Shown here one piece after another: positions 1-64,000 of a stretch of 64,000 nucleotides of DNA. Both the position numbers and the translations under genes were made by a program. Numbering within the stretch: the first letter of the stretch is position 1; each line of letters opens with the position of its first letter. The DNA is taken from contig CATNEN010000002.1 in NCBI GenBank assembly GCA_950097015.1, forward strand, positions 7,006,001 through 7,070,000, written 5' to 3'. A model generated the notes under the pieces. The model saw only the letters and a list, made by a program, of their open reading frames with translations. It was not told the DNA's origin and did not search any database. This stretch comes from Macrostomum hystrix. Its lineage: Eukaryota; Animalia; Platyhelminthes.

Positions 1-942
1 CTCGCGGCGGCCTCGAGACGGTCGGCCTCTACCGGGTTGGCGGCAACGCGGCCACCGTGCAGCGCCTTCGCCTGCTGGTTGACCAGTCGGCTGATTACGA
101 TCTGAACCAGCCGCACTGGGATATCAACGTGTTGGCCTCAGCTCTGAAAACATTTCTGAGAGAGCTGCGGCAGCCTCTGTTGGGACCGGAGCTGTTCCAG
201 GTACCAGGGACCTGAGGGTGTATAGCAACAGACTGAGTAGTTGGGGTAGCAACAGACTGAGTAGCTGGGGTAGCAACATACTGAGTAGCTGGGGTAGCAA
301 CATACTGAGTAGTTGGGGTAGCAACAGACTGAGTAGTTGGGGTAGCAACAGACTGAGTAGTTGGGGTAGCAACAGACTGAGTAGTTGGGGTAGCAACAGA
401 CTGAGTAGTTAGGGTAGCAACAGACTGAGTAGTTGGGGTAGCAACAGACTGAGTAGTTGGGGTAGCAACAGACTGAGTAGTTGGGGTAGCAACAGACTGA
501 GTAGCTGGGGTAGCAACAGACTGAGTAGTTGGGGTAGCAACAGACTGAGTAGCTGGGGTAGCTACAAACTACAGAAAAAAACTACAAGCCCCCATTGTCA
601 TGGAATGTCCCGCAGTCCGTGGCGCGGCACCACCAGTCGGGTGCAAAGCCCAGCATGCGTCGCGGCGCCATCTGGCAGGAGCTGCAGGCGGCTGCTGGCC
701 TGCCCACAATGCGCCTGCTGTTCGGTCACCTGTATCGCGTGGTGCAGCACAGCGAGCGAAACCAGATGACTGCCAGGAACCTGGCTGTTGTGATTGGCCC
801 GAACCTGCTGTGGCCAGCTGGGGCGTCTGCGGTGGCCTGCAGAACTGGCTGCGGACTGGCCACTGATCTCGCGCTGCAGACCGGCGTGGTCGAGTACCTG
901 ATACTGGAGGCCAACTATCTGTTCGATTTGAGTAGGAATTAG
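1..942 (+). CDS. RhoGAP-domain protein, 3' end (exons <1-200 and 616-942)
   Basis: Frame from nt 3 reads GLYRVGGN (arginine finger) and ALKTFLRELRQPLLGPELFQ. Phase-0 GT donor at 201 and CAG acceptor ending 615 join it to LFGHLYRVV..NQMTARNLAVVIGPNLLW, a RhoGAP C-terminal motif. Stop TAG at 940-942. Confidence 0.9.
222..560. repeat. 24-bp intronic minisatellite (TAGCAACAGACTGAGTAGTTGGGG)
   Basis: About 14 near-identical tandem copies inside the RhoGAP intron. Confidence 0.95.
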
Positions 943-1139
943 ACTGACTGCGCTGATTACTATGCCAGTTCTCAATGTTAGTTGTCGGTATGTTATTCCT
1001 ATTTTGATCTATTCAGAACCTGAATGACTTATGGTCCATCCGCACTGTGAAGATGCTTCGAGTCCTTCAGGATCAACCTGTATGATCCTTCAGGACATTC
1101 AGGCTCACCCCACATCATCCTTCAAGCTGACCCCTTCCG

Positions 1140-1520
1140 ATCCTTCATGTCCTTCAGGCTGACCCCATCAGATCCTTCAGGTCCTTCAGGCTGACCCCAT
1201 CAGATCCTTCAGGTCCTTCAGGCTGACCTCATCAGATCCTTCAGGTCCTTCAGGCTGACCCCATCAGATCCTTCAGGTCCTTCAGGCTGACCCCATCAGA
1301 TCCTTCAGGTCCTTCAGGCTGACCTCATCAGATCCTTCAGGTCCTTCAGGCTGACCCCATCAGATCCTTCAGGTCCTTCAGGCTGACCCCATCAGATCCT
1401 TCAGGTCCTTCAGGCTGACCTCATCAGATCTTTCAGGTCCTTCAGTCTGACCTCATCAGATGCTTCAGGTCCTTCAGGCAATCAGGCTGACCTCATCAGA
1501 TGCTTCAGGTCCTTCAGGCT
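1140..1520. repeat. 32-bp minisatellite (GATCCTTCAGGTCCTTCAGGCTGACCCCATCA)
   Basis: Tandem copies read directly. Confidence 0.95.
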
Positions 1521-2844
1521 CTCCATATCTGATCTAGTTCCTTCATGTCCCTCTGAGGTTTTCGAGTTTTTCTGCCACAGCATGGCCTCTATTTTGCGAT
1601 AGCAGAAGCAAGAATTGTGTATGCCAATCCTAATCCAGAATTATTTATATAAACTCATCGATAACTATGAGCAATAAAGGTGCAATACTAGCATAGTCAT
1701 TGTGCAGAGTTTTTTATTCTACACATTCACCCATGGATCTCTCCATTCAGTATATTCGCGTTGCGGTTTCATTTAAGCGGCAAGTTTTTCGTCTGTCAGT
1801 AGAGCAACGCAGCTTTTCAAAATCTGGCAGTATTTTTTCTCGCGCCGTATAAAAATTCATTTTTTGTGAACGCCCTTGTTGACTACTTTTAATTTTGTTT
1901 TGTCTCCGTATTGGAACACAGTTCTTATTCGGTTACTTTAGGTGAAGAAAGCTTTTTGTCTAGAAAAAGAAGAAAAATCGAATCGTTTCAAATACGCCTT
2001 AATCAAGGTCATTCGTTTTGTTGTTTTAATATGCCAATTAAAGTTTATTTTTAGTAAATTCTTGATGCCAAGCACTTTTTTCGCCTGGTTAATTAACGCG
2101 AAATTAAATCAACGAAGAAGCGTGCGCATTGTGTTTTAACGAGGCCAATATTTTTTGATATGCTACGCTTTTTGTTTGTCTTAGGGCTTCCGTCATTAAA
2201 AAAAACTTTTTAATATAATTTTCTGTTTTGGAGTCATTCCTATTGAATTTTCTGTACATGAGCTGATTTGGCTACTCAAGTATGAGTTTTACTGAAGTTT
2301 TCCTTTTTAGCGAAGCGCGAGTCCTCCAATACTGCACGAGCGCACTAACGGGTTTTTCTTCTGTCTTTCCTAATATAGAATTTACTAAATTGCCTAATTT
2401 AGTTAATCTTGTCGAACAAATCATTTGTGTTTCCCTATTTTCAATATTAAATCAATGTCTATTTTTACACTACTCTTTTTGCAAGTAGTAGCATAAGCGT
2501 AAACTTAGCTAAAACGAATTTTCCTGCTTCGCCGCTTTGATTGACGTTTTAAAGTAAACTATCAACATAAAATAGCTATCATTCTCCACTGTTTGAGACG
2601 TCAAAGTTGCATATTATTTATTTAAGACTTCTGCCCGTAGATTTCCTCCATATTTTCAACACACATTATAAATCCGACATGTAGCGAAAAATGCAACGGT
2701 GATAATTACGTTGTATTCACATTTGTGATTCTAGCCCCCCTATTGAGCTTTAGTGCTCAACCAGTTTTAAGCATGCAGGTGTTTGATTTGGCAGTTCGCT
2801 ATTCTCATTAGCGGAATTTTTTTTATAAGTTCAATAATTCTTAG

Positions 2845-2916
2845 GCTAGAAAGATTCGAACTCGGGATCACTCGCTCCAGGCAGTGATCTGCGCTAGTCC
2901 GCTGCGCCATGATCCA
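2845..2916 (-). mobile_element. tRNA-like sequence (SINE head or tRNA pseudogene)
   Basis: Minus strand has an A box TGGCGCAGCGG, a GATCACT/AGTGATC stem and a B box GAGTTCGAATC. No pairing acceptor stem. Confidence 0.55.
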
Positions 2917-3012
2917 CCCATTCAACTAGTGTTTATTTAGGCTGCTGATTTTCCGCCGATGCAGGAGTTCCGCTCATCAAAGTCATGCACTGAATATGTT
3001 CCTCACTTCCAG

Positions 3013-6000
3013 ATGCAAGTGATCGCTCCCAACAATATCAAGATCTACAACCTGCTGAATGCCCAGTCTCTTCCAGACTGGCTTTCCGATCGCAAGAAGC
3101 GCCAATTGCGCAAGGCCGATCCGAGTTTGCGCCACTCAATCCAGCTAATTCAGGATCTGGGCATGCCCAACCTGTGCAGCTACCTGACGCTGTCCCCGGA
3201 CCAGCAGTACCTGTTCCTGCTAGGCGTCTACAAGCCCAGGCTAGCCTGCTTTGAGCTGGCCAATCTGTCACAGAAGTTCGAGCGCTGCATCGACTCACCG
3301 GCACACAAGGTTGGTTTGGCATCTGCCATCATTTTTTCAAAGGGGATAATTTTTCCACTAACAAACAAAATTGAAATTGTTCATTCACCTTTACAACCTT
3401 TGTCTTGAGTCCTTTCTACCCTGCTTCTCTATTGCTTTTTAACTTTGATCCCCTCCGCATCGTCCTCCATGTCCTAACTCGTACAAATTTCCTAACCGCC
3501 AACCGGGGTAAATATTATAGTAAAAGTGCAAACAGTTTTCTTAATTTTTATTTCCTATTGTTTTTTCTCTGTTAGCTCTGTCGTTCGTCCGATTTCTATC
3601 AGTTACTTAATGCAATTACTTATCCATTCTGTTCCCTTCTTATCGATCCTTTTCCTGCCTTATCATTCCATTTCCCATATTTCCTCTTCCCCATCCTTCC
3701 CCTTCCCCATCCGTCCTCTTCCCCATCCTTCCCCTTCCCCATCCTTCCTCTTCCCCATCCTTCCCCTTCCCCATCCTTCCCGTTCCCCATCCTTCCCCTT
3801 CCCCACCCTTCCCTTCGCTATCCCTCTCTTTCATTTCTTCCTACTATGCTCATATCAAACTAATTTACCCATAGAGCTACAGTTAATCTGGTATTTTTTA
3901 TAGAATCAAAATCAGTTGCTGAGTTGGTGACTGAAAGTAAACTGTAAAGAAGAAATAAATTATCAGCTTTTGAGCAATGGCACACACGCACAGTAGGCTT
4001 AGTTAACTTTGTGAGGCAATGCGATTAAACGCAAGCAGCTGCATCCTGTTCTCATCGTTCAGTTGGCCCAGTTTTTTTAGAGGCCGATAAGGCCGGGCTG
4101 CTAAACATTTTCTGCAACACTTCTCTGCCCTTCTACTAGGAGAGAAAAAATAAAGAAGAATTGTCTGGTTAGGCTCTTAAGTAGTCTGTTGCTGCTGCTG
4201 CTTTGGCAGAGGTAGAGCAGAGGTCCTGAGGTGGAATTAACCAAATAGTGCGTCCTTAGCAACAGGCTCTGCTTTTTTAGTTTCTGGCCTCGCCGTGGAA
4301 TCGAGCTCAGGATTCACCCTCACCCCTTCAATCCAGGGGTTTGAATTATAACGTTTGATCTTACTTAGCTTCTCATGGCATCTGTTGGCCCTCCTGTCCA
4401 TGGACTGAACAGCTGTACACAGGCTTTGAATCAGGCCCAAAAAATTTAGCCCAACTGGCTCAAGTAATAAGTAATAAGAATGTAACTTATTACATCTAGG
4501 ATCATCGCTCTACTTTGCGGATAAAGTTAGGAATATGATATGAGTCGCTTTATTGCTATGCATCGGCTTTGAGCTGCGCTGTGTGGTATTTGCACTAAAT
4601 AACGGATGAGACTTGTTGCAGGATTAAAAAAGACTAGCACTAATTATAGAACTTTTATGAAGGCGTCTTTCCATTTTTTTAAAAAGAATTTACTTTGTCT
4701 GAATAAATTTAGCTCTTGTTTTTAGGAGGGGAGTGAGTCACACCAAGGTCCCTGAGCTCGATTCCGCGGCGAGGCCACATTCATTCGAGAAGCAGAAGCG
4801 GAGAGAAGGCTTTGGGGGCTTGTCATGCAATTTACACTCTTGATTACCAACCTCCAAGGCACAGTGAGAGTCTACACTGCCTGACGATGAGAAATTCAGT
4901 GCAGATGTACACACCTGTGTGAGCGTACGCCTACGTACAGTATCTGTGTGCGCGTGTGCTCAGGAGTCAGCGAAATGGGCAGAATTGCCTCTTCGCTGGC
5001 TGCGTGTCTAGTGTCACGAAATGATGTGCCACGATCGATAATCGTTTCCATCGCGCTTAAATTCGAACTTCCGACCTTCCTTACACCGCAATTTCAGCTG
5101 GTGTCAATCAGCGAGGACTACAGCAAGCTGGCCATGCTGGAGGCGGAGCGCTGGCTCGAGCTGCACTCTCAGCAGGGCCATCACTACAAGCTGCGCGTGC
5201 CGGCCGAGGGCCGCGACCTGGCCTGGTGCGGCAGGACTGGCGAGCTTCTGGTGGCGACGGCCAGCGCCGAGCTGCACCGACTCAACCTGGAGCTGGGCCG
5301 GTTCATGCAGCCGTGGCGCACTGAGGCGGCAGTTGAGAACACCCGCTGCTCGGACTGTCCGCAGAACGGCCTGCTGTTTGTTGGCACCGGGGATGCCAAA
5401 GTGCAGGCCTGGGATCCGCGCTCCAAGGCCGCCGTGGCCACGCTGGACATTGGACCGGAGGTCGGCGGCCTGCCGGCTGTCAGCTGCTTGCGGCCCAAGG
5501 ATCACGTGACTCTGGGCGTGGGCCTGGCCTCAGGCCACGCGCTGCTGTACGATATTCGCGAGCGAAGGCCCAGCGTTGTTAAAGACCATCGATACGGGGT
5601 GCCCGTGCATTCCATTGCGTTTCACGGTGACAAGGTGAATACTGCCTACCGATTTGCTTGTGCGGGTTCTGAATGATAATCTAGATAGGTGGGATTTTGG
5701 AGAGTCTAGTGAGGGCTGAGATTTTGAAGTCTGGTGATGGGTGAGATTTCGGAGAGTCAAGTGATAGGTGAGATTTTGGAGTGTGGTGAGATTTCGGAGT
5801 GTAGTGAGGGGTGAGATTTTGGAGAGTCTAGTGAGGGGTGAGATTTTGGACAGTCTTGTGAGGGGTGAGATTTTGGAGAGTCTAGTGAGGGGTGAGATTT
5901 TGGAGAGTCTAGTGAGGGGTGAGATTTTGGAGTGTGGTGAGATTTTGGAGTGTAGTGAGGGGTGAGATTTTGAAGTCTGGTGAGGGGTGAGATTTTGGAT

Positions 6001-8350
6001 ATTCTGGTGATGGGTGAGATTTCGGAGAGACAAGTGATAGGTGAGATTTTGGAGTGTGGTGAGATTTTGGAGTGTAGTGAGGGGTGGGATTTTGGAGTGT
6101 GGTGAGAGGTGAGATTTTGGAGTGTCGTGAAAGGTGAGATTTTGGAGTGTCGTGAAAGGTGAGATTTTGGAGAGTCTAGTGAGGGGTGAGATTTTGGAGA
6201 GTCTAGTGAGGGGTGAGATTTTGAGTCTGGTGATGGGTGAGATTTTGAGTCTGGTGTCGGGTGAAATTTTTGCGATCCTTAAAAACGAAGGTGAGATTTT
6301 GAGCGGTCTGTAGAATGAGATTTTGAGCATGAAGTTTGCAAGTGTACCCGTCACTATTTCTCCAGGTGATCAGCAGCGATTCAAAGTGCGTGAAATTCTG
6401 GCACCAGGCTGACGGCTCGCCCTACACGGCTGTTGAGCCCGGCATTAACATCAACCACATGCTGCACTTCCCAGGCTCCGGCCTCATCATGCTGGCCTGC
6501 GAGCAGCCGGAGGTTGTGCCGCTGTTCGTGCCGGAGCTGGGCCCCGCGCCCAAGTTCTGCTCCCGGCTAGACAATGAGGTTTGCCTCTCACCTGCTTCTG
6601 CTTTTGTACTTTTATTTTCAACCTATTTTCAGCTTCTTTTCCACCTGGGCATTGTGAGTTGCTCTAAAAGTTTGTTTGTACTTTTCTTAAAACGTCTTAC
6701 CTTCTCCATCTTCACTAGCTCCTCTACTCAATGGCACCCATCATGGTGTCCTTAATTTTTTAGGTCTCCTATTTTGCTTTCTCGATAGGAGCTTTCTAGA
6801 TTGTTTACCTCTTTTCCACCTTTTCCCTCCACTATTTCATCATTTTCGTCATTTTTCCTATTTCTTCCTATTTTCCTATTTCTCTTCCCATTCTCACATT
6901 TTTCCCTCTCATATTCTCCCATTTCTCCCCTCTTTCCATTATCCTCGTATCATTGTATATTTTTATGATTTTTATACGGCGTCAAGTAAGATAAAACCTT
7001 TAATTTCAGTTTTTAGCTTTCAGGGCCTTCAGAGCTTTCATCGCGTCGATGGCAACATTGAGACATTTCGAATTCGCAATTCCTTGATCTCTAGGCTTTG
7101 CTTTTTTCTCACTCTCGTCGCGGGAATAGTGAATTCCTAATTAGCTTGTGTCTAGTCTAGCCAGTCTAGCCTTGAGAACTAAGTGCATTTTTTGCCTGCA
7201 GGGACTCACAAATCGAGGGATGACGCTGTCTTACTAGCTCGTATATTTTGGGGCACATTGTGATGTGCACTCTGATTTTCGTTTCGCTTTTCGGCTTTTA
7301 AATTAATTATTTATTGATGCAAACTAAAAAAGCCCAGAACAAGCATCTACTCGTACATGGAAGGCACCCTGGGAAGGCGCCCAGATCGAAGCCCACCTCA
7401 CTCCTTAAATTTACACACGCCAAGATCGATCGAAGCCCACCTCACTCCTTAAGTGTACACACGCCAAGATCGAAGCCCACCTCACTCCTTAAATGTACAA
7501 CCGCCAAGATCGAAGCCCACCTCACTCCTTAAATGTACACACGCCAAGATCGAAGCCCACCTCACTCCTCAAATGTACACGCGCCCAGACCGAAGCTCAC
7601 CCCACTCCTCAAGTGTACACACCCCCAGATCACAGCCTACCTCACTCCTCAAATGTACACACGCCCAGACCAAAGCCCACCTCACTCCTCAAATGTACAC
7701 ACGCTCAGACCAAACTATGTTTCATGCGACAATAGCACACACTCCCATTCTATTAATTTTATCCCAAAACAAACCACCACCAAAGGATTCCACACAGTCT
7801 GACTGCTAAAAAACCCGAATCCTCCATCCGCATCACCAAGGTGGAAGAGCAAGAGCGGACGGAGACCGTGCTGTACGACAACTACAAGTTCCTCACGCGA
7901 GAGCAGCTGACCAGCCTAGGCCTTTGCAGCCTCATTGGCACCGAGTATTTGCGTGCCTTCATGCACGGCTTCTTTATCGACGCGCGCCTGTTTGAACGCG
8001 CCAAACTGGCGCTAGGCTCCGGCGCCGCAGCCGACACTGCGGCCCTTCGACGAGAACGACTTCGCGAGGCAGCCGACGGTCTGGCGGCTGGTCGCATTCG
8101 CCGATCCGAAGAGGTGTCCGTGGCGGACCCATCGGCTGCCCGGGTGAACCGCAGCTTGGTCGGAGTGGTCACTGACACCAGATTCGGCGACATGTTTCGC
8201 CGAGAAGAATTCACCGTCGACGCCGAGTCTGAGGAGTTTCGCCGATTGGACCAGCTACGGCGAGCGGCGGCCAAAAAGGAGAAGCGGCGCCGATTGGCCA
8301 GGGAGCGGGCGGGGCGGGCCGAACGGCTTGCGGCCACAGCCAATCAGTGA
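3013..8350 (+). CDS. NOL10: Nucleolar protein 10 (WD40 plus NUC153); exons 3013-3309, 5098-5634, 6366-6578, 7841-8350
   Basis: MQV..IKIYNL..SLPDWLSDRKKR, GVYKPRLACF, KFERCIDS, SEDYSK, LNLELGRF, WDPRS, ELGPAPKFCS, LYDNYKFLT, AFMHGFFID and the NUC153 motif DTRFGDMF..EFTVDAESEEFR. All introns are GT-AG, phase 0. Confidence 0.95.
3680..3815. repeat. Polypyrimidine low-complexity tract (CCCCATCCTT/CCCTT)
   Basis: Read directly, in NOL10 intron 1. Confidence 0.85.
4725..5035 (+). mobile_element. tRNA-derived SINE copy (5' head partly deleted)
   Basis: Shares CCAAGGTCCCTGAGCTCGATTCCGCGGCGAGGCCA...CCTGACGATGAGAAA...CTCAGGAGTCAGCGAAATGGGCAGAAT with the copies at 20.5, 25.4, 48.0 and 52.2 kb. Confidence 0.85.
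5685..6310. repeat. Degenerate ~13/26-bp minisatellite (GGTGAGATTTTGGAGAGTCTAGTGAG)
   Basis: Tandem copies in NOL10 intron 2. Confidence 0.9.
7380..7710. repeat. 40-bp minisatellite (GCCAAGATCGAAGCCCACCTCACTCCTTAAATGTACACAC)
   Basis: About 8 copies in NOL10 intron 3. Confidence 0.95.
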
Positions 8351-8367
8351 TCACCTGCTGGACTATC

Positions 8368-9150
8368 AGTCCTGGCTGCCACTTCCTGTCCCCTCACAGT
8401 CGTGGCTGCCACTTCCTTCCCCCCTCAGTCTTGGCTGCCACTTCCTGTCCCCCCACAGTCCTGGCTGCCACTTCCTTTCCACCCCAGTCTTGGCTGCCAC
8501 TTCCTTCCCCCCTCAGTCTTCGCTGCCACTTCCTCCCCCCAGTCTTGGCTGCCACTTCCTTCCCCCCCAGTCCTGGCTGCCACTTTCCCACAGTCCTGGC
8601 TGCCACTTCCTTCCCCCCTCAGTCTTGGCTGCCACTTCCTCCCCCCATTCTTGGCTGCCACTTCCTTCCCCCCAGTCCTGGCTGCCACTTTCCCACAGTC
8701 CTGGCTGCCACTTCCTTCCCCCCTCAGTCTTGGCTGCCACTTCCTCCCCCCCAGTCTTGGCTGCCACTTCCTTCCCCCCTCAGTCTTGGCTGCCACTTCC
8801 TCCCCCCCAGTCTTGGCTGCCACTTCCTCCCCCCCAGTCTTGGCTGCCACTTCCTTCCCCCCTCAGTCTTGGCTGCCACTTCCTTCCCCCGTCTTGGCTG
8901 CCACTTCCTCCCCCCCCAGTCTTGGCTGCCACTTCCTTCCCCCCCCCAGTCCTGGCTGCCACTTTCCCACAGTCCTGGCTGCCACTTCCTTCCCCCCTCA
9001 GTCTTGGCTGCCACTTCCTCCCCCCTCAGTCTTGGCTGCCACTTCCTCCCCCCAGTCTTGGCTGCCACTTCCTTCCCCCAGTCCTGGCTGCCACTTTCCC
9101 ACAGTCCTGGCTGCCACTTTCCCAAAGTCCTGGCTGCCACTTCCCCTCAG
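8368..9150. repeat. ~26-31-bp minisatellite (CAGTCTTGGCTGCCACTTCCT + variable poly-C)
   Basis: Tandem copies. They explain all the repetitive ORFs at 8.3-9.3 kb. Confidence 0.95.
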
Positions 9151-9619
9151 TGTTAGCCGCCACTTTGTGAGTTTCAGTGGCAGCAATTTTATGACGCATT
9201 TTTCAGTTTTTTTCTGCTCCAAGCGAGCCAAGCATTATCCGTTTTTAACTGCTGCGGCCCACCTGAAGTGTTCCATTTATGATCTATAAATAATTGGCTT
9301 CGCCCAGTTCATCCCGCCTACCTGCTAGGCTCATTTTTGCTTGTCTAGTTTCATCTGCTTGACAAATAAATTGACAGAATTATGAAAAAGATGTCCTTCT
9401 GAATGTGCTGCTCGTTTGAGCAGTCGGATTAGAAGGAACACGATAACTCTGATCCTTTTTGTATTTTTGAGTCACAGAATCTCTTTTGTCCTTTATAGTA
9501 TTATAAACGAAATGCTTGTCATCTAAGGGTGTATGGGCAATATTAGTCTTTTAGTCTTTCCTTGACTCTCACTAGCTTTGTAGTTTAAAATTTCTTTAAA
9601 ACAGGAACAGGTAAATTGA

Positions 9620-10628
9620 TTGTACAGGTACTAGATACTAGATAGACAAAGGTACTGGAAAGAACAGGTACTAGACAGAACAGGTACTAGATAGAACAGG
9701 TACTAGATAGAACAGCTGTTAGATAGAACAGGTACTGGATAGAACAGGTACTAGATAGAACAGCTGTTAGATAGAACAGGTACTGGATAGAACAGCTGTT
9801 AGATAGAACAGGTACTGGATAGAACAGCTGTTAGATAGAACAGGTACTAGATAGAACAGGTACTAGATAGAACAGGTACTAGATAGAACAGCTGTTAGAT
9901 AGAACAGGTACTGGATAGAACAGGTACTAGATAGAACAGCTGTTAGATAGAACTGGTACTGGATAGAACAGCTGTTAGATAGAACAGGTACTAGATAGAA
10001 CAGGTACTGGATAGAACAGCTGTTAGATAGAACAGGTACTAGATAGAACAGCTGTTGGATAGAACAGGTACTAGATAGAACAGCTGTTAGATAGAACAGT
10101 TACTGGATAGAACAGGTACTAGATAGAACAGCTGTTAGATAGAACAGGTACTAGATAGAACAGCTGTTAGATAGAACAGGTACTAGATAGAACAGCTGTT
10201 AGATAGAACAGTTACTGGATAGAACAGCTGTTAGATAGAACAGGTACTAGATAGAACAGCTGTTAGATAGAACAGGTACTAGATAGAACAGGTACTAGAT
10301 AGAACAGCTGTTAGATAGAACAGGTACTAGATAGAACAGCTGTTAGATAGAACAGGTACTAGATAGAACAGCTGTTAGATAGAACAGGTACTAGATAGAA
10401 CAGCTGTTAGATAGAACAGTTACTGGATAGAACAGGTACTAGATAGAACAGCTGTTAGATAGAACAGGTACTGGATAGAACAGGTACTAGATAGAACAGC
10501 TGTTAGATAGAACAGGTACTGGATAGAACAGGTACTAGATAGAACAGCTGTTAGATAGAACAGGTACTAGATAGAACAGCTGTTAGATAGAACAGCTGTT
10601 AGATAGAACAGGTACTGGATAGAACAGG
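9620..10628. repeat. 16-bp satellite with two interleaved variants (TAGATAGAACAGGTAC / TAGATAGAACAGCTGT)
   Basis: About 60 tandem copies read directly. Confidence 0.95.
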
Positions 10629-10682
10629 GCACAGATTAATAGATTAAGAAGTGCACATCGATTCTGCTTTGCAGCAAGTGTC

Positions 10683-11231
10683 ATGTCGTGGCCCAGAATA
10701 CTCTTCCGTCGGCAGCTTTTGCAGCAGCAGCAGCAGCAGCAGAGCTCCCTGTCGTTTCTCTCCCGCATATTCGGCGGCTCAGGCGGCAGGCGAGTTGAGA
10801 TCGGCTCCGATCAGCAGGGCAATCGCTACTTTGAGGAGTCGCTCGGCCCCGACAAGCGCTCCCGTCGAATCGTCTGGGCTCCTGGTCAGCGTCGGGACGA
10901 CGATCCCAGCATCTCGGCGGTGCCGACACCGTCAAGCGAGTGGGACTCCTGGCTGCGGCACCGCCGGCCAGACCCGCCTACAACGGCGGAGGTGGCCTCG
11001 AACGCCCAGCTGGCGGCTTTGAAGTCGGTCCGAGGCGCCGACATCGCCGCCAGGGATCGGCGGAAGCGCGAGGAGCGGCTGAGGAGCGGCGAGCTGCAGC
11101 AGCCTGGCGAGGACAGCAAGCCGGAGGGCATGCACAGCAGCTCGGCTTTCCCAGCCTACGGCCAGCAGTACGAGGAGTATCCAGGAGCCCGATGGGAGGA
11201 CGCGGACGACTCGAAGCCGAAAAAGAAATAG
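10683..11231 (+). CDS. NDUFAF2: NDUFA12/NDUFAF2 (mimitin)-family complex I assembly factor, intronless
   Basis: IGSDQQGNRYFE, EWDSWLRHRRPDPPT and C-terminal FPAYGQQYEEYPG. The last motif favours NDUFAF2 over NDUFA12. Confidence 0.8.
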   Translation: MSWPRILFRRQLLQQQQQQQSSLSFLSRIFGGSGGRRVEIGSDQQGNRYFEESLGPDKRSRRIVWAPGQRRDDDPSISAVPTPSSEWDSWLRHRRPDPPTTAEVASNAQLAALKSVRGADIAARDRRKREERLRSGELQQPGEDSKPEGMHSSSAFPAYGQQYEEYPGARWEDADDSKPKKK

Positions 11232-11419
11232 CCAGGCCCTGCTCACCGATTTCAGCTTCAATGTTTTTGTTCCTAAATCTTAAAAATAGTGTAGTCTTCA
11301 TTAATTTAGGATCCCAAGTTTTTTCTAAGAATGTCCCACTTTCTGACTTAGATTTTTCCTTAAAATTTCCCACCTAAAGATCTAAAGTTTTCCCTAAAAT
11401 ATCCCAGTTTAAGCCTAGA

Positions 11420-11640
11420 AGTTTTCCCTGAAATCTCCCACCTAAAGATTCGATTTTTTTCCTAAAATCTCCCACCTAAAGATTCGAATTTTTTTCCTAA
11501 AATCTCCCACCTAAAGATTCGAATTTTTTTCCTAAAATCTCCCACCTAAAGATTCGAATTTTTTTCCTAAAATCTCCCACCTAAAGATTCGAATTTTTTT
11601 CCTAAAATCTCCCACCTAAAGATTCGAATTTTTCCCAGAA
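11420..11640. repeat. ~36-bp minisatellite (CCTAAAATCTCCCACCTAAAGATTCGAATTTTTTT)
   Basis: Tandem copies read directly. Confidence 0.9.
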
Positions 11641-12464
11641 ATCTCTCACTGAGATAGGATTGTATGTACTCGTATTTTCTCTGAGTCTCCCATTTTTAGA
11701 CATAATATTTTCCCAAAAATTTTCTACCTAGTCTTCCTAAAGTCTCATTCTGCGATACTATGGGATATTATAATTGTAGTAAAACCTACCACTGATAATA
11801 ATTAGAATTCTTCCTTAAAATCTCCCGGTTTTAAATTCTAAATTTCCCACTTTTTAAAAGCACAGAATCGCAAAAATAGTCGTAAATTGAAAAAAATTTT
11901 GTATCTGTAAAAATTTCCTCTCCGTAAGGAATTGCACTTTGTATTAGTTATTGTTCAATCAGAAAAACAACTAATGCATGTGAGTGGTTTCTAGATTGTG
12001 GCCTTCATAATCCAGATTTCTAATAAATAAAGCTACCCTGCATTTCAGTAATGCTTATTTTATTAAAGCCTTGTTTTGAAAATTGTCGATCATTTGCAAG
12101 TCACGTCTCTAGTCCAGATCAGAAGTTTTATGTACTATTGCCAGGTATTGTTTTATAGCATAGCTACTTTAGTGTATGGCATTTGTTGACAAAGTAAGCT
12201 TATTTTCAGCGACAGTAATATAAAATGTGGTTTTACTTGCGTTCATTTTGTAAGCAAAATTCCTATTTCGTTGCTGTTCTATGGAATGATCAATTTAAAG
12301 TTTTTATTTGACAATAACATTGATTTCGGGGCAACGTAAAGTGCTTTATTAGCATCTGCAATTAGCATTAGTGACTCGTGCGGAATAATAATTAGCTCAG
12401 TAAACTCAACAGTTAAACCGAATTCTTAAATATCTGTCAGGAGACCCACTCGGGCACCAGAGGA

Positions 12465-13465
12465 TAGGTTCATGGAAAACCCACTGAGATCCATAAGATG
12501 GGTTCAGGGCAACCCACAGGAGATTTAGAGGATGGGTTCAGGGGCAACCCACTGGAGATCCATAGTATGAGTTTAGGGGCAACCCACTAGAGATCCATAG
12601 GATGGGTTCATGGGCAACCCACTGGAGATTTAGAGGATGGGTTCAGGGGCAACCCACTGGAGATCAATAGGATGGGTTCAGGGGCAACCCACTGGAGATC
12701 CATATGATGGGTTCATGGGCAACCCACTGGAGATCCATATGATGGGTTCAGGCCTTCAGGGGCAACCCACTGGAGATCCATAGGATGGGTTCAGGGCAAC
12801 CCACTGGAGATCCATAGGATGGGTTCAGGGGCAACCCATTGGAGATCCATAGGATGGGTTCAGGGCAACCCACTGGAGATCCATAGGATGGGTTCAGGGG
12901 CAACCCATTGGAGATCCATAGGATGGGTTCAGGGCAACCCACTGGAGATCCATAGGATGGGTTCAGGGCAACCCACTGGAGATCCATAGGATGGGTTCAT
13001 GGGCAACCCACTGGAGATCCATAGGATGGGTTCAGGGGCAACCCACTGGAGATCCATTGTATGAGTTCAGGGGCAACCCACTGGAGATTTAGAGGATGGG
13101 TTCAGGGGCAACCCACTGGAGATTTAGAGGATGGGTTCAGGGGCAGCCCACTGGAGATTTAGAGGATGGGTTCAGGGGCAACCCACTGGAGATTTAGAGG
13201 ATGGGTTCAGGGGCAACCCACTGGAGATTTAGAGGATGGGTTCAGGGGCAACCCACTGGAGATCCATAGGATGGGTTCAGAGCAACCCACAGGAGATTTA
13301 GAGGATGGGTTCAGGGCAACCCACTGGAGATTTAGAGGATGGGTTCAGGGGCAACCCACTGGAGATCCATAGGATGGGTTCAGAGCAACCCACAGGAGAT
13401 TTAGAGGATGGGTTCAGGGCAACCCACAGGAGATTTAGAGGATGGGTTCAGGGGCAACCCACTGA
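12465..13465. repeat. 34/35-bp minisatellite (GGATGGGTTCAGGGGCAACCCACTGGAGATCCATA)
   Basis: About 28 copies with two tail variants (GATCCATA / GATTTAGA). Confidence 0.95.
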
Positions 13466-13598
13466 GAAAAAACCGAACACATCAAGAAGCCTGGTAGGGA
13501 GCAGAATTTTTGAAGGTGAGTCAGGTACATGTTAAAGTGATTGCGCAGGTGCACAAGTAGCCGCAGGTCCGCAGTCAGTTTAGGCAGCTGCTGGGCAG

Positions 13599-14057
13599 TC
13601 AGAGAGTCTCCACTGGCTGGCTGGGCGGTATGACCAGCACTGGTCTGTGCGCATGGTGCAGCACATAGTCTGACACGCTGCCCAGGAAGGTTCGCTTGAT
13701 GGCGCCGAGGCCGCGGCTGCCGATGATGATAATCGAGGCGTCCATCTCCTTAGCGGCCTCCGCGATGACGGCGCCGGCGCTGCTGTTGCTGCGCACTGGT
13801 TTGTGTACGAATCGCGTGGCGGCGCGGATTTTCAGCTGGGCGCAGCGGTCCGACACGCTGTCGGCGAGCTCGGCGACTCTCTTGTCGCCCTCGCCGGCTT
13901 CCCGGACGTGCACCAGCAGCAGCTCGTCGTCGTGACTGTTGATATTGGCCGCGTACCAGGCCAGAGCTCGATCGGAGTGTTCGCTGCCGTCCACGGCTAG
14001 CAGGACCTTGCGCACCAGGGTCAGGCGGATCTCAATGTTTGACTTGGAGGATTTCAT
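13599..14057 (-). CDS. Universal stress protein (UspA-like, ATP-binding type), 152 aa, intronless
   Basis: KVLLAVDGSEHSDRALAW at the N-terminus. GSRGLGAIKRTFLGSVSDYVLHHAHRPVLVIP carries the G-x2-G-x9-GS motif. ATG at 14057 follows a CCTTAG acceptor. Confidence 0.92.
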   Translation of the reverse strand: MKSSKSNIEIRLTLVRKVLLAVDGSEHSDRALAWYAANINSHDDELLLVHVREAGEGDKRVAELADSVSDRCAQLKIRAATRFVHKPVRSNSSAGAVIAEAAKEMDASIIIIGSRGLGAIKRTFLGSVSDYVLHHAHRPVLVIPPSQPVETL

Positions 14058-16490
14058 GGCTGCTAAGGATTGGGATTGCGTTTCGTGACTCCCTGCGCTG
14101 TCGGGCAGTTTTTTTGTTGTAATTTTTCTTCTCAAACTGTATCCTCTCGCACTCTTTTAAAAGTGGCGTGCATTGCTGCCTTGGGAGATGATGAGGAGGT
14201 CGTCCAACTCTGCTCTCTTTCGCCCACGTGTATTGCTGCTCCTCTATGCCCAGGGTCAAGCAGAGCTGCTCTCCTATTGGTTCATTCTGGCCTGCCTTGG
14301 AGATCTAAGTTGTTAGCTGCTGCATTAGGTGACAAAATCTCGCCTTCCTGCGCCCTGACATCCGTCCTTGTGTTCCTTGCCAGTGCGCCCTACGAATTCG
14401 CTGCCGAGATCCGCCCTGAGATATACCCGCAGATTACCTCAACTTCTTCCCTTATTGGGAAGAAATGCTTGATCCTTCACTCGGAATGGATATATCTTGA
14501 GAATTTGAAGGCGATACACGGCCCCGTGTCCGTGACAATCTGACCTTGGTACACGCCTAAGCACTCCAATGCTAGAGGCGCCTCGTTGTGCGTGCCTTGC
14601 GGGGATTGGTGTGAATTGTGGGCAATGCTGAGGTAGACAGCCAGTTTGCACTTTATTCTGTCTCACTGGCCTCTTGTTGCTAAGTGTTGTTTTCTACCAT
14701 TTGCAAAACTTTTCGCCTGTGTCTTGTGCGCCTGAGCAGCCATTTGAGCTGTTTCAATCGATCGTTATCGATCTTGGTTGGAATTTTGCATTGACCCGGT
14801 CAGCTTCCACTCCATCTCTCCCTGCTCATGGCGCCTCATCCGTTTCGATCTCTGCTTTTGTAAGAGTAAGATCGTTAAAGGTCGTGCGGGTCGCTTCTTA
14901 CCTGCGACCTGCAAATGCTAAATACTCGTAGATGTCTAAACAGAGATAGAGAGTCCTCTGTTCTATTTTGAGTTGCTGGCTGGCTGAGTGTTTGCAGCTG
15001 GGTCACTGCCAATTTCACGTTGCAGTTTAGTCGCCCGGATTGCATTTTTCATTAATCAATGTTGCGTGAATAATAAGCAAGCCTATGTCCCGGATCTGGG
15101 GCTGGGGAGAGGCCGTATGGAGTAGCAAAATGGCGTGGCACTCCGGATAGAACCAGTTTTTTTATAGTTAGCGGGGAGCTTCCTCTCAGGTTTGGGGCAG
15201 CTGGATTGTATTGTACTCCTAATTTAAAATGATGCTTAAAAATTTAATGATTATGCGGAAAGTGGATCCGGATAGGTGGCGACTTAATTATTGTTTCAGA
15301 AGGGGCACCACAAAATCTTAGCCTGTTGCTCTAGTTGCTCTAATGTTTTTGTATCGATATCCCCTAAGAGTTACAGTAAGCAGGGAGGCAGTTTGTTTGT
15401 TATTTGCTATCTCGTGCAGCACTCACTTGACAAGGCAAGTCACGTATGCGAGCCTGTTCGGACTCAAGCAGCTCCGGCTGCCGCTCGGAGTACATTGTAT
15501 TTCATTAGCGTCACTCTTCACTGAGCAGCTCCTGTTAATGATGAGTCGAGATGAGGACGGGACCAGCTGACTGCTTCGCTGACCCAGCCAGCCAGTCCGT
15601 GCATGAGGCAGTTTGTGCACTCGTCTGTCCCAGATCTCCCAGATTTCGTACTTCCTTGTCAACTCCATCTGTCTATTCCCCCTGCTCCTCACCCAATTCG
15701 TCTATCGAATAGGAGCTTTAGAAATCCCTTGGAAATTATCCCCGTCCGGGTCACTGGCTCGACGCTCCAGCCCCGGGGGTAGCGGCAGAAACAGCATGGA
15801 CAGCAGAGGATTGAAACAGGAGGGGAGTTTGCGAGAGAAGAAAATGATTTGCCTGCCGGTTCAGCAATGAGTACCATGGCCAGTACTCAGAGCAAATTCT
15901 AGGTTTCTGTGCTCATAAATGTTAATCAGAGAATTCCGGCCCCGCCTCACCGGCCTGGAGAGAATCCGCTCTCTTGCCCTCTCTCTCTCTGTGTAGCTTT
16001 TTTGAGTCGAAGCAGAATGATGATTGAAAGTGCTTCTTTGTGAAGGGTTTCGCCAGGCATTGGTGGGAGGGGCCCAGCGATGACTGCTTTATGAAAGATG
16101 GAAGAATTCTGTCAGGTTCAATTGATTATAGGGTCTGACAAGTGCCTTCACTTTCTTTCCTGTTCTTAATTTTTTAAGATGAAAAATGCACTGAAGTGGT
16201 ACACAGTTAAGTCCGTTGGTCTCGGCTTTATGTACTTGCTGTTCAGAACTCGCATAATTTATTTTTTATAGTTAGTTGAGCTCATCCTCGCTTTGTAGCT
16301 GCCCGTGCTCTGGTTAAGTCTGTACTATCCCCTCCCATTGTCCAGCAACACCTATAATCAGTGCTTGCTCGCTAACAGAATTGCTCACCTTGTCGCTCTC
16401 CCCGCAGCCCACCACCATCTTGCATCGCACAAGAGCTCACAACAAGTGAATGTCTGAGCAGCTGTGACAAGCTAGAGATACCCAGGCACA

Positions 16491-19391
16491 ATGGACGAAC
16501 TCGTCCAATCCACATTGCGCATCTCCGTCGCCCGTCTCTGCCTCGGCCACGGCTGGCACGCGGCCGATGGCGACTGTCTGTACGCCCTCTCGGACGTTCT
16601 GCACCTGTACCTGGCCCGCCTCTGCCATTCAGTGGCTCAGCTAGCCGAACTGCGCCGGCTTCAGTCGCCTCAGCTGGCCGACTTTCTTCGCGCTCTTTCG
16701 GAGGCCGGCCTGGACGAGCCGGACGCCAGAGAGTACCTGGCCGCATGCGGCAAGCTGGCGCCGTTTCCTCGCGCATTCTCAGCCTGTCCGGTTCACCGGG
16801 CGGACGAGTTGAACTGGCCGAGCGAGGCGGAGCTCAACGCCGAGCTGGTCGCGGGCGACCGGCCGGAGCACCTGTCCGAGCACCTGCCGCTCAGGCGGCG
16901 CAAGGAGGCCGATGACCTTGCCGCTGGCACTAACGACGCTTCAGCCGTTGAAGAGGTCGACGACATCGAGGCGGCTGGAGGAACATTGTCATCCTCGATA
17001 GTTTCATCCTCATTCGACGGAGCCACTGCGTTGTCTGCTTCAGCTTTGAAGCAACAGCAGCAGCAGCAGCAGCTGTTGCGCGACTGCTACGGCAACCGGG
17101 TAGGACCGTCTCGATTCGCAATGCGCCTAGTTGCCATGGCAAGCGACGGGCGGGTCGTCCCGCTGACCTCGCGGCAGGCCGGAGTCGCGCCGAGTTCCCG
17201 GCCGCCGCCGGAGACTTTCCGCAGCCGACCGCGGCCGCACCCGGACAGGCGCCGAACAGCCGAGACTCTCGGACACGACTGGCTGAACAGCGGCTCCGAC
17301 TCTGAGCCCGAGTTCAACGGCGGCGGAGGCGCCGGGCTTCGTCGAGGCGCCGAAGCTGCCAACGAGTCGATTGGCTTTGGAGGCGACTCTATGGATGTGC
17401 CAACAACGGCGTCTGCCACGGCTGGTGGCGCGGCGGGTACGGCTGCGGCACAGTCCGCTGGCATCGGCGGCAGCGACTTCAGCGGCAACGACAGCAACGA
17501 AGACTCCTCGGACCAGCCGGTCGTCATCAGCCGTCGCGATCTGTCATCTCTCGCCGCTGTCGACGAAGGCAGCCTTCAGGGAAGACCGTCGGCCACTTCT
17601 GCGGCGACGGCGGCGTCGGGGAACGCGACGGCAGCCACAGCGCAGAGTCGATTTGCCGACAATCTGGACGAGATACTCGACAATCTGCCGGAGGAGCTGG
17701 ATGACTCCATTCTGAAAAAGTCGACTGCTCTGGCCACGGCTGCCGAGGCGACTTTGCTGGCGTCTAATGAGACGGCGATGTCAGCGACCCCTGCTGTGCG
17801 GAAAGTGTCAGCTGGACGTGGCAAAAGAAAATCAACTTTTTCGAAGGCAGCTGCGTCGGCCGCGGCTGCAGCAATGACAAAGACGACCACAGCTTCAGCT
17901 TCGGCTTTGGCTGTGTTGGAAAAGCCTTCATTTCCTGCGGCATCGCCAGAATCCGTTCTTCCATTAGCTGCGGTTACCCCAGCCGCTGCCACTGGTGCAG
18001 CTCAAATGAGCAATTCCGACATTGTTGCATTGTCTCCGTCAGACCCGTTCGCATTCAACAACGTCGACGCCATGGACTCTGTTTTCCCGGTAGCCAGCCG
18101 CGACACCGAAAGCGTCGGCGGTGGTGGCGGTAACACTCCAGACTCCACCGACACGCTGCCCGCCGTTGGACCCGACGACGGCAGTCATCGACACACTCCA
18201 ACGTCGCCTCCGCTGACTCCGTCCGCCCCTGTTTCCATAGCAACTATAGCCGCTTCGCCACCGCTGCGAATGAAGCTGAAGCTGCCGACTACCGCGCCTC
18301 CGCCTCCAGCGCAGCAGCCGCTCGGCCTCTTCGACACTCTGGACGAATACGACGACGACGTTGAGCTTCCGGAAGATTTCGAACAGCCAGAATCAGAACT
18401 GGTTGAAGATGTTGTCCAGAAGTCCTCATCGAAGCGCGTCTCTCGCGAAGGCAAGCGCCGCCGTCATCATTCGCCATCAAAGGTATCGGTTGCGGCGTTA
18501 GAGGCTACGGCTTTGACAGCTGCGCCGGCCCCTCCAATCGCAGCGGCTGTCCCGAAGCTCACCATACGATTGGGCTCCGCCCCAGTCACCGTCGAGTCTC
18601 TGTCGCCGCCGTCTGCTCCCGCGCAGCAGCCGCCACCGATTTCGCCGCCGCTACCTCAGCCTCCGCCTCCGCCGCCGGTCACACAGTCCATTAAACTGAA
18701 GATCAGCATCGGCGGGGTTCGAGTCCTGGACCAATCATCGGCTGCGTCAGCTGACGATAGTCGAAGCCACGTAGTCGTGGTGAAGTCTCCGCCGCCCCCT
18801 CTCAGCCCGGCCATGCCGGTCCTGTCGGCCATGGACTCGCCGCGCTCCTTTGCCGACCCTGAGTCGGCATTCAAATTCGACAACTTCCAAGACCATTGTC
18901 AGGAAGTGAAGAGGCCGACAGGCGGGGCAGCTTCTGGCCGATCCAGAGCCGGCCGCAGTCGGCCGCGCGGCCCAGCCGGTCGCCACTCCGCCGTCCAGGC
19001 GGGACGGCAGTCCTCGGCCGCCTCGCTGCCAACCAGCGTCACTGTTGTGCAGCACGAGGCCTCCTATTACTTCGACGCCGACGGCAACCAGATCTGGCTG
19101 TGTCCGGCCTGCTCTGAGGAGGACGACGGCAGCCTGATGATCGGCTGCTCGCGCTGCGAGGACTGGTACCACGCCATCTGCCTGGGCTTCGTCGAGCCGC
19201 CGCCGGAGGACGAGGACTGGCTCTGCCCGAAGTGCCGCGGACATCCGGTGCGCCGCGTGGCCAACCGGGCCGAGCTGATGGCCAGGGCGGACGCCGGCCT
19301 GCCCCTGGCGCCCGCTCCGGCGGCGTCGCTGACACCGTCGGCTGCGTCCGCGTCTTATCGACCGCCGCCAAATAAAAAGCGGAGACGATGA
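16491..19391 (+). CDS. TAF3: TFIID subunit 3-like: bromodomain-associated histone fold, long low-complexity linker, C-terminal PHD finger; 966 aa, intronless
   Basis: LRISVARLCLGHGWHAA..CLYALSDVL..YL histone fold and YYFDADGNQIWLCPACSEEDDGSLMIGCSRCEDWYHAICLG..WLCPKC. C-terminal NLS-like KKRRR. Confidence 0.92.
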   Translation: MDELVQSTLRISVARLCLGHGWHAADGDCLYALSDVLHLYLARLCHSVAQLAELRRLQSPQLADFLRALSEAGLDEPDAREYLAACGKLAPFPRAFSACPVHRADELNWPSEAELNAELVAGDRPEHLSEHLPLRRRKEADDLAAGTNDASAVEEVDDIEAAGGTLSSSIVSSSFDGATALSASALKQQQQQQQLLRDCYGNRVGPSRFAMRLVAMASDGRVVPLTSRQAGVAPSSRPPPETFRSRPRPHPDRRRTAETLGHDWLNSGSDSEPEFNGGGGAGLRRGAEAANESIGFGGDSMDVPTTASATAGGAAGTAAAQSAGIGGSDFSGNDSNEDSSDQPVVISRRDLSSLAAVDEGSLQGRPSATSAATAASGNATAATAQSRFADNLDEILDNLPEELDDSILKKSTALATAAEATLLASNETAMSATPAVRKVSAGRGKRKSTFSKAAASAAAAAMTKTTTASASALAVLEKPSFPAASPESVLPLAAVTPAAATGAAQMSNSDIVALSPSDPFAFNNVDAMDSVFPVASRDTESVGGGGGNTPDSTDTLPAVGPDDGSHRHTPTSPPLTPSAPVSIATIAASPPLRMKLKLPTTAPPPPAQQPLGLFDTLDEYDDDVELPEDFEQPESELVEDVVQKSSSKRVSREGKRRRHHSPSKVSVAALEATALTAAPAPPIAAAVPKLTIRLGSAPVTVESLSPPSAPAQQPPPISPPLPQPPPPPPVTQSIKLKISIGGVRVLDQSSAASADDSRSHVVVVKSPPPPLSPAMPVLSAMDSPRSFADPESAFKFDNFQDHCQEVKRPTGGAASGRSRAGRSRPRGPAGRHSAVQAGRQSSAASLPTSVTVVQHEASYYFDADGNQIWLCPACSEEDDGSLMIGCSRCEDWYHAICLGFVEPPPEDEDWLCPKCRGHPVRRVANRAELMARADAGLPLAPAPAASLTPSAASASYRPPPNKKRRR

Positions 19392-19439
19392 CCTGCGGAT
19401 GATAAATTTTACTTGCTACGATACAAATTAGAATCGCAT

Positions 19440-19815
19440 TTGAGTCGATAGAAAATTATCCTTAGCTTTGGGATTCGAGTCGATGGGAAGTTATCATTGG
19501 CTTTGGGATTTGAGTCGATGGGAAATTATCCTTATCTTTAGGATTCGAGTCGATAGAAAATTATCCTTAGCTTTGGGATTCGAGTCGATGGGAAGTTATC
19601 CTTGGCTTTGGGATTTGAGTCGATGGGAAATTATCCTTATCTTTAGGATTCGAGTCGATAGAAAATTATCCTTAGCTTTGGGATTCGAGTCGATGGGAAG
19701 TTATCCTTGGCTTTGGGATTTGAGTCGATGGGAAATTATCCTTATCTTTAGGATTCGAGTCGATGGGAAGTTATCCTTAGCTTGGGGATTTGAGTCGATG
19801 GGAAGTTATCCTTGG
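19440..19815. repeat. 35-bp monomers arranged as a 105-bp trimeric higher-order repeat
   Basis: Three monomer variants recur in fixed order. The conceptual translation has a 35-aa period. Confidence 0.9.
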
Positions 19816-20459
19816 CTTTAAGAGCAGAAATTGTCCATAGCTTTTAAATGCGACATAAAAGTTAGTCATTGCTTTCTTCGAATATTATACAATGTGATGA
19901 GGTACGTAGCCTAAATTCGATTAATTCACATTTCAACTCATTTGGGATGAATAGTTGAGCTAAGCTGGCTTAAACTCAATTCATCCTCATGCAGCTAGGC
20001 TGAGCACAGTTATTTTGCCTTCGCAGGTAAGTCAGGTCGCATGTTAAGTGCGCGCCTCCTAAATCCTACATGGTTGCCTACTAAAAGCAATTCTGTTCTG
20101 TAGTAGAAATTTTCTTTTTAAAAATAGTTTGACACGCCTGACTGCTCTGACTGGGAGCCAAGCTAAACTGCTGCTTCTCTACCTTTAGGTCTCCTGTTTC
20201 ATTATGAGCATGTGTACATGTAAATATTCTAGTTAAATCACTATGGTCGCGACGTGATGTTATAAATACACGCTTTGTTATCAGCGAAGCTTTTTCGATT
20301 TGCTCATTTCCATTGTCTATGGCTTTTTTACTTTGCTTGAGCTTTTTTTGCTTAGGTTTAAAATAAGACTCCACGGACTGAAGAATTTTAAATTACCTTC
20401 GTAAGCTCCATCAAATCATAGTTAGATATTTTAAGGTTCGATTATACGAATCAGTCTAG

Positions 20460-20795
20460 TAATAATAATAATTGTTACGGGCAATGGCACACAATTTTGT
20501 GACACTATACTTACAGCCAGCGAGGAGGAAATTACGCCCATTCGGCTGACTCCTGAGCACACTTGCACACAGGGAATGTACATCTGTCTTGACTTTCTCA
20601 TTGTCAGGCAGTGTACACTTTCACTGTCCTTGAAGGTTGGCTTTCAAGGGCGTAAATTGCATGACAAGCCCCACGCCTTCTCTCCGCGGCTGCGCCCCAA
20701 ATAAATGTGGCCTCGCCGCGGAATCGAGCTCAGGGACCTTGGTGCGAGAGGCGACCGCTCTAATCGCGTTAATCGCGTCACCGACCTCCCCACTA
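20460..20795 (-). mobile_element. tRNA-derived SINE copy, full length with (ATT)n tail
   Basis: Reverse complement matches the SINE consensus and ends ...TGTGCCATTGCCCGTAACAATTATTATTA. Confidence 0.85.
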
Positions 20796-20861
20796 ATAAG
20801 TCTTTGTTACGAAGTCCCTGTAATTAAGTTGAACTGCACTGCCAAATCGGCCTCATTGCAG

Positions 20862-22668
20862 AAACTTCGTCTGTTCAGCTGGGGCGCCAATTCCTACGGC
20901 CAGCTCGGGCTCGGCCACGCGGTCGACACCGAACTGCCGGCGCCAGTGCCGCTTCCTGCGGCGGCTGCATCGGCGACAACTTCTGGCGCTGCCTCTGGTT
21001 CCGGTTCTTCTTTTAATGCCGCAGGGGATGTCGAAAATGCTTTTGATGTAGATTCGAATCTGAATTCTTGTTCCGGTACAGCCTCCGCAACAGCTTCCGG
21101 TTCCAGTACTGGTACAGCTTCCGCAACAGCTTCCGGTTCCAGTAGTGGTACAGCCTCCGCAACAGCTTCCGGTTCCAGTAGTGGTACAGCCTCCGCAACA
21201 GCTTCCGGTTCCAGTAGTGGTACAGCCTCCGCAACAGCTTCCGGTTCCAGTACTGGTACAGCCTCCGCAACAGCTTCCGGTGCAGCTTCGGATGCGGCTC
21301 TTGGTGTCTCAGTGGGCGGTGGTCATTCGATCCTTCTGCTGCCTTCTCGACCGGAGCCTCTGGTCTGCGGCTGGGATCTCGCCGGACAATCTGGCGGCGC
21401 GGGCGGTCACCTGTTCACTCCCGTGCCGTCTTTAATTGGAAGAAAAATTGTAACGGCAGCGGCCGGCTGGGATTTCAGCCTTCTGCTGGACTCTGATGGC
21501 CGCCTGTTCGCATTGGGCAACAACAGTCGCGGGCAGTGCGGCCAGCTGCCTAGCTCTGCTCAAGTTCTGAGACAGGCGACGCCAGTGCCAATGCCGGCGA
21601 AGGACGACGAAGCTGTGAAGGCCTGCTCCGCTGGTATGCGGCACGGCGTAGCATGCACACGAATGCATCGGCGAGTTGTCACCTGGGGCTGCGGACGGAG
21701 AGGCCAGGTAAGCTGCTAATCGAGGAATGGAGTCGGTGAGGGGCTAGGCGGAGGTGGGGTGGGTGTGGTGGTAATTGGGGGTTGGGTGGGTCAGGTGCTA
21801 CTTGGTAATGGGGTAGTTAGTGTGCTAAGTGGAATAAGGGTTGGTGGGGTGCTAAGCGGAGTTGGGGTTGGTGGGGTGCTAAGCGGAGTTGGGGTTGGTG
21901 GGGTGCTAAGCGGAGTTGGGGTTGGTGGGGTGGGGTGAATGTTTTGGCGGGTTCTTAGTGTTGTAAATATCTCGATTCGCTCCTCCGCCTCTGACATCTC
22001 AGCTCGGCCGTTCTGGCGGTCCCGAACCCGCCGAGGTCGCTGCGCTGGCGGAGCCGGCCGTATCGGCAGCTGCCGGCACCTCGCACTCGGCCGTTCTCAC
22101 AGCTAGCGGCAGCGTTTTCGTCTGGGGCGACAATCGACGCGGTCAGTGCGGCCGATCGCCGACTGAGTCGGCCCAGTTCGATCGGCCTGTTCCGCTGGGC
22201 GGGGTTTTAGAGGCCGAACCTAAAGAGAGGGCGGAAGCGAAGGCTGAGACGGCGGATGCCGTGGCGGTGTCGCTGCACTCAGGCTGGTCCCATTTGCTCC
22301 TGTTGACTCGCTCCGGCCGCCTGCTCAGCTGGGGTCGCCACGACCTCGGCCAGTTGGGTCGGCCGGCCGATTCTGGCGACGCCTGGCAGCCGCTGCCGGT
22401 CGCAATTCCTGAGGACTGTCGAGTTGTGCGGGCTGCCTGTGGAGCCGAGCATTCTGCATGCGTAGTCGAAGATCCAACGGGAAATGCGGCTGCCCTCACC
22501 TGGGGTTGGAACGAGCACGGCATCTGTGGCCTCGGATCTGATGAGGAGTTCTTGACCAGGCCCACGGCCTTGGAGACTATTTCCGGGCGGCTGGTTGGGG
22601 CGGAAGTCAAACCGGAAGCTGTCTTTGCTGGTGGCGGCTGCACATTTCTCATTGTGTCTCTAAAATAA
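20862..22668 (+). CDS. SERGEF: RCC1-repeat protein, SERGEF/DelGEF-like; exons 20862-21707 and 22003-22668; start-codon exon not identified
   Basis: LFSWGANSYGQLGLGH, GGGHS, AAAGWDFSLLL, GNNSRGQCG, AGMRHG, WGDNRRGQC, SGWSHLL, WGRHDLGQLG, CGAEHS, WGWNEHGICGLG and AGGGCTF. Phase-0 GT-AG intron at 21708-22002. Confidence 0.85.
21070..21280 (+). repeat. 36-bp in-frame tandem repeat encoding (GTASATASGSSS)n
   Basis: About 5.5 copies inside the SERGEF-like ORF. Confidence 0.9.
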
Positions 22669-22704
22669 GATACTTGCTCTTTGTTTTCTGAAACAGAGCC
22701 AGAA

Positions 22705-23280
22705 GTTTCAACGGAAGCTGCAACGGAAGTGGAAATTTGAATGGAAGCTGCTACGGAAGTGGAAATTTGAATGGAAGCTGCTACGGAAGTGGAAATTTGA
22801 ATGGAAGCTGCAACGGAAGTGGAAATTTGAATGGAAGCTGCAACGGAAGTGGAAATTTGAATGGAAGCTGCTACGGAAGTGGAAATTTGAATGGAAGCTG
22901 CAACGGAAGTGGAAATTTGAATGGAAGCTGCAACGGAAGTGGAAATTTGAATGGAAGCTGCAACGGAAGTGGAAATTTGAATGGAAGCTGCAACGGAAGT
23001 GGAAATTTGAATGGAAGCTGCAACGGAAGTGGAAATTTGAATGGAAGCTGCAACGGAAGTGGAAATTTGAATGGAAGCTGCAACGGAAGTGGAAATTTGA
23101 ATGGAAGCTGCTACGGAAGTGGAAATTTGAATGGAAGCTGCTACGGAAGTGGAAATTTGAATGGAAGCTGCTACGGAAGTGGAAATTTGAATGGAAGCTG
23201 CTACGGAAGTGGAAATTTGAATGGAAGCTGCAACGGAAGTGGGAATTTGAATGGAAGCTGCTACGGAAGCAGAAGTTTCA
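22705..23280. repeat. 30-bp minisatellite (GGAAGTGGAAATTTGAATGGAAGCTGCAAC)
   Basis: About 19 copies just 3' of the SERGEF stop. The NGSCNGSGNL ORF is an artefact of the 30-bp period. Confidence 0.95.
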
Positions 23281-23824
23281 GCGGAATCGGCTAAAGTGCA
23301 AGCTCGGCTGATTTTGATCCGTCTGCTGCCATCATACTGGCAGGCTATTCATTAGTGTGATTATGTGCCTAATCAGAGTTTTGGTCTGTTGTATTTGTAC
23401 TCTTATAGAGCGCATTTAATATCTATAATTCATATAGACAGAATTGTTGATTGATTATAAGTTTGAAGTGTAGAAATTTTTCTTTGTGTTTTTTTCTTTA
23501 CAAGCTTGAAGACAATTTTAGGTTTTACTTAAAAATCAACTCGAATGTTATTTTTCTCGTGTTTCTGGGTTCGCTCCTTATTCCAGGGGTCGGCAGCTCT
23601 ACATACTTGCGAGAATATAAGGTTGTAAGGGCCTATGCGAGAATACGAAAGGTACTTCTGTGGTGTTGGGCTGGAGAAAGATTATCGTTGACTAATACGG
23701 TGGAGAGAAGACACAGCGGAGAGACAAGACAGTGGAGAGATGTGATGTTAAGACAGCGGAGAGGCGATAAGGGAGCAGAGAAATGGGACAGAAGAGATTG
23801 GACAACAGAGCGGATTTAGAGGAG

Positions 23825-25066
23825 CAGAGAGATAGGACAGCAGAGAGATGGGACAGCAGAGAGATGGGACAGCAGAGAGATGGGACAGCAGAGAGATGGG
23901 ACAGCAGAAAGATGGGACAGCAGAGAGATGGGACAGCAGAGAGATGGGACAGCAGAGATGGGACAGCAGAGAGATGGGACAGCAGAGAGATGGGACAGCA
24001 GAGATGGGACAGCAGAGAGATGGGACAGCAGAGAGATGGGGCAGCAGAGAGATGGGGCAGCAGAGAGATGGGACAGCAGAGATGGGACAGCAGAGATGGG
24101 ACAGCAGAGAGATGGGACAGTAGTGATGGGACAGCAGAGATGGGACAGCAGAGTGATGGGACAGCAGTGAGATGGGACAGCAGAAAGATGGGACAGCAGA
24201 GATGGGACAGCAGAGATGGGACAGCAGAGTGATGGGACAGCAGAGAGATGGGACAGCAGAGAGATGGGACAGCAGAAAGATGGGACAGCAGAGAGATAGG
24301 ACAGCAGAGAGATGGGACAGCAGAGATGGGACAGCAGAAAGATGGGACAGCAGAGAGATGGGACAGCAGAAAGATGGGACAGCAGAGAGATGGGACAGCA
24401 GAGAGATGGGACAGCAGAGATGGGACAGCAGTGAGACGGGACAGCAGAGATGGGACAGCAGAGAGATGGGACAGCAGAAAGATGGGGCAGCAGAGAGATG
24501 GGACAGCAGAGAGATGGGACAGCAGAGATGGGACAGCAGAGATGGGACAGCAGAGAGATGGGGCAGCAGAGAGATGGGACAGCAGAGATGGGACAGCAGA
24601 GAGATGGGACAGCAGAGAGATCGGACAGCAGAGAGATGGGACAGCAGAAAGATGGGACAGCAGAGAGATAGGACAGCAGAGAGATGGGACAGCAGAGATG
24701 GGACAGCAGTGAGACGGGACAGCAGAGATGGGACAGCAGTGAGATAGGACAGCAGAGTGATGGGACAGCAGAGATGGGACAGCAGAGAGATGGGTCAGCA
24801 GAGAGATGGGACAGCAGAAAGATGGGACAGCAGAAAGATGGGACAGCAGAGAGATGGGACAGCAGAGAGATGGGACAGCAGAGAGATGGGACAGCAGAGA
24901 GATGGGACAGCAGAGATGGGACAGCAGAGAGATGGGACAGCAGTGAGATGGGACAGCAGAGAGATGGGACAGCAGAGAGATGGGACAGCAGTGAGATGGG
25001 ACAGCAGAGAGATGGGACAGCAGAGATGGGACAGCAGAGATGGGACAGCAGAGATGAGACAGCAGG
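23825..25066. repeat. 14/16-bp satellite (GATGGGACAGCAGA[GA])
   Basis: About 80 tandem copies. Confidence 0.95.
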
Positions 25067-25424
25067 ATTTAAGTTGCCATGCTGACCCGACTCAAACCAG
25101 AGCCTAGCTGAGTTATTATTGAGTTTAGATATAACTACTACGAGTATAAACTAGTTCTCGATATCCAGTACTTTAGATGCCTCAGGGTGCATGAGATCAG
25201 GCTAATGGTGCTTAGGAATAAGCAACTCACCAGCTAGATAACTATCCGCGATGGGGAAAACTTGCTGATCAAGTTAATTATCAAGTATCCTGTCAATTAG
25301 CCAAGGCACGAGTCGGCTGCTAGCTTAAGGCACTCGGGCGAGACATTTATTTAGTCTTTCTTTCTGTTACAGGTCATACTCCAAAATTTTTGTCTGTGTG
25401 TAAAAATTTATTGGCAGAGGCTTT

Positions 25425-25730
25425 CACGTGTTTGCCTTTCGCACCAAGGTCCCTGAGCTCGATTCCGCGGCGAGGCCACATTTATTTGGGGCGCAGCCGC
25501 GAAGAGAAGGCTTAGTGGCTCGTGCAATTTACACCCTTGAGGGCCAACCTCAAAGGCACAGTGAGAGTGTACACTGCCTGACGATGAGAAAGTCAGGGCA
25601 AGTGTACACACCTGTGTGCATGTCTGCTCAGGAGTCAGTGGAATGGGCAGAATCGCTTCCTAGCTGGCTGCGGGTCTACTGTCACAAAATGATGTGCCAT
25701 TGCCCGCAGCCCTCCTGTAATTATTATTAA
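25425..25730 (+). mobile_element. tRNA-derived SINE copy
   Basis: Matches the other copies and ends AATTATTATTA. Confidence 0.85.
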
Positions 25731-25984
25731 AACTTTTTTCGATTAGCCATTAAACACCTGCAGATCAATTAGTCCTTAGTTACCTAGAGATTGAAATAAA
25801 AATACTCGGAGAACTGACTCCTAGTACAGTTAGTGGGCTTTTCTAAAGGCTGTGTACAACTGTTCAGTCCGTGGACTGAGAAGGCCGCCACACCCATCCA
25901 TCCAAATTCTGCCCCGGCTAATGCTGGCACCTATTTTTACAGCTGGGTGAACTAAAGCAATTGGGACTTGGGGTGTCTTGCTTC

Positions 25985-26052
25985 GCTTGTGCTGAGAATC
26001 GAACTCAAGACCTTTCGATCAGAATCCTTAACAATCACTGGGCTAGCTACAA
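25985..26052 (-). mobile_element. tRNA-like sequence (SINE head or pseudogene)
   Basis: Minus strand has an A-box-like TAGCCCAGTGATTG and a B box GAGTTCGATTCTC. The cloverleaf is incomplete. Confidence 0.45.
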
Positions 26053-26181
26053 GCTTCCTAATATTTAAGTGATTTCCAGGCTAATAAGCAAACAATATAA
26101 ATCTACAGGTAGATTTAGCCTTTGAAGTACTCGTTCTGTCAATCAGTCAAACTTAAATTTCCATCGCCTCTTGAATTCCAG

Positions 26182-27276
26182 GCAGCAGCTCAGGAAATCC
26201 CCGAATCTTCAGCGGTGGCCACCCGCCTCCGCGCCAAAGAGTTCGGCGAGCAGCTGTGCCGCGGACTAAGCCTGCTGCCCATGTCGCTCTACTTCAACTC
26301 TGAGCAGCGGCAGCAGCTGCAGAATGTCGGCGGCGGAGTTCGTCGGCTTCGCTTCGATCCAGCGTTCGCCGACCCGACGAGCATCCTGACCGCCCTGGCC
26401 AGGCTGACGCAGAAGCAGCAGAAGAAACAGAAGCAGAAGCAGCAGAAGACGGCTGCGCCCACGGACGCTGAGAAGAAAGAGCCTCCGCTGCAGCAGCAGC
26501 AGTCGGGGCAGTTGTTGAAGTCGGAGAAGGCGGTTGCCACCAGGCAGGAGCTGCAGCTGAAGCTGCAGGCCCGCCTGGAGCAGCTCAGAGCGCAGCGGAA
26601 AGCGAATCAGGACGAGAAGGCGGCCGCGAGCGGCGCCAGTCGGGCGAATCGGCACAAGCTGAAGCGCAAGGAGACAACGCTGAGGAAGCGAATGAAGAAT
26701 TTGGCAGCCGCCAATGGCGAGCAGCAGCAGCAGAAAAAGAACAACAATAAGTCAGCCGGCCAGACCTACAACAAGGACGGCAAGATTCTGTACTCGAAGT
26801 TCGACTTGGTCGCCAAAGAGGAGCTTCTGGGTTCGGCGACTACAGGCAGCCGAGCTGCGGCCGAGAAGCGCAAGCGGGAGCGTCAGCGCCTGGAGCGGCG
26901 CCTGGTGCCCACAGTCGGTGGCGACCATCTGATCCGGCAGCGTCGGCGCATCGAGGCGCTGAAGTCCACGGAGCCGGAGGCGGCCGCCAAGCTGGAGGAA
27001 AAGGCTCGCTGGGAGCGGGCGATCGCCCGGGCGGAGGGCGTCAAGGTCAAGGACGACCCTTCCAAGCTGGCGCGCACGGCCAGGCGCCAGGCAAAGGAGC
27101 GTCGCGTGAAGGCGCGCAAGTGGGAGGAGCGCCAGGCAGGTGTAGAGCAGCGCAAGACCGAGCGCCAGGATCGCAGGCGGGCCAACATCAAGGCGCGCGG
27201 CGAGGCGCGAGTCAAGCGCAAAATTGAGCGGGCCAAGAAGAGAGGCCGCATCCTCCCAGAGCTGCACGGCAAGTGA
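26182..27276 (+). CDS. SURF6: Surfeit locus protein 6 / RRP14 nucleolar protein; one large exon after a TTCCAG acceptor, start exon not identified
   Basis: RRP14-N-like RLRAKEFGEQLCRGLSLLPMSLYF. SURF6 domain GKILYSKFD, WERAIARAEGVKVKDDPSKL, KWEERQ, RRRANIKAR and KKRGR. Confidence 0.9.
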   Translation, partial: AAAQEIPESSAVATRLRAKEFGEQLCRGLSLLPMSLYFNSEQRQQLQNVGGGVRRLRFDPAFADPTSILTALARLTQKQQKKQKQKQQKTAAPTDAEKKEPPLQQQQSGQLLKSEKAVATRQELQLKLQARLEQLRAQRKANQDEKAAASGASRANRHKLKRKETTLRKRMKNLAAANGEQQQQKKNNNKSAGQTYNKDGKILYSKFDLVAKEELLGSATTGSRAAAEKRKRERQRLERRLVPTVGGDHLIRQRRRIEALKSTEPEAAAKLEEKARWERAIARAEGVKVKDDPSKLARTARRQAKERRVKARKWEERQAGVEQRKTERQDRRRANIKARGEARVKRKIERAKKRGRILPELHGK

Positions 27277-28386
27277 CCGTCGCCCCGAAGTTCGCCTGAG
27301 CTCCGCGGGCCCTCGGTGTGGAGGATGGGGTTGCTGCTCACAGGAATCCCTCGCCAATGTCCTTAACCTGGGATTATTATCCTCAGTGTCAGCCCGCCAA
27401 CCCTCATGCAATTCCTGCGTCTAATTCCTGCCCTTGGTTTGGCTCCCTGCATTTTATTAGCCTTTGCGGGTCTTCGTTATCTGCAGTAGTCGTTGTGGAT
27501 TAAAATCCTAAGAAACGGCAGGCCAATTAATTAAGCAAGCCAGGGATTAGCAGGACAGCAGCCACTCCCCCACACAGAGGAGTCTCGCTTCCCCGACGGT
27601 GCATTTCAATGAGTTCCCAATTTGAGCCACAGCGGGCTCCTTAAAATCCTTAAAAATGCTTCGATGTCGTCTTTGTTCTCAATAATCCCTTCAAAGTATC
27701 CTGGCTGGCGTCTGCTTTCTCTGTTGCTTCAGATGCATGGAAATAAACTTTGCTCATTTAATCAAGGAGCCGAGCAGTCTTTTGGCCTCGCCACTTTACA
27801 ATGGTCGATAAAAAACATTTTACGGATTAATTCTACTTCACTTTCGTATTTCCCTACTGCAAGTAGGATGGTGATGCTTTTTTCAGGAAATGTAGGAGTA
27901 AAAGTTTTGCTAGCAAGATCTGGATGCTATTAGCACATTATTTTCTCCATTTCTCCATTTTAAATACACACTGCCTACTTCAGTGTGAATATTCTGTGCT
28001 TCTAGAAGTTGGTTCATTGTATAAAGCTACTGTTCCGGATTTTCATGGCGTTTGGTTGAATAATTTAAGAGATAGTGGCTCTTTGAAACATCCCGTGATT
28101 TTCTACTGTTTATTGTGCGAAGCTGTCTTGCTTGCGTCACAGGTTGCAACAACTCAATGCACTTAAAAGAAAGCATTCTACAGATTTGTAGTTTTGTAAG
28201 AAATGTAATATTTCACAAACTGGGCACTTCGTTGACAAGAATAAGAAACAATAGTTTATTTAATGACGAGCTGAATAATAATTGCAGTTCGCTAAGCTAC
28301 TCATAGTAGACTTTGCAATAGAAATACGCAATAGAGTTTGCATTAAAGCAAAGAGTTGACGGTCAAAATCCGATCGCATCTGAAAA

Positions 28387-29460
28387 TCACCGATCAGCAT
28401 TCGCGCAGTCCGCAGTGGCCGCATCGCTAGCCGGTCGGATCAGCTGGCCAGCCAGCTCGGCGATCTCGGTCAGATCGGCCGATTCTGCACTTTGGCGCGG
28501 TGCGGGACACTGCAGCAGCAGGGACTCCAGCCTGGTGGCCAGACGGCCGGACCGTCCGACATCGTCCAGAAGATTCGGCCGGCGCTGCCTGAGCAGCAGG
28601 AGGCAGCGCAGCGCGTGCTCCAGCCAGTCCAGCTTCTCGCCATCGGTATCGATAATGTCGCTGATGTCATTGTCGAATTCCAGGATGCTGTCGGTCAGAG
28701 CAACGACCACGACACCGCCCTGATCGTCAGCCAGAGCCTCGGCGAGTAAGTCGGACTCGCCCGCCAGGCTGGCAAGCAGAAACGCCGCCTTTCGCCGAAG
28801 CCGATACTGTCGCCGAATTATCTCTTTATTAGTGTCGTCGGCGTTGACGCGAATACATTCGGCGATAGCTGAGAAGCCGCCAGCAGTGGCGCAGGCTGCC
28901 TGAGCTGCTGAACAGTCGCGAGTGAGGCAGGACAGCGCCGACAGAGCGGCGAACTTCACGTCTAGCGAGTCCGGGTCGTTGGCTGGGTCTCGGATGGCCC
29001 GGACCAGGTCGGCCAGGCAGCCGAGTCCAGCAGCCTGGGCGAAGGGATTGTTCTGGAACAGGCGGGCCAGCAGCTGCAGCGACATGGCCCTGAGCTGGCC
29101 GCCGCAGCGCTGACAGACGTAGGCGGCTGCATCCAAACCGCCCAGCTTCACGAAGTCATTAGCAATGTCGAGATTGTCGCAGAGGTCGCTGGTTTCCTCG
29201 AGGCAGTCCTGGCAGGCCGTGTAGGCCTCCGAGTTCGGATCCTCGGCGGCTGAGTCGGCATTCTGCAGCAGCTTGGCGATGTTGTCCCGCAGCCGCTTGC
29301 CAATGTCCACAGTCAAGCTATCCATGGCCTCGCGAAGCCAGCGGGCCCGTTCGGGATCCATGCCATTGGCCAGGTCTGGTGACACCTGCGGATTATCGCC
29401 AACTTGCATGCAGAAGCGGAGCAGGCCTTGTAGATTGTGGGGCAGTCTGGCTTCACCCAT
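28387..29460 (-). CDS. HSPBP1: Hsp70 nucleotide exchange factor HspBP1/Fes1 (ARM repeats), intronless
   Basis: PHNLQGLLRFC, MDPERARWLREAM, DNLDIANDFVKLGG, QNNPFAQ and ALSALSCLTR. Confidence 0.9.
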   Translation of the reverse strand: MGEARLPHNLQGLLRFCMQVGDNPQVSPDLANGMDPERARWLREAMDSLTVDIGKRLRDNIAKLLQNADSAAEDPNSEAYTACQDCLEETSDLCDNLDIANDFVKLGGLDAAAYVCQRCGGQLRAMSLQLLARLFQNNPFAQAAGLGCLADLVRAIRDPANDPDSLDVKFAALSALSCLTRDCSAAQAACATAGGFSAIAECIRVNADDTNKEIIRRQYRLRRKAAFLLASLAGESDLLAEALADDQGGVVVVALTDSILEFDNDISDIIDTDGEKLDWLEHALRCLLLLRQRRPNLLDDVGRSGRLATRLESLLLQCPAPRQSAESADLTEIAELAGQLIRPASDAATADCANADR

Positions 29461-32400
29461 TGTGGCGTGGTAGCAGAACTGTTAAGCTTTCTGGAATTTA
29501 ATCAATCCAATTTTGATTTCACAAAAATGCTTTACATTTTTATAGTCTGGCAAAAGTGTTGCTTGTAAAAAACATTATTTTACCATAGCTATTCATTTAA
29601 TTTTTAAGAAAGCACTCACTAGAAAAAGAATTGACAGGTCTTAATAACTAAGGTATTATGAATCAAAAGAAATGTTTAAACAAGTAAAAGAAAGATTAAA
29701 AATGGTATGCAACTTTTCTAATTTGTGTTGATTGTTACATTGATATATTGATATATGAAGAATGATTTCTTAAGTATTTAATAACTAATATTGTGTTATT
29801 ATAATCATTAAAGCAAAAAGCTTATACCCAAGTCAGTTTTTCTAAGTTTTATGCTGAATTAAATTGAACTAATGAACATGAAATAATACATATATAGATA
29901 GTTTACATTTTAGAAAAATTGCTACTTATTAATGATATTTTTTCTTAAAAAATGTTGTGGGTATAATAAAAATTACAATTACAAATTTACAATTTAATGC
30001 AATGAGCCAATTATAAAAATATACAGTATTGCAAATATCTTAAATTTAACCATTTTCATTACTCACAATACAAGGCCTGTCTAATTTAATGTCTTTTTAG
30101 ACAAAATGAAACTTCTAGCTAAATTAAGATATTTTAAATTTGGTTTAAGTTAAACAAAGGCCTAGGCCAATACTAAGAAACGAAAATATAATGTAGCTAG
30201 GCCTGGTAGTATGCTAAGCAAGTTAAGTTTTAAACTATGTTTAGCTCAACGAGTTCATGCTGATACATAGTAGTATAGCTACTGATTGAAAAGTTGGTAC
30301 ATAGGCTGGTAGGCCCTACATAACAATTGAAAAGCTAGTTAGGATCTATAACATATTATTAGTAACTTTATGCTAAAACGTTGTCTACATATGGACTTAG
30401 TAAAAATAACTAGGCCTATTGCTAACTGCCTAACCACTAAAGTCTTATTAGGTCTTTAGGCTACCTCTAACCAAGTATGTATAATATGTATTATTATTAT
30501 TATTAAAACGCGCACGCCATCTATGGGTGCTGATTTTTTTTTATATATTTTTTTTAACAACACATTTAAATGAACAACGAAAAGCAACATAAAAAGCGAA
30601 GTTAAGTAGGAATCAAATATCGAGCTGGGAAGGGAAAGCAAAGGTATTAAAAATAAGAGCAGTAAAAACACAAGGGACGCCAGGGATAAAACAAATTATG
30701 AAATATCTATTGTTGAATGCTAGTAAAATCTCGTAGTCTCAGGGCAGCTGTTCCCTTATTTTAGATATTTCTATGATCTATGATGTATTTCTATATGTAT
30801 AGATCAATATAATTGGATCTTTATGTTTAGCTTCTAGGCCTTATCTATACTGTACTAGGCTATACATGCTAAATTTTTCTGAAGAACAATATTTATTATG
30901 CAACGTATTGAGTGGACTACGAAGTGCAGCACGCAACCGTGGATCAAGAACAACTTAAATAATGATTTTCCAGAATTTTCTTAGCACGTGGATTCGTAGA
31001 ACTTACTAGAAATTTCCCAATTCAAAAATTAGTATTTCAATGTCAGCTGATGCTCAACTTCGTTTTTTATTTTACAATTGTTGTGGAAAATGACTGTACG
31101 AAAATTAACATTTTTGCGCAAAAAATGCTGTTTTTGTTAAGTTTAATTCTAGCCGGAATCCATCTAGCCAGCGTCTTACTAAAGATATAGTTTGAACCTC
31201 CTTATCTTAGTTCTAATCTCGCGGCCAAGGACTACTATACTAAATTGGATTAGCGAAATACAAAATGTAAATGAATAGATTACGTCTTTATGATAATCTT
31301 CTGCTGGTTTCTCATTTCAATAAGACTGTAGTCGATTTTGGTCAGTAAGCTAATTTAAGATGAAAATAGTGCATTTTTTCACAAAAAATCCACCAAAGCC
31401 TAGATTTAGTGATATCCTTGATTTTTATTTTGGCAGGGTAAATTTCAGCCTTTAAGTTTAAACTTAAAGATACGAAGGCTTTATACAAAGAGCGGGCCCG
31501 CTCCTTTTAACTCTGATCATGGGGCAAAAGAATAACATTTTGTCCAGTCCAACAAAAATACTTTAGGCCAGTCTTAATTCTTTGTGCCAAATAACTTTGC
31601 ATACCTCCATCAAAGTGAAAACCAAAGCTTGCAGAAAAAATAAATAAAGTAATAATTCTTGTGCTTTCACGAAGAGAGCACAAAGTTTTATATAGTAGCC
31701 TATGTTAAAAGCTTCGAAGATTCTAAAACTATTGTAGCACAGAAATGGTATCAAGTCAATGGCATACCGAAATCGTCCCGACTTGTAGACAATCCTGTAG
31801 ACCTACATCTATTAATGTATAGATGCCGTATACGTACGCGCGGTAGAATCCTAACCTTTACAAGTGCATGTAGGCGATCCTTAACGATGTAGTAATGTGG
31901 CTTACGCCGAATGTCAATAGCAAATGATCATTGGAACACAAAGCCTATAAGAGTACAAATTAGTTCTCTCATCCAGACAGTGATAACTTCCATATAGTAA
32001 GTAATAAGTCCATGCAAGTGAACTACCTCGTCAGCATATGCTGAATTGATAACAAAACATATAAAAGAGCCAAATTTAAATGTATTGTAGCATCGCTGAA
32101 CCATTAATGTACCATAGTTGGTATTGATGTTGCTTCAAAAACCATTTATTTGAAGTTGTTAGGGCGTAAATTCACGGCACATCCAACTAAAACCATTGTT
32201 TTACTTTGCCGCTGGGGCTGGCACTAATTGTGAGTAGTTAAGAGGCACTTTTAAGAAAGCAAAAAAAACTATAGTGAGAAGCTGCCCATTAAATAAACTA
32301 AACCAAAAATAGAAAGTGGTTTAAGCTCAGGAAAAGCCTTACATTTCATCAACTAAAGCCTTGCACATTTCCCATTTATAAGTCAGGGATAATTACTCGA

Positions 32401-32505
32401 CAGGATTAATAATGCCAAGCTTAAAGGCGTGTGAGTCTCCATGCAGGTGTGCTATTGAATCAGCTATTAATAAAAGTCTGTCACTACTTCCAGCAAAACA
32501 TTCAT

Positions 32506-34467
32506 TCAAGCAGCCTCCGTCTTGGCCTGGAAAACCAGGATGGACTTGGCAGGCACGTAGATCACACCCAGGCTGTAATCTTCGCCCAGCTTGTACGATG
32601 ACGATCGCTCGGATGTATTCAGGGCCACCTTTAGAGTGCCGGTGGTCACTTTGATCTGGGTCCCCAATCCCAGAGTGGCCTCTTTCTCTCCCGTGTTCAT
32701 GACTACCAGAACCGGCGGGAAGCGCTCCGCTTCTCGCTTGAAGGCGACGATCGAGCCGTCGGCGCCGGTAGCCAGAAAATCGATTCCGCCCCATTGAAGC
32801 GACTCGGCACTGCCGATCAGCTTCACCAGCGACTTGACCAGCTCCAGCTGCGGCGCTGCGTTGCCTGAGGAGCTCAGCAAGCGCAGATTGTGCTGGGCGA
32901 TGTCGCCAGCCCGAGCCGTCAGGTTCACCCAGGTCAGCGGCGTCGAGGCGTTTGACAACCAGCCGGCGTTTGCAACGTCATCGGACCACTGCATCGGCGT
33001 CTCGGACTGATCGGTTGATTCGTCGTCAGGCAGGTAGCTGGACAGGCCGCTGCCATGGAGACGCACGCCGGGCACGTGGGTCATGCCCAGTTCCTGGCCA
33101 TAGTAGAGGCAGGGCACTCCGGGCAGGAGCAGCGACAGGGCGGTGAGATGCAGCTCGCTTGGCCGTCGGAGGCTCGGCCAGGCGCTGGCGAACAGGACGC
33201 TTCCGTTCGAGCCGACAGCAGCCAGAGTGTCCAGGATGGTCTTCCTCGGCGAGGAGGCGGAGTTTGGTGACCATGAGGGAAGCGGAGTGCCGAGGGCGGT
33301 GCTGACTACTGCATGCGCTCCGGCCTTCGGGTCGAGGTAGGCGGCAAGGCGGTCCGGAGGCTGCAGGAAGCCGGTGTTCCCAGGCTCGACGAACAGAGCC
33401 AGCTCGCGACCCCGCTTCTCCGCCTGGGTGTTGATGAACTGGCGCAGTCGACGGACAAACTCGACGCTGGCTTCGCTGAACAACAACGGCGTCGGATCGG
33501 CATCGCGCCACTGCCCGCCGGTGAGAGCGAGTCTGGCCGACGATTCGATGGCAGGCGACATGAAGGCCACGTTCGTGAGGACGAAGCCGCTCAGACCGGC
33601 GTCCAGCCAGAAGTTCAAAGCCGACTCAATCCGATCGATGACCAGCGGCGCGGTGACGTTGAGCGACGGGCAGGCGTTGCGCGGCAGGTGGAGCCGGGAT
33701 TCACGCAGCGCTTTTCCATTGTTGCGACTGACCAATTTCGCCCACGATGGAACCGTCGACAAGTCAGCAGTCAGGAAGGCGCTCATCGATTGGTCGAAGG
33801 TGAGATCGGCCTGGCTGGCGTCGAACTCCATCAGGAAGCTGAAGCCCTTCTTGCGACCCTTCTTAGTCAGAGCCTTCAGCGAGTCAAGCGTCATTAGGCT
33901 GGAGTTGTGCGCCCTGAAGTCTGTCGGGCAGCCGCTTGTAGCATCTCTGCTCACCAGACTGTCCAGGATGAAATTGTTGAAGCCCAGAGTCTCGCGCAGG
34001 TAATCCATCTTCCTCTCCAGACCGTCGATGCTTCCCGGCGCAGTCGGGTCGGTCTCGGTCGCCGGCGCGAAGGACTTCACAGACAGACGGTAGAACGGCT
34101 TCTGCCAGAACTGGCGCGGCGGCCTCGGCGGACACTTCGGCGACACGACGATGATGACCACGACAGCCGCCAGCATGGCCAGCCATACCACCCAGAACAG
34201 AATGAAGAAGATCAGACGCAGACGGCGCCAAAACGGATCCTTGGCAAAGTGCTCCAGCTGCTCCTTCGATAGAGATTGAAATTCGACTGGCAGTTTGGTC
34301 TTCTTGAATGTGGACTCGTCGGGTTGGAAGTCGGGCGACTTTATCAAAACGAGTGGCGTCTCCTCGTCAGTGGGCTCATCTCCCTGTTTGCTTTTGAGAG
34401 CATCAGCAGCAGCCTCGTGGCTTTCCGGCTGGTGCAGGGTTGTGTTGTTCTCACTCGGATTCACCAT
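32506..34467 (-). CDS. SLC3A (4F2hc/rBAT)-like amino-acid transporter heavy chain: type II transmembrane helix plus alpha-amylase-like ectodomain, intronless
   Basis: SLC3A2_N motif LSKEQLEHFAKDPFWRRLRLIFFILFWVVWLAML..IIVVSPKC. GH13-like GSIDGLERKMDYL, FWLDAGLSGF, LLLPGVPCLYYGQELGM and TPMQW. Confidence 0.9.
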   Translation of the reverse strand: MVNPSENNTTLHQPESHEAAADALKSKQGDEPTDEETPLVLIKSPDFQPDESTFKKTKLPVEFQSLSKEQLEHFAKDPFWRRLRLIFFILFWVVWLAMLAAVVVIIVVSPKCPPRPPRQFWQKPFYRLSVKSFAPATETDPTAPGSIDGLERKMDYLRETLGFNNFILDSLVSRDATSGCPTDFRAHNSSLMTLDSLKALTKKGRKKGFSFLMEFDASQADLTFDQSMSAFLTADLSTVPSWAKLVSRNNGKALRESRLHLPRNACPSLNVTAPLVIDRIESALNFWLDAGLSGFVLTNVAFMSPAIESSARLALTGGQWRDADPTPLLFSEASVEFVRRLRQFINTQAEKRGRELALFVEPGNTGFLQPPDRLAAYLDPKAGAHAVVSTALGTPLPSWSPNSASSPRKTILDTLAAVGSNGSVLFASAWPSLRRPSELHLTALSLLLPGVPCLYYGQELGMTHVPGVRLHGSGLSSYLPDDESTDQSETPMQWSDDVANAGWLSNASTPLTWVNLTARAGDIAQHNLRLLSSSGNAAPQLELVKSLVKLIGSAESLQWGGIDFLATGADGSIVAFKREAERFPPVLVVMNTGEKEATLGLGTQIKVTTGTLKVALNTSERSSSYKLGEDYSLGVIYVPAKSILVFQAKTEAA

Positions 34468-35694
34468 TGTCTTCGATGTTCTTTCTCTGTTCGCTGAGAA
34501 ATCTGCAATAGCGGCAAAATTTGCGTTTGATTCTGCGTCTGCAGTTTAAAATGAGGCGCATGAAACCTGAGGCATGGACAAGACGGAAATTTATTTTACA
34601 AATTCTGTCTGGGGTTGGTTCGCCCCCACTCCCTTCACCCTGACTCACCCTCCTCTGGAAACCTCCTCGTGTTTCCTTGTACATTCCACCCCCACCCCAC
34701 GCGGGCGACATAAACTGGAGAGAAAGAAACGAGGAGTGGCATATAGAGTGGAGGGAGGTGGGTTGACCCAGTGGGTGGCGTCCCACCCAGATAAAGATTT
34801 ACTAGCTGAATAACCAACCTCATGGCGGCATTGGCGGAACTGTGTGCATGAATGTTTTCTTAAAACCGGATCAGACCGGATTTCTCGATAGCGTGAGGCC
34901 TTTACATCGATTTTTTTCAGTCTAAATTCGAAAGATTAGCCGTACAAATACAGTGGCCTACATGTAGCTGTGTCGTGTAAATGGGTCTTGCAGTTGCCAG
35001 TTAGTACGCTCGTAGATGTCAATTTGGGACAGGACAGTTAAGACAAGTAGTTTGTGTGAGGAGTAACAAATTGCCATAATATATTCTTGTACATGCTTTG
35101 ACAACCGGCAAACATTTCTAGCGACAATTTTAATATTAAGTTGAATTTAAGCTTGGGCATGCAGCCTGTGGCCATGGTAACACAATGAAGTTTCATAGAA
35201 AACACAAACTCAGCCTCTTGTAGTGTTTTGCTGTCTGTCATTTAAATTAAAGAGATGGTTCAGACAATCAGACGCTTAGAAGGCTAATTTAGTCTAATTT
35301 CAGTGTCTGCCCACTCATTACCGCTCGCAGAAGAATGAAATGACAGGCAGCTCGGAATCGTAAATAGCTACTGCTTTGACCTCGAGGACTTTGAAAGCTG
35401 ATGAAATTTTTGTTGTCTGTCTCATTTAAGCGTGGGTGCGTGATTGTGTGTCTCGCTGGCCATACTGTGTAAATAATAGGGGCATGGCATCAGAACAGCC
35501 TCAACACACGCGCTGCGCATTCACAATTTCGTCAGCAACTAGATGCCTGAGATGCTATTTTTAGAAACAGCACGTGGGTTGGAGATTGGAAGAATACGGC
35601 TGCTGTTTACCAGTTTTTGCTTCATATTTTATTGTAGATCCTGGATCAGCACAAGAACCGGCCAGGGGACCCTTCAAACACCTTTTGACATTCC

Positions 35695-36050
35695 ACTGTC
35701 TCATCTCTCCTATGTCTCATCTCTCCTCTGTCTCATCTCTCCTCTGTGTCATCTCTCCCCTGTCTCATCTCTCCCCTGCCATAACTCTCCCCTGTCTCAT
35801 CTCTTCTGTCTCATCTCTCCCCTGTCTCATCTCTTCTGTCTCATCTCTTCTGTCTCATCTCTCCCCTGTCTCATCTCTTCTGTCTCATCTCTCCCCTGTC
35901 TCATCTCTCCCCTGTCTCATCTCTCCCCTGTCTCATCTCTCCCCTGTCTCATCTCTCCCCTGTCTCATCTCTCCCCTGTCTCATCTCTCCCCTGTCTCAT
36001 CTCTCCCCTGCCATAACTCTCCCCTGTCTCATCTCTCCTGTCTAATCTCT
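35695..36050. repeat. 16-bp minisatellite (CTGTCTCATCTCTCCC)
   Basis: Tandem copies read directly. Confidence 0.95.
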
Positions 36051-36380
36051 CGTGTGTCTGATCCTTGCCGTGTCTAAAGATCTCTCCCATATTTCATCTC
36101 TTGTTTCTTTCATAATCTCCCGTCTCAACAGTCCCCTGCTCATTCGTGCAGTACTCTTTCTGTTGCAATAATGTGGAAGGTAATTAATTAAGTAATCCGT
36201 GGCTAAACACCGATTAAACACAAATTCGGCCCGAATCATCCAAAAAGAAGTCCTATCTAGGCAGTAGTGTCTTTAGGATATTGGGTCGGTTATTTATTGA
36301 TTAGATTTAAAACTTGGCCTGACTTTAAATTGCACTTCTCTGAAAACGAGCCAGATGTGCAGACGACAGCACAGCCTCAG

Positions 36381-36702
36381 CTATTGCGCAGCGCATCTGA
36401 AGGCTGCGTACGGCTGTTCAGTCCATGGACTGGGGGACGCGAGCCGCAGGCCGCAGTCGAAAGTCTTTTTAAACGAAAACTGGTCGAACTCCGCCATCAG
36501 TGTCTGGGACTGCTTCTGCATGTCAATGGGCTTCAAGAACTCCAAATCGCTGGTGCTGAGCGGCACCGTGCGAGCAGTGGCCATCGTGAATGACACCATG
36601 ACGGAGTCGTCGATAAGCAGCTTGTTCGGTTGGATTCCAGCACACGGACAGTTGAATGTGGGACGAATAAAATAAGATGAGGAATGATCGGCATAATTAG
36701 GA
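36381..36702 (-). CDS. Probable terminal coding exon of an unidentified gene
   Basis: TTAAACAG acceptor, then an open frame with strong G/C third positions (PNYADHSSSYFIRPTFNCPCAGIQPNKLLIDDSVMVSF...FDQFSFKKTFDCGLRL...) to TAG. No family recognised. Confidence 0.45.
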
Positions 36703-36770
36703 CTGTTTAAAATATAAATTTATTAATCAGTAAAAACGGCAAATTGTGTTTGCAATACTCAAAATTTACT

Positions 36771-39700
36771 TAGTGGAGCAGTGATAGACTCTGTGGGGCA
36801 GTGATAGACTCTGTGGGGCAGTGATAGACTCTGTGGGGCAGTGATAGACTCTGTGGGGCAGTGATAGACTCTGTGGGGCAGTGATAGACTCTGTGGGGCA
36901 GTGATAGACTCTAGTGGGGCAGTGATAGACTCTGTGGGGCAGTGATAGACTCTGTGGGGCAGTGATAGACTCTGTGGGGCAGTGATAGACTCTGTGGGGC
37001 AGTGATAGACTCTGTGGGGCAGTGTTAGACTCTGTGGGGCAGTGATAGACTCTGTGGGGCAGTGATAGACTCTGTGGGGCAGTGTTAGACTCTGTGGGGC
37101 AGTGTTAGACTCTGTGGGGCAGTGATAGACTCTAGTGGAGCAGTGATAGACTCTGTGGGGCAGTGATAGACTCTGTGGGGCAGTGATAGACTCTGTGGGG
37201 CAGTGATAGACTCTGTGGGGCAGTGATAGACTCTGTGGGGCAGTGTTAGACTCTGTGGGGCAGTGATAGACTCTGTGGGGCAGTGATAGACTCTGTGGGG
37301 CAGTGTTAGACTCTGTGGGGCAGTGTTAGACTCTGTGGGGCAGTGATAGACTCTAGTGGAGCAGTGTTAGACTCTGTGGGGCAGTGATAGACTCTGTGGG
37401 GCAGTGATAGACTCTGTGGGGCAGTGATAGACTCTAGTGGGGCAGTGATAGACTCTAGTGGGGCAGTGTTAGACTCTGTGGGGCAGTGATAGACTCTGTG
37501 GGGCAGTGATAGACTCTAGTGGGGCAGTGATAGACTCTAGTGGAGCAGTGTTAGACTCTGTGGGGCAGTGATAGACTCTAGTGGGGCAGTGATAGACTCT
37601 GTGGGGCAGTGATAGACTCTGTGGGGCAGTGATAGACTCTGTGGGGCAGTGATAGACTCTAGTGGGGCAGTGTTAGACTCTGTGGGGCAGTGATAGACTC
37701 TGTGGGGCAGTGATAGACTCTGTGGGGCAGTGATAGACTCTGTGGGGCAGTGATAGACTCTGTGGGGCAGTGATAGACTCTGTGGGGCAGTGATAGACTC
37801 TGTGGGGCAGTGATAGACTCTGTGGGGCAGTGATAGACTCTGTGGGGCAGTGATAGACTCTGTGGGGCAGTGATAGACTCTGTGGGGCAGTGTTAGACTC
37901 TGTGGGGCAGTGATAGACTCTAGTGGGGCAGTGATAGACTCTGTGGGGCAGTGATAGACTCTAGTGGGGCAGTGATAGACTCTGTGGGGCAGTGATAGAC
38001 TCTGTGGGGCAGTGATAGACTCTGTGGGGCAGTGATAGACTCTAGTGGAGCAGTGATAGACTCTAGTGGAGCAGTGTTAGACTCTAGTGGAGCAGTGTTA
38101 GACTCTGTGGGGCAGTGATAGACTCTGTGGGGCAGTGATAGACTCTGTGGGGCAGTGTTAGACTCTGTGGGGCAGTGTTAGACTCTAGTGGAGCAGTGTT
38201 AGACTCTAGTGGAGCAGTGTTAGACTCTGTGGGGCAGTGATAGACTCTAGTGGGGCAGTGATAGACTCTAGTGGGGCAGTGATAGACTCTAGTGGGGCAG
38301 TGATAGACTCTGTGGGGCAGTGATAGACTCTAGTGGGGCAGTGATAGACTCTAGTGGGGCAGTGATAGACTCTGTGGGGCAGTGATAGACTCTGTGGGGC
38401 AGTGATAGACTCTGTGGGGCAGTGATAGACTCTGTGGGGCAGTGATAGACTCTAGTGGGGCAGTGATAGACTCTGTGGGGCAGTGATAGACTCTAGTGGA
38501 GCAGTGATAGACTCTAGTGGAGCAGTGATAGACTCTAGTGGAGCAGTGATAGACTCTAGTGGAGCAGTGATAGACTCTGTGGAGCAGTGATAGACTCTGT
38601 GGGGCAGTGTTAGACTCTGTGGGGCAGTGTTAGACTCTAGTGGAGCAGTGTTAGACTCTAGTGGAGCAGTGTTAGACTCTGTGGGGCAGTGATAGACTCT
38701 AGTGGGGCAGTGATAGACTCTAGTGGGGCAGTGATAGACTCTAGTGGAGCAGTGATAGACTCTGTGGAGCAGTGATAGACTCTGTGGGGCAGTGATAGAC
38801 TCTGTGGGGCAGTGATAGACTCTGTGGGGCAGTGATAGACTCTGTGGGGCAGTGATAGACTCTGTGGGGCAGTGATAGACTCTGTGGGGCAGTGATAGAC
38901 TCTGTGGGGCAGTGATAGACTCTGTGGGGCAGTGATAGACTCTGTGGGGCAGTGATAGACTCTGTGGGGCAGTGATAGACTCTGTGGGGCAGTGTTAGAC
39001 TCTAGTGGAGCAGTGTTAGACTCTGTGGGGCAGTGATAGACTCTGTGGGGCAGTGATAGACTCTAGTGGGGCAGTGATAGACTCTGTGGGGCAGTGATAG
39101 ACTCTAGTGGGGCAGTGATAGACTCTGTGGGGCAGTGATAGACTCTGTGGGGCAGTGATAGACTCTGTGGGGCAGTGATAGACTCTAGTGGAGCAGTGAT
39201 AGACTCTAGTGGAGCAGTGTTAGACTCTAGTGGAGCAGTGTTAGACTCTGTGGGGCAGTGATAGACTCTGTGGGGCAGTGATAGACTCTGTGGGGCAGTG
39301 TTAGACTCTGTGGGGCAGTGTTAGACTCTAGTGGAGCAGTGTTAGACTCTAGTGGAGCAGTGTTAGACTCTGTGGGGCAGTGATAGACTCTAGTGGGGCA
39401 GTGATAGACTCTAGTGGGGCAGTGATAGACTCTAGTGGGGCAGTGATAGACTCTGTGGGGCAGTGATAGACTCTAGTGGGGCAGTGATAGACTCTGTGGG
39501 GCAGTGATAGACTCTAGTGGAGCAGTGATAGACTCTGTGGGGCAGTGATAGACTCTGTGGGGCAGTGATAGACTCTGTGGGGCAGTGATAGACTCTAGTG
39601 GGGCAGTGATAGACTCTGTGGGGCAGTGATAGACTCTAGTGGAGCAGTGATAGACTCTAGTGGAGCAGTGATAGACTCTAGTGGAGCAGTGATAGACTCT

Positions 39701-40002
39701 AGTGGAGCAGTGATAGACTCTAGTGGAGCAGTGATAGACTCTGTGGAGCAGTGATAGACTCTAGTGGAGCAGTGTTAGACTCTAGTGGAGCAGTGTTAGA
39801 CTCTGTGGGGCAGTGATAGACTCTGTGGGGCAGTGTTAGACTCTGTGGGGCAGTGTTAGACTCTGTGGGGCAGTGATAGACTCTGTGGGGCAGTGATAGA
39901 CTCTGTGGGGCAGTGATAGACTCTGTGGGGCAGTGATAGACTCTGTGGGGCAGTGATAGACTCTGTGGGGCAGTGATAGACTCTAGTGGAGCAGTGATAG
40001 AC
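36771..40002. repeat. 3.2-kb 20/21-bp satellite (GCAGTGATAGACTCTGTGGG and variants)
   Basis: About 160 tandem copies with few variant positions. Confidence 0.97.
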
Positions 40003-40974
40003 TGTTTGCAGCTGTTTGAGTTCTAGGTGCTCATCTTCGGCTCATGCTTGACCCTTGGACTCTGAACCTGACAACCACTTAACAAGTAGAGTCACAGCAG
40101 ACACACCTGGGGACAGTTGTTGAGTTGTGTCAATTAAACTGCGGCGCAACAATTAGGTGCGAAGGAGGTGAGGAGGCTAAATTATTAATTACTTTCCCAG
40201 CTGTGTTGCCTGTTAAAATACATGGCCGTGTGAAGAAAAATGTTTTTCGTGATAAACAGCAAACCAAAAATAAAAAAATCCTGCATTCGTTTTAAAGCTA
40301 ATGATTCGTAGCAATTCTTAATTGACACATTCCAATTTCACAGCTAGACACATTCGTGAGAGCAACTTACGTTTCGATGAAAAGTTTTTTACTGTAAAAT
40401 AACCCTCTGCATTTGAGAAAAAAAAATTAAAAAAATTTGGATTATATGCCTGACTCCAATGAACCTGAGGGTGAGAGATCTGCGAGACTGAGACTGAGAG
40501 ATCTGTGAGACTGAGACTGAGAGATCTGTGAGACTGAGAGGTCTGTGAGACTGAGGGTGAGGTTGAGATGGTGAGACTAGATAATGTGGAGAAGTGAATG
40601 AAGTTAGAGAGATGTGAATAGTACAGCGAGAGATGGATAAGTGATTATTTTAGAGAGACGAAAAGTGAAAAATTGTTCAGCAAACAAACAAAGTGTTGCT
40701 CCTGTTGTGTCTCAGACATGCGATGTTGGTCATGCGTTAATTATTAGTGCAGTTGTATAGCATTGCCGGATAGAATCCGCAGATAATTTTGGCCTACATC
40801 AAGCTTCCTTCTTCCTGGCTAAGTAGTAATTATGGCTGTGTCAGCAGCAGCCTGAGACAAATACTAGGGAAGATTTCTGGGATGATGGTAGACCTAAAAG
40901 TTCGTGTTGAATGAGTAGGCGAGACTTATGGGCGGATACTTCTAGGGAGAGTGTTAGACTTAGGGTTAGATCCG

Positions 40975-41130
40975 GCGGAGAATAGGTGAGACTTTGTGGG
41001 GGAGAATGGGTGAGACTTTGTGGGGGAGAATGAGTGAGACTTTGTGGGGGAGAATGAGTGAGACTTTGTGGGGGAGAATGGGTGAGACTTTTTTGGGGGA
41101 GAATGGGTGAGACTTTGTGGGGGGAGAACG
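40975..41130. repeat. 24-bp minisatellite (GGGTGAGACTTTGTGGGGGAGAAT)
   Basis: About 6 copies. Confidence 0.9.
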
Positions 41131-41639
41131 GATGAGGGAGTGGGTGCGACTTTTGGGGAAGAAAAAAATATTTTTGAGTGAGATTTTGTGGTTGCTAGAG
41201 AGGTTTTTGATGAGAGTGGGTGAGACAGTTAAAGTAAAACGCCAAACTGAATACTTATCATTCGATTCGTCAAGCGTTTCATATTTCTTAGAAACTCAAG
41301 CAGCCTTTACTTCCAATTTTTTAGACACTTTCTATCGACTCAAAGTCATGGATTTAGTTTCTAGGCTGGCAGATGAGTTGAAAATCCCATTTGGAAAATG
41401 CTGTCTAATGGAAGTCAGTATCCCAGCTTGTTGTTGTCGGGTAGAAACAGGTTTTCGATTTTCAAAAGCAGAAAAAGCCAACGAAGTCGCTCTGAAAGGC
41501 CAAACAGTGGCTTCTGTAGTCTCGACTTGCGGCATCGACTATTTGCTTGGTCGATTCCGTTGCAAAAAAGACTTTCTGTCTTTGATGCTAAGCTGAGCCT
41601 AGCTTGAAAAGATTTTGGCTTGAACTACAGAACCTCGAG

Positions 41640-42110
41640 TCTGTGTGTCTCTCCCCTGTCTTTCCTTCTTTGTCACATGTCTCTCCCTGTCTCTCCCCTG
41701 TCTCTCCTCTTTTGTCGCCCATCTCTCCCTGTCTCTCACCTGTCTCTCCCTGTCTCTCCTCTTTTGTCGCCCATCTCTCTCTGTCTCTCAACTGTCTCTC
41801 CCTGTCTCTCTCTGTCTATTACCGTCTCTCCCTGTCTCTCCCTGTCTCTCACCTGTCTCTCACTATGTCTAACCTGTCTCTCACCTGTCTATTACCGTCT
41901 CTCCATGTCTCTCACTGTGTCTCACCTGTCTCTCACCTGTCTCTCCCTGTCTCACCTGTCTCTCACCGTCTCTCCCTGTCTCTCCCTGTCTCTCACTTTC
42001 TCTCCCTGTCTCTCCCTGTCTCTCCCTGTCTCTCTCTGTCTCTCTCTGTCTCTCCCTGTCTCTCCCTGTCTTCCCTGTCTCTCCCTGTCTCTCCCTATCT
42101 CTCCCAGGTA
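41640..42110. repeat. CT-rich ~11-bp degenerate repeat (CTGTCTCTCCC)
   Basis: Read directly. Confidence 0.9.
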
Positions 42111-42331
42111 TCCTTCTCCCATATCTCCCAACCTCAAACAAACTTCAAGATCTGTCGCGAGGCAGACCCACCGCCACAGCAGCCAATAGCAGGCTGCATC
42201 TTAAGGGGATTGGGGAAAAATACGTGAGGAAGAATTTGTTCTGCTCCCCTAACTGAGAGAGGCATATTTGAGACAGGAGAATCGCAGGTGAGTTGTGAAA
42301 TTGCGGCAAAGTAGATCCCAGCGCTGCTGGC

Positions 42332-45300
42332 ATGGGCTGCTCACTGGCCAAACGGCAGCGGCAGCCACTGGCCCCTTCGCCCAGCCGCTGTCTGAACGAT
42401 CAAATCGGTGACTGTTTGAGCAGAACTCAAATTAGTCTCGTGCGCCACACCTGGGCAGCGATTGGAGATGATCTGACCGGCGCCGGTCTCATTGTGTTTA
42501 ACAGGTGAGTTTTGAGAATGGACTCGCAAATAGGAGATTTTCATTTGAGATTATTTCGGTTTTGGGATAAAGAAATCTGGAATATGAAATTTTTGTGACG
42601 CTTAGAGGTTGGATCTAGGATAATTTTTAAGAATTCCCGATTCGGATTTTAAAGTTTAATTACAAGCTGAATCGTATTGGTATCTGGGATTAGGATGTAA
42701 GGATTGAGATTTGGACTTAATCTCCTTACACTCGCCCCCTTTCTACCCTCCCCTATCCAATTTATCGATCCCATCTGACTCTCAAAGCCCAACAACAACG
42801 TTTGCCCAACATTATTTGCTTGAAAGCGTTTCAGGAGTGCCGATAGATATGGGGTAGGAGAGGGGACGGATATAGCATTGGAGTGCAACCTTTAGTTGAA
42901 GCTGACAGCGAATGTCAAGCAGCTATTGACAATGTCAAGTTGATGAGCTGTCATTGTCAATGACCGCAGGCTGTTCCAGACGGACCAGGAGATGCGCGAA
43001 CTGTTCACCCGGCTGATGCAGCGGTCGGAGACGGACGTTGAAGATAAGGAGGCCCAGCGCAATGGACGATCGGATGGTCGGGATGGGCAGTGCAGATTAG
43101 ATGCCCAGCAGCTGCAGAGGCATGGGCTGGCAGTGATGCAGGTCAGTAGGCAGTGATGCAGGGTCAGTAGGCAGTGATGCAGGTCAGTAGGCATGATGCA
43201 GAGTCAGTAGGCAGTGATGCAGGTCAGTAGGCAGTGATGCAGGTCAGTAGGCAGTGATGCAGGTCAGTAGGCATGATGCAGGTCAGTAGGCAGTGATGCA
43301 GGGTCAGTAGGCAGTGATGCAGGTCAGTAGGCAGTGATGCAGAGTCAGTAGGCAGTGATGCAGGTCAGTAGGCAGTGATGCAGAGTCAGTAGGCAGTGAT
43401 GCAGGGTCAGTAGGCAGTGATGCAGAGTCAGTAGGCAGTGATGCAGGTCAGTAGGCAGTGATGCAGAGTCAGTAGGCAGTGATGCAGGGTCAGTAGGCAG
43501 TGATGCAGAGTCAGTAGGCAGTGATGCAGGGTCAGTAGGCAGTGATGCAGAGTCAGTAGGCAGTGATGCAGGGTCAGTAGGCATGATGCAGGTCAGTAGG
43601 CAGTGATGCAGTCAGTAGGTAGTGATGCAGGGTCTGTAGGTAGTGATGCAGGGTCATTAGGCAGTGATGCAGGTCAGTAGGTAGTGATGCAGGGTCTGTA
43701 GGTAGTGATGCAGGGTCAGTAGGCATGATGCAGGTCAGTAGGCAGTGATGCAGGTCAGTAGGTAGTGATGCAGGGTCAGTAGGCATGATGCAGGTCAGTA
43801 GGCAGTGATGCAGGTCAGTAGGCAGTGATGCAGGGATTTCCGCAACAACTCCGCAGGCTCTGGGTGCTGCAGTGGACTGTCTGGAGGACGCTCTCGTTCT
43901 GAATTCCGTGCTGCTGGCCCTGGGTCAGGCCCACCAATCGTTCCGCATCCGGCCTGAGATGCTGATGGTAATTCCTTTAACACGTGTCTGAAAATTTGCT
44001 AGCTGAACTGTTCTCACCTGCCTTCCCTACTGCCTACTTCTCACCTTCCCTACTGCCTGCTTCTCACCTTCCCTACTGCCTGCTTCTCACCTTCCCTACT
44101 GCCTGCTTCTCACCTTCCCTACTACCTACTTCTCACCTTCCCTACTGCCTACTTCTCACCTTCCCTACTGCCTACTTCTCACCTTCCCTACTGCCTACTT
44201 CTCACCTTCCCTACTGCCTACTTCTCACCATCCCTACTGCCTACTTCTCACCTTCCCTACTGCCAACTTCTCACCTTCCCTACTGCCTACTTCTTGTTCT
44301 CCAAAACAAAGATGCAAATATTTTTCCACTAAACTGAGCGAGTGTCATTATCGATTCGTTACACTCGCCAAGCAATGCTCGACCGTCAGCCGTCTCTGCG
44401 TCTTCACTCAGTCAGGCGTGGACACTCGAGTTTCCAAACCGGGAGTTCGCGCTATCACTGGCGCAGCCAATCAGTTTTATTTGTCCTGAATCCAGAATCC
44501 AGTCCCCAGACAGTGAATCGGCCCAATTAAGTATGGGGCCTCGATTTTATAAGCGCCAATCTGAAATACATGTGTAGGCCGAAATCTAGCTGGAGCGGAT
44601 TTCATCCTCACCAACCAAAAAACCCGGAGGCTCTTGGCTCCACAATTTCATACAAACGCTTCGACCGAACCGTCATCAGTACAAGAATAGTAGCTTTGTT
44701 AAAGTACATTTTATTCCCGCAATAACAGACTGTCTGATATTTACGTCAGATCTGCTAATCCTTCAATCCTAATCTGCTAATCCTTCAATCCTAATCTGCT
44801 AATCCTTCAATCCTAATCTGCAAATCCTTCAATCCTAGACTGCAAATCCTTCAATCCTAGACTGCAAATCCTTCAATCCTAGACTGCAAATCCTTCAATC
44901 CTAGACTGCAAATCCTTCAATCCTAGACTGCAAATCCTTCAATCCTAGACTGCAAATCCTTCAATCCTAGACTGCAAATCCTTCAATCCTAGACTGCAAA
45001 TCCTTCAATCCTAGACTGCTAATCCTTCAATCCTAATCTGCTAATCCTTCAATCCAAATCTGCTAATCCTTCAATCCTAGACTGCAAATCCTTCAATCCT
45101 AGACTGCAAATCCTTCAATCCTAGACTGCAAATCCTTCAATCCTAGACTGCAAATCCTTTAATCCTAATCTGCTAATCCCTCAATCCTAATCTGCTAATC
45201 CTTCAATCCTAATCTGCTAATCCTTCACCCGCCGAGCAGCGCCTGTGGCCAGCGGTGAATTTCGCCTTCCTGCAGCGCTTGGGCCGTGAGCGGTACAGCC

Positions 45301-45473
45301 CGCAGGCCGAGAAGGCCTGGCGCAGGGTGTTTCGGTACATTGTGGGCAAGATGGAAGCGGGCATACTCATTCGCGAGGCCGAGCTCAGGCAGCAGCAGCA
45401 GCAGCAGCAGCAGAGGTCGGACGGAGTTAAACGAGGCAGCGGAAGTAGTGTTGCACGTGGTGTAAATTTGTGA
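42332..45473 (+). CDS. Globin X-like N-acylated globin, 229 aa; exons 42332-42504, 42970-43141, 43857-43967, 45240-45473
   Basis: MGCS N-terminus, LVRHTWAAI (A helix), GLIVFNR|LF, CD1 Phe in MRELF, distal His in QRHGLAVM, proximal His in LGQAHQSF and AEKAWRRVFRYIVGKM (H helix). Introns are GT-AG, at the conserved B12.2 and G7.0 positions plus one in helix E. Confidence 0.9.
43130..43833. repeat. 20/21-bp minisatellite (GCAGTGATGCAG[G]GTCAGTAG) starting inside globin exon 2
   Basis: About 34 copies. The unit is the last 12 nt of the exon plus the first 8 nt of the intron. Confidence 0.95.
44010..44292. repeat. 23-bp minisatellite (CTTCTCACCTTCCCTACTGCCTA)
   Basis: In globin intron 3. Confidence 0.95.
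44750..45228. repeat. 22-bp minisatellite (CTGCAAATCCTTCAATCCTAGA)
   Basis: In globin intron 3. Confidence 0.95.
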
Positions 45474-46396
45474 AACTTTAATAACTAACTGATCATGACT
45501 GCCCTAATTCTTATTGTCAAGATTGGCAGAAAATGTCTAGTTATTTAAAAATATTAATTTTAAGGTATAATCTGTGAAGTTATACCAACTTTGGAATTAT
45601 TTTATTCCTTTAACTTTCAGTAAGTAACAAGTAGTTACTTTTTGTCTTGATTTTCCAACTAATTTTTAATAGCAAAAAAACCAACATTTCTACTGCAAGT
45701 AGGCAGTTTGGCTGTCTTCTCTGCAAAAATATTAGCTGAAACTTAACTTCTGGAATTCTATTTCTTAAGTTTTTGCGAACAAGTGACGCATTCTTACACT
45801 GTGGCCTAGCTAGCACATTTACATAATGAGCATTTCTTAGCTTCTTAGAATAAAAACGAGCCACTTTTGTAGGGCTTATTTGGTCTGATCAAACTAAACT
45901 TTGGTCTGATCAAACTAAACTTTGGTCTGATCAAACTAAACTACTGCTGCGTAGTTTTCATGTGAAAGTGCAGATACTTTTGGTTGACAATATGCATAAT
46001 AAATATTACTGTAACATTACAGTCCATCTGTTGTTAATAGGATAAAGTTCATAAAATAGAGTTTAAAGTATCAAAAACTAATTATAGATTTTGGGTCGCT
46101 AAATTCTAAAAAGTGTAAAAGACACAGTTGAAATAAAACAAGCAAAAATACATCGGAAAATCACATAATTTGAAAACTGATAGAGGGACAAGCGGAGACG
46201 GAGAAACAGGGAGAGATGGGGCAACTCTGACAGAAAAAAAACGAATAAAACAGAAGCGAATACCGAGACCGAGTTAAAAGTGCAAAAATCTTTTCAGAAG
46301 TCTCGAGTAGTGTCTGAAATATTCGATTCAAGTTAACAATTATGAAGCGGACGGACAGGAGGGCACAATTAAGAAGGCTGAAGTCAGCGCGAGCTT

Positions 46397-49300
46397 CTAC
46401 ATGATCTCCAAGCGCGATGGCGGCTGATTTCGCTGATTGACCAGAGGCGTGCCCGGCTTCCTCCGCTCCGGCTGGCCCTGCCTGCCCGCCTTGGTGAACA
46501 CGTGCTGAGAAGGCGGCATTGTGGGGGGAATGCGCGACTGTAACAATAAGACTATGTCTGAGGAAGGGCCGTCAGGCTTCTTTACTTTACTGATAAGATT
46601 CGATGAAATTTACCGCAAAGTCTCTCGAACGGGCTAATAACATCAAAGGAGAGTTACCGCCAAGTCTCTCGAACGGACTAATAACATCAAAGGAGAGTTA
46701 CCGCCAAGTCTCTCGAACGGACTAATAACATCAAAGGAGAGTTACCGCCAAGTCTCTCGAACGGACTAATAACATCAAAGGAGAGTTCCCGCCAAGTCTC
46801 TCGAACGGACTAATAACATCAAAGGAGAGTTCCCGCCAAGTCTCTCGAACGGACTAATAACATCAAAGGAGAGTTACCGCCAAGTCTCTCGACAATACTG
46901 ATTACTACTAAGTCTCTCGATTGTACTGATAAGATTAAAGGAGATTTACCGCCAAGCCTCTTGAATGTTGTGATAACATCAAAGGAGATTTACCGCCAAG
47001 CCTCTCGACTGCACTGATAAGATCAAATGAGCTTTACCGCCAAGCCGAAAATTTGGCGTTATTTTGGCGGTTTCGGCGGTAATTCTAAGATAAAAGAAAA
47101 TGGCCGCTAGGTCTCACCCGGTGCACCGTAGACTCCTTGGCCCGGTTGTAGGCCTCGAGGTCCAACGTGTGCTCGAGCTGCTGATGCTTGACCCGGTCGA
47201 ATCGGTCCAGCGGATCTTCGTAGGGCTTCGGTGGCAGAACCTCCGGCCGCACGCCCAGACCCGCCTCCAGGCTGTTGGCAGCCGGCCGCCTGTCACCGCC
47301 GCCCGCGGAACTGTCCAGGAACGATTCAGCGTACCATTTGTCGAATTCTGGAATAATAGTTCTGTTCCTTTAGTTTCCTGGCCCTCAAAAAGCGAGAGTA
47401 CTTGTGATGCCTCACCTTGGATGAGCTTCTGTCGAGTGAGATCCACCATCTTCTGGCAGTAGAGAATCTGCGTCTTCAGCTCCTTGTGCCGCTCAAAGTC
47501 GGCCTTGTAGGCGTCCTTGAGTTGGCGCAGTTTCTTAATCTCAGCGAACTCCTCCTCGTTGATGATAAGCTCGCCCTCGTCCGTGTACAGATTGCCCTGC
47601 GCCTCGCGCTCCATCTTCAGCGCGTCCAGGCGGAGTCGCGAGCGATCAATCTCCGTCTTGAGGGTGTTGACCTGGCTGGCCACGGCTGAGTACTCCTTCT
47701 TCTTCTCCACCATTGTGTCTGCGGGTTGCGGTGCAGTTCGGCTTCGTTTCATTTGTCTATGGCCCGATCCTATTCCTCCCAGGTGTTCATTTCTGCGAAC
47801 ATGCATGACGTTAGAAAACGCATGGATACCAAAACAATCAGTATTTTCCTTTTTAACTGTCTCTGGATAGATTTTAACAAAAGTAAGTACCTCCCGCACA
47901 TGTACATCACATACATGTACAGCACATACACATACATTTTCTAAGAATCGAGAAAAATTCTAGAATTGCAGTGGGGTGAGTGGCAGAGCGGTTAACGCGT
48001 TACCTCTCGTAGGCAGTCCCTGAGCTCGATTCGACGGCGAGGCCATGTTCATTCGGGGCGAAGCAGCGGGGAGAAGGCTTGCGGGCTTGTCGTGCAATTG
48101 ACGCCCTTGAGGGCCAACCTCAAAAGCACAGTGAAGTGTACACTGCCTGACGATGAGAAAGTCAGGGCAGATGTACACACACACCTGTGTGAGCGTGTGC
48201 CTGCGTACGGTCCTGTGTGCGTGTGTGCTCGGAGTCAGCGGAATGCGCAGAATTGCCTCCTCTCTGGCTGCAGGACTAGTGTCGGCAAATTGTGTGCCCG
48301 CACCTGCAGAACTATGACTCCGAGGTTTCCGGGAGTCCCAACTCACTCCTGTTCTCATTGAGAATCCTGTAGATCTCAGAGCCCAGCTCGCGTTTGAACT
48401 CCTCGAACGCCTGGGTGCGCGACGGCGGAGTTCCGGGCCGGCCGCCGCCAACAGCCTCGGAACCGGCGCCGGCCACGTCTGGCGTCCCGTCGGAGTCGGC
48501 AGCCGCGGCAGTGGCACCAGCGCCTGAAGACGAGGCACCGCCGGCGGCTCCCAGCGGATGCTGTCGGCTTTTCTTTGATGTCGCCGTTGCAGCCGCGGCA
48601 GCCTCGCGTCGCTTGCTCTGCAGAAAGACGCTGGACTCGTCCATGCCGACTTCGCTTCGAGCGGCAATGCCGAAGCTGCGCCCGTCCAAGTCGCCAACAG
48701 CGTCGCCCAGTTGAGCGCCAGAGGTCGATGGTCCGAGAGATCTGGCGGCTCCTTCAGGCGGGGTGGCGCCCACCCCCTGGCCTGCCATCAGCTCCTGGAA
48801 GCGAGTGTCGGCCTCCTCGCGGCTGGCGATGCAGAGTTCGCGGAACAGCTCGAAGACCGCCTGAATCTGGCGAATGCTCATCAGCTGCGTGCGGGAAAAT
48901 TTTTGTTGTCTGCTATTTGCTGGTGCTGTGACATTGTGGTAATGTGAAATTTCTGTATTGTGAGATTGTCGTAATGTGACATTGTGGTAATGTATAATCG
49001 TGGTAATGTGAAATTTTCTTACTACTACTCAGCTAGGCCTGTACTGTACAGAGTCCTGACCAGCAAACTGGGTCCAAACACGCTGAGTTCTACTCACATC
49101 GATTTCATCTAGGTCCCCGTCGATGTAACGCTGCACCTGCTGCCTAAGCTCAAAGCGCTGCTGCTCAGAAATAGGCTCGTAGTGAATGTGCGACTTGTTG
49201 TGCTGCAAAATATTGCGTAAAAGCTCGTTTAATTATAAAAAAATCAAATCTTGGCTTACCAACAATGTGAGAATATGCTTAAGCATGCGTACATTAAACC

Positions 49301-52300
49301 TCTGTCTTACTTACGCGGGCAAAAGACGTGAAACAAACTGTAATTAAAAATATAAATATTATGGGACTTCCCCTACTTCTTCAGGTGACTGTCAACTGCT
49401 ACCCCCAGTTCTTCAGGTCACTGTCAACTGCTACCCCCAGTTCTTCAGGTCACTGTCAACTGCTACCCCCAGTTCTTCAGGTCACTGTCAACTGCTACCC
49501 CCAGTTCTTCAGGTCACTGTCAACTGCTACCCCCAGTTCTTCAGGTCACTGTCAACTGCTACCCCCAGTTCTTCAGGTCACTGTCAACTGCTACCCCCAG
49601 TTCTTCAGGTCACTGTCAACTGCTACCCCCAGTTCTTCAGGTCACTGTCAACTGCTACCCCCAGTTCTTCAGGTCACTGTCAACTGCTACCCCCAGTTCT
49701 TCAGGTCACTGTCAACTGCTACCCCCAGTTCTTCAGGTCACTGTCAACTGCTCCCCAGTTATTCAGGTCACTGTCAACTGCTACCCCCAGTTCTTCAGGT
49801 CACTGTCAACTGCTACCCCCAGTTCTTCAGGTCACTGTCAACTGCTACCCCCAGTTCGTCAGGAAATATCCCGCTTGTTATATTTCTGTGTTCTTTATCT
49901 TCAGTTGTCAGACTAAAGCTTATTAGTGTGCAGGTCATGCTATCCGATAAGTAAATATTCTGGTGCGTTATTCACATATTTTAGTTTGTTAGACCGCATT
50001 AAACTGAGCTGAAAATGTCTCACATTAGAAAAGTAGGGGTGAAAATTTTTTACCACCAATCAGTAAACTATAAAGCAGTGAATGCATGGCAAAATGTACC
50101 TGAACTGCTAAATACGTTGCGTAAGTGATGCCGGATAAAACATTACTGAATTAAATTTAGATAGAAAATATCCAATGAAAGAAAAGAGTGGTCTAACAAA
50201 GTGTTTGAATTATCGCCAAACTAAAACAATGGCGTCTGATTTAAAACAAAAGATCGCACTTTTTCAAATAGCTCCTCGATTTTCTGGAATTGTTTTCCAC
50301 AACTTGTTAAGGCTGTAACTTAGTAAACAAAATAAAAAAGAAATAATTTTTTTACGTATAAAACAATCACGTGACCGTCTTTACCAGTGTATTGTGCATC
50401 GCCAACTCCTTCTTCAGTGCAATGATCTCCGCCTCCAGCACCTTCACCATGATCTGGCGATGCGGTTGAAAGTAACGTTAGATTCCGAAAAGCTTATCAG
50501 CAAACCTCGATCACTTCAGTATTTGGCTTGCCTATTTTCAGGCCCTGAGTTCTTCGTCATCAGTCCCTGAACTCCTTGTCCTCAGTCTCCAGGTTAAAAA
50601 TATTCAGGCTCTAGACTCAGAATCTTCAGTATCTAGCCTCAGAATCCTCAGTATCTAGCCTCAGAATCCTCAGTATCTAGCCTCAGAATCCTCAGTATCT
50701 AGCCTCAGAATCCTCAGTATCTAGCCTCAGAATCCTCAGTATCTAGCCTCAGAATCCTCAGTATCTAGCCTCAGAATCCTCAGTATCTAGCCTCAGAATC
50801 CTCAGTATCTAGCCTCAGAATCCTCAGTATCTAGCCTCAGAATCCTCAGTATCTAGCCTCAGAATCCTCAGTATCTAGCCTCAGAATCCTCAGTATCTAG
50901 CCTCAAAATCTTCAGTCTCTAGCCTCAGAATCCTCAGTCTCTAGCCTCAGAATCCTCAGTATCTAGCCTCAGAATCCTCAGTATCTAGCCTCAGAATCCT
51001 CAGTCTCTAGCCTCAGAATCCTCAGTCTCTAGCCTCAGAATCCTCAGTATCTAGCCCCAGAATCTTCAGTCTCTAGCCTCAGAATCCTCATTCTCGAGCC
51101 TCAGAATCTTCAGTCTCTAGCCTCAGAATCCTCAGTATCTAGCCTCAGAATCCTCAGTATCTAGCCTCAGAATCCTCAGTATCTAGCCTCAGAATCCTCA
51201 GTATCTAGCCTCAGAATCCTCAGTATCTAGCCTCAGAATCCTCAGTATCTAGCCTCAGAATCCTCAGTCTCTAGCCTCAGAATCCTCAGTATCTAGCCTC
51301 AGAATCCTCAGTATCTAGCCTCAGAATCCTCAGTCTCTAGCCTCAGAATCCTCAGTCTCTAGCCTCAGAATCCTCAGTATCTAGCCCCAGAATCTTCAGT
51401 CTCTAGCCTCAGAATCCTCATTCTCGAGCCTCAGAATCTTCAGTCTCTAGCCTCAGAATCCTCAGTCTCTAGCCTCAGAATCCTCAGTATCTAGCCTCAG
51501 AATCCTCAGTCTCTCCCTCATCCCGGTACACATCGGTACTCACAGTGGGATCGGTGCGTTGATTCTCCACTGGCTCGCTCGCCACACAGCTCATGCGCTG
51601 AGCGAATCGCATGGTGGACACCTGCAAATTTGGGCCATAGACATTAGTAGGCCGACAATAGTACGTCAAAGACAATGGGGCCATCGACATACTAGGCCAA
51701 CAATAGTACGTCAATGACTTGAGCACTCACTGTCTCGTCTAGTTGACGAACGTCGCCCCAGATGTTGGCGATGAGAATGGTCTTGCAGCCTCCACCGATG
51801 CTGTCCTTCAGATAGTGCGTGAGCTTGCTCTGCCTGTAGGGCACGTGTTCGCGGTTCTTCTCTGTCAGGGCGATGACAGTCTGCTCCAGGAAGGACAAGG
51901 ACTTGTTGATGTAGGACGCTTCCTGCTGGGTCTTGCCTGTGCTCATTGTCTTCTGCAGCCTCTCAGAGCCGGCCAGATCAACGAAGTTAATCTTGGACGT
52001 TGTGTACTTGGAGTTGGACTGGAAGCGGGACCGAGTCTCCAGGTAGATGGTGAAGATGGTGTGCGAGCGGGACGAGTTCTTGTTCAGAGCGTGGGCGGCC
52101 GTGGCTCGATTCGTCTCACCCTGGAATTCATTGGAAAGAGACTGCTCAGAGTTCGGACTGCTTTGAATCTAGGCGTGTTAATAATAACAACACTAATAAT
52201 TGCAGGAGGCAATTCTGCTCATTTCGCTGACTCCTGAGCACACACGCACACAGATACTGTACTCAGGCGCACGCTCACACAGGTGTGTGTACATCTGCTT

Positions 52301-53253
52301 TGACTTTCTCATCGGCAGCCAGTGTACACTTCACTGTGCCTTGGAGGTTGGCCCTCAAGGGCGTAAATTGCACGTCAAGCCCACAAGCCTTCTCTCCTCG
52401 GTTGCACCCCAAATGAATGTGGCCTCGCCGCGGAATCGAGCTCAGACCTTGGTGCGCGAGGCAAAAGCGTTAGACCGCTCTCACCCAACCTCCCATCTAG
52501 ACACGTTGTACTTCATATGCTTTTGAAGCAGTTATTGTGGTAATTTTAATATCAGAATCCAAGAAACCAAGCGCGAAAAACGCCCACCTCAAACAGAAGG
52601 TTGAGAGCTTCTTCTTCCGTCTGCGCCAGGTGCACATTCAAGCCTTTGACGTAGACTCCGCCGTTCTCTTCGGCGATGACCAGCGGGCTGGTGGCTTCCT
52701 GACTACTGGGCATTGTGCCCAGCAGGTCAAGCATTGTGTCATTGTAGATCTCCAGGTAGGTGATGCGTACAGTGATGGCCAGGTCGGTCTTATTGCCGAT
52801 CTCCTTGTACAGGTGGCTCAGCGCGCGAGGCACGAGGCCGCGATGATGGAAAATCTCCGTGACGCCGGTGATGGTGAAGGTCTTGCCAGCGCCCGTCTGG
52901 CCGTAGCACATGATGGTGCCATTGTAGCCGGCCAAGCCACTCTCGATGAGATCGGCGCCAAGGGTCTCGTAGACGTCCTGCTGCGAGGCATTGTGGAAGA
53001 TGCCATCGGTGCGGAAGACCCACTCAGTGCGCTGGTTGCTGGCAAAGCCACGCTGCTGTTGCTGCTGCTGCTGCTGTTGCTGCTGTTGCTGTTGGTCTCC
53101 GGCTCGCGGCATGCAGATCTGCAGCGACCGGCCTTCCGGGTCCAATCGGAGTACTTCGTCGGCGAAGTTCTGGCTGGGCCGGACTCGAACCCAGACCTTC
53201 ACCTTCTTGCTGCGCTTGCCGCCGCTCTTCATCGTTGCGCGCTGCGGGACCAT
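46397..53253 (-). CDS. KIF9: Kinesin-9 family motor, ~828 aa; exons 53253-52588, 52120-51731, 51621-51544, 50453-50385, 49202-49098, 48884-48347, 47718-47416, 47347-47118, 46504-46397
   Basis: KVKVWVRVRPSQNFADEVL, YGQTGAGKTFT (P-loop), YLEIYND, NKNSSRSHTIF, FVDLAGSER, INKSLSFLEQ and HVPYRQSKLTHYLKDSIGG, then VQRYIDGDLDEID and EFDKWYAESF. All eight introns are GT-AG and phase-compatible. Confidence 0.95.
46600..47045. repeat. 44-bp minisatellite (CCGCCAAGTCTCTCGAACGGACTAATAACATCAAAGGAGAGTTA)
   Basis: In the last KIF9 intron. Confidence 0.92.
47970..48295 (+). mobile_element. tRNA-derived SINE copy with intact head
   Basis: A box GTGGCAGAGCGGTTAA, B-box-like GAGCTCGATTC, head ending CCA at ~48045, then the shared body. 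Confidence 0.88.
49375..49860. repeat. 32-bp minisatellite (TTCTTCAGGTCACTGTCAACTGCTACCCCCAG)
   Basis: About 15 copies in a KIF9 intron. Confidence 0.95.
50615..51515. repeat. 22-bp minisatellite (TAGCCTCAGAATCCTCAGTATC)
   Basis: About 41 copies in a KIF9 intron. Confidence 0.95.
52180..52500 (-). mobile_element. tRNA-derived SINE copy in KIF9 intron 1
   Basis: Minus-strand head GGGTGAGAGCGGTCTAACGC...GAGCTCGATTCCGCGGCGAGGCCA, then the shared body and an ATT-rich tail. Confidence 0.88.
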
Positions 53254-55624
53254 CGGGCTGGGTCAGTTTTCTCTGGGCTGAGAATTTTGGACCCCGCCAG
53301 CTCTCTGACCTGCACCGCGCCGCGATACACTATAGCTCACTTATTAAAGCTTTTGTGCTCATAGGCATTAGATGCGATATATTTTGCTTCCTATGTATTT
53401 ACATAACAGACTAGATTTACCATAGACTATAGCTTAAAAGTCGCGTTCATTCTGCTTAAGATGTCGATTTCAAGGCAAAACAAAACGTAAGCCCACAACA
53501 CATTACTTCTGTGGTTTTATCGATCATTTAGAAACTAAGCAATTACTGCTAAAAATGTAAAATTAGGCGTTGAAAAAAACAAATATTAATGCCCATTACT
53601 ATAGTGTTAGAAAGCAAAAATGTGTTAACCAACTTCAAATATTGAACTCCTACAAACAAATAAACTCGGAGCTAATCATATAATGGCATAATCACTCGCT
53701 ACTTTGATTTTGATGCACAATATGCGAATTATATACGTACTTGATCTTAAGCAGTCATGGCGGTCAAATGGCTGCTGCAGTTAAAAGTATCAGATATTTC
53801 CCTAACTCCCAATTGGAAAAATTCCTTTGATCTAATTAAGACTAAATTAATCCAGTACAATCACAAATATATGATAGATCAACTCTAGATATTACATAGT
53901 GCTAATATAATACCATGATATAATTGTTTGTATTTTGTTTATTTATACTTTAATTTATACCTTAAATTTTAAGGTATTAGGCCTATATATCTAAAAACGT
54001 AAAAACAACACCTCCACAGGCAGGATAATAGAAAGCTTTAGAATATTTCCACCACAAATTTATATAAAATACAAGTAAGCAAAACTATAGTAAAGTGCTA
54101 TTCTTATTATTTCAATACATACACTGATAGTATAGAATCGCTGTTTATCGATAAAAAAAGAATTAATAGATTTTTCATATTTAGAAATTTCACTAACAAC
54201 TTTTAGTCATAGCGAGAAATTACTAGCTTAGAAATTGTATATAACAAAAAAGTGAAAAAAAAGTGATTTTTTGCTTGTGTTTGACTCTTTGATGGAATAA
54301 AAACAATTTTATATCCAAAGTTTGAGCGAATTATTCAAGCTAATACTAAGAAAAATTGATACAAGGCTTCATTCACCTTATTTTTATCTTTACACGCAGA
54401 AAGAAAGGTGAACAGCACCTTATTTTACGATTTACGCAGTAACTATGGCTTCAATGGCATAAACAAAATTGGCTTAAAACAAAACATATATTTGTGTTTT
54501 GTATATTTTTTGAACAAAAACTAGTTTTTTTACTATATTTTGCTATAAAGACTTAAAATACAAACACAGGTAAAATCGTTACGACTAAATTTCCTAATAC
54601 GTGTATATTAGCGATAAGCTTACGAATTGTGTGCTCACTACGCGATCTCCTTTTCGAATTTATCGCTTTTATCGATTCAAATATTATCCACAATATCCGA
54701 AACTATTAAAATACTCCTCACATACCTTTCTAATTCATGCGCCAAAATATGTCAAATGGACCCGAATCTGTACACGTATTTTTATTAAGCTTAACTTCAT
54801 TGTTAATGTGATTTAAATAAAAAACAGTTTTAGATAGGCTTTTCTAATGCATTTCATGCCCAGTGAGGGCTCCATTAGCAATTTAATTGATTGCGTCAGA
54901 GCCAGTTTTGCGAGCGTACTAATAAGAGGCCACCCGTAGGGTGGGGAAAGGCAGCTAATAGTAGCTTTCTAATGATACAGCTTAATCTTCCTATAGGACC
55001 TGTTGCAAAAATTAATGTTTACCTTACAATACAATTAGCACGTGTATTACTTTCATAGTACGTATTTCTAAACGCACCTTCATGGATCGCGACGGACGAA
55101 TCACTTGGTGATATTGACTCATGTGTGAAAGAACGTGAATGATCGATAGTTTGTTACATAGTTTCTTTTATACATTATCAATAATAACAATAATTTTAAT
55201 AATGGTAATGAGGTAAAGTCCATCCCTTTTCCACCTTTTCTTGCCATCCAGACTAGCTTTGAGACTTATAAGACAACCCTGACTTAGCATAGCTCTTCTT
55301 GTCAGACAGGACTGTTAAATCCCAAACTCTGATCGAGAGAACTCATATCAACAATTTGAGCAACCGCTTCGACTTGACCGGCAGACCCGATCCTTAGCCT
55401 TGAGCTCCGGTTCCAGCCTTCGGAGACTCATCTAAGATAAGTGGGACTATACTCTTGTTATCTATAATTAATATCTTTGCGTGATCCAACATCCATGTGC
55501 AGTGTATATGACAACATCGCTGATTGCGAAATAAAATATCTAAGTTGAAGGGTAAAACATCAAGGAAAACCGTCGACCAGACCTCCTGTCTCCTTATTCA
55601 ATAATAGGAAAGATAACCGGATCC

Positions 55625-55990
55625 TTAGTCCTAGACATATTCCTAGACCTAGACCTATATTAGACCTAGACCTATTCCTAGACCTAGACCTATAGACCTA
55701 GACCTATTCCTAGACCTAGACCTATAGACCTAGACCTATTCCTAGACCTAGACCTATAGACCTAGACCTATTCCTAGACCTATTCCTAGACCTATTCCAA
55801 ACCTATTCCAAGACCTATTCCTAGACCTACCTACACCTATTCCTAGGCCTAGACCTAGACCTATTCTTAGACCTATTCCTAGACCTAGACCTAGACTAGA
55901 CCTAGACCTATTCCTATTCAAAGACCTTTTCCTAGACCTATTCCTAGATCTAGACCTATTCCTAGACCTATTTAGACCTATTCCTAGACA
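55625..55990. repeat. Hexamer array of CCTAGA and CCTATT units
   Basis: Read directly. Often arranged as CCTAGA-CCTAGA-CCTATT. Confidence 0.92.
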
Positions 55991-56084
55991 TATTTTCCTC
56001 GCTCGCACTCACTCTCTCTATTGAAATTGCAATAGCGGCAATTCAGCCCGGCTGTGTAGTCTATGGTTTTTTATATAGCAATTC

Positions 56085-56305
56085 TTATGCAGCAAAAGAG
56101 CCCGGCCGAGTCCCCTATGCTTTCTTATGCAGCAAAAGAGCCCGGCCGAGTCCCCTATGCTTTCTTATGCAGCAAAAGAGCCCGACTCAATCCTTAATGC
56201 TTTCTTATGCAGCAAAAGAGCCCGACTCAACCCTTAATGCTTTCTTATGCAGCAAAAGAGCCCGACTCAACCCTTAATGCTTTCTTATGCAGCAAAAGAG
56301 CCCGG
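56085..56305. repeat. 40-bp minisatellite (ATGCAGCAAAAGAGCCCGGCCGAGTCCCCTATGCTTTCTT)
   Basis: About 5.5 copies in two variants. Confidence 0.92.
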
Positions 56306-56680
56306 GACCCGCTTTGCTATAATTCTAAATTGATTACTACTGATAGCAATTGTTGCAGTGTTAGGTGCGAGATCGGTTGGCTGATTGAATACATATACCA
56401 GTCATGATAATTTTGTTTCAAATGGCGCAGTTGTGACAGCAGCGGAATGCAGTTCGAACATTCTATGAAATGGGTTTCATGCAGGGTATTATCTTACGTT
56501 ACATGATGACTGCAGCCCCATGCCACTGCCCGCACCTGAGTTAGGGACCCATTTCGCACTGTGATGATCGATCGAAATTTTTCCAATATACTGTGGGATA
56601 TATAGTGACTATAGCGGTATTAGCTAGTGTTAGACGCGTTGCTGCTGCACTCACGACATTGTTGGGTGCGTAGAACCACG

Positions 56681-57100
56681 ATGAATGCTCATCCTGTGGC
56701 GCTGTTCGGCTCGCCGGCCATCGTGGCACTCCTGGCCAGATGCGACATCGCCTGCCTGGCCCCGTTCCTGGCGCACCGAGGACGACTGGAGCAGCTGACC
56801 TGCCTGCAGCGCCACTGCCCGAATGCTGAGCTGAATGCCACCCAGCTACACACCTTGCTGAAGAGCCTCCTGGACTGGCTGCTACAACACCAGACAGCTG
56901 CGGGCTACGAGACTATCCTGGAGGTGACCTGCCTAACAGAGAACGAGGCTTTCGACTTGGCCGAGCTGCTAGGCCTGCTGGAGGACACCTGTTCGGAGCT
57001 GCAGCACATTCTACACGGGCTGGACTACTGGCGCGGCGTGCAGCAAAGGGCAAGACTGCGAGAGTTGTTCCGGAGTCGCGAATATCGAATGGAGCAGTAG
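56681..57100 (+). CDS. 139-aa helical protein, possible CARD/death-fold
   Basis: GC-rich ORF in AT-rich DNA with host-like codon use and AATAAA at 57176-57181. Hydrophobic pattern ALLARCDIACLAPFLAHRGRL...SLLDWLL...GYETIL...DLAELL resembles CARD helices, by eye only. Confidence 0.6.
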   Translation: MNAHPVALFGSPAIVALLARCDIACLAPFLAHRGRLEQLTCLQRHCPNAELNATQLHTLLKSLLDWLLQHQTAAGYETILEVTCLTENEAFDLAELLGLLEDTCSELQHILHGLDYWRGVQQRARLRELFRSREYRMEQ

Positions 57101-57254
57101 CAGCAGCAAAAAGACTTAGCTACTAGACAGTTAAAATAACTTATCCCTGTTTGTGAACCCAAACCAAGTCTGCACCAATAAAAGAACTAAGGTGGCAGAT
57201 CCAACTCGATACCGGGAAGTTTATTTTGGATAACCTAAAAATAGACCGTATAAG

Positions 57255-57387
57255 AGTACAGTTCGTGGTGCGCGCACAATCCCTAAGAAATATATACATA
57301 AGACGATGCGAGGTGCTTATCTACCTAAAAATAGCAGGCAAGTCCTTATATATTTTTAAGTAATGTGCGCGCACTATGAACTGTACT
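57255..57387. other. Inverted-repeat module A
   Basis: Left arm AGTACAGTTCGTGGTGCGCGCAC pairs with right arm GTGCGCGCACTATGAACTGTACT (two G-T mismatches). The inner TATATA-containing segments pair partially. Confidence 0.9.
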
Positions 57388-57482
57388 TCTAGCTAAAAGT
57401 ACACAATCAACTTAACCGGGATCCGAATTAACCTAATTAAGCACCTATTAATAGAATCTGAGTCGATCAGTTTAAAACTATA

Positions 57483-57520
57483 AGATCAATATGCGCGCAC
57501 ATGTGCGCGCATATTGATCT
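57483..57520. other. Perfect 38-bp palindrome A
   Basis: AGATCAATATGCGCGCACA|TGTGCGCGCATATTGATCT. Confidence 0.97.
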
Positions 57521-57739
57521 ACTAGAAGTAGTAGTAACACTGGTACTATCTGCTGCTCATCCTAAATAGCCTGCTCCTCCTCCTTGGGACGTACTTGGGA
57601 CTCTATTATTAATAGCGAATCCCACCCTGTTGCACCCAGTTGAAGTTGAGTACCTGGGACTGCGTTGGCTTTCTGCAGCCTGCTCATTTTCATACATCCA
57701 AATTTGAACGCGCCTATAATTAACCTGCGGAAGCACAGA

Positions 57740-60535
57740 ATGTCGTTCAACTTTTCAACCGGCTACGACAGCGACGATGAGCGAATTGCGGCCGCGCTGG
57801 ACGAGTTTGAGAGAGTTGCCCAAGATAGTAACTCCGCCGGGCCGGTAGCGTCATCAACTCGCCAGCCACCATCACAGCGAAAAAGAAAGAGCGCTCCCTC
57901 TCAACGTCAGATTGTCAATGCAGCAGCCGCAGAATCTACGCCAGGCCCAAAGCGTATATATACTTTCACCCCAGTGCAGACAGCAGCGGTGGCTAACATC
58001 AGCAGCGACGCCGACGACTTCAGCCTGCTGCCATTGAGCGGTGTCATGCGCCTAAACACTGGAGAGCAGCAGCCTGCCAGTGACCAGATGTCCACAGGCA
58101 ATCAGCAGCCACCGCCTGCCAGTATATCGGCCGTCTACGCGCCCATCTCCCACGCGATGGCAGCCTCAGCCTCGACTGCGCCAAAAGGGAGCATGCTGGC
58201 TTGGCTCGGAGATCAGCACCGGAGTGCCAAGAAGGCCACCAGCAGATGGTCATCGCCGGCAGCGATCAGGCACGTCAGGCGACATGCTCCTGCCAACTGC
58301 GGCGATGGCGACGGGGCGGCGTCTGATGCGCCCGACATGTCCACGGCAGCCCTACAGCCTCGCAGCCCCGTCGTCATCGAGATTGAGGACGTCGACGACG
58401 AGCGCGCCGATAACGGCAGGCCGACAGCGGCAACTCGCACAAAGGCGGAGCCATCGGAGCCTAACGAGCAGGAGGCGGCGATGGATAGCGACGACCGCGA
58501 TGCTCTGCAGGCACTGCTGGACTACGAGGCGTCCACCGTTGCGCTGTCAGTCGCTGCAGATCCCCCACCGTCGGGCGCTGATGCGGAAATGGAGGAGGCC
58601 GCCAGCACGGTGCCGAAACCGCCTCAAGTCGCGGCCGACCAACAACAGCAGCCAGGGAGGCGGAGATTCCGTTTCCAGCGGCTCGAAACGACTGCTCCCG
58701 CTGTTGCTGCTGCTGCCGACTGCTCCATTGTGGGCGCCATGGTGCCAGACTCGCAGCCCGATGGCCGACGATTAGCAGTCGCCAAGACCACACCGTCTCA
58801 GCGTCCGGAAGATGAGACGACGGCCTACGTGGTGTCGCCTGGCACAGCGGCATTCGCAGCAGCCGTGGTGGCCGCTATGAATGAGGCCAGCCAGTCCGTC
58901 CCTGTCGGCGAGGAGTGGTGGCGCATATTAACACCACAGCCGCTGCAGCAACAAGAGCAGGTGCAGCTCGAGCGTCCTCCCTCGCTGGTGCCCTTCAGCT
59001 ACAGTCCGCCGGCGTCTGCGGCACAGCTTATTCACTTCCTCCAGCAACAGCAGGGGGACAGCGAGGCGAGCGGGAGCGGGGTCGGCGGCGCCAGAGGACA
59101 ACGAGGCGGCCGAGGGGTGCGACGGCTGGGCCAAAATCCGCTGCTTAATGCGGCAGCAGCACAGCAGCAGTTCACTGTGACGCGCTCAGTCAGCCGGCCG
59201 CTCGCAATGACCGGTGCTGCTCCTGCGGAGCGACTGCCCGAGGACAGCGGCATTCTGACCGGGCGCCGCTATTTGCACGTCTTCCACATCGACAAGGTGC
59301 GCTTCGTCGGTGAGTCACTTGCTTTGTTCATAAGCTCTGAATCATATAACCAGCTGCTGGCATCCACTGTTTCCATGCTGCCTACATAAACAGGTCGTGC
59401 CAAAGTATATCTGGGCGAGGCTCTGGAGGCACACTGTGTCGAGCTCGTCCTGGCGTCCAGCCCGGGCCTCTGCGTCGGCATGGATGAGTTCTGCGACCGG
59501 CGGCTAGTCGCTGACCCGCTCTCCGTCGACGAGATGGAGCAACAGCAGCAGCAGCAGCAGCAGCACAGCGAGTATCGGCCACACCGCACTCTGTCCGGCT
59601 TCGTGCGCCTGGAGACCAACGCGGCCGGCTGGCATTTGTACGAGCTGCTGTTCAGCCTGCTGCCTAGCCGAGACGAGGGACGCTGCTTTGTGGTGCCCGA
59701 CCGGACCACCCTGACGCTGTGCGGCGTCCGCTCGCCAGACAGTGTGCTGCGGAGCCTGACGCAGCACGACGGCTACCCGCTGCTGATCGGGATCGGCGCC
59801 ACGCAGTGCAGCATGCTGGTGCAAGCGACTCGGTGGGCGCTGTCCTACCCGCTGACTGCCAACCTGCCCGACCAGACTGACGGCTTCTTGTTGGCCCACC
59901 AGCAGATGCGCGCCACGTTGCTGGGGGTCTTTAGAGACGTGCAGCGCCAGCGCCGGATTCGCAGGGAGCAGCTCGCCGGCTGTTCCGCATGTTCCACCGA
60001 GGCTGCCGACATTAGGAACCTGTGCCCGCTCCGAGAGGCCGTCTGCACAGCCCTTCGCCACCAGTCGGGCGTTGTGTACCTTTACGGGCCGTCGGGAGTC
60101 GGCAAGACCACCGCCGTCGAGCGCCACCTGGGCCAGGAGCGCGTCTTCTGTCCGGTCATCAAGCGCTTCGGTGGCAATGACTTCATGTTCGACGGCCTGG
60201 ACACCGCGCGCCACTCCGTCATCTTTCTGGACGAGGTGCGGCCGCACATGTTCGAGGGCGGCGACCTGGAGACCACGCTGTTGCGCCTGCTGAACGGCAA
60301 CAGCTTCCTGGTCAATGCGAAGCACCAGGCGCACGTCTACCTGGACTGGGGCCAACGGCTGGTGATCATGGCCGGCCACGCCTCACCTGACGACTACCCG
60401 GCTGACGTGCAGCGGCGCCTGCGCAACGAGGGCAACACGTGCGTCGAGGTCGACCACGACATCGAGGCCTGCCAGGGGGGGTGCCGCCAGCAGCCAATGT
60501 TCGGAGCCGCCGCCGCCAACGCCCAGGTTGAATGA
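57740..60535 (+). CDS. Spliced Rep-like protein, ~903 aa (exons 57740-59309, 59394-60535): disordered N-terminus, degenerate HUH-like region, SF3 helicase
   Basis: An 84-nt GTGAGT...AAACAG phase-1 intron removes the in-frame TAA and joins the 574-aa and 351-aa ORFs. Walker A GPSGVGKT (60086-60109), FMFDGL..HSVIFLDE (Walker B, 60221-60235), LLRLLNG..VNAK (B'), RLVIMAGH (motif C region) and arginine finger QRRL. Confidence 0.85.
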
Positions 60536-62008
60536 GGCCGCCTTTATATGTCTGTCTGTCTGTCTGTCTATTGCTAAATTATTTCATCCCTGCGCCCGTA
60601 TTTTGTCTCCACCACCATCTTAAAGCGGGTTAGCAGATGTGGGCAGGCAGAAATAGCTAGACGGCCAAAATATTACATAACAAAATATTAGTCCTTATTG
60701 GGCTAAATAAGGAATGGCTTTTGGGTTCGGCTGTTTAACAGCACCATATATTATAATCTATACCTGGCACGCAGTTGCAGAAAACGGGGTAGCAGAAATG
60801 TGCGCGGACTATAGCAATTTATAAAGCATTAGATGGGATTAGTTTAATTGAATTAAATAGCGCGCAGTGTTTTCCTAGTGTTTTTGTTGCTCGTCAGTCT
60901 AGATGTGCTAAGAGATGGAGATGGCATTTATTACTTGTTCTCAGGATCGCTTCTCGCTCTTATCTGATTGCTTTTATTTTGAGTTCTATTATTTCAGAGT
61001 CAATATTTTCATTTAGCATATGTCGCAGGCTGTCGACAATTTCAATTGTCCCCATTTTATTGCCGTTCTACTTTTTCTGTACCGGCTCCATTAAACTTTT
61101 TAATCCCTCACCGCCAACAAATAGTTGTTGTTGTTGTTGCTGTTGCTGCTCTCCAACAAGTTAGATAGATGGGCAGCTAGAATAATTAACAATGATTGCC
61201 TACCTTGTGGAGCGCAGATAAAAATCACTTTAAACGCAGTCGTCGTCGTTGGGGTCGCAGCTGGAGCGGAGCAATCGGAACAGTGTAGGGGGCAGTCGAA
61301 ACGAAATAGTAGATCACGAAGGAGCTGATTTGGTTGATTAATAGAGTTGGTATTGAAAATCAAAGTGTAGCTTGGGAACGATCGAGTCTGTCTTAATCGA
61401 TTGGCATAGAGAAATCAATCAGTGCGCGAGCTAGCTCTCTTTGACTTGTGTGCTCAAGATGAGCAATACAGTCCTTCCTGATAAAATTTAGTTTCTATGT
61501 GCCTAAGCTTTGTCTATGTCTTGAGTTTATCGCATTCCTTTATTAATAGTAGTCTAAAAATAATTTTACACACACGCAGTTGTTATGTGCTTATTTGGGC
61601 GCTATTTGTGTTATTATAATTTATAATAATTGAGCTATAATAATTTGAGCAAGTATACTAGTATATGGTATGAAAAGCTGACTGCATGCATTAATGTGTG
61701 AATAAAGGACATAAATCAAGAAAAAGCATTCGATCAAGAACTACATGTAGACGGTACGTATGGATATGAAAAAAACTAATTTAAGATGAGAATCAACAAG
61801 TGGCATCTGCAACAACAAGCAATTAAAATACATGTAGTAATGTGTGCATTAAAATACAATTTGGATGGACGCAAAAAGCTATACATATAATATAGTACGA
61901 TTTAATAACGGCAATTAACAGCTGCATATAGTGCTACTCAGTTATTTATAGATTTTATATGAAAAACTAAAATTTCAAATTCGCGCTAAATTCTACGAAA
62001 TTCAATGT

Positions 62009-62125
62009 GTACAGTCTGTAGTGCGCGCACATTCCCTAAAAAATATATAAGGCATGTCAGCTCTAATTTTAGAACGACGATCCTTATATATTTTTTAAGT
62101 ATTGTGCGCGCACTATGAACTGTAC
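62009..62125. other. Inverted-repeat module B
   Basis: 44-nt arms (62009-62052 and 62082-62125) with 6 mismatches around a 29-nt loop. The right arm is almost identical to that of module A. Confidence 0.92.
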
Positions 62126-62332
62126 CTAAATCTAAAATTAAATTGCTTACTTGACTACTATAAGTAGAGCAGTTAGCAGCATTTGTTTAATAATTGTCAG
62201 ATAAATCTATGGCTAATTAAATAATTCTATCAACAAAAACAATAAAGTATAATATTATCAACGGGAGTAATCAGTCAATCAATACAATCAATATTCTTAA
62301 CTATAGCATATAATATCAATTATAATAACATT

Positions 62333-62370
62333 AGCGTATAAAGCGCGCACATGTGCGCGCTTTATACGCT
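62333..62370. other. Perfect 38-bp palindrome B
   Basis: AGCGTATAAAGCGCGCACA|TGTGCGCGCTTTATACGCT. Confidence 0.97.
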
Positions 62371-62600
62371 GCAGTAACATGCAGTCAAACGAATTCAATT
62401 ATCCCTCCCTCGAAGGCCTGTGCATGTTTTCTCTGCGTGTTTTCTCTCTGTCCCGGCCCCCTTTATCTGCCCCACGGTGTTTTTCACTCACTATTTAAAT
62501 ATTTAATAATATTTTATATTATTAATATAATATAAATTAAATATTTTATATAAAATCTTAAATAAAGCAGGCAGACAGACAGGCGGGCAGGCAGGGCGAA

Positions 62601-64000
62601 TCAATCAAAATTATGCTCCGCCACTGAGTGCAGCCGCCGTCGCTTTCCGGCCACCGGTCTACCGTGCAGGACTGCGTCGGCTCGTTGGGTGCTCGCCGCC
62701 ACCTCCCCACTTCCACCAGCCAGGCTGCTGATGAGTCCCTGGGTCGGCGGCCTAACTATTGGTCGCATCTCTGCGTCACCTGATGGCACCACAAACCGGC
62801 GGACAATATCGCGGCTGCGAATTACTGTGCCCATCTCGGTGGCCATCTGGGCATTGTGCCCATAATTGTACCGGATGACAGCTGCAGATGTGCCGTGCGC
62901 TCTGGCGAACATATCCAGCTGCTCCGGCTCCATCATGAGCACTACGGCACAGAGGGTGCGACGCCAGTGCGTGGCCACATAGTGCCGACCCAGTACTCGC
63001 TGCCCGCCTGCGCTGATCATGCGGCTCATTGCCGACTGGCTGTACACACCGCCGAACACATCAATGAAGACGGTCGGCGACTCCGGTTGCTCGATGCCGC
63101 GAGCAGCAAGCGACGGCACGATATATTCGTCGTGCAGGCGCAGCAAGGCCTCGCAGAATATATCCGGCAGCACCATCCTGGCTGGGTCGCCGGAGTGTCC
63201 GACCTTGTGCGGCACTTCACGCAGCGGCAGGACGAGATGCGAGTGCCCAGCCAGATCGGCAGCGGACGGCCCGCTCCCCCCATCTGCACTTTGCGTGTGT
63301 TGGCGGAACAGCTGTTTTTGGTCGGCCGACGCGTTTCGCCGAACCGAACGGTCGACCAGGTGTCGCCGTCTCAAGTATATCCACGGCAGAAGTCGCAGTG
63401 CCTGCTCGACGCTGCAGTAGAAAAGCATCTCCTGCACTATCCGCCGCAGACATCCGGCGACTGAAGGCGCCATCATCTGCTTCGCCGTTGTCTTTAGTGT
63501 CATCAGCGATGCCATCAGCGACCACACCTGCTGCCTGCATGCCCCATTCGCCGTCGACTGGCAGTGAAGACCAGCTGTGTCTTTGGAGCATGATGAAAAA
63601 GCGGTCTCGACGGGCGAACACGGCATCAACCTCGTCTACGTTGACGTAGGTGTTCATAAATGCCACCTGCCGCTCATTGTGGCCAAGCTTGTAGACGGCC
63701 TGCATAGTATAAATGTGGTTGCGTTTACTTCTAGTAGATAGCAGCACGAAACCAAATAGAACTAACTGTCATTAATGCAGCTGCTGTGCAGCTATAGCCT
63801 ACCTGCTGTATGGCTCGGACATTGCCGAACTCGCCACGAGCCTGCTGCACCACGCTGCTAAGGCGGGCGATGAGAGCCTGCTCAGCCGCCAGCGGGTTGT
63901 TGGCCTTCTGCGCCAACTGCATTCTCCAGCAGACGCCACTGCCGACAGAGTCGACGTCCTCAATAGCAGGGCGCTCGGTGTCAGGCGAGGGTGAGTCGAT
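62601..64000 (-). CDS. Tyrosine recombinase (phage-integrase family), spliced and 5'-incomplete; exons >64000-63803, 63699-63528, 63460-62601
   Basis: Catalytic-order motifs: IYLRRRHL (first Arg, ~63370), PHKV (Lys, 63206), VFIDVFGGVYSQSAMSRMI, THWRRT (HxxR, 62969-62958) and ARAHGTSAAVIRYNYGH (Tyr, 62864). Intron 63802-63700 (GTAGGC...ATGCAG) is well supported. Intron 63527-63461 (GTGTGG...CTTCAG) restores the frame but has a weaker donor. Confidence 0.82.

Follow-up and report, generated by a model that had tools for sequence, protein, structure and literature searches.

A repeated unit in the flatworm Macrostomum hystrix with a CRESS-type SF3 helicase gene and a divergent tyrosine recombinase-like gene

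Introduction

Several described systems combine, or share parts of, the gene set considered here. The bacterial integrative plasmids pCRESS1-9 pair a tyrosine recombinase (YR) with a nuclease-helicase Rep, as presented in PMC6668415. Polinton-like viruses (PLVs) carry end modules composed of YR and SF3 helicase genes (PMC11296320), and their inverted repeats are proposed to act as both origin and recombination substrate (PMC11296320; bioRxiv 2026.06.19.733378). Cryptons are eukaryotic YR DNA elements, for which PMC3212892 proposes a circular intermediate and gives terminal direct repeats of 4-6 bp; the word helicase is absent from its main text. Replitrons and Helitrons, which have Rep ancestry, introns and palindromic signals, depend on an active HUH nuclease according to PMC10288648; the former are without a helicase, the latter have an SF1 helicase, and a YR is part of neither. 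In the replicases of papillomaviruses and polyomaviruses, an SF3 helicase follows a domain without HUH signature motifs, whose HUH fold was shown structurally (PMC6668415).

The locus described here lies at the right end of a 64,000-nt stretch of the M. hystrix genome (the window). The first-pass annotation proposed that it is a mobile element belonging to no described family. Our literature search, with Repbase and Dfam outside its scope, found no report of animal nuclear DNA harbouring a unit that combines a CRESS-type SF3 helicase with a YR. To that extent the claim stands; in a wider sense it does not, as the pairing of YR with Rep is known in pCRESS plasmids, and that of YR with an SF3 helicase in PLV modules, in the sources cited above.

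Results

Organization of the locus

The region at 56.0-64.0 kb encodes a 138-aa orphan ORF, a 903-aa predicted spliced protein with a C-terminal CRESS-type SF3 helicase, and a divergent, likely YR, whose gene runs past the window end at 64,000. What is visible is the left part only of a repeated unit. As initially annotated, three GC-rich genes are placed within AT-rich spacers (GC 0.54-0.69 vs 0.28-0.47 in 200-nt windows), with the helicase (+) and recombinase (-) genes convergently oriented. The neighbouring gene, which starts ~3.4 kb away, encodes a kinesin (Pfam Kinesin, E=5e-37); its label KIF9 is that of the first-pass annotation. A left boundary at 55,625 was not confirmed, because minisatellites fill the window (73 TRF rows). 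The features of the left flank and the minor genes are as follows:

55626..55989, no strand: degenerate (TAGACC/TATTCC)n array, of uncertain membership in the element; arrays of this kind are frequent throughout the window
56082..56304, no strand: 5.6 copies of a 40-bp tandem repeat, whose last unit is contiguous with the element in contigs of high depth
56681..57100, + strand: ORF1, 138 aa, without identified family
61070..61414, - strand: possible small fourth spliced gene, with CxxC, polyQ and a GTAGGC donor as in the YR intron (recognized by eye)

Contigs of runs X1 and X4 begin 35 and 56 nt to the left of 56310, and the 40-bp repeat is possibly a terminal or iteron-like repeat. The CARD label given earlier to ORF1 is unsupported, since searches of Pfam and of PDB sequences were empty at E<=10; two of its five listed read variants are synonymous, which is uninformative. 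The fourth gene, which has no significant Pfam match, is doubtful in view of its low GC content. A tRNA search was negative and Rfam gave only sub-threshold matches to miRNA-type hairpins. The GC3 of the element genes is 0.67-0.86, vs 0.69-0.79 in the host.

Helicase gene

57740..59309, + strand: exon 1, encoding ~520 aa in which A, S, P and Q are abundant, without a Pfam match
59310..59393, + strand: predicted intron of 84 nt with GT-AG ends, in phase 1 and in frame
59394..60535, + strand: exon 2, encoding an unassigned domain, a CxxC linker and then the CRESS-type SF3 helicase

The exon 1 product is probably disordered, judging from its composition. The previously noted intron is upheld by its GT..AG ends, its phase and a dip in GC content (0.44 vs 0.63-0.65 in the flanks), with splicing predicted from DNA alone.

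The complete SF3 set (Walker A, B, B', C and Arg finger) is present, with Walker A at 60086, Walker B at 60218, the motif-C region at 60359 and the Arg finger near 60416; motif C is atypical, as it has no Asn. Against a profile of 32 CRESS Reps, the helicase scored 14.0 bits and a kinesin P-loop control 5.6 bits, in a comparison confined to CRESS Reps. Global hhalign (E=3.7e-5) aligned Walker A, a WWDGY-like motif, Walker B, B', C and the Arg finger. Atlas matches of 0.92-0.95 were to CRESS or plasmid Reps or to unnamed clusters. The sole homolog found in homolog searches was a Macrostomum lignano protein (P0001), which shares 70% identity with the helicase over 235 aa.

The protein had been designated a Rep, a name that its helicase bears out (profile, hhalign), no HUH nuclease being detected. 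Motif II (HUH/HUQ) and the catalytic YxxK motif III are absent, the nearest strings being PHRTLSGF and SVLRSLTQ. The ordered-motif nuclease score was 8.3, whereas six genuine Reps gave 84-103; a value of 8.3 was reached by 30 of 500 shuffles, and the reversed control gave 8.2. A nuclease HMM scored -1.1 bits on the domain preceding the helicase, vs 3.0 for the best shuffle. Rolling-circle initiation is therefore unsupported. An X1 contig (59573-60427, depth 559) covering the missing motifs shows no differences, and thus their absence is not peculiar to the window copy. In having an SF3 helicase after a domain without HUH signature motifs the protein resembles the papilloma- and polyomavirus replicases, and it differs from them in its CRESS-like helicase, in its association with a YR and in being known from sequence alone.

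Hairpin and palindrome modules

Paired palindromic modules were reported around this gene, and our analysis bears them out:

57255..57387, no strand: module 1 imperfect hairpin, with ~42-bp arms carrying GTGCGCGCACA
57483..57520, no strand: module 1 perfect 38-nt palindrome, with core GCGCGCACATGTGCGCGC
62009..62125, no strand: module 2 imperfect hairpin, paralogous to that of module 1
62333..62370, no strand: module 2 perfect 38-nt palindrome, with the same 18-nt core as module 1 and other outer arms

The hairpin centres are 4,746 bp apart. The fold z-scores are -9.1 (57255-57520) and -9.5 (62009-62370), and none of 100 shuffles reached this stability. Only three perfect palindromes of at least 18 nt occur in the 64 kb, and two of them are those of the modules; their outer 10 bp differ, and both are still perfect and 38 nt long. 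Each of the four hairpin arms, like each of the two palindromes, carries an inward-pointing half-site, GCGCGCACA. The modules, in the same order, flank the helicase gene alone, with the YR gene outside both; excision of a circle between them would leave the YR behind.

The 18-nt palindrome core matched six loci in IMG/VR, none encoding a relative, and these matches were attributed to chance. There were two loose nonanucleotide-like matches, neither within a hairpin loop, and no capsid ORF in the visible (incomplete) element.

Tyrosine recombinase-like gene

62601..63699, - strand: last exon of the YR-like gene, with R near 63371, K at 63206, HxxR at 62969-62958 and Y at 62864
63700..63802, - strand: predicted GT-AG intron (best candidate), 103 nt, phase 0, GC 0.41
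63803..64000, - strand: upstream exon, open at the window end

The candidate catalytic residues R, K, HxxR and Y occur in the expected order (by eye). Four metagenomic homologs (E 2e-18 to 2e-6) were found among 1.84 billion representatives, making this a nearly unsampled family; they retain R163, R164 and Y196-G197. The second R and the Y are invariant in all five sequences and both His positions vary: the first His is lost in the four homologs, and the H/W position is occupied by Thr in 5/5. A word-based search revealed no homologs, and one with an alignment returned only two already known. The Atlas match of the protein (0.93) is a cluster with 29% PF00589. Modelling of the fold gave a poor result (pLDDT 46.5; a single-sequence fold, pLDDT 34, was unusable); the model's top four Foldseek rows in PDB are XerH, Tre and Cre (best E 0.49), and the best whole-domain match by VIA is XerA (Z 5.1, i.e. 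<8; rmsd 4.6; 137 aligned). Sequence searches gave no match in Pfam (including Crypton and DUF3504), PHROG, NCBIfam or PDB. These lines of evidence for an adjacent YR integrase are weak but concordant, and from its residues and modelled fold the convergent gene likely encodes a tyrosine recombinase.

An intron in this gene, also proposed earlier, agrees with the best candidate in phase and GC content, and all four listed read variants of the upstream exon are synonymous, in the predicted-splice frame only; this splicing, too, is a prediction from DNA. An intact recombinase was not recovered: the frame switches near 63,450, no consensus intron bypasses the switch, and the window copy is frameshifted and defective. 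No second intron was accepted at this site, since none of 80 in-frame GT..AG pairs has a consensus donor and there is no dip in GC; a 72-nt intron was dismissed by phase mismatch.

Copies and variation

DNA run X1 covers 30 of 30 bins, spacers included, at a depth of 421-1374, which in a run with no single-copy baseline is not a copy number. The depth floor (~420-500) runs unbroken through the two modules and the sequence flanking each; depth is high up to the window end, beyond which one contig extends for 412 nt. Of 132 X1 contigs, 72 are less than 99% alike, and internal deletions of 301 nt and 76 nt are present in contigs with a depth of ~100. The diverged contigs, deletion variants and full-bin depth together fit a repeated family. 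No contig spans the unit, and none shows an end, a target site, an empty site or a circle. Module-like sequence within other flanks was seen in X1, X5 and X7 (loose ends at 62069-62181); the cover of X5 and X7 is sparse and was not counted as evidence. Read-variant counts refer to 40 of 235 variant rows. A duplicated genome would likewise yield some variants.

The linkage of YR and helicase was found in this one assembly only: scans for related loci in viral (IMG/VR), metagenome and prokaryote collections revealed no second locus, tblastn against plasmids gave nothing, and that against phages gave three matches with E of 2-7. Of the proposed mobile element, a repeated, integrated unit of YR and CRESS-type SF3 helicase genes is supported, and its nuclease Rep and CARD protein are not.

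Discussion

Like pCRESS1-9 (PMC6668415), the locus has a CRESS-type SF3 helicase gene adjoining a YR integrase gene and no structural genes in view. Unlike those plasmids, it is situated in an animal nucleus, contains predicted spliceosomal introns, a 520-aa N-terminal extension and paired hairpin-plus-palindrome modules, and is devoid of HUH and YxxK motifs; direct repeats of the pCRESS att type were not seen in the window, the right end lying outside it. With the PLV end modules (PMC11296320; bioRxiv 2026.06.19.733378) it shares a YR adjoining an SF3 helicase, inverted repeats with a proposed double role as origin and recombination substrate, and integration in a eukaryote, whereas its helicase aligns with CRESS Reps, no primase was detected, and no major capsid, penton or packaging ATPase gene occurs in 56-64 kb. 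It resembles Cryptons as a eukaryotic YR DNA element with a proposed circular intermediate, and differs from them in having a helicase gene within the same high-depth unit, provided that the unit is one element. With Replitrons and Helitrons it has Rep ancestry, predicted introns and palindromic signals in common, and it departs from them in having a YR and no active HUH Rep, the motifs being absent.

The evidence, comprising the genes present, the motifs of the helicase, the layout of the modules and read copies that have diverged or lost internal segments, is best explained, with about an even chance of being correct, by the left part of a repeated chromosomal unit that constitutes a capsid-less replicon, which the YR would excise and insert and whose helicase would open a palindromic origin for host polymerases. 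The GCGCGCACA half-site is a candidate binding site of an element protein. The YR may cut and rejoin DNA at such half-sites, or at unseen ends, to give a free circular form. The lack of HUH and YxxK motifs would make the helicase a non-nicking origin opener, comparable to the papilloma- and polyomavirus replicases, rather than a rolling-circle initiator; once it had opened the palindromic modules, host polymerases would copy the unit. The introns and host-like codon use suggest nuclear expression. The YR as a substitute rolling-circle nickase was set aside, because its 3' linkage would prevent rolling-circle priming, as stated in PMC8152469.

The strongest rival, which we regard as rather unlikely, is that an integrated DNA virus of greater size (of polinton-like, adomavirus-like or similar kind) has its integration/replication end module in the visible region and its capsid genes past the window. 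The high depth up to the window end and the contig beyond it would fit such a virus, and in the literature consulted the SF3 primase-helicase of PLVs has inverted repeats on one side and a YR on the other (PMC11296320), replicase swapping and replicase-bracketing repeats are common (10.64898/2026.10.13.758929), and adomaviruses with a CRESS Rep exist (PMC11071296). Against this, genes for a capsid, an ATPase or a primase are missing from the visible 8 kb, the alignment of the helicase is with CRESS Reps, the one family profiled, and the IMG/VR scans show no relative. PLV genomes are compact, and the long AT-rich spacers of the locus are unlike them.

Integron integrases mobilize cassettes flanked by hairpins. 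An improbable alternative is one of two elements, a ~4.75-kb module-bracketed helicase cassette lying within or next to a YR element of Crypton-like type, with the YR perhaps mobilizing the cassette in the manner of an integron. The same-order modules around the helicase gene only, their strong folding as single strands and the module-like sequence with other flanks speak for it; against it, the X1 depth floor continues over the modules and both sides, as one repeated unit would give.

Replicated hairpin telomeres are known from the TelN and ResT systems. The loop-less perfect palindromes, equal in length and with diverged outer arms, resemble them, and both His positions of the YR are atypical, as might be the case were the YR telomere-resolvase-like, the 38-nt palindromes giving covalently closed hairpin ends and the free form being a linear hairpin-ended plasmid. 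We consider this very unlikely, as the palindromes are internal, so that cuts at both would part the YR from the helicase; in addition, no protelomerase is present among the fold and family matches listed (a weak test). Least probable are domesticated, immobile host genes from an old viral insertion, which would account for the introns, polyQ, near-host GC3 and lost nuclease motifs and are at odds with the many diverged and deleted variants, the frameshifted YR of the window copy and the conserved non-coding palindromes.

Returning to the capsid-less replicon, we tentatively suggest that it may represent a new order of animal DNA transposons, capsid-less, intron-bearing and self-amplifying, in which a non-nicking CRESS-derived helicase would open palindromic origins in the manner of papillomavirus E1 and a new YR family would excise, resolve and integrate the element there. 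If so, the bacterial pCRESS plasmids would have an equivalent in animal nuclei, and the shift from rolling-circle to double-stranded replication would have taken place here independently. Cryptons have no replication gene described in PMC3212892, and Rep-derived eukaryotic transposons move by the HUH nuclease itself; an element dividing the labour between a recombinase and a CRESS helicase without nuclease would connect integrative plasmids of bacteria with the end modules of PLVs and with papilloma-type replicases. The YR family combines atypical catalytic positions with defined candidate target palindromes, and since this flatworm genus is culturable, circles, ends and expression can be searched for directly.

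Coding content of the candidate unit

By appearance, the window belongs to an animal-type genome, rich in introns and minisatellites (73 tandem-repeat rows). Window positions 1-52000 contain several long GC-rich ORFs separated by dense and diverse minisatellite arrays, e.g. a 20-mer in 159 copies (36773-40003). A kinesin gene, putatively KIF9 in the first-pass annotation, starts at position 53,232 on the minus strand (Pfam E=5e-37) and carries a polyQ insert within its motor domain (53052-53091). The candidate unit, which runs off the end of the window, contains the following features.

56681-57100: ORF1, 138 aa
57255-57520: module 1 (hairpin and palindrome)
57740-59309, plus strand: helicase gene, predicted exon 1
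59394-60535, plus strand: helicase gene, predicted exon 2
61070-61414, minus strand: possible small spliced gene (CxxC, polyQ)
62009-62370: module 2 (hairpin and palindrome)
63802-63700, minus strand: predicted intron of the tyrosine recombinase-like (YR) gene

ORF1 had been proposed to encode a CARD-like protein, an identity that is unsupported, with zero matches in Pfam and PDB at E<=10; the sole other matches were to an unnamed PHROG, over 33 aa (E=0.0026), and, below threshold, to NCBIfam. The possible small gene has a GTAGGC donor identical to that of the YR intron.

The helicase gene

The first-pass annotation described this gene as an intron-containing, CRESS-like SF3 Rep. The intron is borne out by prediction from the DNA (84 nt, GT-AG, in frame, with a dip in G+C content), and the predicted spliced product has 903 aa. 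By sequence, its C-terminal part is a CRESS-type SF3 helicase, and this half of the description stands. The exon scored 14.0 bits against a profile of CRESS Rep helicases (kinesin control, 5.6); the reference set comprised 124 CRESS-like IMG/VR loci, 32 of which were kept (Rep ORF of at least 230 aa plus a Walker A motif). Alignment with CRESS Reps using hhalign (E=3.7e-5, probability 44%) matched Walker A, a WWDGY-like motif, Walker B, B', C and the Arg finger, and Atlas values of 0.92-0.95 were obtained to CRESS, plasmid Rep and unnamed clusters. An unnamed Rotifera-labelled cluster (one member with a record) ranked at or near the top. Of 7,997 candidates scored, only one was homologous to the helicase exon: BOX15_Mlig013629g1 of Macrostomum lignano (70% identity over 235 aa), located on a 220-kb contig. 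This suggests that the host is a Macrostomum and that the gene has one or more diverged relatives.

At the sequence level, the Rep nuclease is absent. A nuclease HMM scored -1.1 bits (best of 300 shuffles, 3.0), the ordered motif I-II-III score was 8.3 (84-103 for six real Reps, and equalled by 30 of 500 shuffles), and HUH and YxxK were absent at the best-matching positions. The gene thus appears to lack a nuclease. Over the motif-less region, a contig of DNA run X1 (depth 559) matches the window without a difference, so this is not decay of a single copy.

The paired palindromic modules

The paired modules previously noted around the Rep were confirmed. Each consists of an imperfect hairpin with arms of ~42 bp (the four arms being identical, ungapped, at 30-36 of 42 positions) and, at 180 or 285 bp to its right, a perfect loop-less 38-nt palindrome; the fold z-scores are -9.1 and -9.5, and none of 100 shuffles was equally stable. 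The modules lie in the same order, 4,746 bp apart, with the helicase gene between them and the YR gene outside, and GCGCGCACA occurs in all six half-sites, oriented inward. The two palindromes have an 18-nt core in common and differ in the outer 10 bp, yet both are fully symmetric and of equal length; their symmetry would thus be under selection or be renewed mechanistically.

The putative recombinase gene

The YR gene is visible in part, its 5' portion lying beyond the window. It encodes R, K, HxxR and Y in that order, and gave zero matches in sequence searches of family databases and PDB. A phmmer search of 1.84 billion representatives yielded four homologs (E 2e-18 to 2e-6), whose JGI or ENA contigs measure 0.6-2.4 kb. 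All five alignment rows keep the Tyr and the second Arg; the first His is absent in all four homologs, with Thr at the H/W position. These homologs form an orphan metagenomic YR-like family, marked by DxRR/LRR and T-S-x8-Y-G signatures, for which Pfam gave nothing significant. In the Atlas, a cluster bearing the name tyrosine recombinase (29% PF00589) stood at 0.93, and a pair of unnamed clusters, including a chordate one, at 0.94. An unnamed Chordata cluster (36 members with a record) ranked at or near the top; this and the Rotifera cluster of the helicase could be signs of such elements elsewhere among animals.

The structure model was weak (pLDDT 46.5). With it, Foldseek ranked XerH, Tre, Cre and XerH at the top (E 0.49-1.4), and the best whole-domain match in VIA was XerA (Z 5.1, rmsd 4.6, 137 aligned), with a short match to a DnaA helix ranking higher (Z 5.6). 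Taken together, the earlier call of a tyrosine recombinase is likely, not proven. The intron claimed for this gene is supported as a prediction: all four upstream variants among those listed are synonymous in the YR frame only. The frame switches near 63,450, where there is no consensus intron and X1 contigs vary in length; the copy in the window is broken.

Variants in sequencing runs

Eight runs from two studies share part of the stretch, and in two of these at least half of its words occur; four (X1, X4, X5 and X7) were compared in detail. All 30 bins are covered by X1 (summed depth 421-1374), possibly the sample from which the window itself came, and X4, X5 and X7 cover 28, 10 and 12, respectively. 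The 132 X1 contigs divide into 60 at 99+% identity, 37 at 95-99%, 23 at 90-95% and 12 below 90%. In coding bins, depth rises to two to three times that of the spacer floor, a pattern that diverged relatives matching in genes alone would produce. Contigs with deletions of 301 nt (inside YR) and 76 nt occur at depth ~100. Diverged module-2-like sequence (62069-62181) occurs in unrelated flanks in X5 (depth 23) and X7 (depth 73), and these variants are also present in X1 (depth 69), which suggests a second family or non-autonomous copies. X5 and X7 contigs cluster on 61070-61414 and on ORF1. In some X1 and X7 contigs the match starts ~60 nt upstream of ORF1 (56623), and the differing sequence to its left would be a second subfamily or another flank. 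As no contig of the compared runs spans the whole unit, and depth lacks a single-copy baseline, the contigs establish that variants form a family; they do not give a copy number, an end or evidence of recent movement.

Relationship to known systems

The feature is real and unusual. Most rep genes of bacterial pCRESS are reported to lie near a tyrosine-recombinase integrase, inside att repeats, with structural genes absent; in the replicases of papilloma- and polyomaviruses, the HUH domain is described as inactivated (PMC6668415). PLV end modules combine inverted repeats, an SF3 primase-helicase and a YR (PMC11296320); replicase swapping is described in these viruses (10.64898/2026.10.13.758929 and 10.64898/2026.06.19.733378), and adomaviruses carry CRESS Reps (PMC11071296). 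The candidate unit differs from CRESS/pCRESS, Replitrons (PMC10288648) and Helitrons in lacking the HUH motifs, and, provided that it is one element, from Cryptons (PMC3212892) in not being YR-only; YR-like relaxases are defined in PMC8152469. The combination was not found in an animal nuclear genome in the literature searched; Repbase, subscription journals and bioRxiv supplements, outside the search, may contain it.

Our leading reading, which we hold about as readily as we doubt it, is a capsid-less integrating replicon, which would work like a pCRESS plasmid or a PLV end module: the YR would excise and insert it, the nuclease-less helicase would open the palindromic modules, and host polymerases would then copy the opened replicon. 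That the stretch is an end module of a larger virus is unlikely. A helicase cassette within a Crypton-like element is less probable still. A linear plasmid of the telomere-resolvase type, for which TelN and ResT are the comparison systems, seems quite improbable, and domesticated genes highly improbable. That the candidate unit represents a new order of animal transposon is conceivable, though less likely than not.

Follow-up and report, generated by a model that had tools for sequence, protein, structure and literature searches.

Two hairpins, A1 and B1, and the perfect palindromes that follow them, A2 and B2, are best read as cis-acting components of an element, present in few copies, that encodes a Rep-like protein and a tyrosine-recombinase-like protein, with A1 and B1 acting as polar recombination sites that may release a 4.75-kb circle (rough probability, 0.42). 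The anatomy of these modules, the eight boxes that they share, the assignments of the two genes, and the low repeat level are shown rather than inferred; positions refer to the window, the whole 64,000-nucleotide stretch of Macrostomum hystrix DNA that was analyzed (Table 1).

Table 1. Features of the element and its surroundings (window positions)
Feature	Coordinates	Strand	Description
Left-boundary zone of element	55567..56304	.	Depth at host level to 55567, at element level from about 56275
6-bp-period array	55626-55989		Inside left-boundary zone
40-bp-period array	56082-56304		Inside left-boundary zone
ORF1	56681..57100	+	139 aa; no family found; within multicopy unit
Hairpin A1	57255..57387	+	Two 41-bp arms (57256-57296 and 57347-57386), 50-nt loop
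Palindrome A2	57483..57520	.	Perfect, 38 bp; two GCGCGCACA boxes head to head
Rep-like gene	57740..60535	+	Predicted 903 aa; N-terminal half of low complexity, then a probable degenerate HUH-like domain and an SF3 helicase
Rep intron	59310-59393	+	Predicted, 84 nt; GTGAGT..ACAG, phase fits
Degenerate outer-box copy	60794..60812	+	Single; 89% over 19 nt; downstream of Rep
Hairpin B1	62009..62125	+	Polarity as in A1; arms 62009-62049 and 62085-62125, 35-nt loop
Palindrome B2	62333..62370	.	Perfect, 38 bp; 18-bp core as in A2, flanks differ
Tyrosine-recombinase-like gene	62601..64000	-	Divergent; extends beyond window
Recombinase catalytic-domain exon	about 63460-62601	-	Predicted
Recombinase introns	about 63802-63700 and 63534-63461	-	Inferred from GT/AG and frame only

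At the hairpins, contig depth amounted to 4.8 to 6.1 times the level in neighboring host DNA and resembled the depth over Rep (a rough estimate from one DNA run, counting matches of at least 85% identity), whereas a short repeat at 52204-52445 reached about 14,000 times the host depth. Given these depths, the modules belong to a low-copy element rather than to a scattered MITE. The original prediction had named a genome-wide MITE as its refuting case; the module depth, about 5 to 6 times the host level, instead matches that of the element genes, and the proposed link of the modules to Rep and the recombinase-like gene holds. Independent MITE insertions unrelated to these genes would suit the size and inverted arms of the modules, but this explanation is largely refuted and very improbable: besides the depth, no other module copy occurs within the 64 kb, the module flanks show no evident shared target duplication, and a diverged copy on a contig from run X4 retains B1 together with its upstream flank. 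Of the element, the window covers the left 8 kb; on a run X1 contig, the element runs on past 64000, which places its right end outside the window. Within 56340-64000 of this continuing element, no capsid gene was recognized. A fourth, minus-strand gene at 61414-60900, which would make the A-B unit ambisense, was rejected because the frame is AT rich, interrupted by stops, and without a family.

Both hairpins are imperfect inverted repeats lying where they were first noticed. In each A1 arm, an outer box with GCGCGCACA at its end is separated by a 5-nt unpaired spacer from an AT-rich inner box; within an arm, neither box is an inverted copy of the other, which sets these sites apart from the loxP type. 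The right arms, described originally as near identical, differ in 2 of 41 aligned columns, and the left arms differ in 5 of 41. The sequence TCCCTAA is present in both left arms, as predicted, and TACTTAA is found on the opposite strand of both right arms; A1 and B1 are therefore polar and directly oriented, with module spacings of 4,753 and 4,739 bp that agree with the roughly 4.75 kb proposed. The loops had been called unrelated, which is largely so, although a slight residual likeness remains beside the arms. Of the nine variable arm columns, three separate left from right arms in both modules, and two of these lie within the spacer. One column adjoining the box is crossed, such that A-left equals B-right and B-left equals A-right. 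Between arm pairs, the cross pairs differ in 11 columns and the present pairs differ in 13. Folded as single strands, A1 and B1 gave z scores of -7.3 and -11.4, respectively, with none of 200 shuffles as good. Ten matches were obtained in Rfam, all to microRNA hairpin models and far below gathering scores, and the right-arm 22-mer had 0 matches in viral contigs.

The box GCGCGCACA occurs eight times in the window, always inside A1, A2, B1, or B2 and with AT-rich stretches adjoining. Allowing up to one mismatch, GTGCGCGCAC occurs 8 times against 1.6 expected, a count reached in 0 of 100 shuffles. The original prediction was right about the hairpins but incomplete, having overlooked the perfect 38-bp palindrome that follows each of them at a distance of 96 bp (A) or 207 bp (B). 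A2 and B2 are the two longest perfect palindromes in the window (half-length, 19; the next longest has 10, and 30 block shuffles gave at most 12), and in both of them the center reads GCGCGCACA followed by TGTGCGCGC. Why one box should build both hairpin arms and palindromes is left unexplained by the recombination model. Occurrences of the 18-bp palindrome core in six viral contigs were set aside as chance, as these are GC rich, with half-palindromes of 9 to 12 and no protein match.

B1 lies between two converging 3′ ends, as originally described (Rep stop at 60535, 1.47 kb away; recombinase-like stop at 62601). This arrangement bears on whether the modules are transcription control elements, bound by host factors and driving or insulating the element genes. 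About 220 bp separate A2 from the Rep start codon downstream of it, and the palindrome center contains CACATG/CATGTG, which we take to be an E-box-like motif. B1 and B2, however, follow the recombinase stop, no convincing gene start is close to them, the lone candidate frame (61414-61103, minus strand) is AT rich and without a family, and enhancers need no 41-bp paired arms. Transcriptional control is thus an improbable role for the modules.

The closest relative of the Rep-like protein is a Macrostomum lignano protein (70%). After a low-complexity N terminus of 520 aa, the protein carries SF3 motifs (GPSGVGKT, FDG, FLDE, IMAGH with His replacing the usual Asn, and RR) that align with those of 33 CRESS Reps, and its Walker A, Walker B, motif C, and Arg finger have the CRESS spacing expected of an SF3 helicase. 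The HHalign probability against these 33 Reps was 95.6%, hmmsearch gave 13.6 bits (best of 200 shuffles, 0.0), and in the Atlas the protein scored 0.92 to 0.95 to CRESS and plasmid Reps. CRESS Reps also led the BFVD fold search, whereas PDB searches with the structure model, of which residues 205 to 360 are the sole usable part, returned AAA+ folds of a generic kind, CRESS Rep ATPase domains being tied with many others at a Z score of 7.5. The candidate HUH region aligns only when the whole protein is used (exon 2 residues 1 to 175 alone, 0.2%; pLDDT, <50), and its motif II has two possible registers, neither canonical. The catalytic YxxK of motif III, found in 33/33 references, is absent, a point that the original prediction had overlooked; the two tyrosines in the matching stretch read YELL and YPLL. 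Judged from these motifs, the Rep appears unable to nick. No Rep homologue was found among 7,996 candidates at longer lengths, in two sets of viral contig stretches (0/8 and 0/599), or in metagenome contigs (0/441), and no splice joint of the element genes was among the contig joints listed.

These Rep features weigh on a second explanation, which we consider possible but doubtful: that the modules are Rep-binding origins, with GCGCGCACA as the Rep iteron and with palindromes and hairpins loading the SF3 helicase. The duplication would then reflect two co-integrated segments with a common region, as in multipartite single-stranded DNA (ssDNA) viruses, and the recombinase would act at the outer ends only. 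Eight identical boxes arranged as four inverted pairs with AT-rich stretches alongside fit such origins, as does the presence of one hairpin and one palindrome per segment; the Rep-plus-recombinase end modules described for Polinton-like viruses likewise have inverted repeats proposed as both origin and substrate (PMC11296320). On the other hand, five patterns of the CRESS nonanucleotide had no match in the hairpin loops or palindromes, the Rep lacks the YxxK of the references, and the conserved left-right spacer asymmetry is not obviously needed by a pure origin. The Vientovirus Rep double hexamer, considered as support for a head-to-head origin, was dropped, as it is described as stacked (PMC12981564).

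The second gene encodes a divergent tyrosine-recombinase-like protein. In the Atlas, a PF00589 cluster (29% of members) matched it at 0.92 and unnamed eukaryotic clusters at 0.93 to 0.94. The alignment of its family with 60 phage integrases reached an HHalign probability of 63.5% (E = 7 × 10−5) with the motifs in register and a score of 35, compared with at most 19 in 30 shuffles. We take this as moderate support for catalytic-domain homology. R170 and Y203 are invariant in 5/5 sequences, K89 is invariant in 3/3, and R26 is invariant in 2/2, while the His site reads T/Y/M/T/T across the five sequences and the His/Trp site is Thr in all five. The complete R-K-H-R-H/W-Y active site is therefore not present; T167 and T194 replace both catalytic histidine positions, and for this reason, recombinase activity is not assured. 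An alternative active site, H168-R171-H192-Y201, was rejected since homologues do not conserve it (such a pattern also arises in 200 of 20,000 shuffles), which leaves R170-T194-Y203 as the register. Searches of Pfam, PHROGs, NCBIfam, and PDB sequences assigned no family, and a single-sequence fold had a pLDDT of 34. No homologue was found among 4,606 candidates at near lengths, metagenome contigs gave 0/225 for P0005, and no independent locus was recovered at which such hairpins accompany a homologous recombinase. Homologue searches of phages and plasmids by tblastn were likewise empty.

With the palindromes comes an additional candidate role, telomere resolution. The recombinase-like protein would be a protelomerase that cuts A2 and B2 with a 6-bp stagger at ACATGT and seals the ends as hairpins, yielding a linear Rep segment of 4.85 kb that is capped by hairpins and has B1 close to one of its ends. 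The perfect 38-bp palindromes, each with a 6-bp center, can be compared with the 56-bp telRL of phage N15 and with a telRL-like site in an endogenous algal virus (PMC13236599), and the HxxR His replaced here is a Lys in TelN. However, the spacing from the Arg to the His/Trp site is 24, near that in lambda Int (22) and Cre (23) rather than that in TelN (33), the probability against 35 TelN-like proteins (a narrow, low-diversity set) was 0.07% with no match, and the conserved hairpins are left unexplained. We therefore regard telomere resolution as unlikely.

Among the three roles originally proposed, that of recombinase sites fits best. According to this preferred reading, the recombinase would bind the boxes flanking a 5- to 6-nt spacer, and exchange between A1 and B1 would occur only left with left or right with right since the spacer sequence is shared by the two modules yet not by the left and right arms. 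Exchange may act on double-stranded DNA or on a folded single strand, as in attC and the CTX phage attP. The released circle would carry Rep, one hairpin, and palindrome A2, while B2, the recombinase gene, and one hairpin would stay in the chromosome. The palindrome may then act as a helicase-loading origin, given a Rep that seemingly cannot nick. The crossed column fits a past A-by-B exchange within the spacer; as a single position with a roughly estimated chance of about 1 in 20, it is a hint. The recombinase-site role is not matched by hybrid junctions: no A/B joint was among the three joints listed for four runs at a 5% threshold, in contigs that drop rare forms, and the A-to-B segment was no deeper than its flanks in run X1.

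Literature searches revealed no eukaryotic element that pairs a CRESS-type Rep with a tyrosine recombinase. Among known eukaryotic elements, Cryptons have a recombinase without a Rep, Replitrons have a Rep nuclease without a helicase, and Polinton-like viruses have a D5-type helicase together with a recombinase; a recombinase paired with a CRESS-type Rep would close a gap that separates ssDNA viruses from integrating elements. In apparently having lost the nicking tyrosine, the Rep resembles a path that has been proposed to lead from CRESS Reps to the helicases of papillomaviruses and polyomaviruses (PMC11071296). If the hairpins recombine as folded strands, animals would share a mechanism with bacterial integrons and CTX phage. 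It is conceivable, though doubtful, that the element represents a new group of animal mobile elements, in which a nicking-dead CRESS-type Rep helicase is paired with a noncanonical tyrosine recombinase and the latter uses integron-like hairpin sites, which would be the first folded recombination sites in eukaryotes, to free Rep as a circular or hairpin-capped replicon. As the sites are short and lie beside both candidate enzymes, the question is directly testable in vitro.

Comparison with known systems reveals partial likenesses. Cryptons are eukaryotic, with an intron-containing tyrosine recombinase and proposed excision as a circle, but they have 4- to 6-bp terminal direct repeats and an R-H-R-Y tetrad (PMC3212892). 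The main text of that paper does not contain the word helicase (PMC3212892), whereas the present element has a Rep-SF3 gene, internal hairpins with 41-bp arms, palindromes, and replaced His positions. Reps from CRESS-DNA viruses and from pCRESS plasmids share the helicase motifs and the likely HUH-derived domain ahead of them; in contrast, the element has no YxxK, no nonanucleotide loop, and no capsid gene in view, its Rep has a 520-aa low-complexity N terminus, and a recombinase is its neighbor. Replitrons, as described, retain the nuclease but have no helicase, the opposite of what is seen here (PMC10288648). The end modules of Polinton-like viruses combine an SF3 helicase adjoining a tyrosine recombinase with inverted repeats and sometimes direct-repeat flanks, but these helicases are D5-like primase-helicases rather than CRESS-type Reps (PMC11296320), and no virion genes are seen here in an element that runs past the window.

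As for the sites themselves, telRL of N15 and that of endogenous viruses of Ectocarpus (PMC13236599) have a long palindrome with a 6-bp center and an adjoining gene for a tyrosine-family enzyme. A2 and B2 share the long palindrome and 6-bp center, but there are two sites here and one there, and the enzyme here did not match TelN-like proteins. attC sites span 57 to 141 bp with a 5- to 6-nt unpaired spacer (PMC5027507), and in CTX attP, 90 bp lie between two inverted recombinase sites (PMC4246890). A1 (133 nt) and B1 (117 nt) fall within the attC values for size and spacer, each folding into an imperfect hairpin in which two paired boxes are separated by a 5-nt internal loop and the terminal loop is variable. 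The attC core RYYYAAC/GTTRRRY and conserved extrahelical bases are absent; A1 has one bulged base, and B1 has none in its arms. Like attC and CTX attP (PMC5027507 and PMC4246890), the hairpins are directly oriented around a gene and lie beside a tyrosine recombinase, but those systems are bacterial, and the arms here are much longer and near identical between sites.

The hairpins A1 and B1, which bracket the Rep gene, lie where the original prediction had placed its modules A and B. With all four hairpin arms aligned in one orientation, 32 of 41 columns are common to every arm. The right arms, which had been called nearly identical, differ between A1 and B1 at only 2 columns, and the left arms differ at 5. 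Left and right arms are told apart at the same 3 columns in both modules (2 of the 3 within the spacer), and the modules are therefore polar and in direct orientation, with spacings of 4753 and 4739 bp, in agreement with the predicted ~4.75 kb. In each arm, a short spacer separates an outer box, which ends in the 9-mer GCGCGCACA, from an inner box rich in A and T. As single-stranded DNA, A1 and B1 fold alike: a 5-nt internal loop separates the outer stem from the inner one, which is closed by a variable loop. None of 200 shuffles equaled these folds. A 12-bp direct repeat is present at 57233, immediately left of A1, and at 57323, within the A1 loop.

The anatomy predicted earlier holds for the hairpins but overlooked a palindrome 3′ of each one (A2 and B2). 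These are the longest perfect palindromes of the window; spaced 4850 bp apart, they share an 18-bp core and differ in their flanks. The 9-mer has eight copies in the 64 kb, two in each of A1, A2, B1, and B2 and none elsewhere. A single protein probably recognizes all four structures; that they are sites for host factors we regard as very unlikely. The feature is thus real and richer than first described, with the four structures as related cis-sites of a low-copy, unannotated element that carries Rep and the recombinase-like gene; the element itself is well supported. The remainder of the window carries ordinary eukaryotic genes.

Features of the window, with coordinates
Feature	Position	Strand	Description
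Host genes	4891-34545		Pfam: NOL10-like, NDUFA12, TAF3-like Bromo_TP + PHD, RCC1 repeats, SURF6, SLC3A2-like
KIF9-like kinesin gene	47114-53253	minus	large tandem arrays in introns, periods 22, 32, 44
Hairpin A1	57255-57387		module A
Palindrome A2	57483-57520		perfect, 38 bp, 3′ of A1
Rep-like gene	57740-60535		one predicted 84-nt intron, 903 aa
Hairpin B1	62009-62125		module B
Palindrome B2	62333-62370		perfect, 38 bp, 3′ of B1
Recombinase-like gene	from beyond 64000 to 62601	minus	

Eight sequencing runs from two studies contain part of the window, and contigs were compared from four runs for the element and four for the host flank (five different runs altogether). In run X1, which may derive from the same sample as the window, long host contigs have depths of 69 to 94 and the element 399 to 1463 (median, 632); the four module bins reach 399 to 513, or 4.8 to 6.1 times host, ratios that are rough, since they come from a single run and contig depth does not equal copy number. 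The short repeat at 52204-52445 in a kinesin intron, by comparison, exceeds a depth of 1 million (~14,000 times host). At ≥85% identity, the low module depth rules out a high-copy MITE dispersed through the genome, the case named as refuting the original prediction, and leaves a MITE origin of the modules hardly credible. The intron repeat, to which a stretch at ~48050-48300 is related, is probably a SINE-like family. Contigs of runs X4 and X6 jump 52119-52587 with CT..AC ends, and these runs thus behave as RNA despite being listed as DNA or unknown.

Depth is at host level up to 55567 and at element level from about 56275, and the element extends at least 412 bp beyond the window end. Its copies vary by substitutions and indels; a diverged X4 copy retains B1 plus its upstream flank. 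One X1 contig matches module A to 57311, beyond which its next 11 letters are similar to the reverse strand of the B loop; it may come from a recombinant or from a third variant of the module. A 681-nt contig of run X5 carries the flank right of B1 (62129-62181) preceded by a diverged right arm, which suggests a more remote subfamily whose boxes have changed. In X1, depth over the ORF1 region (56623-57185) is roughly double that of the adjoining sequence, and loose ends lie on both sides, indicating that ORF1 is also present in another context.

Exon 2 of the Rep gene had two matches among 7868 candidates, a Macrostomum lignano hypothetical protein (70% identity) and a metagenomic protein (52%), from which the host is likely to be a flatworm related to that species. 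Against 33 reference Reps drawn from 124 viral loci, HHalign gave 95.6% for the helicase and 0.2% for the nuclease part alone, which by itself is therefore not recognizable as such. Atlas scores to CRESS and plasmid Reps were 0.92 to 0.95, and a search of viral structures with a low-confidence model placed CRESS Reps on top. Judged by sequence and model, the helicase is of CRESS type. The YxxK motif, carried by all 33 reference Reps, is absent, and the protein would bind and unwind DNA without nicking it. That the sites are Rep origins without internal recombination is doubtful. CTGT-repeat tracts (60552-60569 and 62573-62590) directly follow the Rep and recombinase-like stop codons and are perhaps a common 3′ processing signal. 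Between Rep and module B, a possible decayed minus-strand reading frame (61414-60900) contains a run of glutamines and a cluster of Cys and His residues; an X4 contig covers this region.

The recombinase-like protein was assigned no family by profile libraries or the PDB. Its Atlas scores were 0.93 to 0.94 to unnamed eukaryotic clusters and 0.92 to a tyrosine-recombinase cluster. A search of 1.84 billion representatives yielded four metagenomic relatives. The family alignment matched 60 phage integrases (retained from 120 loci) at 63.5% with a score of 35 (best of 30 shuffles, 19). R170 and Y203 are invariant in the family and both active-site histidine positions are substituted; an initial reading of the active site was dropped accordingly. 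Assignment of the putative enzyme to the tyrosine recombinases is moderately supported. Telomere resolution at A2 and B2 is unlikely. The family did not match 35 proteins (from 64 loci) resembling TelN, the protelomerase of phage N15; the symmetrical contig breaks at A2 and B2 are expected of any 38-bp palindrome and are therefore uninformative about hairpin ends.

The anatomy, the common boxes, both gene assignments, and the low repeat level are shown by these data. For the mechanism we favor, at a probability of about 0.42, the plausible reading that the hairpin arms are recombinase sites and that exchange between modules excises a Rep circle. Each arm would form one site (box, 5- to 6-nt spacer, box), with spacers matching left to left and right to right between modules and differing between left and right. 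Loop inversion would thus be forbidden and only intermodule exchange allowed, which between direct repeats amounts to excision. Rep would leave on a 4.75-kb circle together with A2 and a single hairpin, and the residual locus would keep the recombinase gene, B2, and likewise a single hairpin; each product would thus receive one hairpin and one palindrome. At one position next to the box the arms of A and B match crosswise, as they would after a past exchange within the spacer, although a lone column is a weak hint. The three joints listed from contigs include no A-to-B junction, and in the contigs the A-B segment has no excess depth over its flanks.

No eukaryotic element uniting a CRESS-type Rep with a tyrosine recombinase was found in a literature library with few subscription journals and repeat databases, and the supplementary contig catalogues of PMC11071296 may contain one. 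The element is set apart from CRESS viruses by its Rep without YxxK and by the lack of a nonanucleotide, its hairpins do not carry the core consensus of integrons, and as tested it is not a member of the TelN systems. It may also, though this is less likely than not, represent a new group of elements with folded recombination sites. On a folded strand, the box-spacer-box layout of the A1 and B1 arms matches that of bacterial attC sites (PMC5027507) and of CTX attP (PMC4246890).

Follow-up and report, generated by a model that had tools for sequence, protein, structure and literature searches.

Two perfect 38-bp palindromes built from a common half-site in a likely mobile element of Macrostomum hystrix: candidate hairpin-forming sites of a predicted recombinase-fold enzyme

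The DNA analysed here (the window) comprises 64,000 nucleotides of contig CATNEN010000002.1 of the flatworm Macrostomum hystrix (positions 7,006,001 to 7,070,000). Two long palindromes in it likely sit within a multi-copy mobile element that begins at about 55.4 kb, runs past 64 kb and adjoins intron-bearing host genes; its right boundary lies past the window end, and 8.6 kb are visible. Judged by contig depth, the element is apparently multi-copy. Its left boundary was placed at 55370-55400, where the flanking contig of run X1 (depth 83.5) ends at 55398 with deeper contigs beyond, and where a contig of run X5 starts (55372). Subterminal tandem arrays (55626-56304) consist of a TAGACC type with a 6-bp period (55626-55970) and a 40-bp unit (56082-56304). 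They are followed by ORF A on the plus strand (56627-57100; 157 aa, first ATG at 56681), which is of unknown function, matched no Pfam family and ends 155 bp before an imperfect hairpin module termed H1. Neither a capsid gene nor a separate telomere resolvase gene was seen in the window; a resolvase or other genes of the element, which extends past the window, may lie outside it.

A Rep-like gene occupies positions 57740-60535 of the plus strand. Its first exon (57740-59309) encodes a low-complexity N-terminal part and its second (59394-60535) an SF3-type P-loop helicase, with a predicted, in-phase GT-AG intron (59310-59393) between them. Walker A and B motifs are present, and the Pfam family AAA was matched at 3e-5 (RNA_helicase at 2e-3, under its cut-off). 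The neighbours of the helicase were CRESS Reps (0.92-0.95), and the sole sequence match of the gene was a protein of Macrostomum lignano (70%). The HUH and YxxK motifs appear degenerate, motifs II and III looking substituted when judged by eye, and neither Viral_Rep nor Gemini_AL1 was matched in Pfam. No related loci were found among viral contigs.

On the minus strand, 230 bp from the second palindrome, lies the main frame (62601-63629) of a gene that probably encodes an orphan protein of tyrosine-recombinase fold, as suggested by three weak, concordant leads, none of them significant. Further 5' coding pieces in other frames reach up to the window end, with a predicted intron at 63731-63802; in this copy the frame is broken between about 63.4 and 63.75 kb (intron or frameshift). 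In the top cluster (0.93), 17% carried PF00589. Four relatives were found, and in all five sequences the two Arg of an HxxR-like motif, a Thr-Ser and a Tyr-Gly are invariant; a preceding Arg and a Lys are conserved wherever the aligned rows extend to them. Of the R-K-HxxR-H/W-Y set, the Arg, Lys, xxRR and Tyr are present, while the first His is variable and the second is replaced by Thr. Three residues before the second Arg, the five sequences have His, Asp, Asp, Asp and Thr, never Tyr (all motifs by eye). The structure model was poor (pLDDT 47; 35 from the single sequence). With this weak model, the first PDB match was XerA (E 1.6), which also gave the longest alignment among the 50 VIA matches listed (Z 4.7, rmsd 4.9, 134 aligned), and the first match among viral folds was FirrV-1-B4 (E 0.048), which PMC2373305 lists among the homologs of the phaeovirus integrase EsV-1-213. 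No fold match reached E 0.001 or Z 8; telomere resolvases were absent among the matches listed, which with a model this poor excludes nothing. The protein had no Pfam match of any kind, no match to a 56-sequence TelN profile or a two-sequence integrase profile, no homolog at E <= 0.001 in two word-based searches and no related loci in metagenomes; phage and plasmid records, NCBIfam, PHROGs and PDB sequences yielded nothing useful. The earlier idea of a protelomerase-related recombinase next to the palindromes stood only as far as a weak assignment to the tyrosine-recombinase fold; the protein did not score as a protelomerase.

The sequence-only reading of this DNA had described two perfect 38-bp palindromes with a common 18-bp core, and these were found exactly at 57483-57520 (palindrome 1) and 62333-62370 (palindrome 2). 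The next-longest perfect palindrome in the 64 kb window measures 20 bp, and none of 100 local Markov simulations of the window produced one longer than 24 bp. Given the local composition, ten extra pairs past the core are expected by chance with a probability of ~1.8e-6 per palindrome. As had been claimed, symmetry breaks at 38 bp in both, the first two base pairs outside being non-complementary, and the distances to the hairpin modules (95 and 207 bp) agree with the proposed ~100-200 bp. The outer arms of the two palindromes differ at 6/10 positions, and all six changes are mirrored on the opposite arm. The symmetry kept despite sequence change is real, and it calls for selection or templated copying. 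The arms had been presented as simply different; they are not unrelated, as both open with AG at the same offset as all four arms of the hairpin modules.

Both palindromes follow one plan and differ in the middle. Each consists of two head-to-head copies of a 19-bp half-site, AG-N8-GCGCGCACA, with a self-complementary hexamer (ACATGT) at the centre. All four arms of the imperfect hairpins H1 and H2 are made of this half-site too. Both palindromes are therefore exactly 38 bp long because they are made of two copies of a half-site common to the hairpin modules, a relation that the earlier reading missed. All eight exact matches to GCGCGCACA fall within H1, H2 and the two palindromes; the exact core is absent from the 55.3 kb of host DNA in the window. 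In each of the eight, AG stands at -10/-9, and palindrome symmetry stops at that A; the chance of AG at that place in both palindromes is about 0.004. H1 (57255-57387; z about -6) contains two inverted half-sites with cores 85 bp apart and a long loop. In H2 (62009-62125; z about -11) the cores are 71 bp apart and the loop is shorter. Internal mismatches lie just inside the cores in H1 and at the matching place in H2. A lone degenerate half-site with one core mismatch and without AG is found at 60799-60817 on the minus strand, about 260 bp past the helicase stop codon. A pre-miRNA reading of H1 and H2 was unsupported, all 11 Rfam matches between 55 and 64 kb (E up to 1) being under the gathering score. 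A scan of viral contigs for the core motif gave six loci in GC-rich contexts, five with the 18-bp core alone and one reaching 24 bp, which were judged to be chance; a scan of metagenomes for the half-site pattern gave one imperfect palindrome in unrelated GC-rich DNA.

Assemblers commonly have trouble at palindromes, and the sequence-only reading had itself named an assembly fold-back artefact as one way in which its proposal could fail. This explanation is largely refuted, and together with chance it is now highly improbable: short-read contigs join both flanks to palindrome 1 (run X4) and to palindrome 2 (run X1), and the simulated palindromes never exceeded 24 bp. In run X4 contigs end at 57512 and begin at 57491; in run X1 the corresponding positions at palindrome 2 are 62362 and 62341. 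Each of these positions lies 30 nt inside a palindrome from either flank, the place at which a 31-mer graph has to break if a 38-bp palindrome is connected with both flanks; in such contigs, read-through and fold-back molecules look the same. The X1 contigs to the left and right of each palindrome have a high depth. No variants within palindrome 2 were listed for the deep run X1, and one X4 contig of low depth (2.05; it may be an error) alters the G of AG. Palindromes 1 and 2 are real, far beyond chance and not fold-back artefacts. At palindrome 2 the central unitig has a depth of about 688 and the flanks have 315 and 396, which suits read-through and fold-back molecules equally. In the low-depth runs X2, X3 and X4, contigs halt where palindrome 2 folds back (62366) and leave the DNA immediately to the right uncovered, a hole that proves nothing.

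For comparison, telRL sites of N15-type phages were collected from 64 telN loci. At 25 of these the site was present together with 40 nt on each side, and among them were 20 distinct sites, 13 of them read-through and 7 fold-back. Four of the 13 read-through sites, from phages that are related to each other and not independent cases, are perfect 54-bp palindromes that all break at position 28 and combine a fixed core and a fixed outer motif with four different, fully compensated middles. The flatworm palindromes share this plan: the length is fixed, the core and the outer motif are conserved, the variable middle is compensated and the central hexamer is self-complementary, a likeness seen here at two sites. 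The two cuts made by a protelomerase lie 6 bp apart, and the overhang has to be self-complementary (TCATGA for TelA; PMC3558466); in ordinary tyrosine recombinase sites, arms flank a spacer of 6-8 bp (PMC3212892). The earlier interpretation is partly supported: its proposal of hairpin telomeres gained a control with a matching plan and a eukaryotic precedent in phaeovirus EVEs (PMC13236599), but the TelN profile remained unmatched. Further differences are evident: telRL sites (TelN/TelK; TelA) measure 54-56 bp, occur singly and precede the enzyme gene, whereas the flatworm element has two 38-bp sites and its site follows the enzyme gene; its host is an animal, unlike that of the N15-like linear phage-plasmids.

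The best explanation that we can offer, and one we hold tentatively, is that at the palindromes the element's own enzyme, of predicted recombinase fold, forms hairpins by cutting and resealing the DNA. The enzyme would cut both strands across the self-complementary ACATGT with a 6-bp stagger and reseal them as hairpin ends. This would yield hairpin-capped linear intermediates, which the SF3 helicase would unwind. Whenever a site passes through the hairpin state, one of its arms would be copied onto the other, so that each site remains perfect even as the two diverge from each other. In the most speculative step, H1 and H2 would serve the same enzyme as single-strand fold-back sites for integration or excision, in the manner of attC or CTX attP. 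Several points speak against hairpin resolution. The nearest folds of the enzyme are integrases, and at the position three residues ahead of the second catalytic Arg it has His, Asp or Thr in place of the Tyr of TelA and ResT (PMC3558466). Two resolution sites would cut the element into pieces, whereas N15 and the phaeovirus EVE have one, and cutting and re-fusing of hairpins alone leaves the homogenisation of the arms unexplained.

Perfect symmetry and equal length would be accounted for directly if the palindromes arose by rolling-hairpin terminal resolution, with Rep nicking 19 nt from the hairpin tip, just before AG; copying-out would then leave a perfect 38-bp palindrome at either end of the segment 57483-62370 (4,888 bp), in which the Rep gene lies. 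We regard this as possible if doubtful. Rep resembles CRESS Reps, and A-N-T followed by AG occurs at both inner boundaries (by eye); that of palindrome 2 agrees at 7/9 positions (by eye) with the geminivirus nonanucleotide, and the segment is parvovirus-sized. However, the HUH motifs and the Pfam results described above argue against this reading, no long ORF that could encode a capsid lies between 60.5 and 62.3 kb, H1 falls outside the segment and H2 inside despite their common half-site, and X1 depth is high to the left and right of each palindrome. Somewhat unlikely, in our view, is the use of the palindromes as ordinary duplex sites at which the recombinase excises, inverts or resolves the 4.85-kb helicase module, comparable to the inverted repeats of PLV end modules; cruciform or template-switch correction would then preserve the perfect arms. 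In Cre/Flp-type sites a symmetric spacer leads to recombination without direction, and the spacer here would likewise give none. Binding alone needs no perfect arms, those of the hairpins differing from each other at 2 and 3 of the 10 arm positions, and no joint that skips or inverts the palindrome-bounded segment was listed across four runs. On the other hand, Xer and phaeovirus integrases are the nearest folds, the two hairpin-plus-palindrome units form a direct repeat 4.75-4.85 kb apart, and the order repeat, SF3 helicase, repeat, recombinase is like that of PLV end modules and of repeat-flanked mobile helicases (PMC11296320).

Decidedly unlikely is a role as duplex origin or regulator sites, in which inverted sites would load the helicase or bind a host GCGC-binding factor and would have been perfected by quasi-palindrome correction. 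Papillomavirus E1 and polyomavirus T antigen load as helicases at inverted binding sites, and it suits such a role that Rep appears nuclease-dead (by eye), that palindrome 1 lies 219 bp upstream of the Rep start codon and that the surroundings are AT-rich. Left unexplained would be the perfect symmetry over an unconserved middle and the fact that long fold-back stems employ the half-site again; moreover, the host DNA that lacks the exact core contains many promoters.

Among known systems, integrated phaeoviruses of Ectocarpus come close: they are integrated in a eukaryotic genome, encode a tyrosine recombinase, contain spliceosomal introns and carry within them a telRL-like palindrome at which long reads fold back (PMC13236599), and the best viral fold match of the recombinase is a phaeovirus integrase homolog. 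They are, however, giant viruses with a separate resolvase and a capsid, whereas the flatworm element shows 8.6 kb, a CRESS-like helicase and neither of these two in the window. PLV end modules and mobile SF3 helicases likewise cluster inverted repeats, an SF3 helicase and a tyrosine recombinase, and their repeats have been proposed as both origin and recombination substrate (PMC11296320); their helicases are D5-like primase-helicases and their repeats terminal, in contrast to the CRESS-like helicase and the internal repeats and perfect palindromes seen here. H1 and H2 resemble integron attC and CTX-phage attP in having two inverted sites 70-90 nt apart, a fold-back stem whose internal mismatches are conserved, and a terminal loop that varies; those sites are bacterial, and the likeness of the animal modules to them is one of fold. 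Crypton DNA transposons are eukaryotic DNA elements with a tyrosine recombinase but are described with 4-6 bp terminal direct repeats, and PMC3212892 mentions no helicase, palindrome or hairpin. CRESS-DNA viruses, planarian parvovirus-like elements (PEVE/PIVE) and Replitrons share a Rep-type SF3 helicase or hairpins as general Rep recognition sites; Replitrons lack a helicase, and compared with the others the flatworm element has degenerate-looking HUH motifs, no capsid seen and a linked recombinase.

Hairpin-telomere resolution is known in bacteria, phages and algal giant viruses (PMC13236599). Our literature search found nothing on it in flatworms, no flatworm element combining a Rep-helicase with a tyrosine recombinase and no publication on this element. 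Should one of the rival readings hold, the element would still seem undescribed: its two proteins are near-orphans, and it employs one half-site both for perfect palindromes and for attC-like fold-backs. It is conceivable, though unlikely, that it represents an undescribed class of animal DNA elements with a phage-like life cycle, in which a CRESS-derived helicase would be accompanied by one orphan enzyme of tyrosine-recombinase fold, and this enzyme would use a single 19-bp half-site in two ways: head-to-head, to seal hairpin telomeres on linear extrachromosomal segments, and as folded-back single-stranded DNA, to integrate or excise gene modules in attC style. If hairpin formation at the palindromes is true, an animal genome would hold an element that produces covalently closed linear DNA, an unusual mode of replication for an animal element, and the enzyme and its target would constitute a new pair, for which a 38-bp substrate suffices in an assay.

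A perfect-palindrome scan of all 64 kb revealed two 38-bp palindromes, at 57483-57520 (palindrome 1) and 62333-62370 (palindrome 2), the next longest being 20 bp; across 100 sequences simulated from a local order-3 Markov model, the maximum was 14-24 bp. The two have an 18-bp core in common and differ from each other at 6/10 outer positions, all six differences being mirrored on the opposite arm. In both, the two base pairs immediately outside the 38 bp are non-complementary. The sequence-only reading, which had claimed perfect palindromes with the same core and compensated arms, was thus confirmed at its exact coordinates. It had also placed them about 100-200 bp downstream of hairpin modules; palindrome 1 indeed lies 95 bp past the imperfect hairpin H1 (57255-57387) and palindrome 2 207 bp past its counterpart H2 (62009-62125). 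An assembly fold-back origin, the objection which that reading had itself raised, is contradicted by public short-read contigs. Where both flanks continue into a 38-bp palindrome, a 31-mer graph breaks 30 nt in. Contigs of run X4 break at 57512 and 57491 and those of run X1 at 62362 and 62341, exactly 30 nt into palindromes 1 and 2, respectively, from both sides. As these are the breaks of such a graph with both flanks present, fold-back artefacts are ruled out at both sites. The window may derive from the X1 sample.

All eight exact copies of GCGCGCACA fall in the arms of H1, H2 and the two palindromes, one copy per arm. The exact motif was absent from positions 30-55300, where nine matches with up to one mismatch occurred. 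In all eight copies an AG precedes the core, its bases at exactly -10 and -9, and symmetry in both palindromes ends at the A of that AG; the chance of AG in both palindromes where the hairpin arms have it is about 0.004. The building unit is therefore a 19-bp half-site, AG-N8-GCGCGCACA. Head to head, half-sites form the 38-bp palindrome with ACATGT at its centre; inverted at 85 or 71 bp, they form a fold-back whose loop varies and whose mismatches recur at equivalent positions immediately inward of the cores. On either strand, shuffled versions fold much less well than H1 and H2 themselves (z about -6 and -11, respectively). Comparing the 10-mers of the two arms gives 2 and 3 differences in the hairpins and none in either palindrome. 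The unequal hairpin arms imply that binding alone tolerates asymmetry, so that perfect palindrome arms call for copying or for strong selection acting on the stem. To this extent the claim that symmetry kept despite sequence change implies selection or templated copying holds. The right arm of H2 (62069-62181) has a decayed look-alike with unrelated flanks on a contig of its own, whose depth is about 70 both in X1 and in a further run, X6; this may be chance or a relic.

The control set comprised N15 and 64 telN loci, 25 of which included a site flanked by 40 nt on either side, yielding 20 distinct sites (seven long fold-backs, 13 read-through). Four of the 13 read-through telRL sites were perfect over 54 bp, breaking at position 28; core and outer motif were common to all four, and each had a different, compensated middle. 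In the remaining nine, 12-50 bp were perfect. By this comparison, telRL sites show the same pattern as the two palindromes here, though not always, and the control phages are related to each other. The hairpin-telomere interpretation is partly supported, by analogy: we class the palindromes as telRL-like in mode of working, without placing them in the telRL family. Long perfect fold-backs at telRL in viral contigs (L023, L031, L034, L039, L049, L060 and L071) probably represent either hairpin-telomere junctions after replication or read-arounds made in assembly. Two related, REP-like imperfect palindromes (L154:753-790 and about 815-850) are intergenic in a GC-rich bacterial contig.

A kinesin gene split by introns (48-53 kb) and other host genes mark the window as eukaryotic. 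X1 contigs lying between about 55.4 kb and the window end have a depth of 315-611, compared with 69-84 in the flank (element/flank ratio 3.8-8.8, for seven element versus two flank contigs that we chose from tables). On 54-64 kb there were 314 X1 contigs, 140 of them under 95% alike. From contig depth, which is no copy number, we infer several copies of the element plus diverged relatives. It contains tandem arrays, ORF A (56627-57100, +), a Rep-like helicase gene (57740-60535, +) and, on the opposite strand, a recombinase-like gene (main frame 62601-63629, -). Diverged relatives of 59390-60462 and 62403-62642 appear as X1 contigs of single-copy depth, and one diverged X1 relative lacks 739 bp of the helicase exon. 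Just outside the left end lies a very high-copy short repeat (54730-54870), with numerous loose ends and an X1 bin depth of about 30,000. Near that end is also a hexamer array of TAGACC type (55626-55989) with a faint likeness to a telomere-repeat variant. Telomere repeats are where endogenous nimaviruses that have tyrosine recombinases insert (PMC10871703), but here the array forms part of the multi-copy region itself. In the host part, minisatellites of 16-44 bp period fill many introns (5500-51500). Kinesin-like coding pieces at 47-48.4 kb (47114-48361, +) face the KIF9-like gene (-); by eye, the stretch near 48.1-48.3 kb and that near 52.2-52.5 kb (52200-52526) have similar translations on opposite strands, which suggests an inverted duplicate.

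The helicase gene has a predicted in-phase GT-AG intron (59310-59393). Its second exon carries Walker A and Walker B motifs and matches Pfam AAA (E 3e-5) and, below cut-off, RNA_helicase (E 2e-3); its Atlas neighbours are CRESS-type Reps (0.92-0.95). Among 7,998 scored candidates, the only relative of this exon at E <= 0.001 was a Macrostomum lignano hypothetical protein (70% identical), which makes a flatworm related to that species the likely host. By eye, the pre-helicase region resembles HUH motifs with substituted catalytic residues; Pfam found no Rep nuclease domain in the gene. At the left boundary of palindrome 2 (62326-62334), 7/9 positions agree with the geminivirus nonanucleotide, a weak match in AT-rich DNA; the nick position lies at the palindrome edge.

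The recombinase-like protein matched nothing in Pfam, NCBIfam, PHROG or PDB sequences. As a lead, 17% of the proteins in its top Atlas cluster carry PF00589 (0.93, 130 shared features). Four relatives, on JGI/IMG and ENA contigs of 0.6-2.4 kb, came from a full HMMER search across 1.84 billion representatives. In 5/5 sequences xxRR, TS and YG are invariant, with an earlier Arg and Lys kept where covered; by eye, the spacing appears as expected of a tyrosine-recombinase active site. The five-sequence structure model was poor (pLDDT 47). With it, the Foldseek ranking of PDB folds had XerA in first and fourth place and XerH in sixth (E 1.6-3.5); among viral folds FirrV-1-B4 came first (E 0.048), listed in PMC2373305 as a homolog of the EsV-1-213 integrase. 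VIA-align to XerA (Z 4.7, rmsd 4.9, 134 aligned) was the longest among the 50 rows listed, its Z tied with small helix-turn-helix domains. Neither a TelN profile (56 relatives) nor a two-sequence integrase profile matched the protein. The unmatched TelN profile and the missing TelA/ResT Tyr count against a protelomerase. Between about 63.4 and 63.75 kb, an intron or a frameshift breaks the reading frame of the window's copy.

Our best reading, a tentative one drawn by analogy, is that the palindromes are hairpin-forming cut-and-reseal sites. Hairpins would arise from a cut across ACATGT that is then sealed, by the recombinase-fold enzyme or by a resolvase encoded past the window end. The helicase would take part in replicating the closed linear pieces. 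H1 and H2 would work like the single-strand sites attC (PMC8946536) or CTX attP, the latter consisting of two inverted sites about 90 bp apart (PMC3089051). Integrated phaeoviruses, with internal telRL and fold-back reads (PMC13236599), provide a eukaryotic precedent. The weak points are the two sites, where telRL precedents have one, an enzyme closer to integrases, and homogenisation, which cutting and re-fusing alone do not explain. Rep terminal resolution would account most directly for palindrome length and perfection but is unlikely, as it needs an active HUH domain and fits badly with H1 outside the segment. Ordinary recombination sites, as in the PLV end modules described in PMC11296320, fit the enzyme best among the readings; the symmetric spacer does not fit them, and we consider them rather doubtful. 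An origin or regulator site seems improbable.

A literature search, with Repbase itself and most subscription journals outside its reach, found no description of this element and nothing on Crypton/CRESS in flatworms; on tyrosine recombinases in Macrostomum it listed one paper, on an unrelated subject. The same combination is not described in the accessible portions of accounts of Replitrons (PMC10288648), ssDNA-virus-like transposons (PMC3198968), nimavirus recombinases (PMC10871703), Repbase classes (PMC5753468), Cryptons (PMC3212892) or TelA (PMC3558466). Taking the readings together, the palindromes are very probably cis-acting sites for the element's own enzymes.

What the first reader, a model, noticed from the sequence alone, without database searches (positions are those of the whole stretch)
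57740..60535. Two ORFs are one spliced Rep gene with a circovirus-like SF3 helicase
The 574-aa and 351-aa ORFs are in the same frame, separated by one TAA that lies in an 84-nt intron with a consensus GTGAGT donor (59310) and a CAG acceptor (59393). The phases match, giving ...VRFVG|RAKVYL.... The helicase motif spacing (GPSGVGKT; FDG..VIFLDE; LLRLL..V..K; QRRL) follows CRESS-DNA virus Reps. Motif C lacks the usual Asn (VIMAGH). A Cys cluster (CSAC...C...C) precedes Walker A.
Basis: partly seen in the sequence, partly recalled or inferred. Interest (0 to 1): 0.78.

Follow-up and report, generated by a model that had tools for sequence, protein, structure and literature searches.

The report
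Nuclease-dead Rep helicase beside a recombinase
A flatworm genome carries a likely spliced gene for a virus-type DNA helicase whose DNA-cutting residues are missing, set between matching palindromes and facing a probable tyrosine recombinase gene, likely part of an undescribed mobile element that would copy itself the way polyomaviruses do and insert like a phage.

Summary
One TAA separates two in-frame ORFs and lies in an 84-nt, GC-poor GT-AG segment. A natural homolog lacks exactly those 28 residues, so the spliced ~903-aa reading is very likely, although no RNA was seen. The C-terminal domain is a CRESS-type SF3 helicase (Atlas, fold searches, profile match to intact Reps).

(1) The region where intact Reps carry the HUH nuclease is collinear but lacks the catalytic Tyr and Lys in 5 of 5 family rows that cover it. 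(2) The Cys cluster, plus a C-terminal His/Cys motif, marks a whole family of at least 16 other proteins. (3) The gene lies between two hairpin modules that share an 18-bp palindrome core, and faces a probable tyrosine recombinase gene.

Best reading: a mobile element, probably in Macrostomum, with a large-T/E1-like origin-binding helicase evolved from a CRESS Rep, and a recombinase in place of the nickase. It is not an ordinary circovirus relic. The right end is outside the window, so capsid genes cannot be excluded. The recombinase call is weak to moderate.

The parts
57740..59309 (+). Exon 1 of the Rep-like gene: about 500 aa of low-complexity Ala/Ser/Pro/Gln-rich sequence with a basic RKRK cluster (possible nuclear signal), then the first strand of the HUH-like domain
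   Evidence: a long low-complexity N-terminus and the last ~60 aa are shared with P0011
59310..59393 (+). 84-nt GT-AG intron, phase 1, holding the in-frame TAA
   Evidence: signals, phase, GC 43%; 28-residue gap in homolog
59394..60535 (+). Exon 2: rest of the HUH-like domain, oligomerisation helices, Cys cluster, SF3 ATPase, C-terminal His/Cys motif
59582..59611 (+). Position of HUH motif II; the His-x-His pair of intact Reps is not kept
   Evidence: alignments; predicted strand; register less certain than motif III
59741..59770 (+). Position of HUH motif III; Ser and Gln stand where intact Reps have catalytic Tyr and Lys
   Evidence: 5 of 5 covering family rows lack both; 3 of 3 intact Reps have them
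59981..60046 (+). CxxC ... Cx6C cluster between oligomerisation domain and ATPase, a predicted zinc site
   Evidence: CxxC in 8 rows, Cx6C in 8 rows (read); CxxC absent from 4 of 4 outside Reps tested
60086..60421 (+). SF3 ATPase motifs: Walker A 60086-60109, Walker B 60218-60235, motif C position 60362-60379 (Gly-His, no Asn), Arg pair 60413-60418
60455..60484 (+). C-terminal His-x4-Cys-x3-Cys motif, a possible second metal site
   Evidence: 7 family rows; 0 of 4 outside Reps
57255..57525 (.). Hairpin module 1: long imperfect hairpin 57255-57387 and perfect 38-bp palindrome 57483-57520; 4 copies of a 9-bp motif
   Evidence: (z -8.2)
62009..62370 (.). Hairpin module 2: long imperfect hairpin 62009-62125 and perfect 38-bp palindrome 62333-62370; 4 copies of the same motif, same 18-bp core, different outer arms
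   Evidence: (z -8.6)
62601..63635 (-). ORF C: probable tyrosine-recombinase catalytic domain (candidate R near 63370, K near 63206, HxxR near 62969, Tyr near 62870)
   Evidence: Atlas 0.93 with 10 of 10 named hits in the Phage_integrase family or clan, but only 134 of 256 features shared; rank 1 of 162 ORFs and above 1000 of 1000 shuffles with a home-built profile; R and K placed by eye from recalled motifs
63636..64000 (-). Probable upstream part of the recombinase gene: coding-like stretch running off the window, 103-nt GT-AG segment 63802-63700, and a frame change around 63640-63550
56681..57100 (+). ORF B, 139 aa, unassigned; probably part of the element
   Evidence: no useful hit; two differing contigs in X1
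55626..56304 (.). Tandem arrays (6/18-bp unit, 55626-55989; 40-bp unit, 56082-56304) near the probable left end
   Evidence: membership of the element is inferred only from position

Best explanation
The two ORFs are likely one spliced gene for a CRESS-Rep-derived SF3 helicase that lacks the catalytic nuclease residues, and it likely serves as the origin-binding replicative helicase of an integrated mobile DNA element that would use the neighbouring probable tyrosine recombinase to insert and excise. Shown by sequence or calls: the intron signals and a homolog without the 28 residues; SF3 motifs and fold; loss of motif III Tyr/Lys across the family; conserved Cys/His motifs; two palindrome modules; divergent copies. 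Inferred: the dead HUH domain binds the repeated 9-bp motif in the hairpins; the Cys cluster binds zinc and steadies a hexamer; the helicase opens double-stranded DNA for host polymerases, as polyomavirus large T and papillomavirus E1 do; the recombinase cuts at the perfect palindromes to make or resolve a circular (or hairpin-ended) form, the job the lost nickase used to do.
Against: No RNA was seen. The HUH-like domain alone matches intact Reps weakly (E 0.02, motif III only); the fold searches aligned mostly the ATPase, and Clp-type AAA+ domains tie with Reps in Z. The recombinase call rests on an Atlas lead with a low feature count and a 6.1-bit profile score; Pfam, PHROGs, NCBIfam, PDB and the homolog search gave nothing useful for it, and its gene has a frame change in this assembly. 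Linkage of Rep and recombinase is seen at this one locus only, because no homolog contig could be fetched. Element ends and target site are not defined. Motif C lacks Asn, so ATPase activity may be changed. Exon 2 codon usage is host-like (r 0.89; one of five reference genes was out of frame), which also fits a domesticated gene.
Confidence: 0.55

Rival explanations
1. The locus is the edge of a larger integrated dsDNA virus (polinton-like, meldvirus or adomavirus-like) whose capsid genes lie beyond the window; the dead Rep is a captured accessory gene, like apvRep of avipoxviruses or U94 of HHV-6, and not the replicase.
For: Captured Reps with dead nuclease and kept Walker motifs are described (PMC10193959, passages). 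Tyrosine recombinases occur in PLVs and meldviruses, and CRESS-like Reps in adomaviruses (PMC11071296, PMC11296320, 10.64898/2026.10.13.758929; passages). The element runs off the window at 64000.
Against: All three Rep domains, the Arg pair and added Cys/His motifs are kept across proteins of 24-71% identity, unlike the mostly truncated apvReps. The gene lies right beside a hairpin module. No relative was found in IMG/VR viral contigs.
Confidence: 0.2
2. A host-domesticated gene derived from a CRESS Rep; the recombinase and hairpins are separate insertions (a Crypton-like element and MITEs).
For: Intron, host-like codon usage and a long low-complexity N-terminus. The long hairpins start and end like TA-flanked Tc1/mariner MITEs (recalled pattern).
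Against: Divergent copies in M. lignano and in X1. Similarity between the two modules runs about 15 nt past the supposed MITE end, and each long hairpin is followed by a second palindrome with the same motif. Homologs are singletons on short contigs, not a conserved orthologue set.
Confidence: 0.17
3. An ordinary endogenised CRESS virus, or an active rolling-circle Rep/transposase, possibly decaying.
For: Domain order and helicase motifs are those of CRESS Reps. One NANTATTAC-type 9-mer lies at 60668.
Against: Catalytic Tyr/Lys are missing in 5 of 5 covering rows, including distant ones. No capsid ORF was recognised. The 9-mer occurs 5 times in the window, and no stem around it was among the inverted repeats listed. 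The frame is intact over 2.8 kb.
Confidence: 0.06

Closest known systems
CRESS-DNA virus Rep (Cressdnaviricota); nearest intact Reps found: P0019, P0021 (unclassified)
   Same: Collinear HUH-like, oligomerisation and SF3 domains; Walker A/B, B' Lys, Arg pair
   Different: No motif II His pair or motif III Tyr/Lys; ~500-aa N-terminal extension; Cys cluster and C-terminal His/Cys motif; Gly-His at motif C; no capsid gene seen; recombinase neighbour
Polyomavirus large T / papillomavirus E1 (Papovaviricetes) and adomavirus RepLT/RepE1
   Different: By sequence the protein is closer to CRESS Reps than to LT or E1 (no LT/E1 Pfam hit), so the likeness is probably convergent; integrated, beside a recombinase
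apvRep of avipoxviruses; U94 of HHV-6
   Same: Rep with dead nuclease, kept Walker motifs and purifying selection (PMC10193959, passages)
   Different: Here a spliced gene in an invertebrate chromosome with added metal motifs; no large-virus genes seen in the window
PLV/virophage end modules (helicase + inverted repeats + tyrosine recombinase) and Cryptons
   Same: Recombinase next to a helicase and inverted repeats (PMC11296320, passages); intron-bearing recombinase genes as in Cryptons (recalled)
   Different: The helicase is a dead-HUH Rep, not a primase/PolA-SF3 fusion; Cryptons encode no helicase (recalled)
Replitrons and Helitrons
   Same: Eukaryotic transposons with Rep-derived proteins and hairpins (PMC10288648, passages)
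   Different: They keep an active HUH; Replitrons have no helicase and Helitrons an SF1 helicase

Membership tests
SF3 helicase (CRESS type) | Walker A and Walker B at SF3 spacing, B' Lys, Arg finger | tested here: met
SF3 helicase (CRESS type) | Motif C Asn | tested here: not met
   Gly-His in window, P0002, P0003, P0009 and P0004; P0006 has an Asn there; intact Reps have Ser-Asn
SF3 helicase (CRESS type) | ATPase fold closest to Rep/NS1/LT/E1 helicases | tested here: met
CRESS Rep (rolling-circle initiator) | Motif III catalytic YxxK | tested here: not met
   5 of 5 covering family rows lack Tyr and Lys; definition from PMC6668415
CRESS Rep (rolling-circle initiator) | Motif II HUH/HUQ | tested here: not met
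   absent in window and P0005; P0007 keeps one His; register moderately sure
CRESS Rep (rolling-circle initiator) | HUH fold in the N-terminal domain | tested here: inconclusive
   secondary-structure order fits; hhalign E 0.02; fold searches dominated by the ATPase
CRESS virus genome | Capsid gene and nonanucleotide stem-loop | tested here: inconclusive
   no capsid recognised among nearby ORFs; no canonical 9-mer; element not complete in window
Tyrosine recombinase (ORF C) | R-K-HxxR-H/W-Y catalytic set | tested here: inconclusive
   HxxR and the Tyr region align; second His is offset; R and K placed by eye; Atlas lead
Tyrosine recombinase (ORF C) | Recombinase fold | not tested
Polinton-like virus / meldvirus / adomavirus | Capsid proteins, packaging ATPase or protease | not testable with these tools
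   no genome held; element leaves the window
Papovaviricetes LT/E1 | Sequence kinship to LT or E1 helicase families | tested here: inconclusive
   no Pfam LT/E1 hit for the window protein; weak PPV_E1_C hits only for P0019 and P0021; no LT/E1 sequences in the tree
DNA transposon (Crypton-like) | Defined ends, target site, dispersed full copies | not testable with these tools
   only fragments of other copies were seen

The most novel reading that the evidence does not exclude
A capsid-less class of animal mobile DNA in which a CRESS Rep has independently become a large-T-like, zinc-bearing origin helicase while a tyrosine recombinase took over integration and resolution at palindromic sites: a further, separate switch from rolling-circle to double-stranded replication, parallel to the origin of polyoma- and papillomaviruses.
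Probability: 0.3. Interest if true: 0.88.

Novelty: new variant of a known kind. Interest (0 to 1): 0.74.

Why it matters
How rolling-circle ssDNA replicons gave rise to dsDNA replicons with an inactive HUH domain (polyoma- and papillomaviruses) is argued mostly from structure, with few intermediates. This family is still alignable to CRESS Reps residue by residue, yet lacks the catalytic residues and has gained predicted metal sites, so the switch becomes testable with one protein. If the recombinase link holds, it also defines a mobile element type that I did not find in print, in what is probably a laboratory flatworm.

Tried and rejected
No genome is held, so copy number and element ends could not be studied. 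No RNA holder was listed. The first fold, on 2 sequences, was useless (pLDDT 31). IMG/VR and JGI metagenome scans gave no relative of the Rep family or of ORF C; the one metagenome locus, L006, is an unrelated AT-rich contig and was dropped. Plasmid and phage tblastn gave nothing, or only E 3-9. A profile search with alignment A4 returned only 2 known proteins, and ORF C had no homolog. The 18-bp palindrome core occurs in 6 viral contigs with no related gene, taken as chance. The depth-76 X1 contig on module 2 breaks the core motif and has many indels, so it is not used as evidence of high copy number. The helicase tree (14 rows) is poorly resolved: the family forms an 85/88 branch that also holds the long-branch AAA control P0015, so one origin is neither shown nor excluded. 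My Cx7C pattern had the wrong spacing and found nothing; the Cx6C count is read. Of 20 hits, P0015 (a proteasome-type AAA ATPase by its Pfam profile) and P0019-P0021 (outside Reps) are not counted as family; P0004, P0011 and P0015 were left out of alignment A3. Module 2 shares an 8-bp word with phage N15 telRL, treated as coincidence. Rfam gave nothing. Five look-ups of earlier findings were empty. No complex-prediction job was sent.

Full report
Setting. The window is animal DNA with intron-bearing housekeeping genes; a kinesin gene ends the host gene run near 53250. The only close protein match to the finding is a Macrostomum lignano hypothetical protein at 70% identity over 60% of the query, so the host is probably Macrostomum (inference). 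No whole genome is held.

Observation. Frame 57740-60535 has one internal stop, TAA at 59387-59389. The only GTRAG in the gene is at 59310; the CAG ending at 59393 gives an 84-nt, phase-1 intron. This segment is 43% GC against 64-67% on either side. The best test came from the search of 1.84 billion representatives (20 hits). P0011, an unnamed 526-aa ENA protein, matches the end of exon 1 and the start of exon 2 in one run, with a gap of exactly 28 residues where the intron lies (41% identity, E 1e-23). Whether P0011 comes from RNA or from an intron-less gene is unknown; either way the family protein lacks those residues. The spliced length would be 903 aa. No RNA run was listed, and the one run laid shows an unspliced, identical contig over 59247-59401. 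ORF1 is 549 aa from its ATG, not 574.

The helicase. Pfam gives only weak P-loop hits, including RNA_helicase at E 0.015. The Atlas returns CRESS Rep clusters at 0.92-0.95. A 15-row family profile matches a profile of three outside Reps with probability 98.3 across oligomerisation and ATPase domains. An 18-row AlphaFold model (mean pLDDT 67, mostly 80-95 in helices and ATPase) finds AAV Rep68 first in PDB by Foldseek, mixed with Lon proteases, and Reps and NS1 among the named rows in BFVD. In the wide VIA search, vientovirus Rep and PCV2 Rep ATPase rank 1 and 2 of 48,161, tied in Z with Clp domains. Walker A, Walker B and the Arg pair are kept. Motif C has Gly-His for Ser-Asn in five close rows.

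The nuclease is very likely dead. Two full-length relatives, P0019 and P0021, and a viral-contig Rep (L001, Gemini_AL1 E 2e-12) have HLH and YxTK motifs. Aligned collinearly, the window protein and the four relatives that cover motif III (P0005, P0007, P0013, P0018) all lack Tyr and Lys while keeping the neighbouring Thr and Asp. Motif II has lost its His pair; P0007 keeps one His. These residues are needed for nicking (PMC6668415, PMC8780604; passages). Caveat: the N-terminal domain alone aligns weakly (E 0.02, motif III only), so the register rests on continuity with the downstream domain, and the HUH fold was not confirmed structurally. The loss is shared by proteins 24-42% identical to the window protein, so it is a family trait, not recent decay. 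The family (window plus 16 proteins, many fragments) also shares CxxC (8 rows), Cx6C just before the ATPase (8 rows) and a C-terminal His-Cys-Cys motif (7 rows). CxxC and the His-Cys-Cys motif are absent from 4 of 4 outside Reps tested.

Surroundings. Two hairpin modules flank the gene in the same orientation, at 57255-57525 and 62009-62370 (z -8.2 and -8.6, 0 of 100 shuffles). A 9-bp motif occurs 8 times in the window, 4 in each module. Each module ends in a perfect 38-bp palindrome; these are the two longest in 64 kb, with the same 18-bp core but different, still symmetric outer arms. Facing the Rep gene is ORF C (62601-63635, minus strand). The Atlas links it to Phage_integrase (0.93; 10 of 10 named hits in the family or clan; only 134 of 256 features shared). 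A profile built from 27 phage and E. coli recombinase domains ranks it 1 of 162 window ORFs (6.1 bits, P 4.5e-4), above all 1000 shuffles, with HxxR and the Tyr region in register. Standard libraries miss it. The gene seems to continue past 64000 through a 103-nt GT-AG segment, with a frame change near 63640-63550. ORF B (139 aa) is unassigned. X1 holds differing contigs over ORF B, the 5' end of the Rep gene and ORF C; 15 of 25 listed differences are synonymous (9 of 14 in ORF C) against about 25% expected. Depth is low (3-8) and the tables were cut, so this is modest evidence for selected copies.

Mechanism (inferred). A Rep that cannot nick cannot start or close a rolling circle. In Papovaviricetes the same loss turned the HUH domain into an origin-recognition domain on dsDNA (PMC13595969, passages). 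I propose the same here: the dead domain binds the repeated motif in the hairpins, the zinc-braced hexamer unwinds DNA for host polymerases, and the recombinase excises, integrates or resolves at the perfect palindromes. Helicase, inverted repeats and recombinase are proposed to form such end modules in polinton-like viruses (PMC11296320, passages). Confidence is about 0.95 for the splice, 0.85 for the dead-nuclease SF3 protein, about 0.75 for ORF C as a recombinase, and 0.55 for the whole model.

Rivals. The first is an accessory captured Rep at the edge of a larger provirus, as with apvRep and U94 (PMC10193959, passages); it cannot be excluded without the right end (0.2). The second is a domesticated host gene with unrelated neighbours (0.17). 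The third is an ordinary CRESS relic (0.06).

Literature. Ten full-text searches listed no paper that describes a nuclease-dead CRESS Rep with a tyrosine recombinase in an animal genome, or this family in Macrostomum. I saw search listings for all of them and passages of nine papers: PMC10288648, PMC13055364, PMC10193959, PMC13595969, 10.64898/2026.10.13.758929, PMC11071296, PMC11296320, PMC8780604 and PMC6668415. I read no whole text and no supplement. The supplements of PMC11071296 (hundreds of viral maps) and repeat libraries such as Repbase, not held here, could contain relatives. Statements on the large T zinc domain and splicing, on Cryptons and on MITE ends are recalled.

Verdict. The feature is real. 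It is a new variant with a fair chance of being a new element class. Interest 0.74.

Noticed in passing
window 56681-57100 (+): ORF B is Leu-rich and by eye recalls a death-fold (CARD-like) helical domain (recalled pattern); Pfam, PHROGs, NCBIfam and PDB gave no support.
   Followed up: partly
window 56927: An X1 contig matches ORF B up to here and then runs on into unrelated T-rich sequence, suggesting a truncated or interrupted copy elsewhere.
   Followed up: no
window 53400-55600: AT-rich (31-41% GC) gene-free stretch between the kinesin gene start and the tandem arrays; the left end of the element probably lies here.
   Followed up: no
P0004: An M. lignano protein named as a GPCR contains a degraded copy of this helicase in residues 97-250, probably a chimeric gene model over another copy.
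   Followed up: partly
P0019, P0021: Intact-motif Reps on 2.3-2.5-kb Logan contigs whose best viral Pfam hit is papillomavirus E1 helicase (weak); they may be kin to the 'RepE1' cressviruses of PMC11071296.
   Followed up: partly
L001:1-3201: IMG/VR contig with a CRESS Rep and a 540-aa ORF that looks like a large capsid protein, a crucivirus-like arrangement (recalled label).
   Followed up: no
window 60540-60570 and 62565-62595: Short TGTC/GACA microsatellite tracts follow the stop codons of both the Rep gene and ORF C, in mirror orientation (I24-I25).
   Followed up: no
window 1-53300: Densely packed host genes (by recalled likeness NOL10, NDUFAF2, universal stress protein, TAF3, RCC1-like, SURF6, HSPBP1, SLC3, KIF9-like) with long tandem-repeat introns.
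   Followed up: no

Follow-up and report, generated by a model that had tools for sequence, protein, structure and literature searches.

A divergent tyrosine-recombinase-like gene with two putative introns in the genome of the flatworm Macrostomum hystrix

Results

Gene structure

The gene lies at the end of the analysed 64,000-nt stretch of Macrostomum hystrix DNA (the window, to which all positions refer) and is read from the minus strand. Its coding sequence consists of three pieces in three different frames, which are separated by two gaps of 103 and 67 nt with GT-AG borders. The following features can be assigned:

63803–64000, minus strand: exon 1, partial; 66 stop-free codons up to the window edge, GC3 0.76
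63700–63802, minus strand: putative intron 1, phase 0, 103 nt; CAG/GTAGGC ... TATGCAG/G
63528–63699, minus strand: exon 2; 57 codons and 1 nt, closing the N-terminal region
63461–63527, minus strand: putative intron 2, phase 1, 67 nt; CAG/GTGTGG ... CCTTCAG/T; the alternative is a real +1 frame break
62601–63460, minus strand: exon 3; 285 codons and stop (62603–62601); homologous to P0001–P0004
62631–62648, minus strand: basic cluster G-K-R-R-R-L, exon-3 residues 271–276; possible nuclear localisation signal
62502–62507, minus strand: ATTAAA hexamer about 95 nt past the stop; possible polyadenylation signal

The three frames, the gaps 63802–63700 (phase 0) and 63527–63461 (phase 1), the C-terminal box and the GKRRRL cluster had been put forward in the preliminary description and were confirmed base by base. 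The box, A-R-A-H-G-T-S-A-A-V-I-R-Y-N-Y-G-H, spans residues 186–202 (exon-3 numbering, used throughout). Assignment of exon 1 rests on its open frame, GC3 and splice signals; similarity to the relatives described below is not detectable here by tblastn or alignment comparison, and an in-frame ATG at 63922 marks a possible start. Intron 1 is a putative intron supported by sequence signals only. It has a GC content of 0.41 compared to 0.56–0.64 in the exons and contains stops in the coding frame, and homology of exon 2 to the relatives L001 and L002 starts exactly at its acceptor in both tblastn and the family alignment. Exon 2 matches L002 with 1.4e-9 and L001 with 1.8e-6 (tblastn) and carries the motifs Y-x-[LI]-G-[HQ]-x-x-R-Q and H-[SN]-W. 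Exon 3 comprises a tyrosine-recombinase-like catalytic domain (residues 1–225), followed by a low-complexity basic tail. A C-terminal cluster of Arg and Lys is seen in the window protein and likewise in all three relatives whose C-terminal tail is comparable, which fits the nuclear localisation signal suggested earlier for GKRRRL. Since the ATTAAA hexamer is located in a very AT-rich stretch, it provides weak evidence for a polyadenylation signal. Taken as a whole, the locus probably codes for at least the C-terminal two-thirds of a protein in which the recombinase-fold domain comes last.

At the second break, 130 GT..AG pairs restore the frame by arithmetic alone, and the presence of such a pair is therefore unsurprising. 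Homology limits the position of the break to about 63545–63449, and within this interval 63527–63461 is the sole GT..AG candidate of at least 50 nt. L001 runs through the junction in one continuous frame. When the 67 nt are removed, the junction fits L002 with a gap of 5 residues, whereas their retention results in 22 extra residues and a shift. The gap has a GC content of 0.55 and a weak donor (CAG/GTGTGG), and is open in the upstream frame. The two-intron model proposed previously is compatible with the continuous frames of the relatives, but base composition, donor and the lack of an upstream-frame stop argue against its second intron; in the preferred model, intron 2 would be removed by splicing. 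A 26-nt mini-intron considered for L002 was rejected because conserved residues would be lost.

Members of the family

The exons were queried one by one. A phmmer search of exon 3 against 1.84 billion representative proteins retrieved four relatives only (P0001–P0004, 3.8e-18 to 2.8e-6), all of them unnamed metagenome fragments, and no orthologue in annotated proteomes. Together with the window protein they form the family set of five sequences. One metagenome holds three divergent paralogue-like copies, one of which displays a frame break and flanking tandem repeats. A word-index protein search with exon 3 and the family alignment returned the family itself only, within 157–499 aa. In the viral, metagenome and prokaryote genome collections no relative was found with exon 3 or sub-alignments, so that an origin in bacteria, archaea or known viruses lacks support; with tblastn, exon 3 gave no match to phages either. 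Twelve positions are identical in all five sequences: F131, L156, R158, R166, R167, P178, L181, D182, T190, S191, Y199 and G200.

At a threshold of E≤10, Pfam, NCBIfam and PHROGs yielded no match with any of the exons or relatives, so that the check with Phage_integrase and DNA_BRE_C models, as envisaged in the preliminary description, failed. Likewise, sequence and profile searches of the PDB gave no matches. The sequences probably represent a family of eukaryotic tyrosine recombinases that has not been described before, is highly divergent and is known from very few samples.

Relationship to tyrosine recombinases

Profile-profile comparison by hhalign relates the five-sequence family to a reference profile of 19 tyrosine recombinases taken from annotated phage and E. 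coli records. The score of 30.8–30.9 corresponds to P values of 8e-4 when the whole proteins are used and of 3.5e-4 when only their catalytic part is used, compared to 0.7 for reversed-sequence controls. None of 200 and none of 150 column shuffles reached this score (mean 11–12, sd 2, max 21), which places it about 9–10 sd above the shuffles. The extended alignment is colinear and pairs R22 with R-I, R166 with R-II, T190 with His-III and Y199 with the tyrosine. However, the hhalign probability is just 24–37%, with a shallow query profile (Neff 2.2). No hhalign signal was obtained with exon 3 alone against the reference profile, with single XerD, Cre and lambda Int sequences, or between the N-terminal region and the recombinase core-binding domain.

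The AlphaFold model of the window protein is poor (pLDDT 52), and the fold matches given here are those of the L002 model (pLDDT 66, pTM 0.56). In Foldseek against the PDB, ranks 1–15 are all tyrosine recombinases, none of them individually significant, and recombinases or topoisomerase IB account for 28 of the top 50. The top list from BFVD consists mostly of integrases. In these searches the best E-values are 0.02–0.04, none ≤1e-3, with TM-scores of 0.25–0.31. An endogenous nudivirus or baculovirus integrase (VLF-1) is not supported, given the lack of a Pfam match and a nudivirus integrase only at rank 34 in BFVD. On the combined profile-profile and fold-search evidence, and despite the blank curated HMMs, the last domain most likely adopts the tyrosine-recombinase (DNA breaking-rejoining) fold, as the preliminary description had assumed.

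Candidate active site

Five positions of exon 3 can be matched to the catalytic residues of tyrosine recombinases:

63393–63395, minus strand: Arg22, motif R-L-x-P-W, candidate Arg-I; conserved in 3/3 covering sequences, pairs with XerD R148 (extended hhalign)
63204–63206, minus strand: Lys85, motif V-x-x-K, candidate beta-hairpin Lys; conserved in 3/3 covering sequences
62958–62963, minus strand: Arg166-Arg167, motif [HDT]-x-R-R-[TQ], one of the two being the candidate Arg-II; both invariant, 5/5
62886–62891, minus strand: Thr190-Ser191, His/Trp-III position; invariant, 5/5, T190 pairs with XerD H270 (global hhalign)
62862–62864, minus strand: Tyr199, motif N/R-Y-G, candidate nucleophile; invariant, 5/5, pairs with XerD Y279 (global hhalign)

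Conservation of Arg-I and Lys is judged from three sequences only. Lys85 is found within 2 residues of XerD K172 in hhalign, at low confidence, and is followed by [IVL]-[LA]-P about 12 residues past its motif. For Arg-II, hhalign pairs R166 with XerD R247, while R167 gives the canonical 23/32 spacing. The distances R167–T190 and T190–Y199 are 23 and 9 residues, compared to 23/9 in XerD and Cre and 22/9 in lambda Int (fetched sequences).

An intact R...K...HxxR...Y order had been reported for this gene. Arg, Lys, Arg and Tyr are indeed conserved in order, but the histidine is confined to the window protein, where it fits a single register (H164-W-R-R167). The His-II position falls on H164 by spacing and on T163 by hhalign; H164 (62967–62969) is replaced by D, D, D and T in the four relatives, and neither register has a conserved His. 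At position III, all five family members carry Thr, in contrast to His or Trp in 19/19 reference recombinases. This agrees with the initial reading of a Thr at the usual His site: T190 occupies His/Trp-III, Y199 follows nine residues on, and T190, S191, Y199 and G200 are invariant. In contrast, the alternative assignment of H188 as His-III and Y197 as nucleophile is contradicted by the relatives, which have Leu at H188 and Q, T, H or K at Y197. The pattern MGTSxxMIxxHYGH, put forward for a subset of bacterial and phage integrases, was not confirmed: every fetched recombinase has His or Trp at this position. The family thus appears to have kept an Arg-Lys-Arg-Tyr core and lost both catalytic histidines, and because these are absent at the family level its activity is uncertain.

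If the protein is active, its basic tail would mediate entry into the nucleus, where DNA would be bound and Tyr199 would attack a phosphodiester to give a 3'-phosphotyrosyl intermediate. The scissile phosphate would be held and activated by Arg22, Lys85 and Arg166/167. The invariant Thr190-Ser191 would stand in place of the His or Trp of other family members, and the HxxR position would function without a conserved His. Both catalysis and nuclear import are proposals.

Discussion

Comparison with other tyrosine recombinases

Eukaryotic tyrosine recombinases are few and comprise the Cryptons, DIRS-type retroelements, the fungal Starship captains and Flp. Among these, the Cryptons of insects and other animals (CryptonI and CryptonA) resemble the present gene as stand-alone genes for a eukaryotic tyrosine-type recombinase: no reverse transcriptase is found within 1.3 kb upstream in L002, and terminal inverted repeats are not obvious. 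Moreover, CryptonI shares the R-R-T triplet at the Arg-II site (H-S-F-R-R-T). However, every Crypton group keeps H-x-x-R and, at position III, G-[GRS]-W (Kojima & Jurka 2011, PMC3212892, supplement 4). The new family has no conserved His-II and T-S at position III, and is set apart from the Cryptons by the motifs of that published alignment.

With XerD, Cre and lambda Int (PF00589) the family shares the order and spacing of R-I, the beta-hairpin K, R-II, position III and Tyr. A block preceding box II ('hydrophobic-F ... G ... helix ... x-x-R') aligns with bacterial and phage recombinases at high per-column confidence in hhalign, and these enzymes are also the best fold-search matches of the L002 model. 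In contrast to them, PF00589 is not matched at E≤10, His-II is replaced by D, T or H and His/Trp-III by Thr, and box I is separated from the Lys hairpin by 11 to 36 additional residues. The new gene also displays the eukaryotic traits of introns and a basic tail.

The DUF3504 proteins (WOC, ZMYM2-4, QRICH1, KCTD1), which contain domesticated Crypton domains, are likewise encoded by animal nuclear genes with introns and a recombinase-derived domain. However, there is no PF12012 match, and the new family retains Arg, Lys, Arg and Tyr, whereas Tyr and Arg-II have disappeared from DUF3504 (PMC3212892). Eukaryotic recombinases of the tyrosine type are also encoded by the retroelements DIRS, Ngaro, PAT and VIPER. 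Ngaro carries its recombinase as the last ORF, an arrangement that may apply here as well, as the region upstream of the gene lies beyond the window. Neither reverse transcriptase nor RNase H is found on the downstream side in the window or on the upstream side in L002. Moreover, DIRS recombinases keep H-S-x-R and W (published alignment, PMC3212892, supplement 4), in contrast to the missing conserved His-II and the Thr at position III of the new family.

Genomic context and origin

The neighbouring genes in the window are animal genes (TAF3-like, SLC3A2-like, SURF6 and RCC1), and relative synonymous codon usage of the gene correlates with theirs at 0.80. Because of this host-like codon usage and one or two short introns, the gene appears to be a long-term resident of the animal genome and not a bacterial or phage contaminant. 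Exact-sequence searches with two neighbouring ORFs found no record of either. No second copy is found within the 64 kb. Reverse transcriptase and RNase H were not seen 3' of the gene, whose 5' side runs off the window. Most likely, the gene originated from a mobile element with a tyrosine recombinase only, in the style of Cryptons. Such an origin is favoured by the missing orthologue in annotated proteomes, by the three paralogue-like copies in one metagenome, including the one with a frame break and tandem repeats, and by the lack of a reverse transcriptase upstream in L002.

Alternative interpretations

The locus might be a dead copy, in which a decaying tyrosine-recombinase element carries a real +1 frameshift at 63527–63461, so that translation stops at 63217 and the catalytic domain is never made. 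The GC content and weak donor of the second gap, its stop-free upstream frame, which reads as an acidic linker, and the many arithmetically suitable GT..AG pairs would all fit. L002 has a frame break of its own at the homologous spot, too tight for an intron, and no annotated protein matches the gene. However, the 285-codon frame downstream is open with all family-invariant residues intact, and the junction fits L002 better with the 67 nt removed. Furthermore, the 67-nt length, CAG/GT...YAG borders and a CTAA branch-like site resemble a typical short fly intron. A decayed copy is considered rather unlikely. Somewhat less probable is a domesticated host gene, single-copy and nuclear, that derives from an old recombinase element and has taken on a host function, catalytic or not, like WOC, ZMYM and KCTD1. 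Introns, GC3, host-like codon usage, the position among ordinary animal genes, the single copy in 64 kb and the conserved basic tail are all in line with domestication. An orthologue in annotated animal proteomes is missing among the 1.84e9 representatives, though, and conserved host genes do not usually lack one. The relatives resemble a number of diverged copies from a single sample, of which one is broken. Moreover, the new family retains R, K, R and Y, whereas the domesticated Crypton domains of DUF3504 lost catalytic residues (PMC3212892).

Finally, the protein could belong to an unrelated, mostly helical family in which the R...K...RR...Y pattern and the weak matches of profile and fold arose by chance. 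All curated HMM libraries and the single-sequence hhalign comparisons are blank, every Foldseek E-value exceeds 0.01 with TM below 0.32, and both histidines are missing. A coincidence is hard to reconcile, however, with an hhalign score so far above the column shuffles, with the colinear pairing of four catalytic positions, with the exactly canonical 23/9 spacing, and with recombinases topping two independent structure libraries. This interpretation is regarded as highly improbable, and a divergent recombinase family remains the favoured explanation.

Implications

Standard annotation models overlook the new family, of which five members are known among almost two billion proteins. It would hint at a class of recombinases, mobile or domesticated, that has so far gone unannotated. 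Such genes slip past Pfam-based screens and call for profile-profile or fold methods. To our knowledge, the known animal genes derived from eukaryotic tyrosine recombinases are all catalytically lost. An Arg-Lys-Arg-Tyr site with both histidines replaced would broaden the known active-site range of the superfamily and, if active, provide site-specific recombination tools with a new scaffold.

In the most far-reaching interpretation, the gene would be an intact, spliced, nuclear and catalytically competent recombinase that is kept by the host, has a histidine-free active site (Arg-Lys-Arg-Thr/Ser-Tyr) and may act on nearby palindromes. This scenario is considered very unlikely. It would mean either the recombinase-plus-sites module of a new kind of mobile or virus-derived island of eukaryotes or an animal recombinase that has remained active after domestication. 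The palindromes in question are lox-like and situated at 62333–62370, 240 nt past the stop, and at 57478–57525, 4.85 kb further. Both carry the core GCGCGC-ACATGT-GCGCGC, and the pair encloses a cassette that contains an SF3-helicase-like gene.

Organization of the recombinase-like gene

The coding sequence of the recombinase-like gene runs along the minus strand (64000–62601) in three pieces that occupy three frames. This split, with two GT-AG gaps between the pieces, had been proposed in the preliminary description and is borne out at base level; the C-terminal box likewise sits where it had been placed, as does the basic tail G-K-R-R-R-L. Past position 64000, outside the window, lie the gene's 5' end and the boundaries of any element.

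64000–63803, minus strand: exon 1, an open frame of 66 codons reaching the window edge
63802–63700, minus strand: putative intron 1, GT..AG gap of 103 nt, GC 0.41, stops in frame
63699–63528, minus strand: exon 2
63527–63461, minus strand: putative intron 2, GT..AG gap of 67 nt, phase 1
63460–62601, minus strand: exon 3, 285 codons plus stop

The GC3 of the exons is 0.68–0.76. In favor of intron 1 are its base composition, the stops in its frame and the splice signals; two relatives, moreover, begin to match exon 2 precisely at its acceptor. Exon 1 has no detectable homology to the relatives.

Relatives in environmental DNA

A search with the Phage_integrase and DNA_BRE_C models had been suggested as a check of the gene's identity. 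It fails: the curated collections Pfam, NCBIfam and PHROGs give neither the exons nor the relatives a match at E≤10, and the PDB, searched by sequence and by profile, yields nothing either. Each exon served as a separate query. Because word search and family scans left the protein open, an exhaustive phmmer search of 1.84 billion representative proteins was run, which yielded four matches in all:

P0001, 235 aa, phmmer E 3.8e-18
P0002, 251 aa, phmmer E 1.9e-15
P0003, 145 aa, phmmer E 1.8e-8
P0004, 106 aa, phmmer E 2.8e-6

Each of the four is a singleton without a name, on a contig of 0.6–2.4 kb; three belong to IMG coassembly 3300040801, the metagenome of a brackish microbial mat in the Etang de Berre (PMC8605020). 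Searches of the viral, metagenome and prokaryotic genome contig collections and of phage records yielded no relative. The two contigs that were read, L001 (GC 42%) and L002 (GC 54%), look eukaryotic; L002 carries a longer N-terminal ORF and no reverse transcriptase. In both, tandem repeat arrays with units of 27, 28, 12 and about 20 nt flank the coding regions (3–109 and 1414–1469 in L001; 1–132 and 2133–2375 in L002), with one array of L002 beginning right after the stop codon. The arrays could represent an element's subterminal repeats, or no more than the reason why the assembly breaks there.

The second frame break

At the second break, 130 GT..AG pairs restore the frame arithmetically, and therefore such a pair by itself means little. 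The break is, however, bracketed by homology: the exon-2 match ends at about 63545 and the exon-3 match begins at about 63449, and 63527–63461 is the sole GT..AG candidate of at least 50 nt inside this interval. Moreover, L001 maintains a single frame across the homologous junction, and the spliced junction, aligned to L002, leaves a gap of 5 residues. A true frameshift instead of an intron would agree with the GC of 0.55, the weak donor and the open upstream frame of the 67-nt gap, but is unlikely. At the spot homologous to this gap, L002 has a −1 frame break of its own (about 1215–1225) with no space for an intron, while the gap in the window would amount to a +1 break if unspliced. The break in L002 is either a coincidence, an assembly error, the mark of a decayed copy or an unexplained property of the junction.

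Evidence for a tyrosine-recombinase fold

As reference, 19 recombinases from annotated records were aligned (XerD, Cre, lambda Int and 16 diverse phage integrases), and the known catalytic residues stacked correctly. Profile-profile comparison of the family with the 19 whole enzymes gave a score of 30.9 (P 8e-4), and with the catalytic part alone a P of 3.5e-4 at a probability of 37%. Reversed controls reached a P of 0.7, and none of 350 column-shuffled controls came near (mean 11–12, sd 2, maximum 21). The confidently aligned block, '[hydrophobic]-F ... G ... helix ... x-x-R', precedes box II and runs on through it; in the extended and global alignments, the following residues pair colinearly (numbered along exon 3):

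R22 of the window protein with R148 of XerD
R166 of the window protein with R247 of XerD
T190 of the window protein with H270 of XerD
Y199 of the window protein with Y279 of XerD

The spacing R167-T190-Y199 (23/9) is that of XerD and Cre. The structure model of the window protein is poor (pLDDT 52), and XerA at rank 2 of its matches is a hint only. For the shorter relative on L002 (pLDDT 66, pTM 0.56), ranks 1–15 in the PDB are all tyrosine recombinases, including S. aureus integrase, XerH, XerA, XerD and Cre, and 28 of the top 50 matches are recombinases or topoisomerase IB. In BFVD, two giant-virus proteins are followed by a long run of integrases. No single match in either library is significant (best E 0.02–0.04, TM 0.25–0.31). 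Taken together, conservation, profile comparison, spacing and fold searches make a tyrosine-recombinase fold highly probable. Most likely the locus represents a new and strongly diverged form of a known kind of enzyme; the preliminary observation is real and its interpretation largely right, on grounds other than the HMM search proposed.

Active site

Twelve residues are invariant in the five-sequence family alignment: F131, L156, R158, R166, R167, P178, L181, D182, T190, S191, Y199 and G200. In addition, R22 (within R-L-x-P-W) and K85 (V-x-x-K) are kept in all three sequences that reach them. Position III is His or Trp in 19 of 19 reference enzymes, and the Thr noted there earlier is confirmed by the invariance of T190, S191, Y199 and G200. 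The alternative pair H188/Y197 is ruled out, H188 being Leu and Y197 being Q, T, H or K in the relatives; this variability next to the invariant residues places Thr at position III and makes Y199 the candidate nucleophile. An intact R...K...HxxR...Y order had also been described. Its R, K, R and Y are kept throughout the family, whereas the His of H-W-R-R in the window is D, D, D or T in the relatives, so that HxxR is not a family feature. Arg-II falls within the R166/R167 doublet, hhalign favoring R166 and spacing R167. Judged from the alignment, the predicted active site of the family keeps Arg-Lys-Arg-Tyr and neither histidine. That these four residues persist at about 30% identity may reflect selection for catalysis.

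Mobile element or resident gene

In published alignments, the recombinases of Cryptons (F, S, I) and DIRS elements have retained H-x-x-R together with the Trp of position III, and CryptonI has the motif H-S-F-R-R-T ... G-G-W ... Y (PMC3212892, supplement 4). The window family shares the R-R-T triplet with CryptonI but otherwise differs from these motifs. An origin in a mobile element is favored by the lack of an orthologue in any annotated proteome, by a single environmental sample with several divergent copies, of which one is broken, and by the recombinase-only layout of L002. Long residence or domestication is favored by the introns, by host-like codon usage (RSCU r 0.80 vs 0.19–0.58 for wrong frames) and by the lack of a second copy within the 64-kb window.

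Downstream of the gene, a hairpin and a palindrome are repeated as a pair in the same order, 4.75–4.85 kb apart (57255–57525 and 62009–62370), with two ORFs between the copies:

56042–56344: tandem array of about seven 40-nt units, immediately upstream of the left pair
57255–57387: left hairpin
57478–57525: left palindrome
57665–59386, plus strand: low-complexity ORF of 574 codons without family match, preceding the helicase-like ORF
59480–60532, plus strand: SF3-helicase-like ORF of 351 codons
62009–62125: right hairpin unit, 117 nt
62333–62370: right palindrome, perfect, 38 nt, 240 nt from the stop of the recombinase-like gene

The hairpin unit spans about 120–130 nt with inverted arms of about 44 nt (GTACAGT...GTGCGCGCACA), and the palindrome follows 100–220 nt further on. 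Both palindromes are perfect or near-perfect, share an identical GCGCGC-ACATGT-GCGCGC and, with arms of 16–21 nt around a 6-nt centre, resemble lox/FRT in layout. The 10-mer TGCGCGCACA is confined to these repeats in the 64-kb window (6 sites vs 0.12 expected). SF3 helicases are characteristic of viruses and of mobile elements. The 351-codon ORF contains a Walker A motif (G-P-S-G-V-G-K-T-T) and a Walker B motif (V-I-F-L-D-E) and has full-length, sub-threshold matches to SF3 helicases (PF00910, E 0.015; PF19263, E 0.016); neither ORF has PDB or phage relatives. The repeat pairs and enclosed ORFs may belong with the recombinase-like gene, and a quite improbable reading builds on this: an intact, catalytically competent recombinase that may use the palindromes as its sites. 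CAA/CAG microsatellites (poly-Gln/poly-Cys frame) occur at 61046–61170, where AT-rich sequence separates the helicase-like ORF from the recombinase-like gene, and, at the start of the former, at 59534–59565.

Neighbouring genes

The remaining gene content of the window consists of ordinary animal genes, and tRNA and Rfam matches are absent from the window.

16491–19388, plus strand: TAF3-like Bromo_TP+PHD protein
20637–21716, plus strand: RCC1-repeat protein
26122–27273, plus strand: SURF6
28390–29460, minus strand: Fes1/HspBP1-like protein
32509–34467, minus strand: SLC3A2/rBAT-like heavy chain

These genes have long exons with a GC3 of 0.53–0.80 and CAG/CAA repeat tracts; introns in the window measure 60–100 nt.
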